Shown here: one piece after another, positions 1 to 53,083 of the stretch
Layout of the letters: each line of letters opens with the position of its first letter
Numbering within the stretch: position 1 is the stretch's first letter
Assembly (NCBI GenBank): GCA_031549365.1
Contig: JAVBPX010000014.1
Span: 1 to 53,083, forward strand
Origin: Alphaproteobacteria bacterium
GTDB lineage: Bacteria; Pseudomonadota; Alphaproteobacteria; Rs-D84
DNA length: 53,083 nucleotides
Direction: 5' to 3'
The notes under the pieces: generated by a model
Seen by the model: the letters and a program-made list of their open reading frames with translations, nothing else
Told to the model about the DNA's origin: nothing
The model's database searches: none
Translations under genes and position numbers: made by a program

Positions 1-8
1 CAAACCCT

Positions 9-727
9 TGGTCATCCGTATCGCATAGCCGAGAGGATCCAGTAAAAAACCATTGCAACGCAATGTATATAGATCACAACAATATTAAAAACCTCGCCCC
101 TGGTGGGCGAGGCAACAAAACCCGACAATTATTTGTCGTGGTTGAGTGGTGCGGGGGAAAATAAAAACACTACCCATCTCGCCCCTCCGGGGAGAGATAA
201 TAAAACATATGATCTTTGATCATCATGTTTTATAGAGAGAGGGGGAAAAATAAACCATCGCAACACAATGTATATAGATCACAACAATATTAAAAACCTC
301 GCCCCTGATGAGCGAGGCAACAAAACCCGACAATTATTTGTCGTGGTTGAGTGGTGCGGGAGAAAATAAAAACACTACCCATCTCGCCCCTACGGGGAGA
401 GATAATAAAACATATGATCTTTGATCATCATGTTTTATAAAGAGGGGGAAAATAAACCATTGCGACAGCAACTTTTTATTGTCATCCTGGGGCGCAGCCA
501 AGAGGATTCAGTAAAACAAACGTTGCAACGCAATGTATATAGATCACAACAATATTAAAAACCTCGCCCCTGATGAGCGAGGCAACAAAACCCGACAATT
601 ATTTGTCGTGGTTGAGTGGTGCGGGGGAAAATAAAAACACTACCCATCTCGCCCCAACGGGGAGAGATAATAAAACATATGATCTTTGATCATCATGTTT
701 TATAGAGAGAGGGGGAAAAACAAACCA
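9..727. repeat. Array of three ~205-bp composite palindromic repeat units plus two GTCATC-type modules
   Basis: The anchor caatgtatatagatcacaac occurs at 61, 266 and 531. Each unit holds two GC-rich hairpins (cctcgcccc..gggcgagg; atctcgccc..gggagagat), each followed by an AT-rich hairpin and a G-tract. gtcatcc..gaggat(c/t)cagt modules lie at ~9-45 and ~479-513. Confidence 0.9.
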
Positions 728-830
728 TACAAATAAATTTTTCCACCATTTTTTATTTTTCAAAATAAAAAATGCCCCACAAATCCGCAGGCAAATAAAT
801 TAAATCCACGCCGGCCTTAAATACAAAACA

Positions 831-852
831 GGGCGTTGCAAAAACAACGCCC
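831..852 (-). terminator. Possible intrinsic terminator downstream of the aquaporin gene
   Basis: gggcgttg/caacgccc stem followed by a T-rich run on the - strand. Confidence 0.45.
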
Positions 853-910
853 CCAACATAACTTGAATCACAAACTATTATTTTTTCTTCCCCGCTTTAT
901 AAAAACTATA

Positions 911-1032
911 AAAAATAATAGTTTGTGATGATTGGGCGGTTTTTTATTTTCGAGGGGTTGAGCGGGTATAAACACCCGAGATACCCCCGAGAAAATTAAA
1001 AACGCGCCCAAGGGCGCATTTTCATTATTTTT
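911..1032. repeat. Long imperfect palindrome (3'-end hairpin family), overlaps the aquaporin stop codon
   Basis: Arms aaaaataat..ttgggcg..gagggg..cgggt / acccg..ccccc..cgcccaa..attattttt with loop ataaac. Confidence 0.75.
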
Positions 1033-1708
1033 TCTTACCAATTTTGTTAAACGGCATAACGCGTGTGGCAACACCCGCCAACAATCCACCAACGGCCGGC
1101 ACGATTAAAAACAAACACAACTGATGCATCGCATGTCCGCCAACCAATAATGCTGGTCCAAAACTACGCGCAGGATTTAATGATCCGCCCGTAATATTCA
1201 TCCCCAACATTAACAATGTTGCCAAAGTCAATCCAATAATAACACCAGCATACTTTGTGTCAGTGGCAGTAACTTCCAAAATAATACGAACGAATACAAA
1301 TGTCGCAATCAATTCAAATAAAATTGCAGAAATCATGCTGTATCCACCGGCATATCCCAATCCATATCCATTTTGTCCCAACCCCTGGGCCAAATCAAAT
1401 AATGGGGCTCCGCGGGCAATTAAATAAACCACAATCGCACCAACTGTCGCACCCAAAAATTGCATAATAACGTATCCACAAAAATCACGAACCGACAAAC
1501 GACCGGCAACCAGCGCGCCAATTGATACAGCAGGATTCAAATGCGCACCAGATACATTACCAAACACACCGGCCATCGCAATAATCGCAACACCAAAACA
1601 TAATCCAACACCCATGTTTCCAATTTGTCCCCCGGCCAACACCGCAGCACCAACTCCGAACAAAACCAAAACGGCGGTGCCAATAAATTCAGCAAAATAT
1701 TTTTTCAT
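1025..1708 (-). CDS. aqpZ: Aquaporin (MIP family, AqpZ-like)
   Basis: AEFIGT, two NPA motifs (SGAHLNPAV, SLNPARS) and six hydrophobic segments. Start placed at MKKYF, which has an AAGGAG RBS. Confidence 0.9.
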   Translation of the reverse strand: MKKYFAEFIGTAVLVLFGVGAAVLAGGQIGNMGVGLCFGVAIIAMAGVFGNVSGAHLNPAVSIGALVAGRLSVRDFCGYVIMQFLGATVGAIVVYLIARGAPLFDLAQGLGQNGYGLGYAGGYSMISAILFELIATFVFVRIILEVTATDTKYAGVIIGLTLATLLMLGMNITGGSLNPARSFGPALLVGGHAMHQLCLFLIVPAVGGLLAGVATRVMPFNKIGKKK

Positions 1709-1794
1709 GTTATCTCCTTTGTTCATGAATAAATCCACAACGATTGTGCCATTTCCCGCGGAACCAAATCAACAGGTTTCTTTCCCTACTAAAA
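1648..1794. repeat. Direct repeat copy 1 (aquaporin promoter, RBS and first ~20 codons)
   Basis: Matches 5499-5644 with one substitution and one single-base indel. Confidence 0.95.
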
Positions 1795-1848
1795 TAAAAA
1801 AATTAAAATTTTGCGTTTATAAACAGATAGCCGGCCAACGCTCCTCAA

Positions 1849-3165
1849 CTATCTGGATCTAAAAACCTGTTTAATATTCAATGGCGGCTGAAACCTGCGC
1901 ACACTGTCATACGCCAATCCCAACCCAACGCTTGATAATCTATCTGATGCAGACAACTCTGCCTTTGGAAAATTCGCACGCGTAATTTCACTAACATACG
2001 GAATCTCGGTGGACCCACCTGTCAATATAACCAAATTTATATCATGTGCTTTTACACCGGCTTGCTTGATGCATTCGCTTATTGATGCTTGAATTTTTTC
2101 GACATTGCTTTCAATCGCATCGTTAAATTCAACACGATTGATATTTATAATTGGTTTATCGGACAAAAAGTCTAAAACCATTTTCACTTTATCTTCATCT
2201 GACAATTTAATCTTGGCGTCTTCAGCATAATTTAAATTTTTGTGCCCCAAACGGCCTTCAACAATTTCCAATAATCGCGCAACCTTTTCCGGGGATTGCG
2301 ATGAAAACAAATACTTTTTAATCTGATTCAAAGATTTAAAATTATACAAATCATTAACTTCATTCCACGTGGACAAAGAAAAATAAGGCGACGTAGGCAT
2401 TGGCAAAATTTTATCATGCGCCCCCAACTTTCCGCCAATCTCGGTTCCCATCCCAAACGTTGGCATAAACGATTTCAAAGACAAACTTTTATCAAAATCA
2501 TTCCCTCCAACACGAACGCCGGTATTTGATAAAACATCCGACGATCTATCTAAATAATTTCTACGCATCGGCGATAAACGAATAATTGTAAAATCACTCG
2601 TTCCTCCACCAATATCTATTACAGCGGCTAATTTTTCACTGTTCAATAAACGTTCGTGGGCAAACGCAGCAGCAATTGGCTCATATTGGAATTCAATATT
2701 CTTAAATCCTGCATTTTTTGCAATCTTTCGCAATTCATCTTCGGCCTTCTTGTCACCCTCTGGATCATTATCACGAAAATGTACTGGACGTCCCATAACA
2801 ACATTTTCAACATCCACCCCGGCCGCCATATCAATTTTTTCTTTTAAATGACGAACAAATGTCTCGATAATCTTATCAAACTTCATCGTATCGCGACCAA
2901 TCTGGGTCCCAGGCCCCTTCATCAAAGACGTACCCAAAATCCTCTTAATGCTGCGCATAAAACGACCGGCCGTTTCATTTTCAGTATAACGCCTTATGGC
3001 ATCTCGACCAAAATAAACCTCGCTTGGACTTATAAAATACATCGCAGTTGGAATTGTTACACTCGATCCCTCAACATTAATCAAATTCGGCTCACCTTTC
3101 CCAGCCATCGCAACGGACGAATTCGTCGTCCCAAAATCAATTCCCACAGATACCATTTCACACAC
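1849..3165 (-). CDS. Hsp70-family ATPase, YegD-like
   Basis: GIDFGTTNS, VMGRPVHF, EPIAAA, DIGGGTSDF, GGNDFD and LTGGS motifs. No substrate-binding domain. Start may be 3156. Confidence 0.88.
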   Translation of the reverse strand: MCEMVSVGIDFGTTNSSVAMAGKGEPNLINVEGSSVTIPTAMYFISPSEVYFGRDAIRRYTENETAGRFMRSIKRILGTSLMKGPGTQIGRDTMKFDKIIETFVRHLKEKIDMAAGVDVENVVMGRPVHFRDNDPEGDKKAEDELRKIAKNAGFKNIEFQYEPIAAAFAHERLLNSEKLAAVIDIGGGTSDFTIIRLSPMRRNYLDRSSDVLSNTGVRVGGNDFDKSLSLKSFMPTFGMGTEIGGKLGAHDKILPMPTSPYFSLSTWNEVNDLYNFKSLNQIKKYLFSSQSPEKVARLLEIVEGRLGHKNLNYAEDAKIKLSDEDKVKMVLDFLSDKPIININRVEFNDAIESNVEKIQASISECIKQAGVKAHDINLVILTGGSTEIPYVSEITRANFPKAELSASDRLSSVGLGLAYDSVRRFQPPLNIKQVFRSR

Positions 3166-3245
3166 CCTAATCCTGTTAAAATTTTCCTTGCAACTTTACC
3201 ACGAACCGATAAAATGTCAAGAAATTAGAGCAAAAATTACTGAAA

Positions 3246-3785
3246 ATGCACGAACTCTTAGACATCATAGACGAAAACGACAATGTTATATGCACAATGA
3301 CAAGGGAAGAGGCGTATAAAATCAATGCCACCGTCCGAATATCTGGCGTACTTGTTTTTACCACATCAAATAAAATTATCCTGCAACAGCGTTCTAAAAA
3401 CAAAACGTACCCACTATGTTTCGATTATTCTGCGGCAGGCCATGTCTTGTCCGGACAAAACTATAAGCAAGCCGCTATTGAAGAGTTAAAAGAAGAATTG
3501 GGAATAGTAATAGACAACCTAGTACACGTAGGAATAGTTAAAACATACAATATAAGAAAATCAAATAAACCAAGAAAACTGCACCATGTTTTTATGGGTA
3601 TACATAATGGCCCATTCAATATATTCGAAAAAGAACTTTCAGGGGTCATAGAAGTAGGCGAAGAAGAACTTCACAATACGATAAATAAAAAACCAGACTT
3701 ATTTACACCTAATTTTATTCAAATTTATAATGAAGTAATAATCAAGGGGAATTTATTTAGAATTAATAAAAATATCATTTCGTAA
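3246..3785 (+). CDS. Nudix hydrolase (IPP isomerase-like/YfcD-like)
   Basis: LDIIDENDNVI, LQQRS..K..YP, and a Nudix box variant GHVLSGQNYKQAAIEELKEELGI. Confidence 0.85.
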   Translation: MHELLDIIDENDNVICTMTREEAYKINATVRISGVLVFTTSNKIILQQRSKNKTYPLCFDYSAAGHVLSGQNYKQAAIEELKEELGIVIDNLVHVGIVKTYNIRKSNKPRKLHHVFMGIHNGPFNIFEKELSGVIEVGEEELHNTINKKPDLFTPNFIQIYNEVIIKGNLFRINKNIIS

Positions 3786-5471
3786 CGCACTCTTGACGGA
3801 TCCAATCTGCCTACGCTTTGAACATGACCGCGTCATAAACTTCAAATCCTCATTCCCGTACGCATGCCTGACATGTTCCCCATGACCGAACCAAATAAAG
3901 TGCATACCTGCATCAACAGCCGCAATTATTCCATCCGGACTATCTTCTATAACAATACATCTATCTGGATCTACTCCTAATGTTTTTGAGACTAGAATAA
4001 ACACATCTGGTGACGGTTTCCCTTTTTCTACCTGGGACGTAGAGAATCTATTCTTAACAGGAAACTCCAATTCCAAACCAATTTTTTTTAAAGATCCATC
4101 AATTGTCTCTAAACTACTTCCTGATGCTACCGCCTTTGCACATTTCACTTTTGATACCAACTCTTTAATACCGTCCACCTCTGACATATATTTTTTTTGC
4201 TCATGAATCCATAATTTTTTATTCAACTTTTGTTTTTCAGAAAATTCTACCCCCCATTTTTTTTTAATAAATTTTTCATTATCGTTTTTTGAGCGACCCG
4301 CAAACAACTTTAAAGCATTCTTTAAACTAATATTTATACCATATTCCGATAACGTTCTAACATAGCCAGAAACGTTTATAGCTTCGGAATTTACAATGGT
4401 CCCATCAAGATCAAATATAACCAAATCAAAACGCTCATTAATTAAATCCAATAGTGTTTTCTCAGACCCCTTAATAACACTTTTGTATTCCTCATAAGAC
4501 TTCTTACCATTCAATATCATGTAATCTAAATTATCTTTGATATTAAATACTGACGTCATCTTTCCAACTGGTTTATATAAATCCAGTTTATCCATAAAAA
4601 ATTTAACATCTTCGGGATCATCCAATGTATGTAATATGCTATCATAATGATATTCATTAACTTTGCTAATAAACTTATCCCTAATAGAATCTTTAATTGA
4701 ACGCATTTCTTCATACGGTTTATCAACAATTATAATCCCAGCCGCAGACTCAAACCTTGTTATTCCCCAAGATTTGCGTAAAAGAGTTTGAAAACGTATC
4801 GAATCTGTAGAATACATTACTTTAATAAATGCTGCATACTCTTCATCAGAAAACTTTCTTAAAAATGCCCGCTTAATACTATCTTTACCAAAAAAATCTA
4901 TTATATCATCCCAAACGGGCAGACCCATGCCCCAAACAGTTATAAATACTTCATTAGATATTGAAGGTTTATACTTTTCAAATAACTCCTTCCTTACTAA
5001 ATCTATATTTTTCAAATAATCCTCAGAAAAATTTGCAAACCTGTTTTTTTCATATCGTTTAGACATTTTAGAGTAAATCTGGACTACGGGCATTTGGTTC
5101 AAAGCAAGTAACACTGCCAACCTGTGGGAACCGTCAAGAATATCATAATTTATATCAACTGGTATCGGAAAGTTTTTATCAAACCCAAAGTTTTTAATAC
5201 TTTCTATAAGAGAGTCAAATTTTTTAAAATCTGCATTCCGACCTTTATCTCGTTGCATAATACGATACAGATTTTTCCAGTAGCCTAAATCATCCCGATT
5301 ATTTAACACAGCGCGTGCATAAGCATATTTCACATAAACATGGTAATGGCGATCTGAAATCAGCTCTCCAACATAGCACTTGTGCGGATGCAAAATTTTC
5401 TTTCCGCCATCAATCAAAAGAGATCCCGGGCCATCCTTATGAAAGGCCTTATGCTTACCAATATACTCCAT
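3753..5471 (-). CDS. Multidomain protein: ParB/Srx-like N-terminus, central unknown domain, C-terminal HAD phosphatase
   Basis: PIPVD..ILDGSHRL; HAD motifs IFDLDGT, VASGS, KPSPD and IEDSPDG. Start moved to MEYIG (GGAG RBS) because the longer ORF begins inside the duplicated aqpZ fragment. Confidence 0.8.
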   Translation of the reverse strand: MEYIGKHKAFHKDGPGSLLIDGGKKILHPHKCYVGELISDRHYHVYVKYAYARAVLNNRDDLGYWKNLYRIMQRDKGRNADFKKFDSLIESIKNFGFDKNFPIPVDINYDILDGSHRLAVLLALNQMPVVQIYSKMSKRYEKNRFANFSEDYLKNIDLVRKELFEKYKPSISNEVFITVWGMGLPVWDDIIDFFGKDSIKRAFLRKFSDEEYAAFIKVMYSTDSIRFQTLLRKSWGITRFESAAGIIIVDKPYEEMRSIKDSIRDKFISKVNEYHYDSILHTLDDPEDVKFFMDKLDLYKPVGKMTSVFNIKDNLDYMILNGKKSYEEYKSVIKGSEKTLLDLINERFDLVIFDLDGTIVNSEAINVSGYVRTLSEYGINISLKNALKLFAGRSKNDNEKFIKKKWGVEFSEKQKLNKKLWIHEQKKYMSEVDGIKELVSKVKCAKAVASGSSLETIDGSLKKIGLELEFPVKNRFSTSQVEKGKPSPDVFILVSKTLGVDPDRCIVIEDSPDGIIAAVDAGMHFIWFGHGEHVRHAYGNEDLKFMTRSCSKRRQIGSVKSALRNDIFINSK

Positions 5472-5490
5472 GCAAGACTCCAAACATATT

Positions 5491-5559
5491 TTAACAAACA
5501 CCAACTCCGAACAAAACCAAAACGGCGGTGCCAATAAATTCAGCAAAATATTTTTTCAT
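5491..5559 (-). pseudogene. Truncated aquaporin 5' fragment (MKKYFAEFIGTAVLVLFGVGVC*)
   Basis: First 20 codons identical to aqpZ, then a stop two codons after the repeat ends. Confidence 0.85.
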
Positions 5560-5644
5560 GTTATCTCCTTTGTTCATGAATAAATCCACAACGATTGTGC
5601 CACTTCCCGCGGAACCAAATCAACAGGTTTTTTCCCTACTAAAA
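5499..5644. repeat. Direct repeat copy 2 (aquaporin promoter and 5' end)
   Basis: Near-identical to 1648-1794. Contains TTGATT-18-CACAAT and AAGGAG on the - strand. Confidence 0.95.
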
Positions 5645-5648
5645 ACAA

Positions 5649-5678
5649 ATAAAAATCCCCCAATTGGGGGATTTTTAT
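5649..5678. terminator. Bidirectional intrinsic terminator
   Basis: Perfect palindrome ataaaaatcccccaattgggggatttttat. Confidence 0.8.
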
Positions 5679-5701
5679 AATAATAAATTTTATAATTAAA
5701 T

Positions 5702-6292
5702 TTAATTTTTAAACACAGAACACTTTGCTTCAGCATCAAAATAATTACGTTTTGGCGCGATTTCTAAACACACTTGTTTTGACAGTCCAAAACACTCCTT
5801 CCCTTCATTCTTTGGAGTACCTCCAACGGCCACACACCGCCCTTCTTCAAATCCAATCCACGCTACGCGTGAATCGCTCTCGGATGCATCATCAAATTCA
5901 AACACTATATATTCTCCAACAGATGTATAACATCCAAAATAGTCCTGACCAACCGCATTCGTTCCATTGGAACCCATACCAGAATTCAAATCAATAAATT
6001 CAGAACAACCGCCAACAGCCGTATTTTTTTGCATATATAAACTGATTAATTCTTTAACTTTCGAAAAATCTTTCACTTGAATATCTTTAAATGTCCGATT
6101 GCAATAACTTTTAAATCTATCAGCTGCCTTACATGCATTTTTTGGAACACAAGACCCTGTTTTTTCAACCCATATTCGTATCGGAGATTTATCACATAAT
6201 TCTTTCTGACGCTCACGTGTCATTTCCGCCGATGCGGCCCCACAAACCATTGCCATCGCAACAGTTGTCATTAAAATATTTTTTACTTTCAT
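5702..6292 (-). CDS. Secreted cysteine-rich hypothetical protein
   Basis: Signal peptide ending ..AASA, ten Cys in the mature region, AAGGA RBS. Confidence 0.8.
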   Translation of the reverse strand: MKVKNILMTTVAMAMVCGAASAEMTRERQKELCDKSPIRIWVEKTGSCVPKNACKAADRFKSYCNRTFKDIQVKDFSKVKELISLYMQKNTAVGGCSEFIDLNSGMGSNGTNAVGQDYFGCYTSVGEYIVFEFDDASESDSRVAWIGFEEGRCVAVGGTPKNEGKECFGLSKQVCLEIAPKRNYFDAEAKCSVFKN

Positions 6293-6318
6293 TTTTCATC
6301 CTTTTGGTTTGTTAATTA

Positions 6319-6690
6319 CTATTTCTTGCATTCCGGCTCATCCGGAAATTCAAGACACAGTTCGCTGATATTATCCGCAGAAATTTGTTCGGCAGAACGA
6401 TCATCTTTACTAACACTCACTCCGCCAACCTTTGATACTTCGGACAATTTTTCTTTTAATTTCACATTGGCATAAACTCCAACACTTGTTGCAGCCAATG
6501 TCGCAACTCCGGCTATTTTGAACCCATGCGTTTCTTTTTCACATTTTTCCAGCTCGGCATATTTTTTATAAATATCTCGCTCTAATCCCACAATTCTTGC
6601 ATCCAACATTTGCATTTGAATATTATTTTCATTCGCACCAACTGTAATCGGGATAAAAACTAAAATCAAAAATACAACATTCAATTTCAT
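6319..6690 (-). CDS. Small secreted coiled-coil protein with an internal hydrophobic helix
   Basis: Signal peptide, heptad-like segment, then CEKETHGFKIAGVATLAATSVGVYANV. Start overlaps the upstream stop (ATGA). Confidence 0.75.
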   Translation of the reverse strand: MKLNVVFLILVFIPITVGANENNIQMQMLDARIVGLERDIYKKYAELEKCEKETHGFKIAGVATLAATSVGVYANVKLKEKLSEVSKVGGVSVSKDDRSAEQISADNISELCLEFPDEPECKK

Positions 6691-7040
6691 TTTACTGTCC
6701 CTATACCTTCTGTTTGTGCAACAACCGGCTTACCATTTTCGTCTAAATTTTTTGATTTTTTTATATTATGCAGTTGAACACCTGCGCCAATCCCTGTTGC
6801 AACTGTTCCAATTGAACCAATTACAGTCGCCGCCTTCCACCCAGATTTTTGCTTACGACAACGTGCTATTTCCGAATAAATTTGTGATAAATCACTTTCC
6901 AGTTTTTCAACATACGCATTTTTTTCAGCAATCTCATCCATACTACTGTCATTCACAGATTGAACAGCAACATCATTTACATCCGCCATTAAATTGCGGA
7001 TCAAAAAAAATGATAAAAAAACTAACACAAAAACTTTCAC
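6687..7040 (-). CDS. Small secreted coiled-coil protein, paralog of 6319-6690
   Basis: GTG start with GGGGG RBS, signal peptide, CRKQKSGWKAATVIGSIGTVATGIGAGV. Confidence 0.75.
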   Translation of the reverse strand: MKVFVLVFLSFFLIRNLMADVNDVAVQSVNDSSMDEIAEKNAYVEKLESDLSQIYSEIARCRKQKSGWKAATVIGSIGTVATGIGAGVQLHNIKKSKNLDENGKPVVAQTEGIGTVK

Positions 7041-7084
7041 TCTACCCCCAACTTTTCATATCTAAAACCACCAAATCATTGGAA

Positions 7085-7252
7085 TTGGTGGCAGGAGGTT
7101 CGTAACTACTTTATGCAAGATAGTGCGGTGTATTTGCTCAACGCTTATTCCACCAGCCCTCCTACCATAGACGGCAGGGGGCATTTAACGTCTGCGCAGA
7201 CGTGCATAAAAGAGGTTACGACACCCCAAGCGCCAGAACTCCCGGCACCAAC
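7085..7252 (-). ncRNA. Putative structured cis-regulatory leader RNA (C4/Ash-like architecture)
   Basis: GC-rich island in an AT-rich spacer. On the - strand, tcgtaacctcttttatgca pairs with tgcataaagtagttacga. gaacctcctgccaccaa can pair with either ttggtgccgggagttc or tggtaggagg. Confidence 0.6.
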
Positions 7253-7450
7253 CTTATGATACTACAAAACACAGAACACAATCAAGCAACTTTTAAAAAA
7301 CCAAAATACCAGCTAAAAAAAACATCAATTTTAAAGACATTCAATAATTCACAAATAATTAATCCAAATCCCAACATAGTCTAAACAAAATATTCCACTC
7401 CCCCCTTTTTTTAACTTGACAAACGCGTTTTTTCATTCATAATACTAATC

Positions 7451-8605
7451 ATGAAAGACAAAATCGTATCCTTTTTCAAAAAATACATCCCGGCCCGCGC
7501 CGATATCTTGGTCATATTGGGCTGGACAGTGGCCTTTTTCACAATGGCCTGGATTGTATTTTATTTGGTATTTGGATTTAACATTTTATCACCACTTCAT
7601 TGGCATTTATTAATTCGCGCCTGGCAACGTGGCTGGGTTGTACGCGGTCTGATGGACGTATCATTTTTTCTGGGTTTACTTGCATTAATTCCAACATATA
7701 TCGCAACAGCGAATATATGTGTTCGCGGCGACTGGTGGAAAAAATTCTTGAAATGCGTGTCCAAAACCCAAACCGCCCTAAAACCTGAACCGCCAAAATC
7801 GAAAGACAAAAAACCGGCCGAAAAATCGGAAGACACAAAATCGGAACCCGAAATTATTTTACCGGAAAACCTACCCGAAGAAATGCGTGCACGCTATACC
7901 TATATCGCAGCCACTGAAAAACTGAACAAAAAAATGGCCCCACAAACATCCGTGGAATTCGGCCCAAACACAACCGCAGCATCCGAACCAAAACCGGAAA
8001 CTATTGCGGATATCCCTGAAAATGGGGACGAAATCATATCCGACAATCCATTTGCTGCCGGCATGATTCCAACATCATTCGACGTCGAAATTCCAAACGA
8101 ACCGGATAACAAACCAATGGTTTTCAAACCAATTAATTTCGACATAAAAAATGAACCTGAAAAAATGGATGAAAACACAACCGACGAAAACGCCGAAATT
8201 TCTGAACTATTGCCAACCGAAATTGCAATTGATTTGGCATCAAAATTAAACAAATTGGGCTTTGAAATTGACCCAGGCCACGAATACGACATTGATGTAA
8301 TCGCAACTCTCGGCGATAAAACATACGCAATCGCAGGCCATTCCGACGAAAAAATGTGGATCGCGGACGAAACCGAAATCCCGGGCATCGAACCCATGTG
8401 GTTCGCCGAAGGCTCTCAAAAAATATCCCCAGCCTATCGCGCAAAAATGGCTGCCGAAAATTTAAAAACAAAAAAACCGGCTGAAAACATACAACCGGTA
8501 TTATACCTACATAAACACCAAATCATGAACTTGCCAGAAATGACTGAAACCTGGACTAAAATAGGCGTAATCGTAATTACCGATCCATCTGAATTACCAA
8601 ACTAA
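7451..8605 (+). CDS. Membrane protein with acidic linker and C-terminal degenerate NERD/PD-(D/E)XK-like domain
   Basis: Two N-terminal TM segments and a Pro/Glu-rich linker, then YDIDVIAT..YAIAGH..W..SP. Upstream TTGACA-16-CATAAT promoter. Confidence 0.65.
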   Translation: MKDKIVSFFKKYIPARADILVILGWTVAFFTMAWIVFYLVFGFNILSPLHWHLLIRAWQRGWVVRGLMDVSFFLGLLALIPTYIATANICVRGDWWKKFLKCVSKTQTALKPEPPKSKDKKPAEKSEDTKSEPEIILPENLPEEMRARYTYIAATEKLNKKMAPQTSVEFGPNTTAASEPKPETIADIPENGDEIISDNPFAAGMIPTSFDVEIPNEPDNKPMVFKPINFDIKNEPEKMDENTTDENAEISELLPTEIAIDLASKLNKLGFEIDPGHEYDIDVIATLGDKTYAIAGHSDEKMWIADETEIPGIEPMWFAEGSQKISPAYRAKMAAENLKTKKPAENIQPVLYLHKHQIMNLPEMTETWTKIGVIVITDPSELPN

Positions 8606-8606
8606 A

Positions 8607-9077
8607 CTATGCCCGCCCCTGCATGGCATAACGTGCAATTAACTCGGCCTCCATCTCGGCCTGTAATTTAACGAAATAAAAATTCACCCCATTCCAATCA
8701 CGAACTTCTGCATTCTCTAACTTTTTGATTAAAAACAGAGCATCATTAAATCCAACCGGCCTTTGCTTTGACATAAAAATAATTGTTTTTCGCACAGCTT
8801 CCGCCTGCATATATAAATCCGACGCTTTGAATAATTCATCATTAATTAAAATCGGCGATTTCGTATCATCCAATCCAAACATTTTCTTCCCAACCAACAT
8901 TGGTGTTAAAAACCTGTCAAACACAGCCTTGCAATTTGCAATCGCCAAATCTGAAATATCCATCTGCATGGCCTTTGGCAACTCTTGATCTGCACGGCGC
9001 TTTAAAACACTTGGACGCACAACATCTTCGCTGTACACTAAATTTCTTATAACATTTTTAACTGGTACTAATGCCAT
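8607..9077 (-). CDS. Hypothetical protein, probably co-transcribed with mraZ
   Basis: ATG 2 nt after the mraZ stop with a GGAGG RBS; open 156 codons. Confidence 0.7.
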   Translation of the reverse strand: MALVPVKNVIRNLVYSEDVVRPSVLKRRADQELPKAMQMDISDLAIANCKAVFDRFLTPMLVGKKMFGLDDTKSPILINDELFKASDLYMQAEAVRKTIIFMSKQRPVGFNDALFLIKKLENAEVRDWNGVNFYFVKLQAEMEAELIARYAMQGRA

Positions 9078-9078
9078 C

Positions 9079-9537
9079 TTACCCTCCAACTTTGTTCAAA
9101 TATAATGTTGGTCTTGTTTTCTGCAAACGATCCATGGCATCACGCTGCGCTTTGGCAAAATTTTCTGGATTCCAAATCTGAAAAGTATTTCCACGACCAA
9201 CGAATAACGCAACTTCGCCAATATCTGCATGCTTAACTAAATCAGACGGTAAAATCACACGCCCGGTAACATCAAATGATAGCGGCCTAGCATCCGCAAA
9301 TAACATAGCAGTCAAATCATCTTGGGTCGCATCAAACATGCCCATCTGATCTGTGGCTTTGGCCATTTCGTTCATTCTTGACATTGAAACCCCTTCGATA
9401 CATGGGGCGGTAAATGATCTGTATAAAACAACGCCAGCAAAAGGATCATTTGATAATGCGGATCGGAACCCGGCCGGGACGGAAATCCGTCCTTTTGTAT
9501 CCAGGCGATTTTCGAAGACTGATAAGAATAAAGCCAT
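9079..9537 (-). CDS. mraZ: Division/cell wall transcriptional regulator MraZ
   Basis: Two MraZ repeats (LDTKGRISVPAGFR, FDVTGRVILP) and VGRGNTFQIWNP. Confidence 0.93.
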   Translation of the reverse strand: MALFLSVFENRLDTKGRISVPAGFRSALSNDPFAGVVLYRSFTAPCIEGVSMSRMNEMAKATDQMGMFDATQDDLTAMLFADARPLSFDVTGRVILPSDLVKHADIGEVALFVGRGNTFQIWNPENFAKAQRDAMDRLQKTRPTLYLNKVGG

Positions 9538-9585
9538 TTTTTCGACCTTGGTTCCGATTCGTAGTAAATTTATAGCACGCCCCTT

Positions 9586-9633
9586 CATGGTTGTCAATGA
9601 CATTTTCATGTCCTTTTATGGTATTTTATGGGC
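9586..9633. promoter_or_regulatory. Candidate MraZ-binding array (ATGG-like boxes at 10-11 bp spacing)
   Basis: atgg/atga/atgt/atgg/atgg at 9587, 9597, 9608, 9618 and 9628, directly upstream of mraZ. Confidence 0.5.
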
Positions 9634-9775
9634 AAATGACAAAAATCCAAGTAAAATAAAAAAATATTCAAATAAAATCATTTTTTTACTTGACGTCCGA
9701 ATCATTTATTCGCTATGATTCGGGTATCAAAGGAGAAATCCCCAGAATTCCAACAAAAAACAGGAGGAAAAACCC

Positions 9776-10105
9776 ATGACTCAATCCATAAACCAAATCA
9801 TGGAGGCCCTGGACACAGTCCTATCAACAACCGTTTGGGCAAACGGCGACAATGAAATCATAACCCTGGCCGAAGAATTGCACATCGGCAACAATAATGG
9901 CCAACCACGCGCAATCGAAGACCTCGAACGCCTATCCTTGGTTGGCGCCTATGTTGCCCTGCAAATCAAAATGGATTGTTTTGATATCGCAGTCGAAACA
10001 TTGGACGACAACACTTTGGCTACGCGTGTCAAAGAAATGGTTTTCAACGAAGCCAAAAAGATTTTGTCCGGCACATCAATTAACGTCAACCAACGCGTCG
10101 CCTAA
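9776..10105 (+). CDS. Hypothetical protein
   Basis: Strong AGGAGG RBS, upstream TTGACG..TATGAT promoter, host-like codons. Confidence 0.8.
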   Translation: MTQSINQIMEALDTVLSTTVWANGDNEIITLAEELHIGNNNGQPRAIEDLERLSLVGAYVALQIKMDCFDIAVETLDDNTLATRVKEMVFNEAKKILSGTSINVNQRVA

Positions 10106-10179
10106 AATACCTTGGTCCTACCAGCACAGGCTGGGCCCCATTAAAAACCATTGCGCCAGCAATGTACAAAACAAAATAT

Positions 10180-10450
10180 TTTCTTCATTCTGAACTTGTT
10201 TCAGAATCTGAAAATAAAAACCTCGTCGCCTCGCGACACCATATTGTCCCCTCACCCCTTGTGGGAGAGGCAAGAAAATCTAGAAAATTAATTTTCAGAT
10301 TTTTTGGAAAAGCAGAAAAGTAAATATCACCAATTTCCCTAACGGGAAAGGAAGGGAGGAAGAAGGTCCAACGGCAAAAACCGCACGACCTTCTTTTTTT
10401 ATTATAATAATATGTCATTTCGAGCCACACAGTGGCGTGGCAATCTCAGC
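10180..10450. repeat. Cluster of palindromic REP/RPE-like modules
   Basis: ttcattctgaacttgtttcagaatc; gtcgcctcgcgacac (also at ~26912); cccctcacccc..gggagagg+caagaaaatctagaaaa (also at 13565); tgtcatttcga..gtggcaatctc. Confidence 0.8.
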
Positions 10451-10452
10451 AA

Positions 10453-11832
10453 TTATCTTTGATCTTCACGAAAAAATGGTCTAATAATTTTCTGCTCTAT
10501 CTTTTCTCTCGCACTCTTACAATTTTTTATATAAAAAATCGTATCATCAAACGTCATATTTTTCTGTTGGCCTGTTTCCATATCTTTAACAGTAACTGTT
10601 TTATTTTGCTCTTCATCTTCTCCAATCAAAGCGACAAATGGAACACCAATCTTATTTGCATATTGCATTTTTTTTGCAAATTTTGCCCCATTCATAAATA
10701 ATTCAACATTCACTTTTTCTTCTCGCAATCTAGAGGCCAACTTCAAAGCATAGTCCGATTTTTCAGAAAGAGTAGCAATCAAGACAAATGCACAGGTTTT
10801 CGGACCAGGAACCAACAAATTTCTATCTTTCAGCTGATCAAACAATCTGGTTAACCCTATCGATATTCCGACCCCAGGCATTTTTTCATTTGTATAATAT
10901 GACGACAAATTATCGTATCTTCCCCCGGAACAAACACTTCCAATGTCGTTATGTCCGTTAATCATCGTTTCGTAAACAGTCCCTGTATAATAATCTAAAC
11001 CTCTTGTAATACTTAAATCTATTATATAATTTTTATCAGGAACCGATAATTGTTTCAGCCCATTTACAACGTCCTTTAATTCCTTAATTCCGGTCTGAAA
11101 TAACAAATTTTCTATATTATATTTTTCAAGTTTTTGCAAAATCTCAAACGCAGGTCCTTTCTGAGAAACAAAATCTATAAGTTTGATAATATTATCATTG
11201 GGCACTCCGACAGAGTCTAATTCACGAATAACTCCATCTTTACCGATTTTCATGATTTTATCGACAATCCTAAGAGAGTCAGATGTTTGGTTCTTATCAA
11301 ATCCCAAATTCTCGCATAACCCACTTAATATTTTTCTATTATTTATATGAACTTGAAAATCACTTAAACCCAGTGCACTAAACACGTGATAAATAACAGC
11401 CGGCATTTCCGCATCGTACGAAACATCTAAGCTTTCTCGCCCGACAACATCAATATCGCATTGATAAAACTCACGAAAACGCCCCTTTTGTGGACGCTCT
11501 CCACGATAAACTTTTCCAATATGATACCTTTTAAATGGAAAGACTATATCATTTTGGTGCATAACAACGTATCTTGCCAAAGGAACCGTCAAATCAAACC
11601 TCAAGGCTAAATCTGTATCGCCTTTCTTAAAACTATAAATTTGCTTCTCTGTTTCCCCACCGGCTTTTGCCAACAAAACCTCTGACAATTCCATAACGGG
11701 CGTATCAATCGGCACAAAACCAAAAGATTCAAAAACTTCTGAAACCACTCTTTGCATTTTACTCATAACCAACTGATCCGCTGGTGACAACTCCATAAAT
11801 CCAGAAGGAATACGCGGTGCTACTTTTGACAT
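10453..11832 (-). CDS. hisS: Histidyl-tRNA synthetase
   Basis: LRFDLTVPLARY, YRGERPQKGRFREFYQCD, RGLDYYTG, GGRYD and an anticodon-binding domain, plus a short extra C-terminal tail. Confidence 0.96.
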   Translation of the reverse strand: MSKVAPRIPSGFMELSPADQLVMSKMQRVVSEVFESFGFVPIDTPVMELSEVLLAKAGGETEKQIYSFKKGDTDLALRFDLTVPLARYVVMHQNDIVFPFKRYHIGKVYRGERPQKGRFREFYQCDIDVVGRESLDVSYDAEMPAVIYHVFSALGLSDFQVHINNRKILSGLCENLGFDKNQTSDSLRIVDKIMKIGKDGVIRELDSVGVPNDNIIKLIDFVSQKGPAFEILQKLEKYNIENLLFQTGIKELKDVVNGLKQLSVPDKNYIIDLSITRGLDYYTGTVYETMINGHNDIGSVCSGGRYDNLSSYYTNEKMPGVGISIGLTRLFDQLKDRNLLVPGPKTCAFVLIATLSEKSDYALKLASRLREEKVNVELFMNGAKFAKKMQYANKIGVPFVALIGEDEEQNKTVTVKDMETGQQKNMTFDDTIFYIKNCKSAREKIEQKIIRPFFREDQR

Positions 11833-11865
11833 AAAATCTCCATTTTAATTATGTTATCACAAATC

Positions 11866-11895
11866 TAAGGCAAAGTATGAAAAAACTTTGCCTTA
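11866..11895 (-). promoter_or_regulatory. 11-bp hairpin between the peptide ORF and hisS (terminator, stabiliser or attenuator)
   Basis: taaggcaaagt / actttgcctta perfect stem with an 8-nt loop. Confidence 0.6.
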
Positions 11896-11902
11896 AATAA
11901 AA

Positions 11903-11980
11903 TCAATCATGACAACGTTCGTTTGCTTTTGTTCCGATGGAATTAATTCCCGCAACTGTTTTAACTGCAACTATTTTCAT
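11903..11980 (-). CDS. Putative RiPP precursor peptide MKIVAVKTVAGINSIGTKANERCHD (25 aa)
   Basis: Translated by hand. AAAGGGGGTGAT RBS just before the ATG; starts 22 nt after the radical SAM stop; single Cys near the C-terminus. Confidence 0.8.
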   Translation of the reverse strand: MKIVAVKTVAGINSIGTKANERCHD

Positions 11981-12001
11981 ATCTATCACCCCCTTTTTCT
12001 G

Positions 12002-13309
12002 TTAATTGTTTAAAAATGTTGACTGATAAAAACGATATAAAACGTATGGCATAATTCGCTTTATTATCTCACATCGATAATTATCAACCTCTGTACTACA
12101 ACCTGTTCCCCTATAATTACGCGTCGGACACCCTCCGCCGCAAAAAAATTGCAGCGCGCACTCCTTACATCTTTCTCTTTCCACCGATGTGTGGCAACCT
12201 CTTTTTGCCTCTCTTCTGGAATCATAACCAAACTCAAACGTTTTACTATCTGGGCAATATTCTCCAACCCCCAAAGCATCAAAAAGTTCATGATCTTTAT
12301 TCTGAACCTCTACACACGTACTCATAACCCCAGAAGGGCTAATAACCAATCTGTTATTAACATTCCCGTCACAAAATATTATTGGGGCAACCAACATGTT
12401 CATATAAGGAAAGCATATTATATCCACTCCTAATTCCGCACCCAGCTCAATACAAGATTTTAATTTATCCGCAAAATCATTGGCTGATGGGGGTTGCAAT
12501 TTACTATCGCCTGTCTGACCTCTTCCTCCCGGGGTAACTGGCTCAAAATGAATTTTATTAATGCCCAAACCAGCTAAATACCTAACAGATTCTTCCATAT
12601 ATCTTAATGAATACTCTGTAACAGTGGATCTTATTTTGATGTCTAACCCTTTGCCAACTAAGCCTCTTATTGTTTTTTCTACTGCCACAGAAGTGGCTAC
12701 CCCACCGTGTGTTGGGCGATGATAATCTTGTACTTCCGGAATACCGTCCATAGACAGACTGATTTTAAAATTATTTTCAATCAGAAAATCCAATGCCTCT
12801 TTTGATAAAACACCGTTTGTTGTTATAGCATATTTAAATACATTCTCGCTATTCTCAGAAATTTTTTTTGAGTATGAAATCATTTCCTTCAACAATGAAA
12901 ATTCTGTCGTTGGCTCCCCACCAAATGCGGCAAGTGTTATTTCTCTCCCTTTCGCCAAAGAACATGATAAATCAATTCCCTTGCGCAACAATTCACCCGA
13001 CATCACTTTTCCAATATTAAGAGCATCTAAAAAACAATATCTGCACCGACAGTTACAACGCTCGGTCAAAGAAAGGACAACTGTCAGTTCATCACTTAAA
13101 TTTTGCTTTATGTTTTTCAAACAATCAAAAACGCCATTTTTTAAAGCATACTCATACAATTCTTTTGAATCTGATTCTTCCAAACCTAATTTACACGCCG
13201 TAAACTCGCCATTAATATTTGTAAAAACAATTAAAAACTTTTTTTCTTCTTCCAAGACTTCAATCGCAGGCAAGCCATGCCATAAAGTTGTACTGATAAA
13301 ATTTTGCAT
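12002..13309 (-). CDS. Radical SAM/SPASM-domain protein (peptide maturase-like)
   Basis: CNCRCRYC (CxxxCxxC), FGGEP, ITTNG, ISLSMDG; SPASM cysteines C..C..CKEC-x5-CGGGC..C; ~75-aa N-terminal extension. Confidence 0.93.
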   Translation of the reverse strand: MQNFISTTLWHGLPAIEVLEEEKKFLIVFTNINGEFTACKLGLEESDSKELYEYALKNGVFDCLKNIKQNLSDELTVVLSLTERCNCRCRYCFLDALNIGKVMSGELLRKGIDLSCSLAKGREITLAAFGGEPTTEFSLLKEMISYSKKISENSENVFKYAITTNGVLSKEALDFLIENNFKISLSMDGIPEVQDYHRPTHGGVATSVAVEKTIRGLVGKGLDIKIRSTVTEYSLRYMEESVRYLAGLGINKIHFEPVTPGGRGQTGDSKLQPPSANDFADKLKSCIELGAELGVDIICFPYMNMLVAPIIFCDGNVNNRLVISPSGVMSTCVEVQNKDHELFDALGVGEYCPDSKTFEFGYDSRREAKRGCHTSVERERCKECALQFFCGGGCPTRNYRGTGCSTEVDNYRCEIIKRIMPYVLYRFYQSTFLNN

Positions 13310-13523
13310 ACGTTCGCTCCAAATTATTCAGAAACAGATACTTTCTACCAATTTCCATCACATAATTTATACTAGAGCAAATTACAAATTGCAAGTTTTA
13401 TTTGAAATTTAAATGATTTTCTACCATAAATAGAATTAATCCCCCATTTTTCTACCTTATATACCATAATTTGCAACCGCTCCAAAAACGTGCTATAATC
13501 TGTCCGAACAATTGGAAACTCTA

Positions 13524-14321
13524 ATGAAAAAACTATCCGCAATCACAAATCTAAAATCTCATTTCCCTCGCCCCTTGGGGGAGAGGCAAGAAAATCTAGA
13601 AAACTTATTTTCAGATTTTCTAGAGAGGGGTAAAAAAACATATATCGCGACAAGCGCCCTCATCTTACTCTCTACGCCAACATTCGCATCCATCCCTGAA
13701 TGGTTGAACGATTTCACAGTTGGCGGCGGATACGGGGCAGTAACGGGATTCAACGGCCAAATCGGATACCGTCCAAAAAAATCGCAACTCGGACTCCGCT
13801 TTGATATAAACGCGCTTCCTTCTTGGAATCCCCCATTTATCTTTTGGAATGGCAATTTTAATGTAGATATTCGGGGCGTCCCGGTACATTTCGATCTAAC
13901 CCGCAGCAACGTTGATTTAAAACATTTCAGTGCGGGCTTACTTCTCGATTATTATTTCGAACAATCCGACTTATTCGTGTCGGCTGGATTATATTATTCC
14001 GATGCAACCGTACACACAGACCAAACCCGCACAATAATACCAAACCTGTGGGATGTATCGGCAACAGCCAACATGTCCTGGCCCGATCGATTTACACCAT
14101 ATATTGGAATTGGCTATGATTGGAAATTGTGGAAACAATTATATTTAAAACCCGAATTCGGAGTAATGTATGTCGGCAAACCCAAAACAGAATTAATTGT
14201 CTCGGGAATTCCACAATTAACTCCGGAACAACTAGCAAATGCAAACCGCGGTTTTTCTGACAAGGTCAGCGTTGCACAATTCTATCCTATGGTGCGCCTC
14301 TCCACCATCTGGAAATTCTAG
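13524..14321 (+). CDS. Outer-membrane beta-barrel protein
   Basis: Signal peptide (..TPTFA), amphipathic beta strands, PYIGIGY, terminal aromatic ..IWKF. Confidence 0.82.
   Translation: MKKLSAITNLKSHFPRPLGERQENLENLFSDFLERGKKTYIATSALILLSTPTFASIPEWLNDFTVGGGYGAVTGFNGQIGYRPKKSQLGLRFDINALPSWNPPFIFWNGNFNVDIRGVPVHFDLTRSNVDLKHFSAGLLLDYYFEQSDLFVSAGLYYSDATVHTDQTRTIIPNLWDVSATANMSWPDRFTPYIGIGYDWKLWKQLYLKPEFGVMYVGKPKTELIVSGIPQLTPEQLANANRGFSDKVSVAQFYPMVRLSTIWKF
13565..13630 (+). repeat. Palindromic element inserted in frame in the OMP signal peptide region
   Basis: 66 bp, closely matching the intergenic copy at ~10248-10305. Confidence 0.85.
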
Positions 14322-14383
14322 AAACAGAAACAACCATTAGTGATGTCATTACTGCTGCACAAAGCAATTTCTGCAAACCACCC

Positions 14384-14845
14384 CTACATCGCCCCGGTTG
14401 ACCCAAATCCTCCGATACCTCTATCGGTCTCGGACAATTCATCAACAAATTCAATCCTCGGCTTTAACACAGGGGCTACAACCATCTGCTTAATCCTCTC
14501 ACCCTTTTTGACTTCAAACGACTGATCTGTAATATTTGTAACACTCATTCCTACATAACCGCGATACGAAAAATCAATCGTCCCAAAATGCCCAACGATT
14601 CCCTTCTTGGATAAACTAGATCTCGGCCTTAATTGAATTTCAAAATTATCGCTTTCGCAATCTGAAATTTCCATCGCAACACCCGATTTAATAATTTTTG
14701 TCTCACCCGGCATTAATAAAAAATCATCTTCGACCGAACGCAAATCAATCCCAGAATCTCCATGCAACCATTCAATCCCACGGGATTCGGAATTCAAATA
14801 AATATCACGAACCTCATCTGATAAAAATTTAATTTTTAATTTCAT
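14384..14845 (-). CDS. dut: dUTP diphosphatase
   Basis: SGIDL, PRSSL, GTIDFSYRG, RIKQ and RGIGGFGSTG motifs. Confidence 0.95.
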   Translation of the reverse strand: MKLKIKFLSDEVRDIYLNSESRGIEWLHGDSGIDLRSVEDDFLLMPGETKIIKSGVAMEISDCESDNFEIQLRPRSSLSKKGIVGHFGTIDFSYRGYVGMSVTNITDQSFEVKKGERIKQMVVAPVLKPRIEFVDELSETDRGIGGFGSTGAM

Positions 14846-15066
14846 AATAATCTCCTTGGATAATTTCTGAAAAAATTATAAACAACCAGGCACCAAAAAA
14901 TCAATCCAAATCAAATTAATTTTTTACAAAACTGTCATGTAAATAATTCCAATTTTTTTATTTTTCCGAAATCTTCGCTACCTTTGACCACACGATGAAC
15001 ATCACCAAATACTTCCTATTATTTTGCTAAAAAATAAAATGCCCGGCAAATCTGCCGAATATAAAT

Positions 15067-15780
15067 TTAATCAAAATTATCTATCACATCATTAATAACA
15101 ACGGATGCCGCACGAACTCCGATTCCTGCCGTCATCGTCATCATGCTGGGCAAAACCCTGGCCGAATCCCTGGCGGCCGCAACATCGGGTGCAATGCATT
15201 CATCCGAATAAACCGCAATAATTTTGGATAAATCAACCGAACGCTCTTTTAAACCATGGCGAACAGCCTTGGCCAGCGAACAACCGGATGTTTGATTCAT
15301 TGAACCAACTTTAATCCGCGATAAATCGCGTTTTTGCGCAGCCCCCATGGACGATACAACCATAATATTTTGATCCACACATGCTGTCAACAATGAAACC
15401 TTGGCCCGAACATCATCAATTGCATCCACAACAATATTCGGAGAAATATTATCCAACAATTTCGACACATTATCGCTATCAACTTTAATCGCCAAACTCA
15501 ATATTTCACAATCTGGATTAATATCCAAAATACGATCATGCATAACATCAACTTTTAATTTGCCAACGGTCGAATGTAATGCCACAATCTGACGATTTAT
15601 ATTTGATTCTTCCACTCGATCAAAATCAACAATCGTAATACGCCCAACACCTGCGCGCGCCAAAACCTCGGTCGCCATTCCGCCCACAGCACCAATACCA
15701 ACCACCATAACATGCAAAGCGCGCAACCGGGCCATCGCATCTATCCCAATTAATAACTCTGTCCTATCAAAAGCCCCCAT
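15067..15780 (-). CDS. tcdA: tRNA threonylcarbamoyladenosine dehydratase (ThiF family)
   Basis: RTELLIG, VGIGAVG, SNINRQ, VDAID, SSMGAA, AVYSDE. Confidence 0.85.
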   Translation of the reverse strand: MGAFDRTELLIGIDAMARLRALHVMVVGIGAVGGMATEVLARAGVGRITIVDFDRVEESNINRQIVALHSTVGKLKVDVMHDRILDINPDCEILSLAIKVDSDNVSKLLDNISPNIVVDAIDDVRAKVSLLTACVDQNIMVVSSMGAAQKRDLSRIKVGSMNQTSGCSLAKAVRHGLKERSVDLSKIIAVYSDECIAPDVAAARDSARVLPSMMTMTAGIGVRAASVVINDVIDNFD

Positions 15781-15858
15781 ATTAAATCCTTTTAAATAAC
15801 TTAAAGATGAATTCATCCAAAATTTATAAAAAACTTATAAAAACACGTCAAAGTTGGA

Positions 15859-15991
15859 TGAATGGGCGCATTTTCGACTATGCCGAATCTGAATTAACGC
15901 TTGCGCCGCTTGCCTGTCGGTAACGACCGGGAACTCATAAATTTTTATCATTGCCATTCAAAAATTAATTCATTCCGGGGTCGGCTTCAAC
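15859..15991. repeat. Dispersed hairpin element; inverted homolog at 43938-44048
   Basis: Reverse complement gttgaagccgaccccgg..tgaatgg..ggtcgttaccgacaggcaagc aligns with gtcgaaaccgacccccg..tgaatgg..ggtcgttaccgacgggcaaac. Confidence 0.75.
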
Positions 15992-15995
15992 GTTT

Positions 15996-17261
15996 TTACG
16001 AATTCATGGAATTGAAAAAGTCCTGATTGGTTTTGGTAACACGTAACTTATCCAATAAAAATTCCATCGCTTCTAATGTGCCCATTGGATTAATTACACG
16101 ACGCAAAACCCACATACGTTGTAATGTTTCTTTGTCGACCAATAAATCCTCTTTACGAGTTCCAGACTTTGTAATATCAATGGCTGGATAAACACGCTTA
16201 TCGGACAATTTGCGATCCAAAATAATTTCGGAATTTCCTGTACCTTTGAACTCTTCAAAAATAACTTCGTCCATTCTAGACCCAGTTTCAATTAACGCAG
16301 TCGCGATAATTGTTAATGATCCACCTTCTTCGATATTACGAGCGGCACCAAAAAATCTCTTTGGGCGCTGTAATGCATGGGCATCAACACCACCTGTTAA
16401 AACCTTACCGGACGATGGCACAACAGTATTGTATGCACGGGCCAACCTAGTAATAGAATCCAACAAAATCACAACATCTTCGCCCATTTCGACTAAACGC
16501 TTTGCTTTTTCAATAACCATCTCGGCAACTTGAACGTGTCGGGACGCAGGCTCGTCAAAGGTCGAAGAAATAACTTCCCCCTTAACCGAACGTTGCATAT
16601 CAGTAACTTCTTCTGGACGTTCATCAATTAATAAAACGATTAATTTAACTTTTGGATGATTTGTTGCAATCGAATGCGCAATATTTTGCAACATAACGGT
16701 CTTACCGGTACGCGGTGGCGCAACGATCAAAGAACGCTGTCCCTTACCCGTCGGGGCAATCAAATCAATAACACGCGATGCCAATGCACGCCCTTTTTCT
16801 TTCTCATCTGGAATTTCCATGTTCAACATTTCATCCGGATATAGCGGAGTCATATCATCAAAAGGAACACGATGCTTTAACTTATCCAAATCGCCATCAT
16901 TAACGCGTTCAATTGAATCTAATGCAAAATATCTTTCACCTTCGCGTGGCGCCTGAATAATACCTTCGACATAATCACCTGTTTTTAAACCATACTTTTT
17001 AACCAAATTTGGTGAAACATATAAATCATCCGGCCCGGCCAAATAATTGGCTTCTGGACTGCGCAAAAAACCAAATCCATCCGGCATGCGCTCCAAAACT
17101 CCGTCCCCTATTAATGTAACATCATCGGACGCAGCCATCGCCTTCAACACTGAAAACCGTAATTGCTGAACATTCATCTGGCTTGGGTTTTCAATCCCCA
17201 TTTTTTCGGCTTCTGTAATTAATTGCGCCGGACTTTTTGATTTTAATTCTTTAACATGCAT
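15996..17261 (-). CDS. rho: Transcription termination factor Rho
   Basis: [43 protein letters not shown]. Start placed at MHVKELK (GAGG RBS). Confidence 0.97.
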
Positions 17262-17585
17262 AATTTTTCCTCTATATTTTTTTGTCATCCTTACGATCTC
17301 TGATCGTGTAATGGATTTTTTCCTTTGTTTTTCCGACAAAGGTCGGATTTTCTTTTGTCATAGCCATGACATCATAACGCCGTGACAATCTTTGCAACTA
17401 AAATCGCGCCAAACCTGACACAAAATTTAATATCAACAAAATGTAACTGGAAACTTTCGGTCGCTTGACCTTTTACATCCAACCGATCGGCAGGACACAG
17501 ATAACATAGCATCAAAAACCCCAAAAGTCAAGCCATTTGAAAAATTCCCTTGCTTTTGTCAACCGACATCCATAATATCAAACCC

Positions 17586-18224
17586 ATGAAAAACGAAACG
17601 TATGAAAAATTTATGTTATTTGAAAGCGATGATTTTTTTAAAATTCTGTCGCGCCATAACTCATTAACATTTCGTTTGGGCCTTGCTATCAACGGAACTG
17701 CGGACGATCTAAAAAATATTGAACCTGGACGCCTGTTTGTATTTCAAAAATTCATGACTATTATTGGCGCAGGAATCAAATTCACCAACATTCCATTTGA
17801 TACAAATTGCCTTAAAAGCCTTCGCGACTTATCAATATCCACACACAATGAATCGATAAACCTTATTGGCTCTGCAAATCAATTTTTAAATGTATCTGAC
17901 GGCCAAAATAAAAACTTAACCATCGGACATCGTTCCAAAACCGTATACGCAAATAATAATACTTTTGAAAACGTAACTATTCCTGGACACAACAATGTTC
18001 AACGATTATATATATCCGATAATAAAAAACCAATATCTGAATTAAATTTACATCTCTGCCAAAACTTAATTATATGTGATTTAACGGGGACAACTGTAAA
18101 CCGCCTTGTAATCAAACCAGAACAAGCGCCCATGATTGACGGTATTTCGGAATCCGAAAAAATAACCGGAATAAAAAACTATTACGAAACTTTTGTCTGC
18201 AACACCTGCCAAAAACATAAATAA
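17586..18224 (+). CDS. Hypothetical protein with leucine-rich-repeat-like strands
   Basis: LKSLRDLSIS, VQRLYISDN, ISELNLHLCQNL..CDLTGT. Confidence 0.6.
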   Translation: MKNETYEKFMLFESDDFFKILSRHNSLTFRLGLAINGTADDLKNIEPGRLFVFQKFMTIIGAGIKFTNIPFDTNCLKSLRDLSISTHNESINLIGSANQFLNVSDGQNKNLTIGHRSKTVYANNNTFENVTIPGHNNVQRLYISDNKKPISELNLHLCQNLIICDLTGTTVNRLVIKPEQAPMIDGISESEKITGIKNYYETFVCNTCQKHK

Positions 18225-18258
18225 TTTAAAAACCATTCAAAATCGGTTATGTTTCGAC

Positions 18259-18378
18259 AAAATTAATCAAAACGAGACATAGACGTTTTGTTTTTGAAAA
18301 CCCGAAGGGCGCGTATATAAACATACGAAACCGAGGGTTTTGAAAAAAACGACCTAGATGGCAATTTTCATTAATTTT
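18259..18378. repeat. Long imperfect palindrome (3'-end hairpin family), overlaps the last codons of bamD
   Basis: Outer arms aaaattaat-c-aaaa / tttt-c-attaatttt; apex cgtat-ataaac-atacg. Confidence 0.75.
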
Positions 18379-19097
18379 TTTGTCCAATCATTGTCGGGAT
18401 AATTTTTGCGTAAAATTTCGCTATACACCTGAACCTGATCCGAAACTCCCAATGCGCCATAACACTCTGTCATGCGGTATAACGCTTCTGGCACCATCTG
18501 TGTTTCTTGACCATCGCGCAAAATTCTCTGCAATTCCATAATGGCGGCTGTATAATTTTGAACCGCAATTTCACGACGCGCAGTATATAATGCCTTGCCA
18601 GCCAAATTATTTTTCAAAATCAAAATTTTGTTTTTGGAATTTTTTGCATAATCTGTATTTGGGAAACGCTTGGTCAAATCGGTAAATGTGGCCAATGCAT
18701 ACGCCGCCATCCCTTGTTCACGATGAACATCACTCATCTGATCCATATAACTCATCCCGCGCAAATATAAAACGTATGGAACATCCTCGTGCCCTGGATG
18801 AAAACGTAAAAACCTGTCTGTGATTGTTAGCGTTCCGACATAATCCCTCTCCATATAAGCAGCATAAGACGCATTAATCAAAGCATTCGCCGCCCAAGGC
18901 GACGCAGGATAATGTTGTTCAACTTCTTCAAATTTAACAATCGCCTCGCGGTAACTTCTTTTTTTCAAACTTTTCTGAGCATCAGCATACATTTCTTCCA
19001 ATGGGCGACTGTCATCAATAACATCCTTGGACGAACTGGAACAGCCATAAACCATAACCACCGCCATCAAAACCAATAAAATTCTTTTCATAACCAT
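18354..19097 (-). CDS. bamD: Outer membrane protein assembly lipoprotein BamD
   Basis: Lipobox VYGC, TPR-like helices, HYPASPWA, FHPGH..YVLYLRG, RFPNTDYA. Confidence 0.9.
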   Translation of the reverse strand: MVMKRILLVLMAVVMVYGCSSSSKDVIDDSRPLEEMYADAQKSLKKRSYREAIVKFEEVEQHYPASPWAANALINASYAAYMERDYVGTLTITDRFLRFHPGHEDVPYVLYLRGMSYMDQMSDVHREQGMAAYALATFTDLTKRFPNTDYAKNSKNKILILKNNLAGKALYTARREIAVQNYTAAIMELQRILRDGQETQMVPEALYRMTECYGALGVSDQVQVYSEILRKNYPDNDWTKKLMKIAI

Positions 19098-19109
19098 TCC
19101 TTTTTCCTT

Positions 19110-19248
19110 ATGTCATTCCGGCCCAGACCGATATCCAAATCATATTTTCCTTATGTCATCCGAACACATCGGGCCCCAACGAAATTTTATTTCGTTGGGT
19201 GATCTAGGCCGGGATCCAATCAAATAAAAACGTTGCGTCAGCAACACC
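19110..19248. repeat. GTCAT-type palindromic repeat modules
   Basis: tgtcattccgg.., tgtcatccg..ccgggatcca, inner hairpin cccaacgaaat/atttcgttggg, and aaacgttgcg.cagcaac (also ~460 and ~32605). Confidence 0.7.
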
Positions 19249-19347
19249 TTATTACCTCAATCAACCAATCCCAACGCGATATAATTGACTTTTACTCTAA
19301 ATCTGACATATAATAGCCCACATTGAAAACAAAAACCAAGCAAAAAA

Positions 19348-20835
19348 ATGTCATCACTATCAAATTCTTTCATGAAAGTAGGGGCGCTGACAGGCATCAG
19401 CCGCATTTTCGGATTTATCCGCGATATGTTAATCGCAAACGTATTGGGCGCAGGCCGCCTGTCTGACATTTTTTTCATGGCCTTTAAAATTCCAAATCTA
19501 TTTCGCAATTTACTGGCCGAAGGTGCCTTGCAAGTGGCCTTTGTGCCAATGTTCACCGAACACCGCGATGATAAAAAAACATCGACTGAATTTTCCAGCA
19601 ACGCATTTTCTTGGCTAATGTGCTTGCTTCTATTCATAACCTTGGCGGCCGAAATCGCCATGCCATTTATAATAATGTTATTCGCACCGGGATTTGCATC
19701 CGACCCTGAAAAATTGGAAATGACAATCTGGCTATCCCGAATAATGTTTTTATATTTATTTTTTATCTCAGGCACAGCATTTTTAACGTGTATTTTGAAC
19801 GCGTTTTCCGAATTTGCATTAACAACAGCCATGCCAATTGTTTTAAATACTTTCATGATAATTGGATTACTGATTGCAAAACATTCCGGATATGATCAAT
19901 TAAATATACTGTCATGGGCGGTGGTATTGTCTGGCATTGTCCAAATGGGAATTTTATTTTACCGAATAAAAAAACGCAAAATGGGCCTCCATATTATCCG
20001 TCCAAAACTAACACCTCGCATTAAAACTCTGTTCAAACGTATGATTCCTGGATTTATCGGCACAGGCGCATATCATATCAATATTTTGGCTGGATCAATG
20101 ATCGCTTCATTCCAGGACGGTGCCGTATCCTGGCTATACTATGCTGACCGCATGGTCCAATTGCCATTCGCAATGATTGGCCTGGCGGCGGGAACGGTAT
20201 TACTAACATCAATTTCATCATCCATGTGCCGTGGCGATATGAATGATGTTTACGACCAACAAAACTCATCCATCAAACATATATTGTTTTGGACATTGCC
20301 CGCATTGGTCGGCCTGTTGATATTAACCATCCCAATTATTAAATTATTGTTTGAACATGGGGCCTTTGACCACACCAGTACGATTAACACATCAAACGCG
20401 ATTTTCATACTTGCGTTTGTCTTACCCGCGATGAGTCTGTCGCAAATATTTTCAAACACGCTTTATGCGTCCCAGGACACAAAAACACCCGTCCACACCA
20501 GTGTAACATCCCTCTTGATTGGCATCGTCCTATCGGCGGCTCTCTTCCCAATATTTGGATTTTTATCCGTGGCGGTCGGCACCATGGTCGGCGGCTGGGT
20601 AAAACTGCTAACCCTGATTTACCACTGTTATAAACGCAAACTATTTAAATTATTTCCACGCACAATCCGAACATGTTCACTGTTTACAATTATTGCAATT
20701 ACAATGGGCTTTATGCTGGCATTCGCAAACAAATTCGGCCTGACATCTAATTTATTTGGCCTGTTTGGGACAATTGCTGTCGCGGGCCTATTCTATCTCG
20801 GCACCAATAAATTATTACTCAAATTCATAAAATAA
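19348..20835 (+). CDS. murJ: Lipid II flippase MurJ
   Basis: SRIFGFIRD, AFKIPNLFRNLLAEG, LYYADRMVQLP, multiple TM segments. Confidence 0.95.
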   Translation: MSSLSNSFMKVGALTGISRIFGFIRDMLIANVLGAGRLSDIFFMAFKIPNLFRNLLAEGALQVAFVPMFTEHRDDKKTSTEFSSNAFSWLMCLLLFITLAAEIAMPFIIMLFAPGFASDPEKLEMTIWLSRIMFLYLFFISGTAFLTCILNAFSEFALTTAMPIVLNTFMIIGLLIAKHSGYDQLNILSWAVVLSGIVQMGILFYRIKKRKMGLHIIRPKLTPRIKTLFKRMIPGFIGTGAYHINILAGSMIASFQDGAVSWLYYADRMVQLPFAMIGLAAGTVLLTSISSSMCRGDMNDVYDQQNSSIKHILFWTLPALVGLLILTIPIIKLLFEHGAFDHTSTINTSNAIFILAFVLPAMSLSQIFSNTLYASQDTKTPVHTSVTSLLIGIVLSAALFPIFGFLSVAVGTMVGGWVKLLTLIYHCYKRKLFKLFPRTIRTCSLFTIIAITMGFMLAFANKFGLTSNLFGLFGTIAVAGLFYLGTNKLLLKFIK

Positions 20836-20988
20836 ATTTATTTGTCATTGCGAAGAATTACGACTCCGTGATAATCATTGCAATTAAAAACTTTCGTTCA
20901 TCGCGAACCCCTGGCCTATATACGAACTTGTATTCCACCCAAAAATATGATACAATCCCCCCATACAAAACCGACATAAGGATTCACC

Positions 20989-22065
20989 ATGCTGCACCTC
21001 CTCAAAAACACCCTGGACTTACCATTTATGAACTATCTTTCGATCCAATTCGGCATATCATTTGGGATTTCATTTTTAATAATGTTGCTGTTCGGCAACA
21101 CCTTTATTAATTGGACCCGTAAATGGCAAAAACGTGGACAACCAATCCGCGACGATGGCCCACAAACCCATTTGGCCAAGGCCGGAACTCCAACCATGGG
21201 CGGCATTTTAATTGTGGCGTCAATCTTGGCCTCATCATTAATCGCAATGGATTATTCGAACCCATTTCCATGGATCGCATTGGGCGTCATGACGGCATTT
21301 GCCATGCTGGGTTTCGCCGACGATTGGGGCAAGGTTTATAAACAATCCGCCTACAAAGGATTACGTGCCAGAACCCGTTTAATTATCGAAGGTTTCGTTG
21401 CCATCGGCGCTGCATTTGCCATCGATTCTTTTATGCCCGCATCAATCGCGCCAACATCGATTTACTTACCAATATTTAACGATGTTATAATTCCACTCGG
21501 CCTCTTTTATTTTGTATTTGCATTTTTTGTAATCGGAGGAACAGCAAACGCAACAAATATCACAGATGGTTTGGACGGAATGCTATCAAAAATTTATTTA
21601 ACAGTAATGTTTGTAATGCTGGTCGTAACTTTATCTGTTGCGCGCCTGGATTTGGCTTCATATATGACGGGCCCGTATATCCCAGATGCCACAGGACTAA
21701 TACCTGTAATTGGGGCAACAATTGGCGCAGTTTTGGGCTTTTTGTGGTTTAATTCAAAACCAGCACAAATTTTCATGGGCGACGTTGGTTCATTGGCATT
21801 GGGCGGATTATTAGGAACAATTGCAATGATAACCAAACACGAAATCATCATGGGCATCGCCGCCGGCATGATGGTATTAATATTGATGTCATCATTTTTA
21901 CAAATTTATTATTTTAAATTCACTGGTGGGAAACGCTTGTTTAAAATGGCGCCACTCCACCATCACTTTGAACAATTGGGTTGGGCAGAAACCAAGGTTG
22001 TAACCCGTTTCTGGATTATATCAATCTTGTTCTGCTGCCTCGCCCTCGCACTGTTAAAGGCCTAA
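20989..22065 (+). CDS. mraY: Phospho-N-acetylmuramoyl-pentapeptide transferase
   Basis: KAGTPTMGG, GFADD, NATNITDGLDG, IFMGDVGS, MAPLHHHFE. Confidence 0.97.
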   Translation: MLHLLKNTLDLPFMNYLSIQFGISFGISFLIMLLFGNTFINWTRKWQKRGQPIRDDGPQTHLAKAGTPTMGGILIVASILASSLIAMDYSNPFPWIALGVMTAFAMLGFADDWGKVYKQSAYKGLRARTRLIIEGFVAIGAAFAIDSFMPASIAPTSIYLPIFNDVIIPLGLFYFVFAFFVIGGTANATNITDGLDGMLSKIYLTVMFVMLVVTLSVARLDLASYMTGPYIPDATGLIPVIGATIGAVLGFLWFNSKPAQIFMGDVGSLALGGLLGTIAMITKHEIIMGIAAGMMVLILMSSFLQIYYFKFTGGKRLFKMAPLHHHFEQLGWAETKVVTRFWIISILFCCLALALLKA

Positions 22066-22068
22066 TAC

Positions 22069-23268
22069 ATGTCGTACTTCCGCCGTTCGGATAATTCGCA
22101 ACTTGCCCAGTGGTACTTTCAAATCGACCGCTCGCTACTTGTCGCAGTATTCATCCTAATCGCTGTCGGAATTTTAACTATGATATCTGCGGGACCATAC
22201 GCTGCCCGTCGAATTGGGGCCCCAACATTTTTCTTTCTGCATAAATTTATTTTGCCTTGCATTGTCGGAATATGCGCAATGTTTTTCTTCTCATTTTTGA
22301 ATAAAAAATGGATAAAAATTTTGTCTGTTGCCGGCGTCGCAGTCTGCTTGATACTATTGATCGGAACTATGATAATGCCCACAACAATCAAGGGCTCAAA
22401 ACGTTGGCTCAACGTTGGATTCATGATGTTGCAACCGTCTGAAATTTTGAAACCATTCTGGATAATTGTATCTGCCATGTTTTTCAGTTGGATGCAAAAA
22501 AAATCTCCCGGCGCTTTTTTTGCACCTATATTAAAAAATCCTGCATTGGGTCGCGCATGGTTGCTTTTCGGATCAATATTCTTATTAATTCTTTTGATAC
22601 TTTTACGCCAACCTGATTTGGGCATGACAATGATATATATGGCAATGTTTGGATCAATGTTGTTCCTGGCGGGCACTTCTAAAAAATCAGTCGGCGTTGT
22701 AATGGCCGGCGTCGGGGCAGTATTTGCAATCGCATTTTTAACTTTATCCCACGTTCGCCACCGCACATTATCGTTCTTTGGAGTATCTGGCGCCACCGCA
22801 GATAACTACCAAATAACCCAGGCCCTGGATTCAATCCGCCACGGCGGACTCTTCGGTCAGGCCGGCGACGGATTTATAAAAACATACCTACCCGACAGTC
22901 ATACAGATTTTGTATTGGCCACCCTGGTCGAAGATTGGGGTGTTCTTGTTGGCATTATAATACTCGGAATTTATTTTTATATAATCTGGAAAATTTTATC
23001 ACATATGCGCAATATCCAAGATTCCACAACCATAATTGCAGTCGGGGGCATAGCAACCCTTTTCGGATGTCAAACAATTGTAAACGTTGCAACGACATTA
23101 CATTTAATCCCGCCCAAAGGTATGACTCTCCCATTCATTTCATATGGCGGAACATCGTTTATTTCATTCTGTATTTTGTTTGGAATTTTGTTGGCATTAC
23201 TCCGCGCCGATCGCCAAGATTTCATTAATAAAAAACCCGGGGACGAAAATGACTCAATCTGGAACTAA
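22069..23268 (+). CDS. ftsW: SEDS peptidoglycan glycosyltransferase FtsW
   Basis: GSKRW, QPSEILK, QPDLG, LPDSHTDF, KGMTLPFISYGG; lies between mraY and murG. Confidence 0.93.
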   Translation: MSYFRRSDNSQLAQWYFQIDRSLLVAVFILIAVGILTMISAGPYAARRIGAPTFFFLHKFILPCIVGICAMFFFSFLNKKWIKILSVAGVAVCLILLIGTMIMPTTIKGSKRWLNVGFMMLQPSEILKPFWIIVSAMFFSWMQKKSPGAFFAPILKNPALGRAWLLFGSIFLLILLILLRQPDLGMTMIYMAMFGSMLFLAGTSKKSVGVVMAGVGAVFAIAFLTLSHVRHRTLSFFGVSGATADNYQITQALDSIRHGGLFGQAGDGFIKTYLPDSHTDFVLATLVEDWGVLVGIIILGIYFYIIWKILSHMRNIQDSTTIIAVGGIATLFGCQTIVNVATTLHLIPPKGMTLPFISYGGTSFISFCILFGILLALLRADRQDFINKKPGDENDSIWN

Positions 23269-23308
23269 CAAAAAAACAAAAATTTGGCTAGCGACTGGTG
23301 GAGCATAA
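23249..23308 (+). pseudogene. Truncated duplicate of the murG 5' end (MTQSGTNKKTKIWLATGGA*)
   Basis: 23267-23301 matches 23430-23464 at 34 of 35 nt; overlaps the ftsW stop. Confidence 0.8.
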
Positions 23309-23423
23309 AATGAATGTTAATAACATTCGTTTTTGCGAAATAGCACGTCCATCCTGGCGAGCAAAGCGATGACAGATGGCAGGTGCGTTGACCACCAACA
23401 AAACATAAAATACAGAGGGCAAA

Positions 23424-24515
23424 ATGAAAAACAAAAAAACAAAAATTTGGCTAGCAACTGGTGGCACAGGCGGACATATATTCCCAGCCATGTCTGTTGC
23501 CCACGAATTAAAAAAACATAACGTTGAACTAATCGTGTCAACCGATAAACGAGGCCGCGATTTGGTCAAAAAATCAATGCCCGAAAAAACTGAACTGGTA
23601 ACGGTATGGGCATCCGGCATTATGAACAAATCAATCTTTTCAAAAATCCGCGCTTTGATTCTTATCGGACTATCCACAGCAGCACTAGCAATCCGCTTTT
23701 TATTCTTGCGCCCAAAAATCATCGTCGCATTTGGCGGATACGCATCAATCCCAGTCGTCTTGGCGGGACGTGTCTATAAAATTCCAACATTACTGCACGA
23801 ACAAAACGCCCACGTTGGCCGCGCAAATTACTTATCAATGCGCTATTGCAAATTGGTAATGACTTCATTTAAATCCGTAAAAAATTTACGTCCCGGGGCA
23901 AAGACTGCATACACCGGCCTACCCGTTCGTAATGAATTCAATATGGCGTCCCAATATCCTTATAATTTCGAAAAAAATGGCAACATAAATATCCTGGTAA
24001 CCGGCGGCAGCTTGGGCGCAAAAATCCTCCTCGACACTGTGCCTCCTGCAATTGCAACATTGCCTGATTCTATAAAAAAACGCATCCGCCTAACACAACA
24101 GGTTTCATCCGAACACATAAACGGACTGCGCAAATTCTATGAAAAAAATGATATCCGCGCGGCACTGGTTCCATTCATTAATGATATGGCCGACCAAATG
24201 GCAAAATCACACCTGATTATTGGTCGATCTGGCGCATCAACCCTGGTTGAAATTATGACTGTTGGCCGTCCAGCAATCCTGGTTCCACTAATGATAAATC
24301 CGGACCAATTGGCAAATGCAAAATCCTTCGAAAAAATAGGCGGGGGAATAACGATTGAACAATCCAAATTCACGCCGAAATTTTTGGAAAAAACATTGTC
24401 AGATTTATTTTCGAATCCAACAAAAATGAACAACATGGCGAAACGTGCAAAAACAGAAAACCACGCTGTTGAAAACATAGTAAAACAAATAATCATGGCG
24501 CTGAAATATGCCTAA
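23424..24515 (+). CDS. murG: MurG glycosyltransferase
   Basis: GGTGGHIFP, FGGYAS, HEQNA, GGSLGA, GRSGAST. Confidence 0.96.
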   Translation: MKNKKTKIWLATGGTGGHIFPAMSVAHELKKHNVELIVSTDKRGRDLVKKSMPEKTELVTVWASGIMNKSIFSKIRALILIGLSTAALAIRFLFLRPKIIVAFGGYASIPVVLAGRVYKIPTLLHEQNAHVGRANYLSMRYCKLVMTSFKSVKNLRPGAKTAYTGLPVRNEFNMASQYPYNFEKNGNINILVTGGSLGAKILLDTVPPAIATLPDSIKKRIRLTQQVSSEHINGLRKFYEKNDIRAALVPFINDMADQMAKSHLIIGRSGASTLVEIMTVGRPAILVPLMINPDQLANAKSFEKIGGGITIEQSKFTPKFLEKTLSDLFSNPTKMNNMAKRAKTENHAVENIVKQIIMALKYA

Positions 24516-25401
24516 ACATATACCAGTACTTCTCGATCCAATTCTAAAATTGCTGGGCGATATAAACGGCAAAATTATAATCGACGCAACATTTGGAAAC
24601 GGCGGATATACAACAGCATTCCTAAAATCTGGGGCCACCGTGATCGCATTTGATCGTGACGAAAATGTTATTCCAACTACCGAAAAAATTAAATCAAAAT
24701 ATGGTGATAAATTCTATTTTATCGCAAAACCATTCTCGGAACTCGAAACCATATCTGATGAAACACCATTTAAATCTGTTGACGCAATCGTATTTGATTT
24801 CGGGATGTCATCAATGCAGATCGATAACGCCGAACGTGGTTTTTCATACCAATCTGATGGGCCTCTCGACATGCGCATGGGCCATAATGAAATGTCAGCC
24901 TCGGAATATCTAAACTCTGCTGACGCAAATGCCATAGCCAAAATAATAAAATTATACGGCGACGATAATCGGGCACGTTTTATTGCAAAAAAGATTGTTG
25001 AATCCCGCCCATTAAAAACAACATTTGATTTGAAAAATGCAATCGCCAGCGCAAGCTATGATCCAAAATCCATCGCCCGCGTATTCCAAGCAATCCGAAT
25101 ACACATCAACAACGAACTGGGGGAAATAGAAACAGCCTTAAATTCCGCCACAAAAATCATAAACGAAAACGGCATAATCGCAGCGGTTTCTTTCCATTCA
25201 TTAGAAGACCGCCTAACAAAACAATTCATGCGTGATATGACTACGGCACCTGGCGATCCTCGCCTGCCATCCATCGGAAATGCACCATTTAAATTGCTGA
25301 TAAAATCAGGGATCGAACCAGACGAAAATGAATTAAAAAATAATCCACGCTCTCGTTCCGCCCGCCTCCGCGCCATCCAAAAAATGACTACAAATTCTTA
25401 A
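24508..25401 (+). CDS. rsmH: 16S rRNA m4C1402 methyltransferase
   Basis: HIPVLL, DATFGNGGY, DFGMSSMQ, GPLDMRM, FHSLEDR, NPRSRSARLR. Confidence 0.96.
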   Translation: MPKHIPVLLDPILKLLGDINGKIIIDATFGNGGYTTAFLKSGATVIAFDRDENVIPTTEKIKSKYGDKFYFIAKPFSELETISDETPFKSVDAIVFDFGMSSMQIDNAERGFSYQSDGPLDMRMGHNEMSASEYLNSADANAIAKIIKLYGDDNRARFIAKKIVESRPLKTTFDLKNAIASASYDPKSIARVFQAIRIHINNELGEIETALNSATKIINENGIIAAVSFHSLEDRLTKQFMRDMTTAPGDPRLPSIGNAPFKLLIKSGIEPDENELKNNPRSRSARLRAIQKMTTNS

Positions 25402-25519
25402 CTCAAATCGTCGTTGGCAATATAATAAACTTGTTCTCATTTACGTATTATCACACATTTTTCTTGACAAAGCGTCATTAATGTATAAAACTTAAATGTC
25501 CTAACCAAGAGGACTAATC

Positions 25520-26050
25520 ATGCCAAAACAATTACTCCCAATTTTTCAATATTGGGTTGACGCAATCATCGAATTAAATCCAAATTTTGATAAACAAAAA
25601 CGCGATGCAGTAAACATTGTCGCATCCGCAGCTCACGACCACATCGTTCGCAACAATCCAACCCGCGACTATGCTCGTGTTGCAAACGACTATTTCAAAT
25701 ATACCACTGATGAAAATATTAAATCAGAAAATGACATGTCCATCCACATGCAGTGCTATTTAACTTTGGCCTATTATTTTAAATCTGACGTAACCTCTGG
25801 GATTATCAACAACGCTGGCGAAATCATTAATCCAACAAAATTGGTTAATTCAAAAATCATGAATGTTCCATTTAAACGTGAAAAAAATGGTTTGCCTTGC
25901 ATGGCTCAAAAAACCATGACTCGCGCAATTTACAATGGCCGCCAATCAACCTCTTTGGAAATGGATAAACAGGCAAAACGCGCAAAAATCAAACGCGCCT
26001 CTTTCATCCATAAAACCGTTGCCAAATTCCGCGGCAATAATGGCCTTTAA
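25520..26050 (+). CDS. Hypothetical protein
   Basis: GAGGA RBS, TTGACA promoter and downstream terminator; basic C-terminus. Confidence 0.75.
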   Translation: MPKQLLPIFQYWVDAIIELNPNFDKQKRDAVNIVASAAHDHIVRNNPTRDYARVANDYFKYTTDENIKSENDMSIHMQCYLTLAYYFKSDVTSGIINNAGEIINPTKLVNSKIMNVPFKREKNGLPCMAQKTMTRAIYNGRQSTSLEMDKQAKRAKIKRASFIHKTVAKFRGNNGL

Positions 26051-26052
26051 TC

Positions 26053-26081
26053 TAAAAATCCCCATTCTCTGGGGATTTTTA
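26053..26081. terminator. Intrinsic terminator
   Basis: taaaaatcccca / tggggattttta. Confidence 0.75.
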
Positions 26082-26184
26082 AATTTCCCCTTGATTTCTC
26101 ATTAAAAATGTTTCAAAATACGCGCTGAAACAACCCTAATTGGCTAAATGGCATGCCTCATGGGTTAAACAACAGGAGTTGAAA

Positions 26185-26388
26185 ATGCCAAAATTAAAAA
26201 CAAAATCCGCGGTCAAGAAACGCTTTTCTTTGACAGCTACCGGTAAAATTAAAACCGGTCGCACAGGACATAATCACTTTATGCGCAAACGCTCGAAACG
26301 TTCTAACGTTGATGCCCGTCAGGCTCAATATCTGGACGAAACGAAAGTAAAACAAGTTAAAAAACTGATCCCATACGGATTGGCATAA
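26185..26388 (+). CDS. rpmI: 50S ribosomal protein L35
   Basis: MPKLKTKSAVKKRFSLTATGK; AGGAG RBS. Confidence 0.96.
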   Translation: MPKLKTKSAVKKRFSLTATGKIKTGRTGHNHFMRKRSKRSNVDARQAQYLDETKVKQVKKLIPYGLA

Positions 26389-26399
26389 AGGAGTGAATT

Positions 26400-26783
26400 A
26401 TGGCAAGAGTAAAACGCGGTACAACCGTAAACGCAAAACATAAAAAAGTTTTGGAACGTGCATCCGGCTTTCGTGGTCGTAATCACACAGCATATAAAAT
26501 CGCCCGCGAACGCGTGGAAAAGGCTGGACAATACGCCTACCGCGACCGCAAGGTACGTAAACGTAACTTCCGCGCATTGTGGATTCAACGTATCAACGCC
26601 GGTGTTCGTTTACATGGATTGACATATTCACAATTCATGAACGGCTTGAAAAAGGCTAATATTGAATTGGATCGCAAAGTTATGGCTGAAATGGCATACC
26701 ACAACGACCCAGCATTCGAAGCATTAATTGCTTCTGCAAAACGATTTATCACTGATGTAAAAACAACTGCTTCGGTGGCGTAA
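26400..26783 (+). CDS. rplT: 50S ribosomal protein L20
   Basis: [28 protein letters not shown]. Confidence 0.97.
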
Positions 26784-26808
26784 TCAACGCGCATGCAAAA
26801 ATGAAATT

Positions 26809-26832
26809 GGCCACCAAATCGGTGGCTTTTTT
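26809..26832 (+). terminator. Intrinsic terminator after rplT
   Basis: ggccacc/ggtggct stem plus T-run. Confidence 0.75.
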
Positions 26833-26869
26833 CATACAATTATGGTATAATACGCGCGTAAAATAATAA

Positions 26870-26935
26870 TTGCCATTCCAGCGTCGGCTGGAATCCAGTC
26901 TAATAAAACCCAGTCGCCTCGCGACACAATATTGG
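26870..26935. repeat. Palindromic repeat module in the pheS leader
   Basis: cattccagc..gctggaatccag followed by gtcgcctcgcgacac(a)atattg, as at ~10225. Confidence 0.65.
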
Positions 26936-26942
26936 AACAAAC

Positions 26943-27980
26943 ATGCAAAAATACATAGATCAAATAAATAACGCCAAAACTCTGGATGAAATTGATTCCA
27001 TTCGCATTGAATTAATGGGCAAACGCGGCGTTTTAACGGAACAGTTAAAAAACCTCTCTGCGCTACCTGAATCCGAACGCAAATCCGCAGGCTCCGAATT
27101 AAATAAATTGCGCGACCAAATTACAACAACGCTCGATGAAAAACGCGCAACTTTGGAACACGCAGCAATCATGGCCGGGTTGGAACCACAGAAAATCGAT
27201 GTAACCCTGCCCGCATCAACGTCAAATACAAACGGAAAACTGCATCCATTAACCCATTCCATGATGGAAGCAACAACAATCATGTCATCACTTGGCTTTA
27301 AATTATGCCATGGTCCCGATATCGAAGACGACTTTCATAATTTCACAGCCCTAAACACACCATTACACCACCCTGCTCGCGATATGCAGGATACATTTTT
27401 TCTGGATGCCGATCACATGATGCGCACTCAAACATCAGCCATTCAAATCCGCGCCATGGAACAATTGGGGACACCAATCCGTGTGTTTGGATTGGGCCGT
27501 AATTATCGTCGTGAAATTGACGCCACCCACACACCAATGTTTCACCAGATGGAGGGTCTACACATCGGAACAAATATAACCATGGCCGACATGATTGGCA
27601 CCATTAAAACATTTATTGAAAAATATTTTGACTTATCTGACGTACCAATGCGAATACGTCCCAGCTATTTTCCATTCACCGAACCATCGGTCGAAGTTGA
27701 CATCCGCTGGGATAAAAAATCCGGCGTACTTGGATCTGGCAATGACTGGCTTGAAATCGCAGGCGCCGGTATGGTGCATCCAAATGTATTGCGCTCTGTA
27801 AACGTCGATTCTGATAAATTCCAAGGCTATGCATTCGGGTTCGGCTGGGACCGCATGACCATGTTGAAATACGGCATCCCAGACATCCGGAATTTTTTCC
27901 GCGGCGACATACGCTGGTTAAACCACTATGGATTTGATATTTCATCAACTCCATCTTTAATCGAAGGGCTCGACGACTAA
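26943..27980 (+). CDS. pheS: Phenylalanyl-tRNA synthetase alpha subunit
   Basis: HPARDMQDTF, RTQTS, THTPMFHQMEG, YFPFTEPS, GAGMVHP. Confidence 0.97.
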   Translation: MQKYIDQINNAKTLDEIDSIRIELMGKRGVLTEQLKNLSALPESERKSAGSELNKLRDQITTTLDEKRATLEHAAIMAGLEPQKIDVTLPASTSNTNGKLHPLTHSMMEATTIMSSLGFKLCHGPDIEDDFHNFTALNTPLHHPARDMQDTFFLDADHMMRTQTSAIQIRAMEQLGTPIRVFGLGRNYRREIDATHTPMFHQMEGLHIGTNITMADMIGTIKTFIEKYFDLSDVPMRIRPSYFPFTEPSVEVDIRWDKKSGVLGSGNDWLEIAGAGMVHPNVLRSVNVDSDKFQGYAFGFGWDRMTMLKYGIPDIRNFFRGDIRWLNHYGFDISSTPSLIEGLDD

Positions 27981-28007
27981 TAAAACAAAAACGACAAAGG
28001 CAAAAAA

Positions 28008-30404
28008 ATGAAATTCACACTATCTTGGTTACGCGACTATATCGAAACAAAATCAACTGCCACAGAAATCGCGGACAAATTAACATTAATCGGACTCGAG
28101 GTGGACGAAATAATCGACTCATCATCTGAACTCCGTCCCTTTGTCGCGGGTAAAATTTTAACATGTGACCAACATCCAAATGCTGACCGTCTGCACTTGC
28201 TTACAGTTGATTGCGGCGACGAAATTGTAAACGTTGTTTGTGGCGCACCAAACGCACGCACGGGCATGGTTGGCGTACTTGCAAAACCGGGTGTTATAAT
28301 CCCATCCACCGGGACAAAATTAACCGCCGGCATGGTACGCGGCATTGAATCAAACGGAATGATGTGTTCGGCCGCCGAATTAAAAATATCGGATGATCAT
28401 TCTGGAATTATTGAATTGGATTCAAATACAAAACCAGGAACATCCTTGGCCGATATAATTAAATCTGAAATTGTATTCGTGGCCGGAATCACACCAAACC
28501 GCCCGGACTATTTATCTGTCCGCGGAATCGCCCACGATTTAATTGCATCCGGACTCGGCACATCCTCCAAAAACAATTGTCATTGCGATGCTACAAAGTC
28601 ACCACAGCAATCTCAACAATCAACGCCATTAACTGTTAAAATAATGGACACAACCGGCTGTCCAATCTATCGCGCGGGATTAATAAAAAATACAAGTCAT
28701 GCGGAATCCAATGACACCATCAAACAACGCCTACGCGCAATCGGCATTAATCCAAAATCTGCATTAATCGACGCAACAAACTATATTTGTTACGACATGG
28801 CGCAACCGATGCACGTGTTTGACGCTGATAAAATCGTTGGCGGTATCACAGTACGTCGGGCAATTTCTGGCGAACAAATGTTGGCTTTAAATAACGAAAC
28901 TTATACATTAACCGAAAACGATCTGGTAATCACAGACGATGAAAAAATCCTGGCAATCGCAGGCGTCATGGGCGGCACGGAATCAGCTGCAACATCGGAT
29001 ACAAAAAACATAGTATTGGAATCCGCATATTTCGATCCAGTATCTGTCCGAAAAACTTCGCGTCGATTGGGCCTGTCTTCTGATTCGTCATATCGTTATG
29101 AACGCGGAATTGATCCAACATCAACAGAATCTGCATTGGCCTTCGCAACAAAAATTATCACTGAACGTTGTGGCGGCGAAATATATGAACCAATCACTGC
29201 TGGCAAAATTCCAACCTGGGAAAAACATATAAAATATGATCCAAAATTATTCAAACAAAAAATAGGAATTGATTTATCGGATAACGAACAAAAATCAATC
29301 TTTGAAAAATTGGGATTTATTGTTGATACAAAAAAAACACCATGGACCGTAACGCCATCCGCGGCCCGCGTTGATATTGAATTAAACGTTGATTTGGTCG
29401 AAGAATTAATTCGCATTTACGGTTATGACCATTTGTCTGGAACAAATGTACGACCCGAACCAATGTCAATATCCCGCGACGAATTAATGTCAAAAAATTT
29501 TAAAATAAAACGTCAAATGGCATCCATGGGATTAATGGAAACTTTATCATTTTCGTTCACCGATGCAAAACTCGAAAAGCTGTTTGTTAATAACGATCCA
29601 ATCTTGCTTTCAAACCCAATAACATCTGAATTGGACGCTTTGCGACAAACATTGCTGACCAACATTTTGGATTCAGTAAAATGGAATCAACAAATGGGCA
29701 ATACTTCGCTAAAATTATTTGAATACGGACCTGTATTTTACGGCAATAAACCATTCGAACAAAACGACCAATTAACAATCGTCCGCACAGGATTAACCGA
29801 ACCAAAACATTGGTCCGGGCACTCTCGTAATGTTGATGTATTTGATGTTAAATCGGATATTATGCAAACTTTGTCTGCATTTGGAATTAATGCAGAAACA
29901 ATGCCTATATCAACAGATAACGCACCAATTTGGGCCCACCCATTCCGCTTTGGACATATTATGATTGGCAAACAAACATTGGCCACGTTCGGAGAATTAC
30001 ACCCAACACTGCTGAAAAAATTGAAATTGCGTGGACCTGTTGTAATTGCGCAATTATTCATGGGAAATGTCCCATCGCGTAAAAAATCAGGATCAAAACG
30101 TCCATTATTAACACTTCCTGACTTACAACCAATCACACGTGATTTTGCATTTATATTGGATGAATCCGTATTGGCATCTGATTTGATAAAAACAGTCGCC
30201 AAAGCCGATACAAAAATCACAAACGTATCGATCTTTGATTTGTATGTTGGAAATGAAATTGGTAAAAATAAAAAATCAATCGCATTAACAATTACAATCC
30301 AACCAACGGATAAAACTCTGACCGACGATGATTTGAACGCAATCCAAACAAACGTAATTAATATGGTTGCCAAAAATCATGGCGGAGAAATCCGAGATTC
30401 GTAA
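28008..30404 (+). CDS. pheT: Phenylalanyl-tRNA synthetase beta subunit
   Basis: MKFTLSWL, HPNADRL, VCGAPN, TPNRPD, RYERGID, DLVEELIRIYG, FGELHP, RDFAF. Confidence 0.97.
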   Translation: MKFTLSWLRDYIETKSTATEIADKLTLIGLEVDEIIDSSSELRPFVAGKILTCDQHPNADRLHLLTVDCGDEIVNVVCGAPNARTGMVGVLAKPGVIIPSTGTKLTAGMVRGIESNGMMCSAAELKISDDHSGIIELDSNTKPGTSLADIIKSEIVFVAGITPNRPDYLSVRGIAHDLIASGLGTSSKNNCHCDATKSPQQSQQSTPLTVKIMDTTGCPIYRAGLIKNTSHAESNDTIKQRLRAIGINPKSALIDATNYICYDMAQPMHVFDADKIVGGITVRRAISGEQMLALNNETYTLTENDLVITDDEKILAIAGVMGGTESAATSDTKNIVLESAYFDPVSVRKTSRRLGLSSDSSYRYERGIDPTSTESALAFATKIITERCGGEIYEPITAGKIPTWEKHIKYDPKLFKQKIGIDLSDNEQKSIFEKLGFIVDTKKTPWTVTPSAARVDIELNVDLVEELIRIYGYDHLSGTNVRPEPMSISRDELMSKNFKIKRQMASMGLMETLSFSFTDAKLEKLFVNNDPILLSNPITSELDALRQTLLTNILDSVKWNQQMGNTSLKLFEYGPVFYGNKPFEQNDQLTIVRTGLTEPKHWSGHSRNVDVFDVKSDIMQTLSAFGINAETMPISTDNAPIWAHPFRFGHIMIGKQTLATFGELHPTLLKKLKLRGPVVIAQLFMGNVPSRKKSGSKRPLLTLPDLQPITRDFAFILDESVLASDLIKTVAKADTKITNVSIFDLYVGNEIGKNKKSIALTITIQPTDKTLTDDDLNAIQTNVINMVAKNHGGEIRDS
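28578..28614 (+). repeat. Degenerate TGTCATTGCGA..GCAATCT palindromic element inside pheT
   Basis: tgtcattgcgatgctacaaagtcaccacagcaatctc resembles intergenic copies at ~10412, ~20843 and ~52914. Confidence 0.65.
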
Positions 30405-30464
30405 AATTATTTATGCCATCCCTATGAAAACAGCAATGGCATAATAAACACGAATAATAAAAAC

Positions 30465-30496
30465 AAAAAAACCCCCGATTACTCCGGGGATTTTTT
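30465..30496. terminator. Bidirectional terminator between convergent genes
   Basis: aaaaaaacccccg / cggggatttttt. Confidence 0.65.
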
Positions 30497-30506
30497 ATAA
30501 ACTATT

Positions 30507-31007
30507 TTATCTACCAAATCGGTTCCTGTCCAAATTCAACTTGGTCGTCATAACATGATGATTTTTAATCTGCCTTTCTTTCGTAATCACCATAGAACCA
30601 AAATTTTTATTCTGAATTTTTAACTGATGCGAAATCTTTGCCAATATTTGGGATAATAAACCAACATCTCCAACAGACTTTGGGAAATATTTTTTACCTT
30701 CAATTTCCAATAAAATTTTCCATCCCGCCGCCAACTCACCTTTTTCCGAATCCATCAATCTGTTATAAAACACAGACAAATCAAAATAAACTTTTTTCAA
30801 TGACATATGAAAATTGTATAAATCAGTCAAATCAGATTCAAACAACGCCTCCAATTCACCCTTTTTAATTTTTTTTAAAACACTTGGCGACGACGAAGTA
30901 ATTTCTTTACACTCGACTAATTTTTGATAAAACTTTTCCAAATCAAATTTTAAATCTTCTGCAATTTTATTAAAGTTTTCTTTGTTTAACACAGTTTGCA
31001 CAGCCAT
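30507..31007 (-). CDS. Hypothetical helical protein
   Basis: GAGG RBS; open 166 codons; Arg-rich C-terminus. Confidence 0.7.
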   Translation of the reverse strand: MAVQTVLNKENFNKIAEDLKFDLEKFYQKLVECKEITSSSPSVLKKIKKGELEALFESDLTDLYNFHMSLKKVYFDLSVFYNRLMDSEKGELAAGWKILLEIEGKKYFPKSVGDVGLLSQILAKISHQLKIQNKNFGSMVITKERQIKNHHVMTTKLNLDRNRFGR

Positions 31008-31072
31008 AATACAACCTCTTATCTTGGGTTACAACTGCCTATACGAACAATATACACCAATATTTCCCAAAA

Positions 31073-31921
31073 TCAAGCATCATTGTCAACCCAGCTCTTC
31101 AACCAAGAATCCAAAGCCTGCATATCACTCCATAAAACTTTTTTATCCCCAGGATTCATCAATAAATAAGCCGGATGAAAAATCGGCATAACTTGACACT
31201 TATGCCCCGAAATTTCGACTTCGGATAAAACCCCATGTCCCTTGGATAATGTTGTTTTTGTTCCCAAAACATTACTCATCGCAACTTGCCCCAATGTAAT
31301 AATTATTTTTGGTCTTAATAAATCAACCGTTTTTTCAAAAAATGGCCGTAACATTGATAATTCTGCATCATTCGGGCTGCGGTTACCCGCGGGTCTCCAA
31401 AACACCAATGGATAAATCGCAACATCACAATGGCGGGACATCCCAACAGATTGCAAAATTTTATCAAATAATTCCCCTGCCTCACCCGATAAAATTTGCC
31501 CATTAACATCATCATCTGAACTTGGTGAATCGGTTACAACCATAACAGAAACAGATTCCGGGCAACTTGGGACAACGGTATTAATAGCCATACATTTCAA
31601 CGGACAATCTGAAAAATTTTTAATCTGGCTGAACAATCCAGCAATTGAATCTATCCCATCCACACATTTTTTGGCACGTTCCGCCACATCAATCGGATCC
31701 GTCGGGGCCTTTGGCTGAACTAAATTTGGCCGAATTGGCGCTGAATTTTGGATCATATTATTCCCGGATTCTCGGGTCTTTTCGACACTATCCTCATGAA
31801 CGCCCCTGACACGTTTTCCAAATTCGTGAATTGTTACACATTCGGATACCTCGTCAATAACTCCGGCTTGATCCAAATCGAATATAATCCTACCAATAAA
31901 ATCCTTATATTTATCTTGCAA
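31073..31921 (-). CDS. Uracil-DNA glycosylase, family 4 type
   Basis: CPLK, GEAGELFDKIL, WRPAGNRSP, IITLG, IFHPAYLL. Start uncertain (TTG at 31921 with AAGG, or ATG at 31966). Confidence 0.85.
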   Translation of the reverse strand: MQDKYKDFIGRIIFDLDQAGVIDEVSECVTIHEFGKRVRGVHEDSVEKTRESGNNMIQNSAPIRPNLVQPKAPTDPIDVAERAKKCVDGIDSIAGLFSQIKNFSDCPLKCMAINTVVPSCPESVSVMVVTDSPSSDDDVNGQILSGEAGELFDKILQSVGMSRHCDVAIYPLVFWRPAGNRSPNDAELSMLRPFFEKTVDLLRPKIIITLGQVAMSNVLGTKTTLSKGHGVLSEVEISGHKCQVMPIFHPAYLLMNPGDKKVLWSDMQALDSWLKSWVDNDA

Positions 31922-31995
31922 ATCGACCCTTTTTGATATATAATGTTTCCGAACACTGTAAACCATTTGACCACAATTAATCAAGGGAGTAATTA

Positions 31996-32412
31996 ATGAA
32001 AGTGTTAAAATTCGCAGCTCTCGCTTCTGTCGGCCTGTTGGCTGCTTGCGGCGGATCTTCAATCGTTGAACCAGCTGATCTGAACGGCCAAAAAGTATTC
32101 TTTGCATTTGATTCATCTGAAATCACATCGGAATCCCGTGACAATTTGTTGGGCCAATCATTGTACATGAAAAATCATCCAGACGTCAAAGCAACAATCG
32201 AAGGTCGCTGTGACGAACGCGGATCATCTGAATACAACTTGGCCTTGGGCGCACGTCGTGCAGCCGCAGCCAAAGCTGTAATTGTCAAAGACGGTGTTGA
32301 CGCATCTCGCTTAAAAACAGTATCTTACGGCAAAGAAAAGCCAGAAGTATTGGGTTCAGGCGAATCTGTATGGTCACAAAACCGTAACGCAAAAACAGTT
32401 GTTGCAAAATAA
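31996..32412 (+). CDS. pal: Peptidoglycan-associated lipoprotein
   Basis: Lipobox LAAC, VFFAFD, EGRCDERGSSEYNLALGARRA, VSYGKEKP. Confidence 0.94.
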   Translation: MKVLKFAALASVGLLAACGGSSIVEPADLNGQKVFFAFDSSEITSESRDNLLGQSLYMKNHPDVKATIEGRCDERGSSEYNLALGARRAAAAKAVIVKDGVDASRLKTVSYGKEKPEVLGSGESVWSQNRNAKTVVAK

Positions 32413-32433
32413 TTTTGCATAAACATTTGCTAT

Positions 32434-32464
32434 AAAATAGCCGGGCTCTGCCCGGTTATTTTTT
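32434..32464 (+). terminator. Intrinsic terminator after pal
   Basis: aaaatagccgggc / gcccggttatttt. Confidence 0.8.
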
Positions 32465-32566
32465 ATTTATCCAAATAAAAAACTCTGCCCCGGCGGGGTT
32501 TTTTAATGACTATTCTCAAATGGCAATTAAAATAAATATCCTTTCTAGGCAATAAAATCTCAATTT

Positions 32567-32640
32567 TTGGTCATCCTGAGCGTAGCCGAGAGGATCCAGT
32601 AAAACAAACGTTGCGACAGCAACTTTTCATTTGTCATTCA
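32567..32640. repeat. GTCATC-type palindromic repeat module
   Basis: ggtcatcctgagcgtagccgagaggatccagtaaaacaaacgttgcgacagcaac matches 9-60 and 459-530. Confidence 0.8.
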
Positions 32641-32717
32641 AACATAATAAAATCCATTGACAAACACTTTATAGGATATATGATATTTACCAAAGTCCTA
32701 TAAATAAACGAATTAAA

Positions 32718-33188
32718 ATGCTAAACAACCATTATAAATTCACCGACGAATTAATCATACAAGCAAAAAAAATAGATATTCCAAAAACCTATTACAACGG
32801 ACAATCGTATTCTTTATCTGAAATCACAAACAAATTTCGCACAGCATTTACAGAGCCTGAAATCCGTAAAATTTTCTTATCTTTTTGCCCCCAGGGCCAA
32901 ATATGGAATTTTGCTTCTCTCGGCTTTTGCAAAGATACGTCCTTTGCATTACAAATATTATTTCCAAAATTGTCTATATATCACACAGCCGACAATTGTC
33001 ACTTTTGGAATATATATAAAAGCAAAATATTTGATATAACCGCAGATCAATTTCAAAAGATAGAAGCACTAAAATATTATGAACATGGCAAAGAACTAAA
33101 AAATATTAATTTAAATAAATTGAACAACGAACAAATAAAAAGATCTCATTTATTTATCAAGCTAGCTCTAAATTCTAATGAAATCTAA
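32718..33188 (+). CDS. Hypothetical protein with a papain/transglutaminase-like Cys-His-Asp pattern
   Basis: GFCKDTS..HFWN..IFDITADQF. Confidence 0.6.
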   Translation: MLNNHYKFTDELIIQAKKIDIPKTYYNGQSYSLSEITNKFRTAFTEPEIRKIFLSFCPQGQIWNFASLGFCKDTSFALQILFPKLSIYHTADNCHFWNIYKSKIFDITADQFQKIEALKYYEHGKELKNINLNKLNNEQIKRSHLFIKLALNSNEI

Positions 33189-33215
33189 ATTTATTTGCAA
33201 GATTCTCAGAATATT

Positions 33216-34292
33216 TTAAAACCTAAATCTCAACCCACCACTAACAAACGCCGCATTATCATACATCATTCCAGCGCCAAAAACGTCGCCAACAGACATC
33301 CATAAATCCCAATATTTATCATATTTGTACCGAATCGATACCAATGCTGTATTTAAAATCGGATCTTGGATGCTTCCATCAAACAAACTGGTGTCCGTAT
33401 AAAAATACGAACCGCTAAATGACCAGTTTAAAATATCATAACTCAAACCCGCACCCAAAACCAAACCATCCGTATTTAACCCAATCGGGTTTAAATCATA
33501 AACAATTTTGCCTGAAAATCCCAACACATAACTTTTCCATTGAACATTAACCCCGGCATTGTATTCCGTCCGACTATCCGCAGTAACGTTCAATGAATAA
33601 TCATCACTTGCCACCTCAATTGGATTATTTATATACGTAACACCTGCGGACCAAACATACTTTGTTGCTCCATAATTATGCCTATATTTAATCCCTAAAT
33701 CAGCCACATAATCAAAAGTATTTTTTTCACTACCAGACCTATATTCATTAACTTCCCCCGGGGCAAACGAAACTCCAACCTGAAAATTTTTGGGTGGCGA
33801 CACCAATATCCCACGAACAGCAGTGGACGCCGTAACAGGCGCAGTGGTCGTCATAGTCGACATGCCATCCGGCAATAAATTTTTATATACCATAGATTCC
33901 TGGTTAATTCTTAATGCCCCAACATCTGGAACACCCAGCCATAATTTCTTCGCAATGGATGAAGTCAACCCAACCTCTGCCCTAAACCATGGGGCTTGGA
34001 CAAAGCCCGAAACATCTGAAAAATAATTATTTGTTCCCTTGTTTAACTCTTTGCCGCCAATAATGGCCCCAACTTTCCAATCGGAATTAATATCGTATTC
34101 AGCACGCCCAGCAATCTGCCAATCATAAATAAAATCCGTTTGCCGATCATAATTCAAAACATCCATCCCGCCAACCATGCCATAACCGGATAAATTAAAC
34201 TTTAATTTATCGCTGTATTGATAATCAAACGCATCGGCAGCCCCAATAAATCCGCCCACAAAAATCAAACCACAAATTAACTTTTTTTTCAT
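33216..34292 (-). CDS. Outer membrane porin
   Basis: Signal peptide (..AADA), beta-strand periodicity, terminal GLRFRF. Confidence 0.8.
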   Translation of the reverse strand: MKKKLICGLIFVGGFIGAADAFDYQYSDKLKFNLSGYGMVGGMDVLNYDRQTDFIYDWQIAGRAEYDINSDWKVGAIIGGKELNKGTNNYFSDVSGFVQAPWFRAEVGLTSSIAKKLWLGVPDVGALRINQESMVYKNLLPDGMSTMTTTAPVTASTAVRGILVSPPKNFQVGVSFAPGEVNEYRSGSEKNTFDYVADLGIKYRHNYGATKYVWSAGVTYINNPIEVASDDYSLNVTADSRTEYNAGVNVQWKSYVLGFSGKIVYDLNPIGLNTDGLVLGAGLSYDILNWSFSGSYFYTDTSLFDGSIQDPILNTALVSIRYKYDKYWDLWMSVGDVFGAGMMYDNAAFVSGGLRFRF

Positions 34293-34334
34293 AATTTTTC
34301 TTGCCTTTATCAACCTCTATTTTATACTAAACGT

Positions 34335-34886
34335 ATGACAAATACAACCCATGAATTTAAAAATCTGCTTTTAATGTCCTGCTGTGCACCTTGCTCGGTC
34401 GGGATTATTTCTGCATTGCATCGCGACAATAAAAATTTCACAGTAATGTTTTACAACCCAAATATCTGGCCAAACGACGAATACCAAAAACGCTTGATTG
34501 AAAATAAAAACTTGTGCACAAAATTAAATGTTCCATTTATTGATTTGGACTGGGATTTTGACAATTGGAATGCACAAATGATTGGCCATGAAAACGACTC
34601 TGAACGTGGTCCACGTTGCACAAAATGTTTTAACTATCGCATTGCTCGTGGCATTGAATATGCCAAACAAAATAATTTTGATGCAATTACGACAACATTT
34701 GGCGTGTCCCGACACAAAGATCAAAGCCAAGTGGATCAATGCGCAATCGAACTCTGTCAAAAAAACGAAATAAAATATATCGAATTGGATTGGAAATCAT
34801 TGGAACCACTTCGTTCAAAGTTAAATTACCAACATGATTTTTACCGCCAACGCTATTGCGGCTGTCCTTATTCTGTCAAAAAATAA
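34335..34886 (+). CDS. queH: Epoxyqueuosine reductase QueH
   Basis: CCAPCS, FYNPNI, ERGPRCTKCF, YRQRYCGC. Confidence 0.92.
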   Translation: MTNTTHEFKNLLLMSCCAPCSVGIISALHRDNKNFTVMFYNPNIWPNDEYQKRLIENKNLCTKLNVPFIDLDWDFDNWNAQMIGHENDSERGPRCTKCFNYRIARGIEYAKQNNFDAITTTFGVSRHKDQSQVDQCAIELCQKNEIKYIELDWKSLEPLRSKLNYQHDFYRQRYCGCPYSVKK

Positions 34887-34983
34887 ATATCATCACATAA
34901 CAGGAAACCATCAAAGCAATCATTGCAAATAAAAAATAAAATCCTGTTGCAATCATGTCCCTATTTCTGGTATTCTCATCGCC

Positions 34984-35907
34984 ATGGAAGACATTAAAAA
35001 ACCATCATTTTCAGAAGCCCAAAAACCAGCACCCAAAACCGTAATCTCTATGCAGGATGTCGGCGTACGCTATGGCTCTGGGGACGAAATATTATCGGAC
35101 GTCACATTTCACATCCAGGAACGCTCATTTTACTTTCTAACCGGCACCAGCGGCGCTGGAAAAACAACCCTAATGCGTTTGATCTATCAACTGCATAAAC
35201 CATGCCGTGGCCGCATTCGGCTGTTCGGCAAAAACGCCCATGATTTATCGCGCGACGGCCTGGCGGATATGCGTCGTCGAATTGGAATCGTATTCCAAGA
35301 TTACTGTTTGATTGATTCTCTATCTGTGTTTGATAACATTGCGTTACCGCTTCGAATAATGGGCGAAAGTCCCGATCGAATATCTCGCCTGGTCAAACGC
35401 GTTTTGGCTTGGGTTGGCTTATCCGCTTATGCCCGTGTAAAGCCAATGACATTATCTGGCGGCCAACAACAAAAAATCGCAGTGGCCCGCGCAATTATAA
35501 CACAACCAGATATATTGCTGGCGGACGAACCAACAGGAAATTTGGATGATGAAAATTCAAAAAAATTAATGGAATTATTCTTGGAATTAAACAAATCCGG
35601 GACAACAGTAATTATCGCCACACACAGCCAAAAACTATTGGAAACCTATCAATATCCTCGAATTTATATTGATCAAAAACACGTCACGTTTAAAAAACCA
35701 TTTGGCATGGAATTGGGTGACACAGGAACTTGCGCAACACCCACTGCAAAAATCGAATCACCTGGCCCATTAAACTTGGACGATAAAAAGCCTACCGCAC
35801 CAATCGACATGAAAGATTATTTTTCTGAATTATATAATAACTTACAAAAACAATATGACTCATTCCAGAGCATGGTTAAACCCCTAAACCCGGACAACAA
35901 AGAATGA
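34984..35907 (+). CDS. ftsE: Cell division ATP-binding protein FtsE, with C-terminal extension
   Basis: GTSGAGKT, RRRIGIVFQD, LSGGQQQ, LLADEPTGNLD; coupled to ftsX. Confidence 0.9.
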   Translation: MEDIKKPSFSEAQKPAPKTVISMQDVGVRYGSGDEILSDVTFHIQERSFYFLTGTSGAGKTTLMRLIYQLHKPCRGRIRLFGKNAHDLSRDGLADMRRRIGIVFQDYCLIDSLSVFDNIALPLRIMGESPDRISRLVKRVLAWVGLSAYARVKPMTLSGGQQQKIAVARAIITQPDILLADEPTGNLDDENSKKLMELFLELNKSGTTVIIATHSQKLLETYQYPRIYIDQKHVTFKKPFGMELGDTGTCATPTAKIESPGPLNLDDKKPTAPIDMKDYFSELYNNLQKQYDSFQSMVKPLNPDNKE

Positions 35908-36788
35908 GTATCCACCAACCACCAATATTCTTCCCAGTCCGCGACCAATCATCGTTTTTGTCTGCGATGTCAGCATTGATGGTATTTTTATCAACTCTTT
36001 GTTTGGCAATTGTACTGGCTCTTGGAACCGCAGTAACACAATGGGATCACCAATGGGATTTAAAAGCAACAATCCAAGTTTTACCAACATTTGATAATGA
36101 ATCAAAATTCGACGAAAACCTAAAATCAGTAAACGCGTTAATAAAACAAAATTCCGGCAAAATCGTAAAAACTACAACTTTGTCTAACCAAGAAATGATG
36201 GATCTTTTAAAACCCTGGATTGGCCGCGGCGTTTCAATCGAACAATATTTACCAAAAATGATAGATGTTGAATTTAAACGCACAAATGATTTAAACACTT
36301 TTTCTGAAAAAATTTCAGACATCCAAAATGTTCGTTTTATGACGCACCAAAAATGGCATAAAAACATGACCGTAATCGGGCAGAGGATAATTTTCGTTGC
36401 AATATTACTTTTGATATTCGTATTTATCGCAACGGGTCTTGCTGTTGCATATGCGACAAAAAACAGTTTAATGATTCACCAACGAGAAATTGAAATCCTG
36501 GATATTGTTGGCGCATATGATTCATTCATAGCAAACCAATTTTCACGAATTGTCTTGTGGCTGGTCGCAATTGGCGCAGCAATTGGATTTGTAATATCGG
36601 TCCCAGTAATTGGTGGATTGCTTGCAGTAATATCGCAACAAAAAATTGGAATGATGGGCATGATGCGCCTAAATATCTATCACTGGATAACATTAATGTT
36701 TGTCCCTGTTACAGTAACATTATTTTCGGTCTATATAACAAAACGAACCGTGTTGGATACACTCAAAAAAATATCAGTGGTGAAATAA
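35904..36788 (+). CDS. ftsX: Cell division permease FtsX
   Basis: Four TM segments with a large loop, REIEIL..VGA.DSFI; ATGA overlap with ftsE. Confidence 0.87.
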   Translation: MSIHQPPIFFPVRDQSSFLSAMSALMVFLSTLCLAIVLALGTAVTQWDHQWDLKATIQVLPTFDNESKFDENLKSVNALIKQNSGKIVKTTTLSNQEMMDLLKPWIGRGVSIEQYLPKMIDVEFKRTNDLNTFSEKISDIQNVRFMTHQKWHKNMTVIGQRIIFVAILLLIFVFIATGLAVAYATKNSLMIHQREIEILDIVGAYDSFIANQFSRIVLWLVAIGAAIGFVISVPVIGGLLAVISQQKIGMMGMMRLNIYHWITLMFVPVTVTLFSVYITKRTVLDTLKKISVVK

Positions 36789-36789
36789 A

Positions 36790-37326
36790 ATGAAAAACAT
36801 TTTTCTTCGTTCATCCTTGCTTTTTTTACTAGCATTTTTCTTGGGCGGAATATTGTTTTATAAAACGACCCCTGTCTGTACAAAAATTTTGCCAAATGAT
36901 ACCCTGGTTGTATTAACTGGTGATGGTATGCGAATTCCATACGCAGTAAAAATTTTAAAGCGCTATCCAAGAACCTCCATGTTTATATCTGGCGTTGGCG
37001 CTGGCCAATTGGCCGACATTGTTGGCGACACTGCATTATGGGGCCGAATTAAAATAGACCAAAAATCGAAAACCACCTATGAAAACAGCGTTGAAATTTC
37101 CAAATACGTCCTTAAAAAAAACTATAACCGAATTGTACTGATAACATCCGACTATCACATTCGTCGCGCCCGCTTATTATTGGAAAAACAATTGTATAAC
37201 GTTGAAATCGCGGTATGCCCTGTCCCATCATATAAACTTCCAACAAACGTACGCTTACAACGTTGGGGAATGGAATACGTAAAATATTTGGGCACTTCAC
37301 TGGGCTTCACCGCCCGCGGGCAATAG
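36790..37326 (+). CDS. YdcF/DUF218 family protein
   Basis: VVLTG, ISG, TTYENS, LITSDYHIRRA, EYVK. Confidence 0.85.
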   Translation: MKNIFLRSSLLFLLAFFLGGILFYKTTPVCTKILPNDTLVVLTGDGMRIPYAVKILKRYPRTSMFISGVGAGQLADIVGDTALWGRIKIDQKSKTTYENSVEISKYVLKKNYNRIVLITSDYHIRRARLLLEKQLYNVEIAVCPVPSYKLPTNVRLQRWGMEYVKYLGTSLGFTARGQ

Positions 37327-37341
37327 GGGGGATTAAAAAAA

Positions 37342-38013
37342 ATGCTACAACTCATTCGCTCACTAATTTATTCATTTTTCATGTGGACATCTCTGATATT
37401 ATTCGCCCCAATTTTATTACTAGTACTGCCATTTAAAAAATTGTTGCACAAAACATGTGTTTCGTTGATGGGTGTATTACTTTGGGAAATGCACTATATA
37501 TTGGGATTAAAATATAAAATCCACGGAAAAATCCCATCACACGGAATATTTGTATCAAAACACATGTCAACAATGGACGTTGCAATACTGTTTAAACACG
37601 TCCCAAATGGTATATTCATATTGAAACGCGAATTAATGTGGATACCAATCTATGGCTGGGTATTTTCACGCCTTGGTATGCTTCCAGTAAATCGTGCAAA
37701 CGGCAAAACAAACGTAAATAAATTGGCCTTGGATGCAAAAAAACGAATTGATTCTGGATATAATATAATAATATTTCCCGAAGGCACCCGCGTCAAACCA
37801 AACACAGCAAATAAATACCGCCGCGGCATGATGTTCATAGCGGAAGTCACAAAATCAAACATCGTTCCAATCGGATTAAACACAGGATTATACTGGCAAA
37901 AAAACCAATGGATAAAAAAGTCCGGCTTGGTCGATGTCTACTTTGAACCTTCTGTCCCATACAACACCCAATTTGAACAAATCACAGAAACGATTCAAAC
38001 CCACTCCGCCTAA
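37342..38013 (+). CDS. plsC: 1-acyl-sn-glycerol-3-phosphate acyltransferase
   Basis: KHMSTMD (HxxxxD), LKREL, IFPEGTR. Confidence 0.9.
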   Translation: MLQLIRSLIYSFFMWTSLILFAPILLLVLPFKKLLHKTCVSLMGVLLWEMHYILGLKYKIHGKIPSHGIFVSKHMSTMDVAILFKHVPNGIFILKRELMWIPIYGWVFSRLGMLPVNRANGKTNVNKLALDAKKRIDSGYNIIIFPEGTRVKPNTANKYRRGMMFIAEVTKSNIVPIGLNTGLYWQKNQWIKKSGLVDVYFEPSVPYNTQFEQITETIQTHSA

Positions 38014-38111
38014 ACCAGACTATAAACTATTTATCCTCCCTCATCGCTTCTGACGATGTTTGGGATCTCATCAAAAAAATGAGAAAGCGCCATCACGCGC
38101 AGTTATCACAA

Positions 38112-38490
38112 CCCCTAAAAAGTTAATCAAAACAGGAGAGCATAAAGAATTCCCCGAATTTCTAGAACCGCGGTGTATATAAACATACAATTATTCTGAA
38201 CCGCAAAACATTTCAAAATATGAAATAACAAACCGTTTTCATGACCCCTAAAAAGTTAATCAAAACGGGATGAGTATAAAGAATTCCCCGAATTTTTAGG
38301 ACCGCGGTGTATATAAACATATAATTATTCTGAACCGCAAAACATTTCAAAATATGAAATAACAAACCGTTTTCATAGCCCCTAAAAAGTTAATCAAAAC
38401 AGGAGAGCATAAAGAATTCCTCGAATTTTTAGGACCGCGATGTATATAAACATATAATTATTCTGAACCATAAAACATTTCAAAATATGA
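38112..38490. repeat. Tandem repeat, ~133-bp unit x ~2.8
   Basis: cccctaaaaagttaatcaaaac at 38112, 38245 and 38379, with few substitutions between units. Confidence 0.93.
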
Positions 38491-38600
38491 TGATACGGTG
38501 GGTTCTTTTTATTTTTTCAGCGGGCGGAGTGTATTCGACATACATGACCCCGCGAAAAAATGAAAAAACGCGCCGTAGCGCGCATTTTCAAATGTTTTAT
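38470..38600. repeat. Long imperfect palindrome (3'-end hairpin family), overlaps the infC stop codon
   Basis: Outer arms ataaaacattt-c-aaaat / atttt-c-aaatgttttat; apex tgtat-tcgac-ataca. Confidence 0.78.
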
Positions 38601-39148
38601 TTCTTGCTGGGTGCAATCATCATCCCAATATTCCTACCATTCGCTTTTGCTTCCTGCTCTACAATAATTTTATCACCCATATCTGCAATAATTCTGTCAA
38701 ATACGTTTGATACTTTATCTTTGTTTTGCATATCACGGAAACGTCCACGAACAACAACTTTAACTTTATCGCCATCTTCTATAAATTCGATTAACTTACG
38801 CATTTTCACTTGAAAATCATGCTCTTCGATAACAGGCCGAAATTGCAATTCTTTGATTTCAACAACTTTTGCATTTTTCTTTGCTTCAACAGCTTTCTTT
38901 TTCTGCTCATATTTAAATTTGCCGTAATCCATAATCTTCACAATCGGCGGCATTTGATCTCCATTCATCTCGACCAAATCCATCCCAGCATCTTCTGCCA
39001 TTTGCACGGCTTGAAAAATTGGAACCACGCCAATATTTTGACCATTTTCATCAATTAAATGTACGGAACGCGCATTAATTTCGCGATTAATCCGAGGCCC
39101 ATTATTTCTTTTCTGTGTATCCCTGTTTGGGGTCAATGTTGTTTTCAG
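38597..39148 (-). CDS. infC: Translation initiation factor IF-3 (non-AUG start)
   Basis: RINREI, DLVE, KIMDYGKFKYE, KELQFRP, GDKVKV. No in-frame ATG; a CTG lies 7 nt after AAGGAG. Confidence 0.95.
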   Translation of the reverse strand: MKTTLTPNRDTQKRNNGPRINREINARSVHLIDENGQNIGVVPIFQAVQMAEDAGMDLVEMNGDQMPPIVKIMDYGKFKYEQKKKAVEAKKNAKVVEIKELQFRPVIEEHDFQVKMRKLIEFIEDGDKVKVVVRGRFRDMQNKDKVSNVFDRIIADMGDKIIVEQEAKANGRNIGMMIAPSKK

Positions 39149-39347
39149 ACGAACACTCCTTGGTTAATTAATCCATCCAACCCTGGAATTATAGGAAATT
39201 CCCACAAAAAAAGCAAGAATTTTCCCCACCCTCCTAAACACACATCTTTGTCCTACCGGCATGGGCCGGCATACAGTCTAATTAATCTCGACGCAATGCG
39301 ACACAATATAATTGCAATTCGACTAAACATATCCTAAACTGAATCGC

Positions 39348-41036
39348 ATGACTGATCATAAAACTTTTCGCGAAGACCTCCGTTCCCGCCTGTCAATTGT
39401 TGACGTGGTATCCAAACGCGTACCTTTGAAATTACGGGGCAAGGATTTCTGGGGCTGTTGCCCATTCCATAACGAAAAAACCGCCTCATTTTCCGTGAAC
39501 GAGGATAAAGGTTTCTATCACTGTTTTGGCTGTGGCGCCCACGGCGATATTATAAACTTTGAAACAAACGCGAATAATCTCTCGTACCTGGAAGCAATCG
39601 AAAAACTGGCCGCCATGGCGGGCATCCCTGTTCCACAATGGAAACCTATTGATCCAGTTCAACAGGAACGTGCTTTGACCTACCTAAAAATAATGAATTC
39701 CGCCTCGGAATTGTTCAGCCGTATTTTATATACGCCCGATGGCCGCCCGGGCCTGGATTATCTACGCGAACGCGGATTTTCGGACGAAATCATCCGTCAA
39801 TTTCGAATTGGATACGCACCACATGGCAGCGTTCTAACCCAAAGCCTTAAAAATTTCTCGGACGCCGATTTATACGCATCACAATTAATCCGGAAATCAA
39901 ATAATGGCCCTGGAAATTATGATTTTTTCCGCAACCGCATAATGTTTCCGATAACGGATGAAAACGATCGAGTAATTGCCTTTTCTGGTCGTGCCATGAA
40001 CCCGGACGAGCCAAAATATGTAAATATCGCAGAAACAGAATTTTTCCATAAACGCCGGACATTATACGGCTTGGCCTCTGCCAAACCGGCCATTCGTTCT
40101 CGCGGCCGCGCCATCGTGGTCGAGGGTCAAATCGACACCATCATGCTCCAAAACGCGGGCTTTGGCGAAACGGTCGCACCACTTGGGACCGCATTAACAT
40201 CGGATCATTTATCACGCATTTTGAAATTAACAAAACAAATTATTTTTTGCTTTGATGGGGACATTGCTGGGCAAAAGGCCGCTGCCAGATCCCTGGACAT
40301 CATTCTGCCAATGTTAACATCGGATCATAAAATTTCGATTATGTTATTGCCAAACAAATCCGACCCGGATGAAATTATTCGTCGCGAGGGGCCGGCCGGA
40401 TTCGAATTCTTACTATCCCGCGCAACAAATTTAACGGATTATATCTGGGCACTTGCAAATCAAACATACCCATCATCTGGCCCATCTGGCCGCGCGCAAA
40501 TCGAAAAATACCTGGTCGGTCAAACAAATTTAATTCGCGATGAAATTTTAAAAAAACATATTAATTCCACATTTAAAAATTTGATGTTTGAAAACTGGGG
40601 CCACCGCGCTCAACAAAACAAACCAGCGCCAAAACTACACGTTCCAAACGCTGCCAGCGGCGATGAAAAAATGTTAACTGCTATCATCCTGACCCATCCG
40701 GATTTATTGGATTTGCACTTGGAATTTTTGGCTGGATTTAAAATCACAAACCCAACCATCCAAAAAATTTATATGGCAGCCCTGGCGCGAACTGACGCCA
40801 ACACAAAACCGATTGAATCGGAAATGTTGCGCGCCCAATCTATGACATCGCATTCGGCAAATAAAACAATTATGTACCTGCAAATGCAAAACCATTTGAA
40901 CGCATTAATTGAACAACGTAAAAATATAATTGAAATGCGCCTTGCATCTGATTCTGACGAATTAAAAAACGCCCAAAGCGCGGTAAATGATGAAATCGAA
41001 TCAATTCAGCAAAAATTGGATCGTTTCGACGACTAA
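39348..41036 (+). CDS. dnaG: DNA primase
   Basis: CPFHNEKT..CFGC zinc finger, FRNRIMFPI, PKYVN, VEGQID, FDGD, DPD. Confidence 0.96.
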   Translation: MTDHKTFREDLRSRLSIVDVVSKRVPLKLRGKDFWGCCPFHNEKTASFSVNEDKGFYHCFGCGAHGDIINFETNANNLSYLEAIEKLAAMAGIPVPQWKPIDPVQQERALTYLKIMNSASELFSRILYTPDGRPGLDYLRERGFSDEIIRQFRIGYAPHGSVLTQSLKNFSDADLYASQLIRKSNNGPGNYDFFRNRIMFPITDENDRVIAFSGRAMNPDEPKYVNIAETEFFHKRRTLYGLASAKPAIRSRGRAIVVEGQIDTIMLQNAGFGETVAPLGTALTSDHLSRILKLTKQIIFCFDGDIAGQKAAARSLDIILPMLTSDHKISIMLLPNKSDPDEIIRREGPAGFEFLLSRATNLTDYIWALANQTYPSSGPSGRAQIEKYLVGQTNLIRDEILKKHINSTFKNLMFENWGHRAQQNKPAPKLHVPNAASGDEKMLTAIILTHPDLLDLHLEFLAGFKITNPTIQKIYMAALARTDANTKPIESEMLRAQSMTSHSANKTIMYLQMQNHLNALIEQRKNIIEMRLASDSDELKNAQSAVNDEIESIQQKLDRFDD

Positions 41037-41155
41037 CCTTTAAACATTTTCACCGATATAAATTGCCCTCAAAAACAAATTTTGCCCGGCAATAATTTAT
41101 CCGTTAAAATCTATTAAAACTTATGATATAATTGACTGGTAACAATGGAAAAACC

Positions 41156-41434
41156 ATGAAATATCCACTTGATTTCATTTCTCTGGTAAAACAAACATAT
41201 CCAACTGTTGCTGGACTTCACCATTCCTTGGACTCTGGCGACCCGGATGTTGGCAAATACCTTGAATCACTCACACCCTCGGGCATCCGCCCTGACCAGG
41301 CATTGTCCGCAACATCCCTGGACCAAATAAAAACACTTGCGAACGACATCAAGGCCAAACAAAATGTTTACGCAAAATGGATACTTATAAATCACGCACA
41401 AAACGCCATTGCACTAAAAAAATCTCGCACCTAA
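41156..41434 (+). CDS. Hypothetical protein
   Basis: Open 92 codons with host-like codon use, own promoter-like TATAAT and downstream terminator. Confidence 0.65.
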   Translation: MKYPLDFISLVKQTYPTVAGLHHSLDSGDPDVGKYLESLTPSGIRPDQALSATSLDQIKTLANDIKAKQNVYAKWILINHAQNAIALKKSRT

Positions 41435-41490
41435 ACGCGTTCAACAACAAATCCTCACATACAAAACATCACTAACTGCGTTGCTTTATT

Positions 41491-41530
41491 AAAATTAAAA
41501 ATGCTGTCTTTCGACAGCATTTTTAATTTT
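41491..41530. terminator. Bidirectional terminator abutting the tRNA-Leu 3' end
   Basis: aaaattaaaaatgctgtc-tttc-gacagcatttttaatttt, an 18-bp stem. Confidence 0.85.
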
Positions 41531-41616
41531 GGTGGGTAAGGAGGGACTCGAACCCTCATGAGCTTGCGCTCGGCAGATTTTGAGTCTGCTACGTCTACCA
41601 GTTCCATCACTCACCC
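41530..41616 (-). tRNA. tRNA-Leu(CAA)
   Basis: GGGTGAG acceptor, GCAGA-CTCAAAA-TCTGC anticodon arm, long variable arm, GGTTCGAGTCC, CCA end. Confidence 0.96.
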
Positions 41617-41697
41617 AGATAACGTACGCACATTCTATCAATTATTATATAGAAATCAAGAAAAAATATTCAACCCCAACAAAAAATTATAGAAAAC

Positions 41698-42120
41698 CTA
41701 TTTTGGATAAACAATCTCAATTTCGCGCGAATCCTCGCTCGGCGCGGTAATTTTAACCCAAATCGTCCGCGTTGGATTCAAAAATTCACGCGCAATTTCT
41801 GGCCATTCAATTAATGTAATACCATTTTGAACCGCATCTTCCAAACCAATTTCAACCAATTCACTCTTGTCTTCTACTCGATATAAATCAAAATGATAAA
41901 TCGGCCCTTTTTTGGAATCATACGTCTGAACAATTGTGAACGTAGGCGAAGGAACCACAACATCCCCCCCCGATAACGCCTGAATAATCCTGCGTGATAA
42001 TTCGGTCTTACCCATACCTAAATCTCCCTGTAACGCAATTGTAATGGGTGCCGCCAATTCATTTGCGAATCTCTCTGCAAACAAACGTAATTCTTCCAAA
42101 GATTTAACCCTAACCACCAT
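41698..42120 (-). CDS. tsaE: tRNA threonylcarbamoyladenosine biosynthesis ATPase TsaE
   Basis: GDLGMGKT, PSPTFTIVQ.Y, HFDLYR, IEWPE. Confidence 0.95.
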   Translation of the reverse strand: MVVRVKSLEELRLFAERFANELAAPITIALQGDLGMGKTELSRRIIQALSGGDVVVPSPTFTIVQTYDSKKGPIYHFDLYRVEDKSELVEIGLEDAVQNGITLIEWPEIAREFLNPTRTIWVKITAPSEDSREIEIVYPK

Positions 42121-42137
42121 AAAACTCCTATGCAAAA

Positions 42138-42812
42138 TCAGCTTCTTGTATTATTTTTTCTCTTTTCAAAAATTCGTCCAGCCGCCATTATCGCATTATA
42201 ATGCTCTGGGGACAGAACATACGTTGGCCTAATCCCTGTTAACTTTTCAAATTCGTCATATTCAGCATTCTCAATTTTTACCTGTTCTGGCGTTGGATAC
42301 GGTCTATTTATAAAATATTTAATATCCTCTGGCGCAAATCCGTAAGCCGCCCCAGACAACAAACTCAACTTCGGCCAAATTTCTAAAACCTTATCACCGC
42401 GTTTAACCGTTGTTACAATCTTACGCAACTCGGGATTCAAAGCCTTTACTTTCGCGGCCTCCAAGACTATTAAATTATCATTATTTTCCTGGCGTTTTTT
42501 TATAAACGATAATAATTCGGCCTTCTCATCGCCATTTAATGCTTCCGTATATTTTTCAAACATTTCCGCATCACTATTTTCATCAAAAACATAATAAAAA
42601 ACTAACTCATCCACTTCGGCCTCATAATCCTCAGGCGACATATTATTCGGCAATTTATAATCATAATACAACTTCACAGGCGGAATGATACCCGCTTTCT
42701 TTAATTTTTCATCTAAATCTTTGGACGAAGAACTATACCCATACTGCAATTGACTGGTAACAACAATCAACATTTTCAGAGCATCTTGAATTTTCTCACT
42801 TAAATTTTTCAT
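42138..42812 (-). CDS. Hypothetical protein
   Basis: Open 224 codons; GAAYGFAPEDIKYF segment; basic C-terminus. Confidence 0.7.
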   Translation of the reverse strand: MKNLSEKIQDALKMLIVVTSQLQYGYSSSSKDLDEKLKKAGIIPPVKLYYDYKLPNNMSPEDYEAEVDELVFYYVFDENSDAEMFEKYTEALNGDEKAELLSFIKKRQENNDNLIVLEAAKVKALNPELRKIVTTVKRGDKVLEIWPKLSLLSGAAYGFAPEDIKYFINRPYPTPEQVKIENAEYDEFEKLTGIRPTYVLSPEHYNAIMAAGRIFEKRKNNTRS

Positions 42813-42835
42813 AACCACCCATCCTGAATTTAAAA

Positions 42836-42965
42836 CCATTATTATAAAAACATTCTAAATAATTGTGCTTTTGATATTTATTTCAACGCGCAAAACACAT
42901 TCGACATACATGACCCCGCGAAAAAACAAACAATGCAACAGCATGATGCGTTTTCATAACAATGG
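42836..42965. repeat. Decayed long palindrome (3'-end hairpin family) downstream of tRNA-Thr
   Basis: Shares ttcgacatacatgaccccgcgaaaaaa exactly with the infC copy; outer arms ccatt..aaaac / gtttt..aatgg. Confidence 0.65.
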
Positions 42966-42992
42966 CCAGCCACACAAAACTTTGGCGAAGTG

Positions 42993-43068
42993 TGGTGCCG
43001 GTAACAGGATTCGAACCTACGACCCCCTCATTACGAATGAGGTGCTCTACCAACTGAGCTATACCGGC
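42993..43068 (-). tRNA. tRNA-Thr(CGT)
   Basis: GCCGGTA acceptor, AGCTCAGTTGGTAGAGC D-arm, CCTCA-TTCGTAA-TGAGG anticodon arm, GGTTCGAATCC, CCA end. Confidence 0.96.
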
Positions 43069-43263
43069 AAACCAATACCAACAATCTTAACCGCGCAACC
43101 GCCCGCACGCAAGCAAAATTTAAATTTTCCCCTATTCTAAACCAACGTCAAGATATCATTCCCATTACGCCATCCCTCAAAATCATAACTCCACACCCGA
43201 CAACAAACAAAATTATGATTTTATTCAGGATTACGTTTGAACGAATCGTAAAAATATGGTAAA

Positions 43264-43815
43264 ATGGTCGGGATGTTAAAGAATTCCGCTACTTACACAC
43301 CAACGAACGCAATTTATTGGCCAAAAACAATGGCCCATGATGCCACATACAATACAATTATAAAAAACGTTTATAACCGAACCGATGACGACTTTCCGGT
43401 TTTGTTTATCGACAAACTATCGGACGTCCAAAATTTATTCCAAAAACATCCAAATATTACCCTATACGTGCCGGTTTTTTCAAATTCCCGCGGTTGGTGG
43501 TCCAGTCTGCTGCCCAACGACCAAAAAACCACACCGCAAATCTCGGAAAAAATGATAATTACTCCGGACTGCCAATTATTCGTAATTAAAAATTTCAAAA
43601 CGGACGCGAAATCCCCCCTAATGGCCGGCGAAGTGCGACCCAGCAGTACATTTTTCAACGAACTCCCCCCTGCAACAGCCACAGTTCGCGATATGATCGC
43701 AACTGATTCTGGCACAGTATTAACATTGTTCCACGGCCTAAACCCACGTAAACTAATAAAAACCCTGACTGATACGGGCAACCGATATCATGGCATCCTG
43801 GGCTCCGACCTCTAA
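43264..43815 (+). CDS. Hypothetical protein
   Basis: Open 183 codons; start uncertain (possibly 43330). Confidence 0.6.
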   Translation: MVGMLKNSATYTPTNAIYWPKTMAHDATYNTIIKNVYNRTDDDFPVLFIDKLSDVQNLFQKHPNITLYVPVFSNSRGWWSSLLPNDQKTTPQISEKMIITPDCQLFVIKNFKTDAKSPLMAGEVRPSSTFFNELPPATATVRDMIATDSGTVLTLFHGLNPRKLIKTLTDTGNRYHGILGSDL

Positions 43816-43911
43816 ATCCCAACAAATACAATAAAAATAAACCGCACCAAATATGCCGGTTATTTAATTTTTTAACCACGCGTCACAGTAACATATATAA
43901 TCGCGTCAAAA

Positions 43912-43943
43912 TCGGATACTTCCCTAATACCGCGAAAGTCGAA
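43912..43943. repeat. 32-bp direct repeat of a segment near the M23 gene 3' end (44087-44118)
   Basis: tcggatacttccctaataccgcgaaagtcgaa occurs twice, identically. Confidence 0.9.
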
Positions 43944-44048
43944 ACCGACCCCCGATTAATTTAAATTATGAATGGAAATGAAATAATTTTAATGATTCGC
44001 GGTCGTTACCGACGGGCAAACAAAACACCGTCGAAAATACATCATTCA
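43938..44048. repeat. Dispersed hairpin element, inverted homolog of 15859-15991
   Basis: ccgacccc..tgaatgg..ggtcgttaccgac..gtcgaaaat..cattca. Confidence 0.72.
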
Positions 44049-44054
44049 GAGTTC

Positions 44055-45365
44055 TTAAAACTTACCCGGCAACTGAACAAACAACTTCGGATACTTCCCT
44101 AATACCGCGAAAGTCGAATCCATCGCAGACCTCATAGCTATAAAATCTTTCTTCTCGGAATCGCTCAAACTGTCGATTGACGGCAATTTAACTGTTAATG
44201 GATTAACTTTTTCGCCATTTCGTATAATTTCATAATGCAAATGCGGCCCGCTGGATAATCCGGTCGATCCGACATAGCCAATAATTTGTCCCTGCTTAAC
44301 ATACGATCCAACACCAACGCCTTTTTGAAAACGGCTCATGTGGGCATATAATGTTGCATACGTTGCATTGTGCTGAATCTTTACATAATTACCATACCCG
44401 GAACCATACCGACGTTCGACAACACGCCCTGAACCACCGGCTGGAATTGGTGTGCCAGTCCCGGCACGGAAATCAACTCCGCGATGCGCACGCGTATATC
44501 CCAAAACCGGATGCTTACGACTTAAATTAAATGATGATGAAACCCTGGCATTATTAATAGGCGTTCTTTTTAATGATTTTGTTGCGCCCATACCATTGGC
44601 ATCATAATACCCAATTGTTCCCTTGGAATTTTTGTAACGATACATTTGCAAATGTCCACGGGCATGAAATTCAGTAAACACCACGGCCCCAGTACTTACA
44701 AATTCACCATCTTTGTTATAATGTTCTTCGTACATAACGGCAAACTTTTGCCCAACCCTAACATCACGTTCAAAGTCAATATCAAAACTGAACAAATCAT
44801 ACATTTCTGCCAAAATATTTGTCGGAATATTTGCGCGCATTCCGGCCAAATAAAATGAATCTCCGTCCATAATTTCACCGTCTTTGCGAACAACCCGAAC
44901 GTCTTTTTCCAATTGCACTGAATTTAAAATCCATTCGCCCTTGTCGCCCTTTTGAACAATAATCTGTTCCCAAGGCCCAGACGCAATTAATAATTTTTCT
45001 AAATATTTGGAATTCGGATCTCGATTATTCATTGTAACGGTAATTGTATCAGCACCTGCCCGTAAATAATTTTTGTTCCCCTGTTTTTTTAATAATTTAT
45101 CAATTTCATTAATATCAACGCCCGACACGCCAACACCGGACAACAAAGTGGACAGAGTATCACCATTTTTAACCATCATCTGTGTTTCAACAAAATAACT
45201 GGGTGTAAACACAGGCACCACAGTCTTGTGAATTACAAACAATGGTATAAACCCAACAATAATACCAACCAAAATCGAAATTGCTACTTGACGCTTCCAG
45301 GACAAACGTCGAAACCAAGCATAGGGCTTTTTCGCCCGCGCCAAATGTCGTGTTAATTTTTTCAT
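44055..45365 (-). CDS. M23-family peptidoglycan DD-endopeptidase (MepM-like)
   Basis: N-terminal TM, LysM-like VKNGDTLSTLL, HRGVDF (HxxxD), YAHM, GPHLHYE. Confidence 0.92.
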   Translation of the reverse strand: MKKLTRHLARAKKPYAWFRRLSWKRQVAISILVGIIVGFIPLFVIHKTVVPVFTPSYFVETQMMVKNGDTLSTLLSGVGVSGVDINEIDKLLKKQGNKNYLRAGADTITVTMNNRDPNSKYLEKLLIASGPWEQIIVQKGDKGEWILNSVQLEKDVRVVRKDGEIMDGDSFYLAGMRANIPTNILAEMYDLFSFDIDFERDVRVGQKFAVMYEEHYNKDGEFVSTGAVVFTEFHARGHLQMYRYKNSKGTIGYYDANGMGATKSLKRTPINNARVSSSFNLSRKHPVLGYTRAHRGVDFRAGTGTPIPAGGSGRVVERRYGSGYGNYVKIQHNATYATLYAHMSRFQKGVGVGSYVKQGQIIGYVGSTGLSSGPHLHYEIIRNGEKVNPLTVKLPSIDSLSDSEKKDFIAMRSAMDSTFAVLGKYPKLFVQLPGKF

Positions 45366-45487
45366 AACCGTAATTTTAACACCTTTCTTAACCACATGTC
45401 AACCATGCACATTTATTCAAAAATCGCTTGACAAAATAAACCTTTCCAATAACATACATGCATATAAACCTAATAAATGGATTTTGC

Positions 45488-46951
45488 ATGACAATAAACA
45501 ACGCACACGATTTTCAAACGAAACTAGCCGCCGAAGTAAACAGCTTCACAAAAATTGCTTCAACTTCTCATGCTATTTCATTTTTGCTATCATTAGATTC
45601 TGTTAAAAACTTTTTAAAGTCAAAACGAGTATCCGAACAAGAAATTGCTAAAATCAACACAGAATGGAACAAAATCAAATCACGCCGAACCAAACAATCA
45701 TCCCATGAAACAAAAATTGATGAAAATGTTGTGGCGATATCACACTCCGCAGAATTTAAATACCCAAACGATAGATTATCATATCAAATTCGATTGTTGC
45801 GTGATTTGCTTATAACAAACTATTTTTCTGAAAATAACGGAGTTATTTCGACAATACCGACGATGCAGCATTTATGGAACTCTGGCATACAACCAGACCG
45901 GCTATTCCCAAAGGAATTTAATATTGCCAAACTAAACTTTGAAATGTCCAAAGAGGAAAACGGCATCCCCTCATCAATCGGCAACAAGCTAATTTCAAAA
46001 ATCAAACGTAACGAGGATGAAAAACTATTAAACCTTTTACCTGCACTCCAATCCCGCATTTTTGGCCAAGATTCTGCAATTAAAACCATCGCGGACAAAA
46101 TCATTGTATCAACCATAATCAAAAACAATTCTTTTGGTCCAATGGCATCAATGCTTTTCGTCGGCCCAACGGGAACCGGAAAAACGGAAACAGCCCGCAC
46201 TCTCTCGGAAACACTTGATCGTCCAATAATAACATTTGATATGCACGCATACGACACATTTGATTCATCATATATTTTATTTGGTGCAACACCTGGCTCT
46301 TCTGGCTATGAAAACGGCGGAATATTAACTGAAAATATTGCAAAACAACCAAACGCTATAATTGTATTTGATAATATTGATCGGGCGCATAAAAAAATCC
46401 AAGAAAACTTGCTACAAATCCTTGACTCTGGGTCCACTCGCACTAACAAAGGCGCTGATATATCATTTCAAAACACAATCATCATCGCCACATCAAATAC
46501 TCTTGAAAAAAACAAAAGCGTCGTTGGATACAAAACCTCTACCAATGAAAAAGAACCATCCTACAAAGTATTAAAACCAGAAATCTTATCCCGTTTCGGA
46601 GAACCAATAAAATTTAACAAATTGGAAAAAATTCATTACCAAGACATCTTGGAATATAACATAAACCAAATGAATGAACAATTAATGTTTGATTATGGAC
46701 TAAGCATTTTAGTAACAGACGAAGTGTCCAACAAATTATTAAATACGGTTTCGGAAAAATCCGGGGCGCGTCAAATCCAACAAATTTTCAACGAAAACAT
46801 TGCGATAAATGCATCTCGATACATCTTATCTGGCTATAAAACCAAAAATATGGTTGCCCTAATAACAGAAATCGATCAAAACAAAATCGCAAAATTTCAA
46901 TTATATACATCCGCACAATTCAAACAATTAATATCAGACCAAGGCAAATAA
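45488..46951 (+). CDS. Single-ring Clp-type AAA+ protein (ClpA/B D2-like), degenerate Walker B
   Basis: IFGQ, GPTGTGKTE, IVFDNIDRAH, LLQILDSG, TSN, PEILSRF, GARQ. Confidence 0.85.
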   Translation: MTINNAHDFQTKLAAEVNSFTKIASTSHAISFLLSLDSVKNFLKSKRVSEQEIAKINTEWNKIKSRRTKQSSHETKIDENVVAISHSAEFKYPNDRLSYQIRLLRDLLITNYFSENNGVISTIPTMQHLWNSGIQPDRLFPKEFNIAKLNFEMSKEENGIPSSIGNKLISKIKRNEDEKLLNLLPALQSRIFGQDSAIKTIADKIIVSTIIKNNSFGPMASMLFVGPTGTGKTETARTLSETLDRPIITFDMHAYDTFDSSYILFGATPGSSGYENGGILTENIAKQPNAIIVFDNIDRAHKKIQENLLQILDSGSTRTNKGADISFQNTIIIATSNTLEKNKSVVGYKTSTNEKEPSYKVLKPEILSRFGEPIKFNKLEKIHYQDILEYNINQMNEQLMFDYGLSILVTDEVSNKLLNTVSEKSGARQIQQIFNENIAINASRYILSGYKTKNMVALITEIDQNKIAKFQLYTSAQFKQLISDQGK

Positions 46952-46983
46952 TTAAAAATAAGACTACAAAATTGGAAACAAAA

Positions 46984-48570
46984 ATGGCACAGAAAAAAGA
47001 AATTATCAGCTCCCACGACTTTCTCACCAAACTTGCAAAACATATGGATAAAATTTCCTATTCCATATCCTCGGCGCATGCCATATCGTTTTTAATGCAG
47101 GATAAAACCATCCAACAATTTTTGTTGGATAATAATATCCCACAACGTGAAATTAATTCTTTTACCCGCAAATGGGGAGATTACAGAAAAAAGCTTTCCG
47201 AACTCGAAGTTACATCATCGGATTCAACAATTGAAATTGAACCATCGATTGTAACTCTGGCCCAAGAGGCCGAAGCCGACACAATAATCGACGACACACC
47301 ATATTCAATATGCTTGTTTCGCAACTTGCTTGTAAACAACTTTTTTGATGAATCCGCAGGAATGATTTCCAATATGCCACAAATGGAAATGCTGCGTAAA
47401 TCCAAAATCAATCCTTCTAAACTTTTTCCATCGGAATTTCGCGAAACATTTTTGGAATTCGAGGATGCAAAACGTCAATCCGGCGTATCAACAATCCAAG
47501 AAGCAATCACCATCCGCGAAAAAATTGATTCCAATCAAAATCCGGAAAATCTGCGAAAAGCAACACTTATCCCCTCATCAAAACCAAACAAGTATGATAA
47601 AATTAATCCATCTAACATCTTGTCTGCTTTACAAGCAAAAATTTTTGGCCAAGACCCGGCATTAAAAATCATTTCGGACCGACTTGTTGTATCCACAATA
47701 ATCCCAGACCTATTCTCGGAACGCCCTCAAACAACAATGTTTTTCGCAGGCCCCTCTGGTGTTGGCAAAACCGAAACAGCCGAAGTTTTATCAAAAATTC
47801 TCGATCGCCCTCTGCTTCGCTTAAACATGAATGAATATAACGATCAAATATCCTCAAACGCTTTATTTGGAACATCTCCTGGATATATTGGCTATGATCG
47901 TGGGGGTATTTTGGTTGACTATGTTTTAAAAAACCCAAACGCAATTGTACTTTTTGATGAATTTGAAAAATCTCATGAAACAGTGCAAAACTCATTGCTT
48001 CAAATTTTTGACAAAGGCACATCCCGCACCAACAAAAACGAAGACGTGTCTTTCAAAAACACAATTATCATCGCAGCCTCAAATGCAGGCGTAAACAACA
48101 TGCGCTCTGTTGGCTTCAATCATTCCGAAAGCGCCTATTTGGACGAACAAAAATTATCGAATTTACTAAAACCAGAATTACTCGGCCGTCTGGGCGGACC
48201 AATTGAATTTAAAAACCTGACCAATATACACTTGGAAAAAATATTGGATTCATATTTTTATGAAATGAACTTGATTATTTCTGATTTGCATGGACTTTTG
48301 GCATACCCAAATTCCAAAACAACATCAAAATTAATTCAAATGGGCTCACACCCAACCCAGGGCGCACGCCCATTACGTGGAAAATTCAACGAGATAATAA
48401 AATCAAACTTGGCGCATAATATTGCGAACAAAAAACACACATCCGGCAACGTAATAATTATCCAAGACATCAATCCTGATAATTCGATCCAAACAACGGA
48501 ACTAACCTGTGAAAAATTCTTCGAAAAACGTGATTTAATCCTGCAAAAACAGTACGAAGCATCAAAATAA
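46984..48570 (+). CDS. Single-ring Clp-type AAA+ ATPase (ClpA/B D2-like)
   Basis: IFGQ, GPSGVGKTE, PGYIGYD, VLFDEFEKSH, LLQIFDKG, VGF, PELLGRL, GARPL. Confidence 0.88.
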   Translation: MAQKKEIISSHDFLTKLAKHMDKISYSISSAHAISFLMQDKTIQQFLLDNNIPQREINSFTRKWGDYRKKLSELEVTSSDSTIEIEPSIVTLAQEAEADTIIDDTPYSICLFRNLLVNNFFDESAGMISNMPQMEMLRKSKINPSKLFPSEFRETFLEFEDAKRQSGVSTIQEAITIREKIDSNQNPENLRKATLIPSSKPNKYDKINPSNILSALQAKIFGQDPALKIISDRLVVSTIIPDLFSERPQTTMFFAGPSGVGKTETAEVLSKILDRPLLRLNMNEYNDQISSNALFGTSPGYIGYDRGGILVDYVLKNPNAIVLFDEFEKSHETVQNSLLQIFDKGTSRTNKNEDVSFKNTIIIAASNAGVNNMRSVGFNHSESAYLDEQKLSNLLKPELLGRLGGPIEFKNLTNIHLEKILDSYFYEMNLIISDLHGLLAYPNSKTTSKLIQMGSHPTQGARPLRGKFNEIIKSNLAHNIANKKHTSGNVIIIQDINPDNSIQTTELTCEKFFEKRDLILQKQYEASK

Positions 48571-48598
48571 CGATTCTAAATCGATTCATAGTTGATTC

Positions 48599-48626
48599 AA
48601 AATGGCCGTAATAAAACGGCCATTTT
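48599..48626. terminator. Intrinsic terminator after the Clp-like pair
   Basis: aaaatggccgt / acggccatttt. Confidence 0.78.
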
Positions 48627-48742
48627 ACTTTAATTTGACTTTAATTGATTTGAAACCACCCTAAATTACATTTTTTGAAAATCCATTAAATTAATTCCAA
48701 CATTTTATTTTGCAAAATAATCCACAAATTGTAACACAAAAC

Positions 48743-48870
48743 AAAAATCAATCAAAATTATGTTATTGGAAAGAATTTTTAAATTTTTGGGCCCGCTATT
48801 TACACAAACGTAAATAAGGGTCTGAAAATTTAAAAACTTGTTTTCAAGGGCTTGATTTTCATTGATTTTT
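48743..48870. repeat. Long imperfect palindrome (3'-end hairpin family), overlaps the sufE end
   Basis: Outer arms aaaaatcaat-c-aaaat / atttt-c-attgattttt; apex tatttac-acaaac-gtaaata. Confidence 0.78.
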
Positions 48871-49239
48871 TATGTATTGGGCAATAAATGCCAACCCATT
48901 CATTCTCTGCGCTCCCAATCCCAAATTCAACTCAACAATCTTATCCACAATTGAAATCTTTTTAATTTCATCTGGATTCATTTCATTAACCATTGCCAAT
49001 ACGGCTGCCAAAATTCCGCGCACCATCATTGAATCCGCCTCTCCGTAAAAATGCAATTTATCGCCATCACGACGAACAGCCATCGCAACCCGCGAAGCAC
49101 ACCCAACAATTTCAATAGCCGAATCCCTTAAATCCGATGGAATTGCCTCTAACCCATTTCCAAATTCGATTAATGCATCTAATCTATCTGCATCCGTTGG
49201 CGCCATAGCCAAAATAACTTTCATATCATTAAACTTCAT
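48859..49239 (-). CDS. sufE: Cysteine desulfuration protein SufE
   Basis: LIEFG, IVGCASRV, EADSMMVRG, QRMNGL. Confidence 0.88.
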   Translation of the reverse strand: MKFNDMKVILAMAPTDADRLDALIEFGNGLEAIPSDLRDSAIEIVGCASRVAMAVRRDGDKLHFYGEADSMMVRGILAAVLAMVNEMNPDEIKKISIVDKIVELNLGLGAQRMNGLAFIAQYIKNQ

Positions 49240-49349
49240 TTATCATTTCCACTTTTTATATTCCACCAAACTGAAAATAAAATTTTACCTTACATTTTTT
49301 ATTTTTCAAAATAAAAAAAGCATTCCTCCACTACAAAACCAAATATGCC

Positions 49350-49470
49350 TATCTTCGTTGTGCCGACTATTTTTGATTCTTAATTTTTTGGAGGTTTCGC
49401 ATATTCAACATACGAGAACGCCTCCAAAAAATTAAGAACCGAGAATAATGCGGCCCCGACGAGAGAGATA
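49350..49470. repeat. Long imperfect palindrome (3'-end hairpin family) abutting the sufT stop
   Basis: ttcttaattttttggagg / cctccaaaaaattaagaa; apex tat-tcaac-ata. Confidence 0.78.
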
Positions 49471-49830
49471 CTAAAACCCCTGATGAAATAAATCCAACTC
49501 AAACCTCGCCCTCTCGGACATCATCTCTAAATTCCAAACTGGATCCCAAACCATAAATACACGAACCATATTCACGCCTGGAATTTTTGAAATCACCCCT
49601 GCGACCCATAATGGAATTTCATCCGCCATCGGGCACGTCGGCGAAGTCAGCGTCATACGAACATCCACCGCCCCATTATTAATTTCAATTGAATAAATCA
49701 ATCCCAAATCGTAAATATTGACTGGAATCTCTGGATCATATACTTGTTTTATCGCTTCCACCACCTGGGATTCAACAACTTCGCCATCTCCGCCAACACC
49801 GGCCAAAACAACATCTGGATTATCTGACAT
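49471..49830 (-). CDS. sufT: DUF59 Fe-S cluster assembly protein (SufT-like)
   Basis: VYDPEIPVNIYDLGLIY, MTLTSPTCPMA, WDPVW..MMSE. Confidence 0.88.
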   Translation of the reverse strand: MSDNPDVVLAGVGGDGEVVESQVVEAIKQVYDPEIPVNIYDLGLIYSIEINNGAVDVRMTLTSPTCPMADEIPLWVAGVISKIPGVNMVRVFMVWDPVWNLEMMSERARFELDLFHQGF

Positions 49831-50990
49831 TATAAAACCTTTTTGAATATTTCGACCAATCTTTGCATTTCTTCCATTGAATTCCAAGGCCCAATTGAAA
49901 CCCTCAAACTTCCATCAACTTGCATATACCGGTGCAGCCAACTTGCACACTGCGTCCCAACACGCAAACAAACACCATTCACACCCAATCTTGCCCCAAC
50001 ATCCAGCGCGCCGCCGTTATTTGGAATCATTGTCAAAACGCTTGCGCCAACTGGCGATAAAATCCTAACATTCAATTTTTCCAATTCTGAACGCAAATAA
50101 TTATACAACTCTTGCTCATACGAAATTAATTTATCAAAGCCAATTGAATTAATCCAATCAATCGCAGTCCCCAATCCAATAATCTGAACAATAGGCAGAG
50201 TCCCCGCTTCAAACCGCGCGGCACCAATCGATAAAACACAATCATGCCCGGCAACGGCGGCAACCATCCCGCCACCAAATTTTGTTGGATAAAATCTTTC
50301 TGGATTTTTTAAATACATCACACCAACACCAGTATCTGCATACATTTTGTGTCCAGAAAAGCATAAAATATCGCAACCAAAATCGGAAACGTCCATCACA
50401 CCATGAACAACACGTTGTGCAGCATCAACAACAGTAATCGCATCACCACATTCATCAACTATTCTTTTAACATCAATCGACGCGCCCAAAACATTTGACA
50501 TCGCAGAAATTAAAACCGCCCGAACATTACCGCCACGAATTTTTTCCCGCAAACACTCCAAATCCATTTCATAATTATCATTTAATGGACAAACCCATAA
50601 TTTGCATTTGCCGGACCTGGCTAATTCTTCAAACGGCAAACGCGCACTGTGATGATCCAAATCCGAAACAATTACAATTGATTCCGAATCCAAGTCCCGG
50701 GCAACAAACTCGGCCGCCATATTTAATCCGGCCGTAGCCCCAGAATTAAAAACAATCTGTTCTCGACCCGTGGCACCAATAAATTTTGCAACTTTTTCGC
50801 GCACAGATTCTATTTTCAAATCAACATTCGAGGCACGCCGACACATTCCACGACCTGCATTTGCATACTCATTTATTGAAAAATCGCGCATAACATCCAA
50901 AACCGAAATCAGAGTCAGCGAACTCGCCGCCGCATCAACATAGAATACTGTGTTGTCCACATATAAAAAATCTTTTTTAAAACTCATCAT
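49830..50990 (-). CDS. sufS: Cysteine desulfurase, SufS type
   Basis: DAAQ, FSGHK, GGGMV, FEAGT, LRVGTQCA; clustered with sufT and sufE. Confidence 0.85.
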   Translation of the reverse strand: MMSFKKDFLYVDNTVFYVDAAASSLTLISVLDVMRDFSINEYANAGRGMCRRASNVDLKIESVREKVAKFIGATGREQIVFNSGATAGLNMAAEFVARDLDSESIVIVSDLDHHSARLPFEELARSGKCKLWVCPLNDNYEMDLECLREKIRGGNVRAVLISAMSNVLGASIDVKRIVDECGDAITVVDAAQRVVHGVMDVSDFGCDILCFSGHKMYADTGVGVMYLKNPERFYPTKFGGGMVAAVAGHDCVLSIGAARFEAGTLPIVQIIGLGTAIDWINSIGFDKLISYEQELYNYLRSELEKLNVRILSPVGASVLTMIPNNGGALDVGARLGVNGVCLRVGTQCASWLHRYMQVDGSLRVSIGPWNSMEEMQRLVEIFKKVL

Positions 50991-51064
50991 CAACTCGTTG
51001 ACATTAACCTTGAAATCATTATATAGTATGTGAGCTTAAAAAAACAATACAAAAAGGGGGAAAC

Positions 51065-51370
51065 ATGCATACATTTACAGACGCAACTTTTAAAAATGAT
51101 ATTAACGCTCCACTGGTAATTGTGGACGTATGGGCAACTTGGTGTGCGCCCTGCCGGATGTTTGGTCCCGTGTTCGAAGAAGTTTCAAACGAACACCCAG
51201 AAATTCGCATGGGAAAATTAAACGTCGAAGAAAATCAGCAAACACCAATGCAATATGGCATTCGCTCAATTCCAACATTGTTGGCTTTTAAAAACGGCGA
51301 ATTGGTTGAAACAAAATCTGGTGCCATGTCCAAAGAAACTTTAATTGAATGGATAAATACACTAAAATAA
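51065..51370 (+). CDS. trxA: Thioredoxin
   Basis: WATWCAPC, YGIRSIPTL. Confidence 0.95.
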   Translation: MHTFTDATFKNDINAPLVIVDVWATWCAPCRMFGPVFEEVSNEHPEIRMGKLNVEENQQTPMQYGIRSIPTLLAFKNGELVETKSGAMSKETLIEWINTLK

Positions 51371-51400
51371 TCAAAACAACCCAACGGGGGTAAAACGGTC

Positions 51401-51844
51401 ATGAAAAAAAATTATAAAACACTTGAACTTCCTGCCAACTACAAACCAACTCTAAAAGAAGAATATATGTCATCCGAACAATTGGCATACTTCTATCATA
51501 TATTGACCGAGCGTAGGCAAGAAGTCCTGGATTCCCAAAACGAATCCCTGACCGATATCCAAAACATTAAAATGGCAAATGATGCCGGCGCAGTTGATTC
51601 AATTGACGCCGCCTCGGCCAAGGAAAACGCCCTCATGGAATTACGCATTATGGACCGCGACAACAATCTATTGCGCTTAATTGATTCTGCATTAAAACGC
51701 CTCGAAAACGGAACATACGGTTATTGCGTTGTAACAGGCGAAGAAATCGGCATCAAACGTTTAATGGCACGCCCAATGGCCACCATGACGGTCGAGGCCC
51801 AAGAAGAACACGAACGCAAATCAAAATCCTCCGCCTCGGAATAA
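51401..51844 (+). CDS. dksA: RNA polymerase-binding protein DksA
   Basis: EEYMS..QLAYF, DSIDAA (DxxDxA), TYGYC..GEEIGIKRL.ARP. Confidence 0.9.
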   Translation: MKKNYKTLELPANYKPTLKEEYMSSEQLAYFYHILTERRQEVLDSQNESLTDIQNIKMANDAGAVDSIDAASAKENALMELRIMDRDNNLLRLIDSALKRLENGTYGYCVVTGEEIGIKRLMARPMATMTVEAQEEHERKSKSSASE

Positions 51845-51847
51845 AAC

Positions 51848-51872
51848 AAAAACCACAATCGGTGGTTTTTTT
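51848..51872 (+). terminator. Intrinsic terminator after dksA
   Basis: aaaaaccac / gtggttttttt. Confidence 0.75.
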
Positions 51873-51970
51873 ATTACAATTATCGCTCAAACAAATAATT
51901 TGAATCCGTATTTTTTTTATGATATAATAAACCAGTATAGATATTCTAGAGAACATACAGGAGGGCCCTC

Positions 51971-52804
51971 ATGAAAAAACTATTACCATTATTGGTGGTG
52001 CCATTTTTAATCACGGCATGCGACCCAGTAAACACCGACCGCGAAAATTTCCCAGCCGAAGAATCACTTTCTTCGTCTGAACTATACAATAAACCAGCTG
52101 CCGTATCTGAATCATATCCATCTATGGCGGCCGCACCAAAATACTATATCGGGGCTAAATACACTATCGAATCCACAACATACACTCCGGCCGAAGATAT
52201 GGCATACAATCAAACCGGCATCATAGGGATCATCCCCGCCGATTTAAATGGTTCAGAAACTGCGAACGGCGAAACATTTGATATTAACAAATTGTCCGCA
52301 GCCAGCAAAACATTACCTCTGCCATCAATTGTCAAAATAACAAATCTTGATAACGGTCAATCCGCTGTTGTACGCGTAAACGATCGCGGTCCATTCATTA
52401 ATTCACGTTTAATGGACGTATCGCCCGCTGTTGCAAAAAAATTGGGCATCAAAACAACCGCCAACGTCCAAGTAACGGTAATGCCAGATGAATCAAATGC
52501 CGTCAAAGCGGCCACCTTGGCATCATCCGGGGAATCAATGGCACAAACAGCATCAACAGGTTCTGGACCATATACAGTCCAAGCAGCCGCATTTTATTCA
52601 CACGAAAACGCAACAGCATTACAACAACGCATTTCACATCTTGGCAACGTCCAAGTAATGAACGAAAGCGGCATGTACAAAGTGCGCATAATCGATCTTG
52701 ATGCAGCATCTGCCAAAAACGTAATCCAACAATTACGCAGCTCTGAATCAACTGCACCTGGATTATTACAGAACGGCAAATGGATCAACGCCGACAGCAT
52801 CTAA
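51971..52804 (+). CDS. rlpA: Septal ring lytic transglycosylase RlpA family lipoprotein
   Basis: Lipobox ITAC, TANGE.F, KTLPLPS, VRVNDRGPF, C-terminal SPOR-like YTVQAAAF. Confidence 0.9.
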   Translation: MKKLLPLLVVPFLITACDPVNTDRENFPAEESLSSSELYNKPAAVSESYPSMAAAPKYYIGAKYTIESTTYTPAEDMAYNQTGIIGIIPADLNGSETANGETFDINKLSAASKTLPLPSIVKITNLDNGQSAVVRVNDRGPFINSRLMDVSPAVAKKLGIKTTANVQVTVMPDESNAVKAATLASSGESMAQTASTGSGPYTVQAAAFYSHENATALQQRISHLGNVQVMNESGMYKVRIIDLDAASAKNVIQQLRSSESTAPGLLQNGKWINADSI

Positions 52805-52853
52805 TTTCTTTGGCCATACTCATGCATTCGGGGGCCATTCAAATTTATCAACC

Positions 52854-52884
52854 AAAAAATCCCTGGAAAACTCCGGGGATTTTT
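52854..52884. terminator. Intrinsic terminator after rlpA
   Basis: aaaaatccctgga / tccggggattttt. Confidence 0.75.
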
Positions 52885-52988
52885 AATCCCATAGTTACGC
52901 CAACAATTATAAATGTCATCCCTCGGAATCACAACTCCGTGGCAATCTTTATCTCGGCGAAACAACGTGCCGACGGATCATTGCAATT

Positions 52989-53083
52989 AAAACCCGACAA
53001 TTATTTGTCGTGGTTGAGTGGTGCGGGAGAAAATAAAAACACTACCCATCTCGCCCCAACGGGGAGAGATAATAAAACATATG
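52989..53083. repeat. Partial fourth copy of the composite repeat from 9-727, cut by the window edge
   Basis: aaaacccgacaattatttgtcgtggttgagtggtgcggg..ataaaacatatg is near-identical to the units at the window start. Confidence 0.92.

Follow-up and report, generated by a model that had tools for sequence, protein, structure and literature searches.

A Cys-His-Asp-terminated peptide encoded between a radical SAM/SPASM maturase and an additional histidyl-tRNA synthetase: a putative synthetase-directed RiPP

Related systems and layout of the locus

In ranthipeptides, the thioether from the Cys sulfur ends on an acceptor-residue carbon other than the alpha-carbon, and the SPASM domain found in such maturases is a C-terminal motif of seven Cys residues for two auxiliary Fe-S clusters. 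The freyrasin-type ranthipeptide maturase PapB, which pairs a radical SAM core with a complete SPASM domain, acts on a substrate with six internal C-x3-D motifs. According to two reports, it accepts Cys-Xn-Asp with n = 0-6, and a C-terminal residue can be linked to Cys (PMC9413430, PMC12373016). In microcin C-like systems, a processed, C-terminal Asp-derived piece of a ribosomal peptide inhibits AspRS. Their clusters encode an MccB-type ThiF adenylyltransferase, their precursor ends in Asn, and immunity is given, among others, by the RimL-type acetyltransferase MccE. A further report assigns immunity also to the S51 peptidase MccG, S51 peptidases being able to detoxify the AspRS inhibitor of microcin C (PMC9239234). 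Finally, in the tiarins (the trifolitoxin family), the residue before a conserved Gln matches the synthetase of the biosynthetic gene cluster (BGC), which is duplicated elsewhere in the genome; the preprint adds that the processed warhead is acetylated by a GNAT and that a Trojan-horse mode was demonstrated for TFX and ArgRS (10.64898/2025.12.02.691738).

Here we describe a locus that shares features with all of these systems, found on a 53,083-nt stretch of DNA from an alphaproteobacterium (this whole stretch is called the window). Like PapB, its maturase combines a radical SAM domain with a full SPASM domain, and in both cases the substrate carries Cys and then Asp; the family of the window differs from PapB by a single C-x-D at the very C-terminus, by an extra N-terminal domain of about 70 aa and by its synthetase-linked context. 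As in the tiarins, a precursor residue matches the specificity of a cluster synthetase that is duplicated elsewhere, and GNAT genes occur nearby; tiarins are made by the FMN-dependent dehydrogenases TfxB/TfxC on an X-Gln motif, whereas here a radical SAM/SPASM enzyme accompanies C-X-D-COOH. The main text of the tiarin preprint does not contain the words "radical" or "SPASM" (10.64898/2025.12.02.691738), and our literature search, in which subscription journals were thinly covered, turned up no report in which synthetase genes are connected with a radical SAM/SPASM maturase or with a C-x-D precursor. The elements of the locus, all on the minus strand of the window, are the following:

12002..13309, minus strand: radical SAM/SPASM peptide maturase, 435 aa (open reading frame, PF04055, NCBIfam, invariant cysteines, AF2 model)
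11985..11996, minus strand: Shine-Dalgarno region AAAGGGGGTGAT of the precursor gene, 4 bases before the ATG
11903..11980, minus strand: precursor gene, 25 aa, ending Cys-His-Asp-stop (ATG start, conserved terminus)
11854..11915, minus strand: hairpin between the precursor gene and hisS, with an inner 14-bp stem at 11863..11898
10453..11832, minus strand: cluster histidine--tRNA ligase (hisS), 459 aa (TIGR00442, 415.5 bits against a cut-off of 286.75)

A preliminary description of this DNA had proposed an unannotated 25-aa ORF beside the radical SAM gene. This ORF is real and conserved in related loci; its translation is MKIVAVKTVAGINSIGTKANERCHD (25 aa, or 28 aa from an in-frame GTG three codons upstream), and its ATG is the 22nd base past the maturase stop codon. 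The near-ideal ribosome binding site that had been reported was found 5' of the ATG, and the downstream hairpin was borne out as well (-22.1 kcal/mol, z = -4.35, none of 200 shuffled sequences being equally stable). In a simple terminator scan this hairpin was not called, for want of a T-run behind it; it may act as a partial terminator, or as a processing or stability element. In the window, hisS begins 70 nt downstream of the precursor gene, and maturase, precursor and extra HisRS make up a three-gene module. In the metatranscriptomic run X2, which comes from the study that also supplied the probable source sample, a 1669-nt contig identical to positions 10415-12083 of the window reaches from hisS over the peptide ORF into the 3' end of the maturase gene, and a 155-nt contig lies at 13181-13335. 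As contigs of an RNA library, these indicate neither strand nor level nor transcription as such, and the gaps between them are uninformative.

The maturase, its precursor family and the predicted crosslink

The maturase belongs to the radical SAM superfamily (PF04055, 46.5 bits against a cut-off of 29.5), and its AF2 model (pLDDT 85.8) matches the structures of radical SAM enzymes with Z up to 32. The CxxxCxxC motif described at the outset corresponds to C85/C89/C92, and the full SPASM set to C313, C332, C381, C384, C390, C394 and C413, with the spacing C313-x13-G-x4-C332 ... C381-x2-C384-x5-C390-x3-C394 ... C413; all ten cysteines are invariant in 24 homologues. The Pfam SPASM model PF13186 gave no match on the maturase at E <= 1, and the enzyme is placed in the SPASM subfamily by its invariant seven-Cys motif and by its model, which aligns through residue 429-434 with CteB and anSMEcpe. 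The closest structure is the thioether-forming SPASM maturase CteB (PDB 5WHY/5WGG; VIA Z 32.3, 374 residues aligned, rmsd 4.1, 21% identity), which shares 20-22% identity with the window maturase and differs in substrate and bond-accepting residue. PapB (NF047865) is the best NCBIfam match both of the window maturase, at 137.4 bits against an equivalog cut-off of 340, and of four other family maturases, at 112-169 bits, also below 340. Scores below the cut-off were likewise obtained for the SCIFF maturase (TIGR03974, 115.3 bits against 425), QhpD (TIGR03906, 96.7 against 453) and the anaerobic sulfatase maturase (TIGR03942, 87.5 against 349).

The N-terminal extension, for which the role of an RRE had been considered, is present (about 70 aa) and conserved. 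RREs (PqqD-like) are winged-helix domains of three strands and three helices that bind the leader. The domain in the window maturase is beta-rich, with four strands (6-42) and one helix (49-57) in the model, and the PqqD Pfam model gave no match on the maturase at E <= 1. It is included in the structural alignments with TigE, from residue 10-11, and with CteB, which begins at model residue 11 and chain residue 2. Because it aligns with the peptide-binding N-terminal domain of CteB, an RRE, the modelled domain may be RRE-like.

Had homologous enzymes lacked a similar small ORF, the proposed pairing would have been in doubt; a C-x-D-stop ORF was found in 35 of 36 related loci. The frame lies downstream of the enzyme on the same strand in 32 of them, 31 beginning within about 110 nt of the match end and one 621 nt away, and just upstream in three, with none in one locus. 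Elsewhere in the 36 loci, on both strands, only 8 such frames occur, and a chance ORF was rejected on this comparison. Of the 26 homologous peptides examined, 25 have a Shine-Dalgarno-like motif ahead of the start selected. The family precursors are 23-35-aa peptides ending in Cys-X-Asp, with a leader motif G-[ILV]-[ILNV], of G-I-N-S type in the window peptide; the five His-type peptides do not differ in their C-terminal TKANERCHD, and other subtypes end in ...TEKCFD, ...KRTCPD and ...LGNCDD. No NCBIfam or Pfam family matched the window peptide, nor did any NCBIfam family match its relatives (7/7), so that the precursor family, not recognized on first inspection, is indeed without a match in these collections. 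The conserved short ORF, the Shine-Dalgarno motifs, the leader motif and the invariant C-x-D identify a genuine RiPP-type pair of precursor and maturase, as had been claimed, which no NCBIfam model covers and which probably constitutes an undescribed RiPP family.

Peptide binding, another point raised in advance, was approached by complex prediction with the enzyme of a related locus (L018) and its 33-aa C-P-D peptide. With an alignment for each chain, the median ipSAE was 0.54 (runs 0.54, 0.41 and 0.63), the best of three controls reached 0.00, the partner had a pLDDT of 65-68 and at least 80% of contacts recurred between runs. In calibration, 58 of the 80 solved complexes attained the mark, as did 2 of the 110 mismatched pairs; only 7 of these solved complexes did so at values of 0.60 or under, the range in which both of the passing mismatches fall. 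The prediction is graded as weak support for binding in this related pair.

Regarding the crosslink, three motifs had been put forward, of which only C-x-D is conserved, N-x-x-C and R-C being absent from the other subtypes. The invariant Cys and Asp, together with homology to PapB, point to a putative ranthipeptide-type link. The compound could still be directed at a synthetase and carry a chemistry other than a thioether from Cys-S to Asp C-beta, such as a link to the Asp alpha-carbon (sactionine-like and directed by the C-terminal carboxylate), the attachment of a SAM-derived fragment, or an oxidative decarboxylation of the C-terminal Asp and subsequent cyclisation, as catalysed by MftC on its own substrate. 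As the maturase is far below every equivalog cut-off (PapB 137 against 340 bits), its chemistry may differ, and the strictly last position of Asp suggests that the free alpha-carboxylate matters. PapB itself gives a precedent, being able to form the bond from Cys to the carbon that bears the C-terminal carboxylate (PMC12373016). Against such alternatives, the top family match in five of five members scanned is a Cys-Asp side-chain thioether maturase, and Cys and Asp are both invariant, as a Cys-Asp link predicts; we consider a different chemistry quite unlikely.

Residue X and the neighboring synthetase

The absence of an adjacent exporter or protease, noted from the start, holds for about 4 kb around the window locus, where no GNAT was found either. 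The view that the gene context is uninformative did not hold, since the extra hisS just downstream fits the His of C-H-D. We extended this comparison to related loci, naming neighboring synthetases by NCBIfam equivalog models scoring over cut-off. C-H-D goes with hisS in the window and four other loci (L012, L029-L031), C-P-D with proS in nine (L018-L020, L022-L024, L026 and L027, with L021 at 4 kb), C-D-D with archaeal-type aspS in four (L014 with two copies, L028, L036, and L015 with a partial one) and C-F-D with pheS-pheT, encoding PheRS alpha and beta, in one (L013, genome G055). A synthetase lies near 19 of 27 non-redundant loci, its specificity equals X in all 19, and no discordant synthetase was seen. 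Since C-H-D is matched by an extra HisRS, and Pro, Asp and Phe are matched likewise, the likely function is therefore a synthetase-directed compound with an immunity gene. Lys and Asn are possible further types of X, in a side branch with an upstream precursor.

Besides the missing exporter, protease and GNAT around the window locus, some further observations count against this reading. Eight of the 27 non-redundant loci have no synthetase in their flanks (L017, L032, L033, L034, L035, L037, L044 and L045; several of these contigs are just 2-6 kb), the matches between X and synthetase represent about four clades, not 19 independent events, and L026 and L027 have a maturase frame with an interruption.

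The same match could have a regulatory origin if the small ORF were an attenuation leader peptide controlling the downstream synthetase: with charged tRNA-His in short supply, the ribosome would stall on the X codon, two codons ahead of the stop, and cover the hairpin's 5' arm, so that read-through into hisS could occur. The window agrees with this in its penultimate His codon, in the stable hairpin a few bases past the stop and in the hisS 70 nt on, as does the identity of X with the synthetase specificity in all 19 synthetase-bearing loci. However, the synthetase is upstream of the enzyme in L026, L030, L031 and L036, on the opposite strand in L014 and L015, and 1.5-4 kb off, behind other genes, in L013, L021 and L028. 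Attenuation also leaves unexplained why Cys and the C-terminal Asp are invariant, why the leader motif is conserved, why a radical SAM partner is obligatory and why some loci have no synthetase, and we regard it as highly improbable.

The synthetase-directed reading is further addressed by the copy number of the synthetases. The 0.91-Mb genome of the window (G000) has two hisS genes, the second at G000:C2:5253-6497 (TIGR00442, 316 bits against 286.75), and among 25 relatives of G000 none has two hisS over cut-off. A second synthetase of the same specificity is present in 14 of 15 cluster genomes checked, namely the His-type genomes G000 and G041, the Asp-type genomes G047, G048 and G050, and nine genomes of the C-P-D type, of which eight encode a type I ProRS elsewhere and one, G044, a full-length type II enzyme. 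X-matched cluster synthetases (19/19 loci) are thus combined with second genomic copies (14/15 genomes), the arrangement that marks putative synthetase-inhibitor BGCs with target-copy immunity. In the C-F-D genome G055 a single pheS was detectable, so that the neighboring pheS may be the housekeeping copy, which counts against this assignment.

The cluster HisRS proteins, the window copy included, form a clade of their own (87/98), and the C2 HisRS of G000 falls within the clade formed by the single hisS of same-family relatives (100/99). Consistent with this, the window cluster HisRS is 36% identical to the C2 copy of its own genome and 71.5% identical to the cluster copy of G041. Against a consensus of 13 nearer housekeeping sequences, from which the two most divergent ones had been left out, only two substitutions stand out as cluster-specific, Y->F in the motif-2 GR(Y/F)REF and W->L at position 169. 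That the cluster HisRS looks fully normal, and outscores the housekeeping copy on the hisS model, counts against an inhibitor with an immunity copy. We propose that the cluster hisS is a putative immunity copy or target-specificity partner of the C-H-D peptide.

Acetyltransf_3 GNATs lie near L014, L017, L028 and L034, and S51 peptidases near L015, L016, L036 and L037; RimL-type GNATs and S51 peptidases, the gene types of microcin C immunity, recur in the Asp-type loci. The family differs from microcin C in the lack of a conserved MccB-type adenylyltransferase and in a putative target that varies with X. The window locus does not fall among microcin C-like systems, as its precursor ends in Asp and the only ThiF gene nearby is TcdA-like. 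This gene (15067-15816) was considered as a microcin-C-type adenylyltransferase and rejected: TcdA is its best match, at 135 bits against a 304-bit cut-off, it lies 1.8 kb beyond the maturase, and the closest relative locus (L012) has no ThiF gene. The locus does not fall among the tiarins either, the window peptide being devoid of Gln and no nitroreductase- or TfxB/C-like domain being found among the scanned window neighbors.

A genuine RiPP pair might also yield a product with a function other than synthetase inhibition, such as signalling, regulation or a cofactor-like role. The synthetase would then be linked through a tRNA-dependent biosynthetic step, through co-regulation, or because the product binds or modulates it in the producer. 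This possibility would suit a window locus without exporter or protease, the single pheS of G055 and the frequent occurrence of the family in very small genomes, in which its role might be one of housekeeping or regulation; BGC synthetases can serve tRNA-dependent steps, as the tiarin preprint states (10.64898/2025.12.02.691738). However, X is already encoded in the peptide, and a tRNA-dependent addition is therefore unneeded. The synthetase duplication (14/15), the separate clade of the cluster HisRS and the recurring GNAT and S51 genes fit immunity better, and the sporadic spread and mobile-element neighbors are typical of accessory weapons, not of core functions. Taking these points together, we judge a non-inhibitory product unlikely.

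Proposed mode of action and distribution of the family

We favor, with a probability of about 60%, a PapB-like Cys-Asp thioether RiPP whose processed C-terminus would inhibit the X-specific synthetase, with the adjacent hisS providing immunity; homology and gene context suggest both the crosslink and the target. The maturase would hold the leader via its N-terminal domain and bond the Cys sulfur to the C-terminal Asp, most likely at the beta-carbon, the site used by PapB and QhpD, so that a small ring would close at the C-terminus. Once the product had been exported and taken up, peptidases of the target cell would trim the leader, and the resistant C-terminal piece would offer residue X (His here) to the cognate synthetase and block it. 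As X would pick the synthetase that is blocked, it would be a one-residue code for the target. The producer would be protected by the cluster synthetase, here the product of hisS at 10453-11832, and other members might gain added protection from a RimL-type N-acetyltransferase or an S51 peptidase.

More tentatively, and with slightly less than even chances, the family could represent a third class of programmable Trojan-horse synthetase inhibitors, one that arose independently and in which the radical SAM/SPASM enzyme produces a nucleotide-free Cys-X-Asp warhead whose X alone selects the target. It would then be a mobile weapon of three genes, a resistant synthetase among them, carried by gut Clostridia and by ultra-small genomes (Patescibacteria and the alphaproteobacterium of the gut with its 0.9 Mb).

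If the synthetase-directed reading is true, a sequence rule would predict the target, the synthetase being named by the residue that follows the invariant Cys and precedes the terminal Asp, and a radical-SAM route would join the short list of ribosomal synthetase inhibitors (microcin C and tiarins). Natural pairs of sensitive and putatively resistant HisRS, ProRS, AspRS and PheRS would become available for structural study, and genomes below 1 Mb would still fund chemical warfare plus a second synthetase gene. For annotation, a missed 25-aa gene is recovered, and the puzzling duplicate hisS would be explained. Should the warhead in essence be X-Asp tethered to Cys, no smaller natural mimic of an aminoacyl-adenylate would be known, and any synthetase could be probed with this general scaffold.

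The distribution of the maturase was examined in sampled genomes. No orthologue was found in 40 relatives of G000, the best other match having an E of 2e-14 and 26% identity. Among 401 sampled Patescibacteria genomes, a true family member was present in the seed genome G047 only; eleven others encode relatives of 163-225 bits without any C-x-D ORF, and were for this reason placed outside the family. In 399 sampled genomes of the Clostridia-containing class, the only match was in the seed genome G042. A transposase, integrase or recombinase adjoins some of the loci (L031, L045 and L044).

With regard to genome size, the carriers include very small genomes, namely the 0.91-Mb genome of the window and 0.9-Mb Patescibacteria.

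Window locus and maturase

The radical SAM/SPASM maturase, the precursor ORF and a histidine--tRNA ligase gene (hisS) all lie on the minus strand, among the neighbours listed here.

Features of the window locus
9079-9609, minus: MraZ
10453..11832, minus: histidine--tRNA ligase (hisS), 459 aa (TIGR00442, 415.5 bits; cut-off 286.75)
11903..11980, minus: precursor ORF, ATG start, 25 codons, product MKIVAVKTVAGINSIGTKANERCHD (ORF reading)
12002..13309, minus: radical SAM enzyme ORF, 435 aa (Pfam PF04055, 46.5 bits; cut-off 29.5)
13512-14321, plus: weak beta-barrel OMP-like ORF, upstream and divergent (below Pfam cut-offs)
14384-14845, minus: dUTPase
15067-15816, minus: ThiF-family protein, 249 aa, 1.8 kb beyond the maturase (best match TcdA, 135 bits, below the cut-off of 304)
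15996-17339, minus: Rho

The precursor ATG lies 21 bases past the stop codon of the enzyme and 4 bases past AAAGGGGGTGAT, and hisS starts 70 bases past the precursor stop codon. The hairpin 3' of the precursor ORF (-22.1 kcal/mol, z -4.35) was equalled in stability by none of 200 shuffles, and a simple terminator scan called no intrinsic terminator there. The preliminary description had thus placed the ORF, its ribosome-binding site, the hairpin and the radical SAM neighbour correctly. A metatranscriptome contig from run X2 is identical, at contig level only, to 10415-12083; this stretch takes in hisS, the precursor ORF and the last part of the maturase gene, and the contigs of this run leave most of that gene uncovered. 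None of the OMP-like ORF, dUTPase, Rho and MraZ points to peptide export or processing, and the ThiF-family gene is probably unrelated to the cluster, because the closest relative locus, L012, has no ThiF gene.

The CxxxCxxC motif of the maturase (C85/C89/C92) is invariant in 24 homologues of 30-68% identity, as are seven C-terminal cysteines (C-x13-G-x4-C, C-x2-C-x5-C-x3-C and a final C), in agreement with the full SPASM cysteine set described previously. An AlphaFold2 model built on the alignment of these 24 homologues was confident (pLDDT 85.8, pTM 0.87), and its closest structure was CteB, a thioether-forming SPASM maturase (Foldseek E 8e-21; VIA Z 32.3, 374 residues aligned, rmsd 4.1). 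Alignment with CteB runs from model residue 11 on and so includes the N-terminal domain; those with anSMEcpe and ChlB begin only at model residues 67-73. AlphaFold2 predicts four strands and one helix in the N-terminal 70 residues, and a Pfam search found no PqqD-type match in the maturase; it is reasonable to regard this predicted domain as putatively RRE-like. The best NCBIfam match was PapB (137 bits against a cut-off of 340), followed by the SCIFF maturase, nif11-type maturase, HxsB and QhpD, with no equivalog model reaching its cut-off on the maturase, and PapB was again best for four further family members (112-169 bits). About 100 homologues were found at E < 1e-56, almost all metagenomic; the few that are named at all have unspecific labels, 'radical SAM protein' for example.

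An invariant Cys-X-Asp end in the precursor family

C-x-D-stop frames were sought in all frames, on both strands, of 36 loci, 17 from species-representative genomes and 19 from metagenome contigs. Such a frame occurs downstream of the enzyme, on its strand, in 32 loci, starting within about 110 nt of the match end in 31 of them and at 621 nt in L014, and directly upstream in another three (L025, L042, L043), so that 35/36 homologous enzymes have a similar small ORF. The sequence at hand for L016, from which the upstream side is missing, contains none. Only 8 further C-x-D-stop frames were found elsewhere in the 36 loci, and these conservation counts exclude a chance ORF. The small ORF and the maturase are almost certainly a true precursor-maturase pair.

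The peptides are 23-35 aa long, match no NCBIfam or Pfam family and share a leader motif, (P/x)-x-G-[ILV]-[ILNV]; an SD-like motif precedes the start in 25 of the 26 inspected. Their only invariant residues are the Cys at -3 and the C-terminal Asp, and the residue between them (X) is His in the window. The proposed RiPP pairing is therefore upheld and narrowed to C-x-D, since the other crosslink sites initially put forward, N-x-x-C and R-C, are restricted to peptides of the His type.

L037 (1280-6260) has a variant peptide ending C-D-C-D-D; its neighbours are an ATP-grasp-like ORF (weak matches), an S51 peptidase and a pair of ABC transporter genes, and its flank contains no synthetase. L025 (2453-2770) and L042 (2030-2266) fall in a side branch of the maturase tree, and in them a longer upstream ORF (105 aa in L025) ends in C-K-D or C-N-D; neither LysRS nor AsnRS was seen in their flanks, and L042 has an extra radical SAM gene.

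Residue X and duplicated synthetases

Synthetases were called by Pfam on 133 flanking ORFs and then by NCBIfam equivalog models.

Precursor end, neighbouring synthetase and loci
C-H-D: hisS, over cut-off; window, L012, L029, L030, L031
C-P-D: proS, type II lacking the editing insertion, about 440 aa; L018, L019, L020, L022, L023, L024, L027
C-P-D: proS, full-length, 568 aa; L026
C-P-D: proS, about 4 kb off on the same contig; L021
C-D-D: archaeal-type aspartate--tRNA(Asn) ligase; L014 (two tandem copies), L028, L036, L015 (partial, contig end)
C-F-D: pheS-pheT, same strand, about 2.9 kb past the peptide; L013 (Lachnospiraceae MAG)

With seven duplicates excluded (L038 = L028, L039 = L041 = L019, L040 = L020, L046 = L027, L047 = L036, L043 = L042), the non-redundant set comprises 27 loci with a downstream peptide, window included. 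A synthetase is nearby in 19 of the 27, its specificity equals X in 19/19, and none of non-matching specificity was seen in any locus. The fetched flanks of eight loci, four of them on contigs of 2-5.6 kb, contain no synthetase (Asp type, L017, L034, L035, L037, L044; Pro type, L033, L045; Phe type, L032). In the maturase tree X mostly tracks enzyme clades, with at least four state changes, the Phe type lying inside the His clade and one Pro type inside the Asp clade. Because X largely follows these clades, the concordance rests on roughly four independent associations, not 19. We consider it probable that the synthetase link is functional, as target or immunity; the preliminary description, whose RiPP reading is supported, had missed the significance of the adjacent hisS. 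That the small ORF instead acts as a leader peptide controlling the synthetase gene by attenuation is very hard to credit, as there are loci with the synthetase upstream, on the opposite strand or at a distance of kilobases.

Two Clostridia MAG loci, L026 (2435-3695) and L027 (2500-4255), have the maturase frame split into two ORFs, which could be decay or assembly error, with the C-P-D peptide and ProRS intact. In L013 (2491-4029 = L082 7745-9283), two genes intervene between peptide and pheS-pheT, one for a B12-binding, methyltransferase-like radical SAM enzyme and one for a 295-aa protein that matches no family; both could serve additional tailoring steps.

Of the 15 genomes checked, 14 have another synthetase with the specificity of the first. 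The window genome, G000 (0.91 Mb, 97.6% complete), has two hisS that pass the curated threshold, one in the cluster (415.5 bits) and one on contig 2 (316.5 bits; G000:C2:5253-6497, locus L049; hisS, not hisZ), as none of 25 relatives does; their single hisS scores similarly to the contig-2 copy. In an IQ-TREE phylogeny of 20 HisRS, the contig-2 protein nests within a clade of same-family relatives (100/99) and the five cluster-associated HisRS form a separate clade (87/98); the cluster HisRS have a distinct ancestry, and the contig-2 gene is vertically inherited. The G000 cluster HisRS is 36% identical to its contig-2 counterpart and 71.5% identical to the cluster HisRS of G041, another alphaproteobacterial MAG with two hisS of its own. 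Each of the nine C-P-D genomes checked encodes a further ProRS elsewhere, type I in eight (572-620 bits) and full-length type II in G044, and G047, G048 and G050 have an additional AspRS. G055 has only one pheS, which may be the housekeeping gene.

The cluster HisRS has the look of an ordinary HisRS. Compared with the consensus of 13 nearer housekeeping HisRS (the most divergent, G041_second and G029_rel, being set aside), the only cluster-specific differences, common to all five, are F for Y in motif 2, GR(Y/F)REF (residue 119), and L for W at position 169, candidate changes in the active-site region.

Proposed mechanism, recurrent neighbours and distribution

Homology and gene context lead us to predict that the maturase would link the Cys to the terminal Asp, general peptidases would trim the leader, and the resistant C-terminal piece would offer X to the matching synthetase and block it, while the cluster synthetase would shield the producer, in some members perhaps aided by a GNAT or an S51 peptidase. 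We give this mechanism as a whole a probability of about 0.6. A Cys-Asp link is suggested because thioether formation at Cys is common to the nearest families (PapB, QhpD, SCIFF maturase, CteB); the same biology with another crosslink chemistry seems improbable.

RimL-type (Acetyltransf_3) GNATs adjoin the cluster in L014, L017, L028 and L034, and S51 peptidases in L015, L016 (two copies), L036 and L037, all of the Asp type except L016, in which no peptide was seen. According to the tiarin (trifolitoxin, TFX, family) preprint (10.64898/2025.12.02.691738), acetylation by the GNAT TfxH detoxifies the processed warhead of trifolitoxin, experiments showed that TFX inhibits ArgRS once PepN has processed it, and the residue before a conserved Gln matches a duplicated, BGC-encoded synthetase. 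The present family is analogous in pairing one precursor residue with a matching duplicated cluster synthetase. S51 peptidases (MccG) are documented immunity against the AspRS-inhibiting payload of microcin C (PMC9239234), and peptidases of this type stand beside Asp-type loci here; a processed product starting with X, its amino group free, would fit these 'aspartyl' peptidases.

Against the mechanism stand the window locus, where annotation of neighbouring ORFs found no exporter, protease or GNAT, the eight loci without a visible synthetase, the single pheS of G055, the interrupted maturase frames of L026 and L027, and the resemblance of the cluster HisRS to a normal enzyme. A RiPP with a non-inhibitory role, its synthetase link being regulatory or biosynthetic, is unlikely in our estimation. 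Transporters occur in L037 (ABC exporter) and L045 (MFS). An HlyIII (haemolysin-III-family) gene lies directly upstream of the maturase in the C-P-D Clostridia loci L018, L020, L021 and L027; as a membrane protein, its product is a candidate for export or immunity.

Known counterparts of the family are, in enzymology, thioether-type SPASM RiPPs and, for the proposed function, Trojan-horse synthetase inhibitors whose immunity is a copy of the target. Neither the enzyme nor the peptide family has an NCBIfam model; a full-text search, covering few subscription journals and no supplements, found no paper tying synthetase genes to radical SAM/SPASM maturases or to C-x-D precursors, and the words 'radical' and 'SPASM' are absent from the main text of the tiarin preprint (10.64898/2025.12.02.691738).

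The family is rare in sampled genomes: a pattern scan of the species-representative collection gave 17 loci, 1/401 Patescibacteria genomes and 1/399 of the Clostridia-containing class carried it (the seed genome only in each case), and 0/40 relatives of the window genome had a maturase orthologue. Its spread over Pseudomonadota, Patescibacteria and Bacillota, and the DDE transposase (L031 4194-5780), phage-type integrase (L045 1035-1886) and recombinase (L044 296-724) next to the cluster in some loci, fit a horizontally moving accessory module.
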